Assembly: GCF_004010195.1 (NCBI RefSeq)
Contig: NC_057719.1
Coordinates: 15,265,364 to 15,285,363, forward strand
Direction of reading: 5' to 3'
DNA from: Chiloscyllium plagiosum
Taxonomy: Eukaryota
DNA: 20,000 bases
This document shows, piece by piece, positions 1 through 20,000 of the stretch (the first letter of the stretch is position 1; every line of letters starts with the position of its first letter). The translations under genes and the position numbers were made by a program. Below the pieces are notes generated by a model, which saw nothing but the letters and a program-made list of their open reading frames with translations, was not told the DNA's origin and did no database searches.

Positions 1-640
1 TCCTAAAGGTCAATTTGCACCGCGACAAACACATGTAAAGGATTGTAGTAGCTAACTGTACACTTAGAATCTTGAACATCTGAAGCAACTGTACACAAGA
101 TATTTAATACCAAGTGTATAAATATAGAAGAGTGAAAATGAACTGCAGTGATAGAAGACAGCTAACACAAAGGAACATGAGAAATAAACTGTAGATTGGT
201 CTCAATCAAACCAAACTTCTCTTTATATTTTAACCAAACGTACAAGATTTTCTTTCTTTAAATAGGCTTTTCATGTCCAATTTTATTTTGTAGTCCTGAG
301 GCAATGGGACAGACATAACTCAATTCAACCAAATGAAAATTTAAAATGACTCAGATGCTAATTTTTCTTCCCTTTTGCATCCAAATAAATTTTCTAGCCA
401 TCACTTGGCATCTCCTCAAAACAGCTTTCCTGACAGACCTGAAGACATGGGAGATTTGCCGTAACAGAAATCAGGAGCAGAATTCGAATCCAAGCGGTGC
501 TTGGCAGTGATCTGATACTGGGGTGTTTGCTCTTTAGCTGTCCAGTTCAAACTATTTTCCCAAATTTAACAGCATTTTTTTTCTCTCTGATACACAACAT
601 TTACATATCAGACAAGTACAGTCAAAGTTTCAGTCCTTAC

Positions 641-782
641 CAATGTTCTTATGTAAGAAACGAATAAATGTTGCTGCCATGATGTTTCTTTCTTTACAAC
701 TGAGTTCCACAGGAGGCTGTATCCCATCATCCACCACTAATGTGAGGAACTTGTGCACTGGATCTAGACTATGGTAGTAAAA
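641..782 (-). CDS. AREL1: AREL1 internal coding exon (last in window), 142 nt
   Basis: FYYHSLDPVHKFLTLVVDDGIQPPVELSCKERNIMAATFIRFLHKNI(G). Acceptor cttcag|TTT, donor ATTG|gtaagg. Phase 0 to 1. Confidence 0.96.
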
Positions 783-1360
783 CTGAAGATAAAAAGATAC
801 AATTTTATTTTCTCCCCCAATCAATTTCTCGTCTCAACTTCTCTGAACTCTATTGAGACTATCAACACCTGTGGAGATTCTACTTTCGGTTCTGTTTAAG
901 CAAACTGACAAGAAAATATCCTGCACTTACTCATGGAGGATCATTGACGATCGAAGCAGTCAATCTTCATTACTGTGTCTAGACAGTGGCAAACTATTTA
1001 TAAGTTGGAATGAAAGGTGTGGAGAATCAGAATCAAATTGGCTCAGTCTTCACTGGGTGCCTACATACTATAGCAAGCCAACAAAAACACACTGGACTGC
1101 AGTGAGGACCAATAATGTTAGTTAATTCTTCCTGTAGGTCTGTAACCAAAATTAATTGCAGAACTTTCCTGCAGCTTTGGTCAAGATTAGTTAACGCTTA
1201 GCAATTAAACATCAGATAGATCTTGTCAATAGAAATATATAACACACAAGGTATATTTAGCCCATTATGTTTCCTTTTGGTTGTACTGCAGAGTAATTAA
1301 ACACCAATTGAAAGTTGCTCCCTGTCCACCAAAATCTCATAATTGGAATAAAAGACCTAC

Positions 1361-1438
1361 CTTTGTTCCTGGACATACTCTGCAAGTAAAAAGTCTCCAG
1401 GGTATGATTTTCAGATAAAACTCCTTCACTGAGAATTG
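1361..1438 (-). CDS. AREL1: AREL1 internal coding exon, 78 nt (absent from the ORF track)
   Basis: QFSVKEFYLKIIPWRLFTCRVCPGTK. Acceptor tttgcag|CAA, donor AAG|gtaggt. Phase 0 to 0. Confidence 0.95.
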
Positions 1439-2339
1439 CTGCAAAACAAATATTCTTTTTACTGTTCAGTTTGCATCAGCTGCTGAGTATATTAATTTGA
1501 ATTTCTTTGGGTTTTAACTTTAAGCATGTTTCAGTAATAGGTAAAGGATGAGAATACCACAAGCTCTCAAATAATGTTTCTGCCTTCACTGGTATTCCAA
1601 AGCTCAATGGAATGTACTAGTAAGGGAAAAAGAGGTTGTGAAATAAGGGTTGCAGCAACAACTGCTGCAGCAATTAAAGGGCACAAGAGACAAATAACTT
1701 CAAATGGCCAGGGTTCCAGCTTCTGACTGTTGTGTATCACCCCTCGTGAATGCATGCACATCAAGGATCGAAGTAAAGATACATTCATATTCAGCCTCAA
1801 GGGCCTTGACAGTAAGCTAGGAACAAGAGACTAACCATAAATGGTCAGTAGGAGAGATCACTAGAGGGTAATTAACATGAATGTAACTACATTCTAACAA
1901 GGAACCATTTGTTTTCAAGGGAGGAAAAAAAAAGAGAAAATTGTCAAAAAATAATTAATAAAAAGAATGCTGCTCAGATTTTCAAATGAGCACATGTGCC
2001 TTGGCTGAAGATGGGCCTAAAAATCTGAACAAGTTGAAGGAAAAATTAACAAAACAGAAAGCCTGATCTTTACACCACTGGAGCACAACCTACCTAATAA
2101 CTTCTAGAAAAGCCACACATTAAGCACATGAAAACATTTTCACAACACTGAATAGTGAGTGTTTCAGTATGTATAACTGAAACATAATTCCATCCTCTTA
2201 TTTTGAGTTCCTCTGGTAATAAAGGGCACTGTCCCATTAGATTTCTTGATAATGCTACAAATGTAAAATTTCTAATTTGCAGATGAAACAAAGCTATATA
2301 AGAATTTTTATTCCAAGGAAAATGCAAAACATTTTCAAC

Positions 2340-3105
2340 AGGATTTGGGCAGGTTTTGTGATTGGATAAGAACACAGTAGATGGAATATAAATGTGCAAC
2401 AATGTGAGGTTATCCACTTTGGTAGGAAGAACAGATGTGCAGAGTATTTGTTAAATGGTGAGAAGTTGGAAACTGTAGATAATCAAAGCAACTACGGTGC
2501 TGTCGTGAGCCTTCAGTGACTTGCTGACATGTAGCAAGTTATTAGGAAGGCAAATGGAATATTAGCCTTTACCATTAAAGGTGGTAAAAAAATTGAGTAC
2601 ATGAGTCATGAATTCTTGCTTCAATTGTGTAAGAGCTTGGTTAGTCTGCAACTAGAGTAGAGTGCGCAGTTTTGGTCTCCATATCCCAGGGAAGGTATTA
2701 TAATTGCCATAGAGGGAGTGTAAAGAAGATTCACCAGATTTGTTCCTGGATGGCAGGATGGTCTTGAAAGAGGATGGGCAAACTAGGCTTGTATTCTCTA
2801 GAGTTTTGAAGAATAAGAGATGATCTCATTGAAATCTACAAAATACTGAACAGTATAGACCGGGTAGGTGCATGCAAGATGCTTCCCACAATTTTGGAGT
2901 CTAGATCCAAGAAGCACAATTCAAAATTAAGGCGGATGCTTCATAAGTCCGTGAATAAGAAAATTTCTTTTACTCAGTAGGGGGTGAAATCTTTGGAATT
3001 TTCTACCCACAGGAAGCTGTTAGGTTCAGTCTTTGAGTACATTTAAAGCAGAGTTAGATGAATACTTTGATCAATGGCATGAGGGTTATGAAGATAGTAT
3101 GGGAA
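2340..3105 (+). mobile_element. Decayed CR1-clade LINE fragment (ORF2 C-terminus and start of 3' UTR)
   Basis: aaatgtgaggttatccactttggtaggaagaac-like segment (CEVIHFGRKN), cagttttggtctccata (QFWSP), gatctcattgaaatctacaaaatactg (DLIEIYKIL); many stops and frameshifts. Confidence 0.85.
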
Positions 3106-3108
3106 AAA

Positions 3109-3178
3109 GCCTGGGTTCAAGTCCCACCTACTTCAGGGTTGTATTTTCACATCCCTGAATAGGTTGATTAAATAATAC
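3109..3178 (+). repeat. 5'-truncated copy of the short tRNA-like repeat clustered at 14.7-15.9 kb
   Basis: ctgggttcaagtcccacctac...catccctgaataggttgattaaataata matches the 3' two-thirds of the cluster unit, including the B box GGTTCAAGTCC. Confidence 0.75.
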
Positions 3179-3184
3179 CTTCAA

Positions 3185-3770
3185 GTAGGTTGAGCAAGGG
3201 GCAGAAATCTGCCACATTTCATTTTCCCACATTATACTCAAAGTTGTTCACTTTGGCAGGAAGAATAATAAAACAGAAGATTATTTAAAATGAGAATGAA
3301 TTTAAAATTTCAAGGTGCAGAGAAATCTAGGTGCTTTAGTGCATGAGTCACAGAATGTTCGGATAGGCTTGCAACAAAAAAATTGTAAGGCTAGTGGAAT
3401 TCCATCCTTTGCTATTTGAAAAATTGAGCCAAAAAGTAAGGGGGTTACGTTTTAGTTAAGCAGGGCATTGTTGACAGCACATCTTGAATACCCATGCAAT
3501 TTGGATATGCTTCTCGAAAGGACGACGCAAACACTTTGGAGGTGATTCAGAGGTGTTTACTAGATTGATATTTTGGATGAGTGGGATGTCTTACATGGAA
3601 ACGTGGGACAGGCTGGGCTTGTTTCAACTGGATTTTGAAAGAATGACTGATGACTTAATTGAAATGGATGAGATCCTAAACTGTCTTAACAAGATAGATT
3701 GGGAAAGGATGCTTCCTCTTGAGAGTGAGTGAGTCAAAAATTAGAGGGCACCATTTAAAAATTAAGTGTC
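3185..3770 (+). mobile_element. Second decayed CR1-clade LINE fragment
   Basis: gttgttcactttggcaggaagaat (VVHFGRKN); ORF 3484-3732 contains MSYMETWDRLGLFQLDFERMTDDLIEMDEIL, a degenerate CR1 'LSYEERLxRLGLFSLExRRxRGDLIExYKI' motif. Confidence 0.85.
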
Positions 3771-3884
3771 TCCTGATTCACCCTGTAATATTTCCTTCAC
3801 TCTCAATCATCGAAGAAAATAGCATCCATGTACCATCATTGATTCACAAGATCCTAAGTGGGAAGCATCCTTGCAGTGGCATTG

Positions 3885-4096
3885 GAAAAGCACAGCAGGT
3901 GAGGCAGCATCTGAGAAGCAGGAAAATTGACGTTTCAGGCAGGAGCCCTTCATCAGGGATGAGCTCATTCCTGATGAAGGGGTCCTGCCCAAAACGTGAT
4001 TTTCCTGCTCCTCGGATGCTGCCTGATTTGCTGTGCTTTTCCAGCACCACTCTAATCGTGACTCTGATCTCCAGTATCTGCAGTCCTCACCTTCGT
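3885..4096. mobile_element. Short palindromic non-autonomous retroelement (Penelope-like inverted terminal repeat), flanked by a 15-bp target-site duplication
   Basis: Direct repeat cttgcagtggcattg at 3870-3884 and 4097-4111. Inverted repeat 3883-4043 centred on ATGAG|CTCAT (3959-3968). A CTGATGA...(G/A)AAACGT motif lies in each arm. The Penelope assignment is inferred from this architecture. Confidence 0.75.
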
Positions 4097-4270
4097 CTTG
4101 CAGTGGCATTGTTGATCATCTTTCACAGGCACTCAAAAAAATCTTTTTAAAAAAATGAATATTCTCGTCTAGCTTACAGTCCATTGACAGTACACTGCCA
4201 CCAAAGGCTTTGCATGGGCCACTGAGGGATAAAAAGAAGAATAACCCACCCTCCAGAGGTTGCTGTGAGG

Positions 4271-4586
4271 TAGATTAGATTAGATTAATTACAGTGTGGA
4301 AACAGGGCCTTCGGCCCAACAAGTCCACACCGCCCCGCCGAAGCACAACCCACCCATACCCCTACATTTACCCCTTGCCTAACACTACGGGCAATTTAGC
4401 ATGGCCAATTCACCTGACTTGCACATCTTTGGACTGTGAGAGGAAACCGGAGCACCCGGAGGAAACCCACGCAGACACGGGGAGAACGTGCAAACTCCAC
4501 ACAGTCAGTCGCCTGAGGCGGGAATTGAACCCGGGTCTCTGGCGCTGTGAGGCAGCAGTGCTAACCACTGTGCCACCGTGCCGCCC
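4271..4586 (-). mobile_element. Full-length HE1-type (V-SINE) tRNA-derived SINE of sharks and rays
   Basis: Minus strand begins gggcggcacggtggcacagtggttagcactgctgcctcacagcgcc. A box TGGCACAGTGG (4575-4565), B box GGTTCAATTCC (4531-4521), V-domain tgtgtggagtttgcacgttctccccgtgtctgcgtgggtttcctccgggtgctccggtttcctc, tail cctgtttccacactgt followed by (aatct)n. Confidence 0.92.
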
Positions 4587-4596
4587 ACCAGGGAAT

Positions 4597-4775
4597 TTTG
4601 TTTTTTTAAATATTTATTCATGGGGTAAGAGTGTCACTGGCTAAGCAGCATTTACTGCCTATCCATGATTGCCCAGGAGGCAGTAAAGACTCAATCACAA
4701 TACTGTGGGTCTGGAGTCACCGTAGATCAGACCAGGTAGTTCCCTTTCCTAAAGGACATTTGTAAACCAAATAAT
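4597..4775 (-). mobile_element. 3' half of the SINE family seen at 13411-13756, in inverted orientation
   Basis: Its reverse complement (...gtgactccagacccacagtattgtgattgagtc...gggcaatcatggataggcagtaaatgctgcttagccagtgacac...ccccatgaataaata) aligns by eye to 13575-13756. Confidence 0.8.
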
Positions 4776-5055
4776 TTGCTGGTAGTCTACACTTACTAGC
4801 AGGCTCGAGATGGCCGGAAAGAATCACTAGCTGGCCAACTCAATGGTTAAACCGCGCTTCCTATGGGAGCACATGTCTCACCTTTCCTGCCACTGGCAGA
4901 ACTGCACGGTAACAGAAAAAAATGTCAGACATCCATTTTTGATGCCTTCCTTCCTGCCATCCCACACTAAAGGGCTGGTAATGTTCATCCTTTTGTGTTT
5001 TTATTGTAATATTAACTTTCAAGACATTATTTCAATGTCATAGGCCCTTTCTTAC

Positions 5056-5309
5056 CTTTGGTGATATGTAACAATAGACCTTCTTGGGTTTTTTCACTTT
5101 TTCAGCCGTCTGACTTTCCTGATCCAAATCTTTCTCATCATCTTCTTCATCTGTATTGGTTGATGGGTGCCGACCCATGCTCGACGGTGGTATTGGTGGT
5201 AATTGCCACTGAGAATTAGCATAATTTGCAGTGTTATACAAGTATGCTTCAAAACAAACACTGGTTCCTGGAGTTGAGACGTTCTTTTCTACCGTGTTCT
5301 TTTCATTTT
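5056..5309 (-). CDS. AREL1: AREL1 internal coding exon, 254 nt (Pro/acidic low-complexity linker)
   Basis: (E)NEKNTVEKNVSTPGTSVCFEAYLYNTANYANSQWQLPPIPPSSMGRHPSTNTDEEDDEKDLDQESQTAEKVKKPKKVYCYISPK. Acceptor ttaatag|AA, donor AAG|gtaaga. Phase 1 to 0. Confidence 0.95.
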
Positions 5310-5704
5310 CTATTAAGGCAAATAGTGAATACACACAATTATTTCCACTCAGAACCCATTCAGTCAGAAGCTCAGGTCACACTTTATGTCAATCACTGCA
5401 ATCCCAAACACAGTCTCTCTCAGAGGTCTTTTTAGGAAACTTGCAACAAGGAATGATGGAATTCAAGTCTATTTATATGATTTCTCCAGACAGTGAACTC
5501 CTACTTTCAATGCACAGTTATAGTGGATGCTGGTTCCAACAGGAAGACTTGAACAAAACTAAAACTTGAAATCTCAACACAGTTCCCTTCTTAAATCCAG
5601 TCAGCATGCCAATTTTCAAAAAGTATTAATGTCTGATACTGAAATGCTGTTCTGACAGGCTGGCCTGAGGTTTAATTACAGCAATAATAAGCATTTGCAT
5701 AACA

Positions 5705-6561
5705 AAATTGACAGAACCCTTCATTTTTAAAAAAAATCATTTTTGGTTGAAACTATGAGCTAAGAGTTGAAGGTAACCTTTGGACTGTGAGCAGTAGTTT
5801 TTTTTTAGAACAGAGAAACTGACAATTGTTTATAGGACCTGGCCTGGAAGGTAATTGCAGGTTGATTCTTACATAAAGAACACTGTAGACCTTTCAGCTG
5901 TGGAGATGCATTGTGCTCCCATGTTGCCAAATGTTTGGATGTTAACAGGGAGGCCCTTGCTAACCACTCCTAAACAAAAGACTATTAGAAAAACTCAAAG
6001 TTATAAACTATGCTTTTGTCAGATGAATTATAGCTGCAAAAGCTACAGGATTGGGGTTTGATTGATCCCTGCTTATCCACCCATTATCAACATATTGAAA
6101 ATTTGGAAAATAGAATACCAGTTACAAGAATTAAGTGAAATATTCCTCAGTGCCCTCTGGAAGCTATTTGCAATGATGTGTACACTCAGAAAGCAAGCAA
6201 GATACAATCCTATGTGCCGATGACAACATTGAAACTGCTTAAGTGAACTGGCCAGTTACATCTCTCATTTTTCGTCTGGTTTATTCCTTAACTGTGCCTG
6301 TCTGTCTGAGAGTGGAAAGCTAGAATCAAAAGGAGATCGGGTTTAAGTCATAGACATCAATTAGTTTACCTTTGCTCAGCTAAAGGTATTGAATTAGTAA
6401 TACATTATTAATTGTTTTGTTTAAGTTATACACTTGTTGGTTGATATTGGTTATTCAAAAGGTCTGACTAAAAAATGCTGTGGCAATTTGGAGGGTTGGC
6501 TTTTATTGTATTGTGAATACAGGGATGGGAGCTCATTTCATTGTTTATCTGTGTCATAACA
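5705..6561. mobile_element. Possible degraded solo LTR or unclassified insertion splitting an L2 tail
   Basis: Ends in ...tgtgtcataaca, an LTR-like CA terminus. L2-tail-like sequence appears on both sides (gcaataataagcatttgcataac at about 5681-5703; cttcataggtgcatgatcaaacaaaattggatacc from about 6577). Left boundary and TSD not identified. Confidence 0.3.
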
Positions 6562-6736
6562 CAATGCCCTCAGATTCTTCATAGGTGCATGATCAAACAA
6601 AATTGGATACCAAAGCTGGAGACAATAGGATGAATAGCTAGGTCACAGAGGGAAGGAGCATCTTAAAAGAAAAAGATGAGTTGAAGCAAAGATTTACAAG
6701 AAAATTCCAGGAAATCAGAACCTTTGCAAATGAAGG
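6562..6736 (-). mobile_element. L2-clade LINE 3' end fragment
   Basis: Resembles the recalled antisense L2 3' consensus (aggagc(g/a)tcttaaa...aattccag...tgaagg); highly decayed. Confidence 0.5.
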
Positions 6737-7750
6737 AACATAGGAACAGGAACAAGTCATATGGCCCCTCAAGGCAATTTGTCATTCAAATCAGATCGTT
6801 GCTGATCTGTAACCTTAATCTCTATAGCTTGTCTTTGACCAATATCACTTAAAATCCCTGTTTAACAAACATTTGTCAATCTTAGACAATCTTAGATTTA
6901 AAATTAATTTGTGCATTATCAAAGGCAAATCATGCACAAATCAATTCTACACTTCTTCTCTTTGCAAGCATTAATGTACTTTAATTTCATTCCTCCAATT
7001 TTTAGACCATGGCCCTCTTAGAGACTGCCAATAGCAGAAATACTTGGTCCCTCTCTATCCTAACTATCCCCCTTCTACCACAAAAAAATTTTCAAAAGAT
7101 TCTGCAACGTTCTAAATTCTAAAAACTGAATCCTAGTTTTTTACAACATGGACTTGAAATCTAATCCTTGACTAGGTGTAATTCAAATAAGCCTACAGAA
7201 CATTCCTTCCAAACCCAATTTTGCTCTTTCAAGATTGGTACTGAGAACTGCTCACAATGGTCTTCCATAACCTCTACCCTCTCATATTCTGTCCACTGGT
7301 TAAAAGGCCAGCACTCCAATGAACTTGCTAATTTGTTTCTGCATCTGCACATGACATTTTGTGATCAACATACAAGAGCCCGAAGTCTGTTTGGTGTTCC
7401 TCGCTTTTCATCATTTAGAAATACCCTGTTCTATCATGGGTAAATACAGGGGAATGGGTCTGGGTGGGTTACTCTCCGGAGGGTCGGGCTTGTTGGGCTG
7501 AAGGGCCTGTTTCCACACAGGAGGGAATTTAATCTAATATTTAAGGGCCCAAAACAGATCCTTGAGGAATTGCATCCTACCAATTAATGACCCTGCTCAT
7601 TATCTTTAATCGCAATTTCATTCACTCAGCCATTGTATAAATCCAGTGAATAAATTTACCTTCAGTTCAACAAGTTTCAGTTTTATTTCACAGCCTAGCG
7701 AGGCTTTTAACAAATGCCTTCTCAATGTCTGTATAAGTAACATCCATAGA
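6737..7750 (-). mobile_element. Decayed CR1 LINE (3' UTR plus ORF2 remnants), interrupted by an HE1/HER1 tail
   Basis: Starts with the antisense tail acataggaacaggaacaagtcatatggcccctcaag; ORF 7161-7352 contains HCEQFSVP (degenerate YCxQFWSP); aagggcccaaaacagatccttgaggaat is the antisense of a PQGSVLGP motif. Confidence 0.75.
7436..7538 (+). mobile_element. 5'-truncated HE1 SINE / HER1 LINE 3' tail
   Basis: gggtaaatacaggggaatgggtctgggtgggttactctccggagggtcgggcttgttgggctgaagggcctgtttccacac...aatctaat matches the tail of the 4271-4586 element. Confidence 0.85.
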
Positions 7751-7824
7751 CCTGGACAGCATTTCATTAATTGAGGCACAGTTGCCAGTGTGGATAAATG
7801 TGAACCAAATCGATTAATACCTTA

Positions 7825-8245
7825 AATGAATGAGTTGCTTTGAGGAAAGGTTGGACAGGATAGACTTGTAGCTGCTGGCATTTAGAAGAGTAAGTTGAGA
7901 CTTAATTGAAGATGCAGAAAGATCTGCGTTGGGTGCATGTGGAAAGGATATTTCCTCTTATAGGAGAATCTAGAATTAAGTTCACTGGTGCCAGTCAATA
8001 ATCACTTTGTCTAAAAACAGAGATAAGGAATTTTTCTCAAAGTTGAATGTCTTCACAACTCTCACTCTCTCAAAAGACAGTGCAAGCAGTGTCCTTGAAT
8101 ATTTGTAAGGCAAAAGTAGATAGACTTCTTAATAAGCAAGAGATGAAAAGTTATCAGAGGAACGTGAAGTTATCAGATCAGTAATGATCTTATTGAATGA
8201 CAGAACAGGCTCAAGTGATTTACTCCCAATTCTAATTTATAAGCA
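7825..8245 (+). mobile_element. Decayed CR1 LINE 3' fragment
   Basis: tttgaggaaaggttggacaggatagacttgt (FEERLDRIDL), gacttaattgaag, and a 3' UTR-like atcagatcagtaatgatcttattgaatgacagaacaggctcaag. Confidence 0.8.
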
Positions 8246-8249
8246 TTTT

Positions 8250-8590
8250 TGAGGCAATATAGGACAGGACCAGATTATGACTTGATAGATTGAGAATAGA
8301 ACCAGCTGAAAGGAATCCTACCTTCTGCATGATAGAGAAGAAGTGCTAGAGGAAGATGAGGAGATTGGTCCTCTCAAAAGTGTCAGGCAAATCATGTAGT
8401 ATGACACAGTGATCACACAGTATGATCATTGTTACACTGGATTCCAATTGTGATGTTGATTCGGGCAGTACCTCTATAGAGAAGTAAAGCTTAAACTCAG
8501 CATTGCAAGAAAAAGAATAGAGATTTGGGAAATGAGCAGATCTCAAAAAGAAAGGAAGGTTGGAAATGGGGCAGTAGTTTACAAGGTCAA
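8250..8590 (-). mobile_element. Decayed L2-clade LINE reverse transcriptase fragment
   Basis: The reverse complement of gaaaggaaggttggaaatggggcagtagttt (about 8550-8580) encodes NYCPISNLPF, a variant of the L2 RT motif NYRPISNLPF. The rest of the interval is assigned tentatively. Confidence 0.55.
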
Positions 8591-8645
8591 ATAAAAGACA
8601 TACTGTTAACCAGATTACAAAATTTTAGCTTGAAACTCTACTCAC

Positions 8646-8826
8646 CACTGAGAACAATGATGTCAAACACCCCATTACCAATCAATTGGTCCCAGTAGGT
8701 AACAGATGCTCGAAAACAACCTTTTCTCCACAATGTCAAGTTCAGAAGCACTAGGCACTTTGACTTATTCAAGGAAATGGTTTTATGAAACAAAACATCT
8801 GACATTTCATTTTCAGGGCCACCAAG
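8646..8826 (-). CDS. AREL1: AREL1 internal coding exon, 181 nt (absent from the ORF track)
   Basis: Manual translation LGGPENEMSDVLFHKTISLNKSKCLVLLNLTLWRKGCFRASVTYWDQLIGNGVFDIIVLS(E), compare recalled AREL1 ...LTLHSRGCFHACISYQNQPINNGEFDIIVLSE. Acceptor tttcag|CTT, donor AGTG|gtgagt. Phase 0 to 1. Confidence 0.93.
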
Positions 8827-9718
8827 CTGAAATCCAAGCGAAGGATAGAGTACTCAGTTACAAATTAAAAAGAGGCAAGTTGAGCTATTTAAAAGGTTGT
8901 TTTCACAATATTAGCGCAAATATTCAAAAATACACAGACTCAGGTGGCACAATGCATGCAACATTATGTATTGGATACAATTACAACCATGATCTGCTAC
9001 ATTGCTGACATAATTGATTTCAGCTGCGTTGCTATGGGCAATGCAGAGTGGGAGCCAGTCTCTTCCCAAAGGGAGAGAAGATAAATGGAAGGAGAGTTAC
9101 TATGCTAATGTTGCACATCTCATGTTTATTGTATAACAAAATCAGTGCAGTCCCCAGATGTTCACTTCTCTTTAAGCAAGTACAGGGAATGGAAAAGCAT
9201 GGATACAATTCAACTATCTAAAACAAATAAATTCATAGTTTTGAAACTCAAATAAAAGGCCCACTATTGACATGAATAAATTCTTACATTTAAAGATGTT
9301 ACTATTTCAAGCTACAAGTGCCTTCACATTTTCTTCCCTTATTTCTACTTTCCTTGAACCTTGTATTCCTGAGCAAGGATTATTTATTCAAGACTTCTGC
9401 CAAAAAAGAAAGCAAGAGCAGCTTAAGGTCTAATGCAGTTTTAACGTTATCTCCTTTTATGTCAAAGACCTAATCTCCAAAGACTTGAATTTTCAACAGT
9501 TAGCTTGAACCTCTATCTTGTAACCTTGATACAGAACAATGGCAACACAATATGCCCAGCCTGTCACCTGGAAGTTTGCAATTTCTTAAATGTTTAACAT
9601 TCTGCACATCCAATCAGGAATTAAGAAGCATCACCTGTCAATGTGTGCATATGGGGATATCACTAGTTGGGACATCTCATCCAATATTTTTAAACAAACA
9701 CGGGAAACATTCACAAAA

Positions 9719-9835
9719 GTTCTGAAGAATCATACCAGACTCAAAACATTGACTCTGTTTCTCTCTTCACAGATGCTGCCCAACCAGCAGAGTTTCTCTA
9801 GCATTCTGTGTTTCCAATTTCCAACGTTTTGCATT
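9719..9835 (+). repeat. Single-arm relative of the 3885-4096 element with a degenerate hammerhead-like motif
   Basis: gtt-CTGAAGA-atcataccagactc-AAAA-catt-gac followed by cagatgctgcccaaccagcagagtttctctagca, similar to ggatgctgcctgatttgctgtgcttttccagca at about 4014-4046. Confidence 0.6.
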
Positions 9836-10099
9836 CAATGATTTTTTTAAACATGGCTGCTCTGCTAATTAAAGCAATAATATTGTGCTGGTTCGAAAGA
9901 TGGGTTTTGAAAGTCAGAAACTTGCTAGCACGTGTTACTGAAACAGCAGAAACCAAACATCTCTTTGGGTCAGATTCAATGAATCATTTCAACACTAATT
10001 TTAAATAGCAGTGTTATAGCAAAGTAAATGTATCTGAATTTCCACATTTCCCACCCCACTCCCAAGGACAATGATTTTAGAAAAAAAGAAAACCTTTAT

Positions 10100-10385
10100 G
10101 AGACTATCTAGTGGAATATGGTGCCTTTGAGCCAGAAGCCCTGGATTCAAACCTTGGATTCAATGGCCAAGGCGGCGTGTTTGTGACACAGCCAAACAGG
10201 TCAAGTATTGACCTGCAAATCTTTCCATCATACATCAGAGGCAGGGTGCAAGAATGGGAGGGATTCCAAGTCAATAATGTAATGGAAGGAATGTTGGAGC
10301 CTCTTCCATAACTACCTAGAGCTCCAAACTACAATACTGCAAAACATGCATGTCAAAAACCATGTTGCCACAATAGCTCTGACCA
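10100..10385 (+). mobile_element. Old tRNA-derived SINE-like element related to the short clustered repeat
   Basis: cctttgagccagaagccctggattcaaacc (B-box-like) and gtgtttgtgacacagccaaacaggtcaag resemble the cluster unit, followed by about 180 nt of additional body. Confidence 0.5.
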
Positions 10386-10754
10386 TGTGAAACATTTCAT
10401 ATCACTATCATATTGTAGAATCTCTTGAGATGCTCAGGACCACAAGCGGAAGAGCGGTAAAAATGAAACAATAACTTGCTGTCAAGATCAAAACGCCTGG
10501 AAACCAAGACACCAGAAAACAGAGCAATGGAAAAGTTAGGAACTTCTTTTGTCATGTTCTCTCTCAATACTGAAGTAGAACGTATTCTCAGATTATTTTC
10601 GGAGTATAAGAGAAAGGCAGTTCTCCAAAGCTAGCAGGACCATGCAGGATTTAAATAACAGCAGTTATTTCAGAGAACAGTAAATCAGTCTAAACTTTAA
10701 TGTAGGATCTCTTATAAATTCTGGAGATTCACTTACATGTAACTCATCACTCAC

Positions 10755-10924
10755 CTCTTTGATTTGGACTTTGTAATCATCCTGCCCAATGACAGACAAT
10801 GCATTACTTGTTGGGTTATCATATTCATCACGTGGGGCAATCTGCAATGTGTGCTGCTGTCCACTGGTCAGTACCAAAGTGGAGAAATGGTAGAGAATTT
10901 TTGTTTTTGCTGGAAATACAGATC
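10755..10924 (-). CDS. AREL1: AREL1 internal coding exon, 170 nt
   Basis: (G)SVFPAKTKILYHFSTLVLTSGQQHTLQIAPRDEYDNPTSNALSVIGQDDYKVQIKE. Acceptor tttatag|GA, donor GAG|gtgagt. Phase 1 to 0, continuing the previous exon in frame. Confidence 0.95.
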
Positions 10925-11404
10925 CTATAAATGGAACGGGAGAGGGAATACATATTATCCATTTCAGAATTGGGTACAGAGATGTGTAATTTATTCAACT
11001 ATCTCGATGAGAGAATTAACATTTTTTTTGGTTCCAGCTTCAAAAGTATCAGTGGACAAAATAAAAAAACTCCAATTTTTGTAATTTTTTTTTAGAAGTT
11101 AATTACATACAGGATACCACGTGGTTTTACAAGATGGGTAAAATAAATTTTGATATTTAACTCTTTATCACACAAATGAAGTACAGTGTCCTTGATCTAT
11201 TATACTGTGACACTTGCGTTTAAAAGCTTCGAACAATAACAATTTCTGTTTATGTGCACAAAGCAAGTACCAAGGAGCATCATAAAATATTAAAAACTTA
11301 GCCATATTTGCACTTAAAAGTACCACACAATGACCATTCCTAGTGAGGGTGAATCAAACCTTCCCCTGAAGCTTAATGGTATTTACATCATCAAAAATGC
11401 TAAA

Positions 11405-12240
11405 TCAACATCATGGGGGTTTTCATTGATCTAGATCTACAAGAACAGGTCAGAGGCTGCAAAATCTGAGGTGAAAAGCTTACCTTCTGACTCCCAAAGC
11501 CCATCTGCCATAGTCCATTAACTGTTATAGACCATGTGCTGTCATTACAGTGAAACTGCCATCAACAAGGCGGAAGTCAGGAATGAGACAGAATATTCTC
11601 CACTTGCCTTTATTAATGTGGTGCCAGCAATACTCAATATGGTCCACACCATCCAAATGAATGCAGCCCACTTGATCAGCATCTCACCCATTACCTTAAA
11701 TGTTCACTCTGCCCACTAACATTGCCAGCGGTGTTGTAACAATTTGTCAAAGTTTGTTCCAAACCAGAGACCTTCATTACGTTTAAAGGGATGACAGCAG
11801 ATGCATGACAGAATCAGCATCAACAAGCTCCTCTTCACGTCACTCGCTATCCTGACTTGAAAAGATATTGTCATGCCTATACTGTCACTGGGTCAGATTT
11901 ATGGAACTCCTTCCATAACAACATGTGGGTGTAGACACATTCAGCTCAGCTAGTTCTGTTGGCTGGATAGCTGGTTTGCAATGCAGAGTGAAGTCAACAG
12001 CACAGGTTCAATTACTGTACTGGGTTAGGTAATCCTGGGGTTAAACATTGAGTGTTGTCATTCAAATAACACTTACTACCTACGGCCTTCTGGGACAACG
12101 GAAACTTTCATTTCACTGTAACTACATCATATGGACTATAACAGTTCAAGAAAACAGCTCATCATCACCTTCAAGAGCAATGAAGGACAGTAGTAAACAC
12201 TAGTCATTAGGGATGCTCACATAGGTGAACATATATGAAA
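11405..12240 (+). mobile_element. Decayed CR1/L2-group LINE 3' portion, interrupted by a SINE at about 11943-12117
   Basis: aacaaggcggaagtcaggaatgagacagaatattctccacttgcc (degenerate YKAQVRSxMEYSPLAW), gtcactgggtcagatttatggaactccttcc, then cagttcaagaaaacagctcatcatcaccttcaagagcaat after the insert. Confidence 0.75.
11943..12117 (+). mobile_element. Degenerate tRNA-derived SINE nested in the LINE
   Basis: tagttctgttggctggatagctggtttgcaatgcagagtgaagtcaacagcacaGGTTCAATTAC has A- and B-box-like motifs; the LINE sequence resumes after actttcatttcact. Confidence 0.55.
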
Positions 12241-12979
12241 CAAATTATGTGCATTTTTGCAAATGAGTTTAAGGTATATTCTGGTTTAACTTCTTGGATT
12301 CCCATAACAATCTGATAAACCTCTTAAGGTTGCCGATCAGATATTGTTTTTAAGCAAAAATACCCAGTTTCTTTAGAGCCTAACTCACATTTTTGACACA
12401 AAGAATACATAAGAACAAGTTACTCAAATAAATCCCCTAGCTCATTGTCTCGTTGCAGCCTTAATTATTCTGGATTGTTGATATGTTGAGCTTTGGATCT
12501 GATAAGGTCCCTGAATCTTTTACAGCATCACTCTTAACAATTTCAACTTAATTCACTCAATGTGCGTGTCATTTGTTTTTCCTTTTTCTTTGCAGTGCTA
12601 ATGTGCTTTCAATTATTACCAAATCATAGACATTATTTGCAGTCTAAGGATTGGATTAGAATTATTCAGTGTCATTTCAATTTGAAATCCACACATGCAG
12701 CAAAGAAAGGAAATTTCTAGCTCAAGGATCTAAGCTTTTTCAGAACTTAAATTCCAGAAAGCAGGAAGGTCAAGCAACATCCTCTACACCACTTTTAGAA
12801 TAAAGACTAGACAGCAAGGTATAAAGAGCTGCATTTAAGTACCATTGGTGGTCAATTACCTAATTATTTAGGGAAGCCTTTATTCAAGGTGCTTAGTAAT
12901 CAATGCGGACAAATGTATAGACAAAGAAAAGATAGGCAATCTCAATCCCCAGTAAGAACATACGCACGATCACACCTAC

Positions 12980-13217
12980 CAGGTTGAAAGGTTTTATAGT
13001 ATGGGCTGTAAGCCACATTCGATCCTCCGACTTTGACAGAGAGTTCGTACCTTCCTGCCTTTCTCACTGTGAAGCCCACCTTCACCACATTGCTCTTCTG
13101 TGCATGGAGTACTTCCTGTGTGACTGGAACATCCAACCCAAGCTCCATGTGTGAAATGTGAATCCGTAATCCCACAGGACGGTGAGCAGGAAATGGTCGG
13201 CCATTCTTGTAGAACAA
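12980..13217 (-). CDS. AREL1: AREL1 internal coding exon (first in window; filamin/Ig-like region), 238 nt
   Basis: Translates LFYKNGRPFPAHRPVGLRIHISHMELGLDVPVTQEVLHAQKSNVVKVGFTVRKAGRYELSVKVGGSNVAYSPYYKTFQP(G), matching recalled vertebrate AREL1 (LFYKNGQPFPAHRPVGLRVHISHVEL...). Acceptor tgtgtag|TTG, donor CCTG|gtaggt. Phase 0 to 1. Confidence 0.96.
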
Positions 13218-13299
13218 CTACACAACAATATAAGAAGATTTTCTTTCTGAAAAATGACATGCATTACGATTCGTCCTTGTTTAAACATCTTGTATAATG

Positions 13300-14452
13300 T
13301 TTACACAACAGAAGGAGGCTGTTGAGTCCATCATTTCCATGTCAGCTTCCAGCAAGAGGAACTCAGCAAGTCCCATTTCTTTGTATTATCCCTGTAGCCC
13401 TATAAGAAATGGGGATGACATGGCCTAGTGGTATTATCACTGGACTATTAATCCAGAGAACCAGGTAATGTTCGGGGGATATAGGTTCGAATCCCACCAT
13501 GGCATACGGTGGAAATTGAATCCAATAAAAGTCTGGAATCAACGCCATGAAACCATTGTCAATTGTCAGAAAAACCCATCTAGTTTGCTAATGCCCTTTA
13601 AGGAAGGAAATCTACTGCCCTTACCAGGTCAGGCCGACATGTGATTCCAGACCCACAGCAATGTGGTTACTCTCAACTGCCCTCAGGAGCAATTAAGGAT
13701 GGACAATAAATGTTGGCCTGGTCATTGACGCCTACATCCCATGATAAATTTAAAAAGGGTCTCATCAAGTAATTACTCAAAATCCTTTTGAAAACAACAA
13801 CCAAATCTGTTTCCATCAGATACTTAGGCAAGCACGTAGATCCTCAAAACATGCTAAGAAAAAGAAGTTTTTCCACATTTCACCTCTGTGCTCTTTGACT
13901 ATCAGCTTAAATTTGCATCTGCTCGTTCTTAACTTTTTCCTTCCATGGGAACATTTCATCTTTGCATACTACATCCAAACTCTTCATGATTTTGAAGGCC
14001 TCCATCAAACATCCTCTCAATGCTCTCTTCTCGAAGGAGAATTGTCTCAAATTATCCAAGCTACCTTTGAACTAAAGCTCCTCGTCTCGACAACCATTCT
14101 TTTTTCTCTGCAGCCTCTTCACTTATACCCTCAAAGTTCATTATCCAGAATTGAACACAATATTCCAGTGAGGCAAAACCACCTATTTACATAATGTTGA
14201 GAACTACAAAGAGGCATAAATTACAAAAATACAAAAGTTATGGTGAACCTTAAGTTTTATCTGCTACATGTCCAACATTTCCAGCCTGTCTACATCCTTT
14301 TGACATCCATCATTACCCTGCTCAAAGTTCACTATAATTCCATGTTTTGTGTCATCTGCAAACTTTAAAATTGCACCCTGCACATCACAAGTTTACATAA
14401 TTGAAATGGTTCAGGAAAAGCAGTGGTCTGACCACTGGGAAACCCCACTGCA
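13300..14452 (-). mobile_element. Decayed CR1 LINE split by the SINE at 13411-13756
   Basis: Antisense tail acacaacagaaggaggctgttgagtccatc at about 13302; ccagaattgaacacaata is the antisense of YCVQFW; ttttgtgtcatctgcaaa (14345-14362) is the antisense of the RT catalytic motif FADDTK. Confidence 0.8.
13411..13756 (+). mobile_element. Near full-length tRNA-derived SINE with a LINE-derived 3' tail
   Basis: A box TGGCCTAGTGG (13421-13431), B box GGTTCGAATCC (13484-13494), tail gcaattaaggatggacaataaatgttggcctggtcattgacgcctacatcccatga followed by an A-rich end. Confidence 0.85.
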
Positions 14453-14721
14453 AACTGGATGAAGAGGTGCAAGCATTCAATTGATTCAGAGTTGTCATGA
14501 TGAAAAGGGTGTCAGAGTTAGGAATATGGGTGCTTTTAAGGATCAACTTTACAGTTGACTGAAAAAAGGTGTGTTCATTTGATTTTTGTTTTTAACAGCA
14601 GTGTTCTTACTGGGGCGATTTGGTGATGGAAGAAAAATGTTTACACCTGTGTAAGAGCACTTCTGAACAGAAACGAAAAAGAGGGAAAGAAATGGAAAAA
14701 AACAAAACAAAGGTAAAGCAA

Positions 14722-15862
14722 GGTTCTTTTCAGAGTGCTTGTGGTACAATGGCAGGGTCTGAGCCAGGAAACCTGGGTTCAAGTGCCATCTACTCCAGAA
14801 GTGTAGAAGAACATTCCTGAACAGGTTGATTAGAAAACATAGAATTCAAATGTAACTTTCAGTTCAGGAGGGAGGATCATTGGCAGCACTCCATGCCAAT
14901 CACAAGCTGCGAGTAACTGGTATAGCAACATAAAATATTGCCTGCTCATGATAATGTCTGAAGCACTTGCTTAACAAGAATGTATGTACTTCTGCCTTAA
15001 AAGCATTCAAAGATCAGAATTCTTCTCAGGGCTCTTGTGGTAGTGAGCCCATCACTGAGCCAGGAGACCTGGGTCCAAGTCTTAACTGCTCCAGAAGTGT
15101 GAAATAACATCTCTAAATGGGTTGATTAGAAAATACCCAAAAGGACAGTCGTTAGAGCTCTTGAGGCATGGTGGGAGTGCCCGTACTTCTGGACCAGAAG
15201 ATCTCAATCCAAGTCCCACTAGTTCCAGAGGTGTGTTGCAAGATTTCTAATAATCTAAATATATAAATATCTGAAATAAATTGCAACACCTCAATCAGCT
15301 ATGTGGCCTAACTAATCAAGTTTGTATCGCTAATGGCTCTTGTTGTGCAATGGTAGCAATCCCACTTCTGAGCAGGAGACTTGGTTTCAATTCCCACTTG
15401 CTCTAGAGGTGTACCATAACATCGTGGAATAGACTGATGAGAATAAAAAAAAATCAACATTCTTACTAATGCTCCTAATACTTTTAGAGAAAGTCTGACA
15501 CGACAAGGGCTGGAGTGCTTTATTTCCCCCTCCCTCACCTTTGGTGGTCTGCATTGTCCTTAATGGAATTTTGTATGTAAACTGATCCATTAGAAAACAT
15601 GGGTGATCTACTAGTGGTATTAATATACAAAGAAAAACACAGGTGACTTGGTGATGACAGCAAAGCTGTTTGGTCATGTGAGATAACACTTCTGGATATT
15701 AAAGAGTGAGCAGAGTTCTTTAAGGGCTCTTGCACAACAGTGGTACCATCCCTACCTCTAAGCCAGAAGGTCTGGGTTCAAGTCCTATTCCACAGATGTG
15801 TCATAACACCTTTGAACAGGCTGAATAGAAAATGGTTGATTAGAAACAGGTTGATTAAAATA
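14722..15862 (+). repeat. Cluster of five co-oriented ~110-bp tRNA-like repeats (about 14732-14840, 15028-15137, 15154-15250, 15335-15445, 15723-15862)
   Basis: Shared by-eye consensus ggctcttgtggtgcartggtag...cytctgagccagragrcctgggttcaagtcccacytgctccagargtgtg..ataacatc.ctgaacaggttgattagaaaa, separated by unrelated spacers of unequal length. Confidence 0.85.
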
Positions 15863-16139
15863 AAAGCACTACATTTCCAAGACAAGAAAGGAGTAATGTT
15901 GAGCGTATTTAGCCTCATCCCTCTTAATCTCACCACATACTGTGCCTCCTTTATGGTCACAATGGTGGAAAACAATGCTGTCACTGTTCCCAAGAAAACT
16001 GGGAGCTCCCTAGCATATCACTGTGTCTTCAATCTCTCTTTTGTTTGGAAAGATCTACCCTTTGCTTGGTGCCTTCTGATGTTGGCACAGTTGGGTTTGC
16101 AATTCTGTCTTGAGAAATCCCATTGACAGTTCAATTTGG

Positions 16140-16475
16140 TGTCAGCAATGGCTTGGTTGTAACACTTTTCTTCTGAATCAGAAGATTCAAGTTTCATTCA
16201 ACAACTTCAGTTCAAAAGTTAATACTGCAATGGTGCCAGTGCCATACCACAGACGAGATGTTAAACAGAGGGTACATCTGCCTGCTTCAGGTGGATATCA
16301 AATATCTAATATTTCAGAGAAAGGTAGGGGAAGCTATGCCTATTGTTCTCATCAACAGTTATCCGTCAATTCCACACATTGAAATTGGTGCTGTTTCCTG
16401 TAATAGTGACCACACTTCAAAGAAGTATCTTAGTAATTTAAAGTACTTTGAAATATCCAGTAGTCATGAAACATA
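16140..16475 (+). mobile_element. Degenerate Deu-domain-type SINE (SacSINE1/AmnSINE-like)
   Basis: gacgagatgttaaacagagggtacatctgcctgcttcaggtggatatcaaa...agtgaccacacttcaaagaagtat...aaagtactttgaaatatcc resembles the recalled Deu-domain plus tail consensus. Confidence 0.65.
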
Positions 16476-16859
16476 CTCATCTAAATACTGTTAGATCCTA
16501 TAAGTGATTCAGTATATGGCAGCTCATAGTAAATCTCATTACTCCAAATATCTCAATTGTTTCTCAGACGGGCCAAAAACTACATAACTCTCTCTAATGG
16601 TGCTTTTGAGTAATGGGTCTTATATCAACTTGCACCAAGCACATTAGCAACACTGGTTTTGTTAAAATATTGTATTAATACTTAAACAAAAAGTGAACAA
16701 CTCCTTTCCAAATGATAAAGGTTTCAGGTTATTAGCATGTACTGGGTATGACAATACTGAATTCAGTGCAAGTTTATGAAATAGAACTGTTTTCCTTGCT
16801 GTGCAACTGCTGAGAAGAATAAACAATTCTCTTGCTGTCCCTGTGAAAGCTGGAAGCTC

Positions 16860-17010
16860 TTTAAAATCTGTTCAAACTTCTCTTCTTCAAGTAGAAAAGC
16901 CCCAACTTAAGTCTATCTACATAACTGAAGTTCCTCAACCCTTCACATCCTTCCTAAAGTGTAGTGTTCAGAATTGGATGTAATGTTTCTGTTAAGGCCA
17001 ATACAATATT
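16860..17010 (-). mobile_element. Short decayed CR1 fragment
   Basis: cttctcttcttcaagtagaaaagcccca is the antisense of GLFYLKKR; cacatccttcctaaagtgtagtgttcagaattggatgtaa is the antisense of a xIQFxTLHFRKDV-like motif. Confidence 0.65.
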
Positions 17011-17449
17011 TAAACCAGCCAGGTTTAAACCAGATTCCAGTATGTTCTTAATTGCAACCTCAACTTCACAGTGGAAACAAACTGCGCTTGGAAAGCCCCA
17101 CTTTGTAGGTCCAATATAAATTTCTTCTTGCCTGCTTGATAAACACAAGATAAACTAATGTTTGTGCTTGTTTAAACTGGTCTAAGTTGTGGATGTATCT
17201 GTTGGGACCATGTCAGAAGCCATATTAGAATAGATTCACTGCCACAAATCTTGCTTTTGTTATTAGTTGAAGTTACTGATATCAATTGGGGTATTATGCC
17301 CACACATAACCTTTGGCATATCCATTCTTATTTCCCTCGATGATTAAAGGCTTAACTGTAGCTCAGAACACAAAACCTAGCACTCATCCTATAAGCAACT
17401 AAAAACATGTCAAGAACTGAGTATAATGCTGGAGGCAATAGATAATCCA

Positions 17450-17985
17450 TTTAGAATGTGGCAAATACCATCCTTAGTTACTGGAGTATTGTTCCCATTT
17501 CAGAGAACTATACTTTAGGAAGGATATCACATCTTGGGAGAAGATGCAGAGTGACACCAAAAAATAAGGACTTCAATTATGTGGTGAGATGATAAAAAAT
17601 GGCATTTTCTCTTTTCAGCTAGACAAGGCCAGAGGGAGAGATAAAGTAGTATTCAAGATTGTGAAGGATTCTGATAATATTCTAAGAAGTGTAAAGCTGC
17701 TTCCAATGGCAGAAGGATCAGAACAAAGACATTGACAGTACTGAGCAAAAGAGATGGAGAGAATCAGTCTTTCACAGTGAGTTATGATGATTTGAAATGC
17801 ATTATCTGAGCAGGTGGTTGAAGCAGATTCTATAGTAACTTACAAATTGAATTAGATAATCACTTGAAATGATTACATAGCTGGGAAAACAGTAGGAATG
17901 GTGCTGAATTGGATGTTTTTAAAAAGAGCAGTACAAGCATAAATCACTGAATTAATCTCTTCTTGTGTTATTTCATGTTCTAATT
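17450..17985 (+). mobile_element. Decayed CR1 LINE 3' fragment
   Basis: ctggagtattgttccc...tactttaggaaggatatc...gagaagatgcagag (LEYC...YFRKDI...EKMQ), tattcaagattgtgaaggattctgat, and 3' UTR remnants. Confidence 0.7.
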
Positions 17986-18159
17986 GCACAGTATTCTGTA
18001 TCTTTCATCATTCTCCATACTTTCCAAACTCCACTCATCACTGTGCTAAGTTTATTTCAAAAATCTGGCCCACGTTTTTAAATTGCTCTGCAGTCTCAAT
18101 ATATCTTCTGCCAACAGCTCTGTGTGGACACACTTTTTTAAAAAAATATGGATTGCAGA

Positions 18160-18440
18160 GGGATAGCTGCAGTACTCAGGGAGGTTTGAAATGTTGGATG
18201 AATTGAGTTATTAATTTGAGTTGTCAATGGCTCTCTCTGTATCCTATGAAGGATCCTATGAAGATACTATGAGGTGGAGCTGGAGTTTTAGGTTTAGTGA
18301 CCTGGCTGGTATTCATGCCTCAATTACAAAAGTCACACTTTGGTCATTATCACATGGGAGCTTGCTGCCAACAAACTGGTTGCCGTATTTCCAACATCAA
18401 AAGTACTCCAGTGACTATGAAATTCTTTGGAATATCTTTA
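18160..18440 (+). mobile_element. Degenerate Deu-domain-type SINE copy
   Basis: tggtcattatcacatgggagcttgctgccaacaaactggttgccgtatttccaacatcaaaagtact...ctttggaatatc; includes an internal short tandem duplication atcctatgaagg/atcctatgaag/atactatgag from 18241. Confidence 0.6.
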
Positions 18441-18904
18441 ACTTGTAAAATCTGCTTTACAAATTCAAGACCCAATCCAACTGTTACTCAGTCTGATCCT
18501 CTGACTCGCTGCCCCCAATTCCCTCCATCTCCCCCCCGCTTCCAAAAATCTATTAGAACTTTAGCTTTACCCTATCCAGCCCAAAATTCTCAATTTCTCC
18601 ATTTTTGCCTCCTGTAAATAACTCAGATTTTAGCCTCATTGATACAAAACACTTAGAGATATCACACTGAAAGTGTGACTATTAACTGATCATTTGTGAC
18701 CACAAATCTCAAAATTATACTTTTGGGAGTGATCTGATAGCTCAGAATTTGATTGTGAGAAAAATTCAATGTAGTTACTTTTTGCAGTATCTGATTGCCG
18801 CAGATGATTTTTTTCTTAGTATCTCCAGAAGGTTGACGATTTAAATATCAGTAGACCCACCTGAAAGTTCTACTCCAGACTCCTCATCAAGATGTTGTGG
18901 GACT

Positions 18905-19080
18905 ATGCTCCTTCATTGTCACTGGGTCAAAATGTTGGAACTCCCTACACAAATGGCATTGTGACAATACCTTACGCAAGATGAATATCTGCAATTTAAT
19001 ATCGCCCTTCACTACCATCTTCTCAAGATAGTTAAGAAATAATCAATAAAACAGACCCACTCTATGAATCAATAACTTTT
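18905..19080 (+). mobile_element. 3' end fragment of the LINE family at 11405-12240
   Basis: ccttcattgtcactgggtcaaaatgttggaactccctac matches tactgtcactgggtcagatttatggaactccttcc at about 11880-11915; followed by cactaccatcttctcaag. Confidence 0.65.
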
Positions 19081-19134
19081 AAAAATAAAAAGATGACATA
19101 ATCAAAAGTGGTGTGTCAGTGCACATTAGTTTTA

Positions 19135-19412
19135 CAGGTAGCTGTCTGTAGATGACATACCAAGATGAAAGTCTGGCGTTCCATTGGCTCATATGCACTT
19201 TAAGGTGTTCCGTCAGAGCAACAAATTGTTCTTCTAGTGGCCTGACAATATCACGCCCTCAATCCGACAGCACAGATTAGCTAGTCAATTATTACAATGT
19301 TGTTGTGGATCTCCCCGGGTAATGCTGTCATTGGGTTGATATGTACGCAACTCTTTGAAACATTTCTGAGAATACTAATAAAGTGCTACGTGACGACAAG
19401 TCCTTTTTTTCC
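19135..19412 (+). mobile_element. Very degenerate Deu-domain-type SINE copy
   Basis: tggcctgacaatatcacgccctcaatcc...acagattagctagtcaattattacaatgttgttgtggatct and tail aaagtgctacgtgacgacaagtcctttttt. Confidence 0.45.
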
Positions 19413-19779
19413 ACTTGATGCAGTTACTGAACCCTGACACTACTCAGTTTTATTTGCTTCATTTGTACCTAAGATTTCAAGTCCAGATTTTGTACACTCT
19501 TATAATCAATATTATACGTAAAGTCTCAAACCTGGATGCATGAATTTGCTCAAAGTTTTTTTTGTTACAGTTCTTGTGTGAACAAATTATTGCAAACTTT
19601 GACATCCACATTAGTAATGGAAGCCACCTATTTGAACAATCCATGTTACAAGTGCACCCTTCCATCTTCATGACTGCAATGCATCTATTCATTCTTTGTC
19701 CTTAGAGCAAATCAAATCTAATGCAACAAACTGTACTTCCCTGCTTCCTAAATTACAACCAACTTCCATACCTCATTAA

Positions 19780-20000
19780 GACAAGTCCCCTGGGCCGGAT
19801 GGGATCTATCCTAGGATCCTCTGGGAAGCAAGGGGAGAGATTGCCAAGCCTTTGGCATTGATCTTCAAATCATCATTGTCCACAGGAATAGTGCCTGAGG
19901 ACTGGAGGATAGCAAATGTGGTTCCCTTGTTCAAAAAGGGTAGTCGAGACAACCCTGGTAATTACAGACCAGTGAGTCTCACTTCAGTTGTTGGTAAAGT
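19780..20000 (+). mobile_element. Young 5'-truncated CR1/HER1-like LINE, ORF2 open to the window end
   Basis: Uninterrupted frame DKSPGPDGIYPRILWEARGEIAKPLALIFKSSLSTGIVPEDWRIANVVPLFKKGSRDNPGNYRPVSLTSVVGK, the canonical CR1 RT N-terminal motifs. An in-frame TAA (19777-19779) and unrelated sequence lie upstream. Confidence 0.93.

What the first reader, a model, noticed from the sequence alone, without database searches (positions are those of the whole stretch)
3870..4111. TSD-flanked palindromic mini-element with a minimal hammerhead-ribozyme-like core in each arm
Seen: a perfect 15-bp direct repeat (cttgcagtggcattg, 3870-3884 and 4097-4111) brackets a 212-bp insert. The first ~160 bp form a loop-less inverted repeat (arms of about 81 and 80 nt, centre GAG|CTC at 3963/3964). 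On the minus strand, which is the AREL1 pre-mRNA strand, the left arm reads CUGAUGA (3956-3950), agggcuccugccu (a short stem II), GAAA (3936-3933), CG, UC. This is an intact hammerhead core with a GUC cleavage triplet ending at 3929 and a loop-less palindromic ACGU helix III. The plus-strand copy (CTGATGA at 3971-3977) is damaged: GAAA reads AAAA and GUC reads GUG. Established: Penelope-like elements carry minimal type I hammerheads with palindromic helix III that are proposed to cleave as dimers, and often have inverted terminal repeats. Inference: this is a non-autonomous, ribozyme-bearing, Penelope-mobilised element (retrozyme-like) in elasmobranchs. Caveats: helix I pairing is poor in this copy and the long hairpin would compete with the ribozyme fold, so this copy may be inactive.
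Basis: partly seen in the sequence, partly recalled or inferred. Interest (0 to 1): 0.72.

Follow-up and report, generated by a model that had tools for sequence, protein, structure and literature searches.

The report
Fold-back Penelope retroelement stub, shark intron
This is a real but old, decayed insertion of two head-to-head copies of the ribozyme-bearing end piece of a Penelope-like jumping gene in a shark intron; it is one of very many such copies, and this insertion shape is already described in other animals.

Summary
In detail: exact 15-bp target-site duplication, 212-bp insert, loop-less head-to-head arms (11 differences in 79 nt), and a minimal hammerhead motif on the minus strand, in an AREL1 intron of a carpet shark. 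Shark sequencing contigs show a very high-copy ~130-nt family. Its majority sequence is an intact minimal hammerhead, its 5' ends pile up just upstream of CUGAUGA, and it has two alternative 3' ends about 44 nt apart (the Penelope 'tail'). Other palindromic copies differ in length and breakpoints, so the mirror half looks built anew at each insertion. That is the published insertion architecture of endonuclease-bearing Penelope-like elements, not a retrozyme: retrozymes are head-to-tail tandems. This copy is probably dead: both hammerheads are damaged, 5 of 11 arm differences sit at CpG, and opening the hairpin costs 38 kcal/mol. I could not link the unit to an RT/GIY-YIG ORF (no genome held), test covariation, or see an empty site. 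The scan has noted such Penelope-type hammerhead stubs before on other DNA of this genome (102 of 157 notes fit the look-up). Verdict: new member of a known kind, low interest.

The parts
3870..3884 (+). Left target-site duplication (15 bp); its last 10 nt resemble the continuation of the inverted arm (7 of 10)
   Evidence: run X2 has G>A at 3873, so the TSD drifts
3885..3963 (-). Inverted copy of the pLTR unit without tail, 79 nt; sense in AREL1 pre-mRNA
3929..3956 (-). Minimal type I hammerhead motif: core letters intact, both closing pairs altered (3937, 3928)
   Evidence: descriptor; family majority; consensus in PMC4209133 supplement
3959..3968 (.). Perfect 10-nt palindrome at the head-to-head junction, centre 3963/3964, 7 nt upstream of CUGAUGA on each arm
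3964..4050 (+). Direct copy of the pLTR unit up to the common short 3' end (about 4050)
   Evidence: table 7: loose ends behind 4050 in 1186 (X2), 1124 (X8) and 240 (X16) contigs
3971..3998 (+). Damaged hammerhead copy (G12 to A at 3991, helix II mismatch at 3982, 1-nt deletion at the cleavage triplet)
4051..4096 (+). Optional 'tail' (about 44-46 nt), present only on this arm; second common 3' end at about 4094
   Evidence: table 7: loose ends behind 4094 in 751, 772 and 138 contigs
4097..4111 (+). Right target-site duplication
1442..5055 (-). Host AREL1 intron (approximate bounds, between coding matches 5367-5056 and 1441-1361)
   Evidence: tblastn of P0001; AREL1 name

Best explanation
A dead insertion made by the machinery of an endonuclease-bearing Penelope-like element (PLE). 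It consists only of the terminal module (pLTR with minimal hammerhead, plus optional tail): one direct copy with tail and one inverted, shorter copy joined head to head, inside a 15-bp TSD. SHOWN: the anatomy; a very high-copy family; an intact min-HHR in the family majority; a 5' boundary clustered just upstream of CUGAUGA; two 3' ends about 44 nt apart; variable junctions in other palindromic copies; decay of this copy. INFERRED: the RT/GIY-YIG protein nicks both target strands 15 nt apart. Reverse transcription starts inside the RNA at one of two sites (the short end and the tail end), as shown in vitro for the anole PLE. [quoted passage not shown] The inverted arm comes either from a second priming by the other strand's 3'-OH (my odds about 55:45) or from fold-back of the first cDNA. 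The two heads are then joined with variable trimming. The hammerhead is a passenger here: on either strand it is paired off by its own antisense arm, and it has since decayed.
For: Family data: 47,306 (X2) and 51,372 (X8) contigs laid on 481 nt with flank depth 10-13; loose-end consensus gives CUGAUGA-A-GGGC/GCCC-GAAA-CGUC; 5' loose ends at the mirror of 3957 in 434 and 512 contigs with heterogeneous flanks (agreement 0.33); 3' ends at 4050 and 4094. Net lengths of the 7 centre-spanning pieces (of 24 listed) are -3, -3, -8, +1, -6, -4, -2 against this copy, and head-to-head joints run from 3957 to 3998, 4029, 4031 or 4035. The same architecture is published: inverted 5'-truncated pLTR, junction palindrome, one-sided tail, 8-10-bp TSD (PMC3846280 passages; PMC8557442 passages); opposite-strand min-HHR pairs 100-700 bp apart ascribed to truncated PLEs (PMC4209133). 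Anole PLE cuts and extends both strands, starts RT at two internal sites that define the tail, and does not need hammerhead cleavage to insert (PMC11167929). Left-junction microhomology 7 of 10 nt (P about 0.004, post hoc). Decay: 6 of the 11 arm differences fall in the first 36 nt (hammerhead head) against 5 in the next 43; 5 of 11 are at CpG; freeing the core costs 38 kcal/mol.
Against: No RT + GIY-YIG ORF could be tied to this terminus: no genome is held, the element's sense frame found no longer relative and only one chance-level hit to a CUB-domain protein. PLE membership therefore rests on motif and architecture. The gap positions in the 7 centre-spanning contigs are not printed; I infer they lie at the centre because only two indels at 5% or more are listed (3996, 4148). 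Only 15 of 329 joints, 18 of 969 loose ends and 24 of about 109,000 pieces were shown. The TSD (15 bp, 53% GC) is longer and less AT-rich than the 8-10-bp TSDs and AT-rich targets in the papers read, and the tail (44-46 nt) slightly exceeds the usual 30-40 nt. Both arms share the minority loop UCCU (majority UUUU/UUAU), which fits one template but also a fixed palindromic master. No empty site was seen.
Confidence: 0.78

Rival explanations
1. A non-autonomous palindromic element (retrozyme-like or MITE-like) that is transcribed and reinserted as one 212-nt unit.
For: One TSD brackets both arms; other loci also carry centre-spanning palindromes (7 of 24 listed pieces); both arms share the minority UCCU loop.
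Against: 7 of 7 listed centre-spanning contigs differ in net length from this copy, by six different amounts; head-to-head joints have many breakpoints; many copies begin just upstream of the core next to unique DNA, so solo units are common; only one same-strand hammerhead, locked in a hairpin; retrozymes are head-to-tail tandems.
Confidence: 0.09
2. Same insertion mechanism, but the template is a short non-autonomous master RNA (a solo-pLTR, SINE-like unit of about 130 nt starting just before the hammerhead) mobilised in trans, rather than the 5' end or a truncation of autonomous PLE RNA. This is a variant of the best explanation, not exclusive of it.
For: Sharp 5' boundary with heterogeneous flanks and huge copy number; pLTRs can act in trans (PMC3846280 passages); non-autonomous pLTR-forming Chlamys elements exist (PMC8557442 passages).
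Against: Internal RT initiation near the 5' end of a full-length RNA would give the same stubs without a separate master (inference from PMC11167929). Contig counts favour unique flanks, because identical upstream sequence collapses in assembly, so ORF-linked copies would be under-counted.
Confidence: 0.25
3. The palindrome arose after insertion (second insertion into the head of the first, or inverted duplication during DNA repair), not during one retrotransposition event.
For: PLEs tend to insert into or next to existing copies (PMC6765202 passages); the anole enzyme prefers an ATT site in its own pLTR, and ATT lies at 3967-3969.
Against: A single TSD encloses both arms with no internal duplication; both arms share a minority loop variant and carry similar numbers of private changes (about 5 each).
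Confidence: 0.07
4. The copy is kept as a working intronic ribozyme or regulatory hairpin in AREL1 pre-mRNA.
For: Core letters are intact on the transcribed strand; the insertion is shared by organisms A and B (both junctions bridged in X2 and X8); an 80-bp hairpin could be an ADAR or Dicer substrate (established knowledge, untested).
Against: Both closing pairs are lost; the antisense arm is transcribed first and the hairpin is 38 kcal/mol more stable; changes are as dense in the hammerhead head as downstream.
Confidence: 0.03

Closest known systems
Insertion units of endonuclease-bearing Penelope-like elements (Penelope/Poseidon, Neptune): pLTR + adjacent inverted 5'-truncated copy + one-sided tail (Arkhipova et al. 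2013, PMC3846280; Craig et al. 2021, PMC8557442)
   Same: Head-to-head inverted copy shorter than the direct one, palindrome at the junction, tail on one end only, one TSD round the whole unit.
   Different: No ORF sequence at all, the unit is reduced to 79 + 133 nt; TSD 15 bp against 8-10 bp in Adineta; tail 44-46 nt against 30-40; parent ORF not identified here.
Minimal hammerheads (min-HHR) of metazoan PLEs (Cervera and de la Pena 2014, PMC4209133)
   Same: Family majority fits CUGANGAH, G10.1-C11.1, GAAA, palindromic CG helix III, NUH; opposite-strand pairs near each other were already reported for Schistosoma.
   Different: Helix II only 4 bp and helix I about 2 bp (shorter than most listed); no cartilaginous fish name among five searched in the 2 supplement files held (a third file was not searched); the two motifs here are only 14 nt apart.
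Metazoan non-LTR retrozymes (Cervera and de la Pena 2020, PMC7229834; Li et al. 2026, bioRxiv 10.64898/2026.07.22.740005)
   Same: Non-coding, pLTR-related, type I hammerhead, long TSD; reported in the one chondrichthyan sampled.
   Different: Retrozymes are head-to-tail tandems with two or more same-strand ribozymes that release circular RNA; this is a head-to-head pair with one per strand.
Poseidon element of Anolis carolinensis, PAc (Frangieh et al. 2024, PMC11167929)
   Same: Two alternative 3' ends that define a tail; hammerhead in the pLTR.
   Different: PAc is autonomous and assayed in vitro; sequence likeness to this family was not tested (its GenBank supplement cannot be read here).

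Membership tests
EN+ Penelope-like element | Terminus attached to an ORF with telomerase-like RT and GIY-YIG endonuclease | not testable with these tools
   No genome held; no shark DNA found in viral, metagenome, prokaryote, phage or plasmid collections; indirect protein searches with the element's sense frame negative
EN+ Penelope-like element | Minimal hammerhead in the pLTR | tested here: met
   Family loose-end consensus against the published consensus
EN+ Penelope-like element | Adjacent inverted 5'-truncated copy, head to head, palindromic junction | tested here: met
EN+ Penelope-like element | Optional 30-40-nt tail at one end (two alternative 3' ends) | tested here: met
   Loose ends at 4050 and 4094 in all three contig sets; 44 nt, slightly longer than usual
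EN+ Penelope-like element | Variable-length TSD at AT-rich targets | tested here: inconclusive
   TSD present (15 bp) but 8 of 15 GC; loose-end consensus flanks of other copies are AT-rich
Metazoan non-LTR retrozyme | Head-to-tail tandem units with at least two same-strand hammerheads | tested here: not met
   One motif per strand, inverted; definition
Metazoan non-LTR retrozyme | Expressed as linear and circular monomer RNA | not testable with these tools
   The one raw RNA run laid gave 0 reads, which the tool marks as no test
Functional min-HHR (this copy) | Core CUGANGAH, GAAA, NUH | tested here: met
   Left arm only; right arm has G12A and a deletion
Functional min-HHR (this copy) | G10.1-C11.1 pair and a helix I closing the core | tested here: not met
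   G.U at 3937 and C.A at 3928 in the left arm; family has C and G there
Functional min-HHR (family) | Covariation in helices I and II; self-cleavage as dimer | not testable with these tools
   No individual copies could be fetched for an alignment; one search shows variation mainly in loop II and at CpG
MITE-like fixed palindromic family | Terminal inverted repeats at both ends and one fixed internal junction | tested here: not met
   54 nt lie outside the inverted repeat; 7 of 7 listed centre-spanning contigs differ in length

The most novel reading that the evidence does not exclude
These stubs are run-off products, not random truncations. PLE reverse transcriptase starts internally at the tail sites nearest the 5' end of its own transcript, copies 85-130 nt through the hammerhead to the RNA's first base, and does so from both nicked target strands at once. 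That double priming would explain in one step the sharp 5' boundary, the one-sided tail, the head-to-head palindrome and the long TSD. Thousands of such junctions in shark genomes would then be an in vivo read-out of the still undefined PLE integration mechanism.
Probability: 0.3. Interest if true: 0.55.

Novelty: new member of a known kind. Interest (0 to 1): 0.22.

Why it matters
As a single locus it matters little: a decayed intronic insertion of a known architecture. The family is a useful resource. How PLEs make their tandem and inverted insertions is called undefined in PMC8557442, and a genome with thousands of tiny, TSD-flanked, head-to-head copies allows double priming and fold-back to be told apart by counting junctions. 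I found no paper describing this shark family in 8 searches, but Repbase/Dfam and subscription journals were not searchable, Lunse et al. was not held, and bioRxiv supplements of Li et al. 2026, which cover one chondrichthyan, were not available.

Tried and rejected
Own genome: none held. Rfam at E<=10 over 3500-4500: no hammerhead family; the miRNA-model hits are generic hairpin matches far below gathering, so a miRNA reading was rejected. Pattern scans: viral contigs 0 and 0; metagenomes 78 loci and prokaryote genomes 63 loci, none of the 141 similar to the insert (best E 0.054), so chance matches. Plasmids and phages: no match. Protein-coding reading: a 150-aa and a 102-aa stop-free frame cross the insert but have no Pfam match; the 41-aa sense frame has no longer relative and one marginal hit, E 9e-4, in a CUB-repeat protein, so it gave no link to a PLE ORF. 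The antisense frames were not searched. Expression: no RNA holder listed; raw single-cell run X22 gave 0 reads, no test; X16 is only guessed to be RNA. Empty site: no 3884-to-4112 type joint among the 15 of 329 joints shown; both DNA runs carry the insertion. Summed contig depth is not a copy number (ratio to flank about 0.9-1.0 million at peak, about 30,000 if divided by 31 for contig overlap), so only a floor is claimed. PDB sequence search with an AREL1 exon frame found nothing; the Atlas gave only Filamin clusters. Classical L1 twin priming was considered and set aside because there the inverted piece is a different part of the RNA (recalled), whereas here both arms are the same part. Look-ups of earlier findings by sequence and near this place returned nothing.

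Full report
Observation. The 15-mer at 3870-3884 recurs exactly at 4097-4111 around a 212-nt insert. It is the only exact 15-mer repeat within 500 nt in the window; 4 of 100 mononucleotide shuffles of the window had any. The insert is an inverted repeat centred on 3963/3964 with no loop: 3885-3963 against 3964-4041, 11 differences in 79 columns, fold z-score -17.7. The right arm continues for 54 nt (4043-4096) without a partner. A minimal-hammerhead descriptor matches once in the window, at 3956-3929 on the minus strand. Rfam has no hammerhead hit there at E<=10. The host gene is AREL1 on the minus strand: the exon frame at 12945-13217 is 98% identical to Hemiscyllium ocellatum AREL1 and 83-86% to other cartilaginous fishes, and six coding matches place the insert in the intron between 5056 and 1441.

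The family. No genome is held, and no public contig collection I could scan held related DNA. I therefore laid four sequencing runs on 3780-4260 at 80% likeness. Two DNA contig sets from two organisms gave 47,306 and 51,372 matching contigs, and a third set 8,516; the raw RNA run gave 0, which the tool marks as no test. Depth is 10-13 on the flanks and 0.4-12 million (summed, not a copy number) on the insert, so this is a very high-copy repeat; more than a thousand contigs run off into other DNA at one end position alone. The loose-end consensus upstream of 3998-4003 is an intact minimal hammerhead: CUGAUGA, an unpaired A, helix II GGGC/GCCC with a UUUU or UUAU loop, GAAA, CGUC, then GA pairing with UC before the core. 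This fits the consensus for metazoan PLE hammerheads in the supplement of PMC4209133. Helix I is only about 2 bp. Copies end at two places, 4050 (1186, 1124, 240 contigs) and 4094 (751, 772, 138), and many begin 3-4 nt upstream of CUGAUGA next to unrelated DNA (434 and 512 contigs, flank agreement 0.33). These are 18 of 969 loose-end rows, chosen by the tool as best supported.

Is the palindrome a unit? Seven of the 24 listed pieces span the centre. After allowing for this copy's own 1-nt deletion their net lengths differ from it by -3, -3, -8, +1, -6, -4 and -2. Gap positions are not printed; I infer they are central because only two indels at 5% or more are listed (3996 and 4148). Among the 15 of 329 joints shown, a left arm ending at 3957 is joined to right arms starting at 3998, 4029 or 4031, and table 5c adds 4035. 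A fixed palindromic master would give one junction. Against this, both arms share the minority loop UCCU, which fits one template but does not exclude a small palindromic subfamily.

State of this copy. Both junctions are bridged by single-copy contigs in organisms A and B, so the insertion predates their split; no empty site was shown. Each arm has about five private changes. Five of the 11 arm differences are at CpG, and 6 lie in the first 36 nt (the hammerhead head) against 5 in the next 43, so there is no sign of selection on the motif. In the left arm the G10.1-C11.1 pair has become G.U and the first helix I pair C.A; family letters at those places are C and G (44% and 41% of depth laid on that arm in X2, a floor, because contigs go to the arm they fit best). 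In AREL1 pre-mRNA the antisense arm is made first, and forcing helix II with an open core costs 38 kcal/mol. Each strand has one hammerhead, so a dimer in cis is impossible.

Mechanism. The architecture is the one published for endonuclease-bearing PLEs: an inverted 5'-truncated copy next to the pLTR, a palindrome at the junction, a tail at one end, and one TSD (PMC3846280, passages; PMC8557442, passages). Opposite-strand min-HHR pairs were already ascribed to truncated PLEs (PMC4209133, parts 1-2 of 4). The anole PLE protein cuts and extends both target strands, starts reverse transcription at two internal RNA sites that define the tail, and inserts without hammerhead cleavage (PMC11167929, parts 1-2 of 4). 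I infer two nicks 15 nt apart, cDNA from the tail end to just upstream of the hammerhead, and an inverted arm made by a second priming or by fold-back. The last 10 nt of the left TSD match the continuation of the arm at 7 positions (P about 0.004, post hoc); both routes could use that pairing. The 5' boundary is not the GUC cleavage site and lies on the far side of the ribozyme fold, so neither cleavage nor a structural stop explains it; the start of the template RNA is the simplest reading. I reuse that reading from an earlier scan note (e1-7858714) and have not tested it.

Comparison. It works like a PLE insertion and meets the motif, inversion and tail criteria; the defining ORF link could not be tested (indirect searches negative). 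It is not a retrozyme: those are head-to-tail tandems with two or more same-strand hammerheads (bioRxiv 10.64898/2026.07.22.740005, parts 1 and 3 of 5 and passages; PMC7229834, passages). Dimer cleavage of PLE hammerheads comes from PMC4209133 and review passages in PMC6765202; Lunse et al. was not held. Penelope elements are listed for the whale shark genome (PMC8455134, one passage). Eight searches found no description of this shark family (listings only, apart from the papers named); Repbase and Dfam were not searchable, and bioRxiv supplements were not available.

Earlier scan notes. 102 of 157 notes on this genome fit a look-up for Penelope hammerheads, and those shown reach the same reading on other DNA. 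They are unchecked AI notes and are not counted as evidence.

Verdict. Real feature, correct motif call, ordinary kind: a decayed fold-back stub of a Penelope-like element. New member of a known kind, interest 0.22. The family would deserve more if junction statistics in an assembly showed double priming with run-off at the RNA 5' end.

Noticed in passing
window 9721-9835 (+): A second, more decayed Penelope-type stub: CUGAAGA, a degenerate stem, AAAACAU where GAAACGU would be, then GATGCTGCC as in the main element. nhmmer E 0.13 with the right arm, blastn E 0.046; probably another hammerhead family, weakly supported.
   Followed up: partly
window 13217-12978, 10925-10749, 8829-8647, 5367-5056, 1441-1361, 785-624 (-): Six AREL1 coding matches to P0001, residues 275-634.
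   Followed up: yes
window 4270-4590 and 7456-7538: A GC-rich SINE-like repeat 160 nt downstream of the element, with a partial inverted second copy (76% over 88 nt). The name HE1 SINE is recalled, not from a call.
   Followed up: no
window 3107-3179, 14759-14837, 15055-15137: Three related 60-80-nt pieces (73-81% alike); similar text by eye near 15340-15430 and 15710-15830. Probably an old short repeat family.
   Followed up: no
window 4603-4720 and 13641-13756: A 120-nt repeat in opposite orientations, 73% alike.
   Followed up: no
window about 2290-3000, 3240-3760 and 19780-20000: Stretches that read like decayed CR1/L2-type LINE sequence; label recalled, no call made.
   Followed up: no
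window 3873: Run X2 has G>A in the left TSD only, so the two TSD copies are already diverging in some individuals or species.
   Followed up: no
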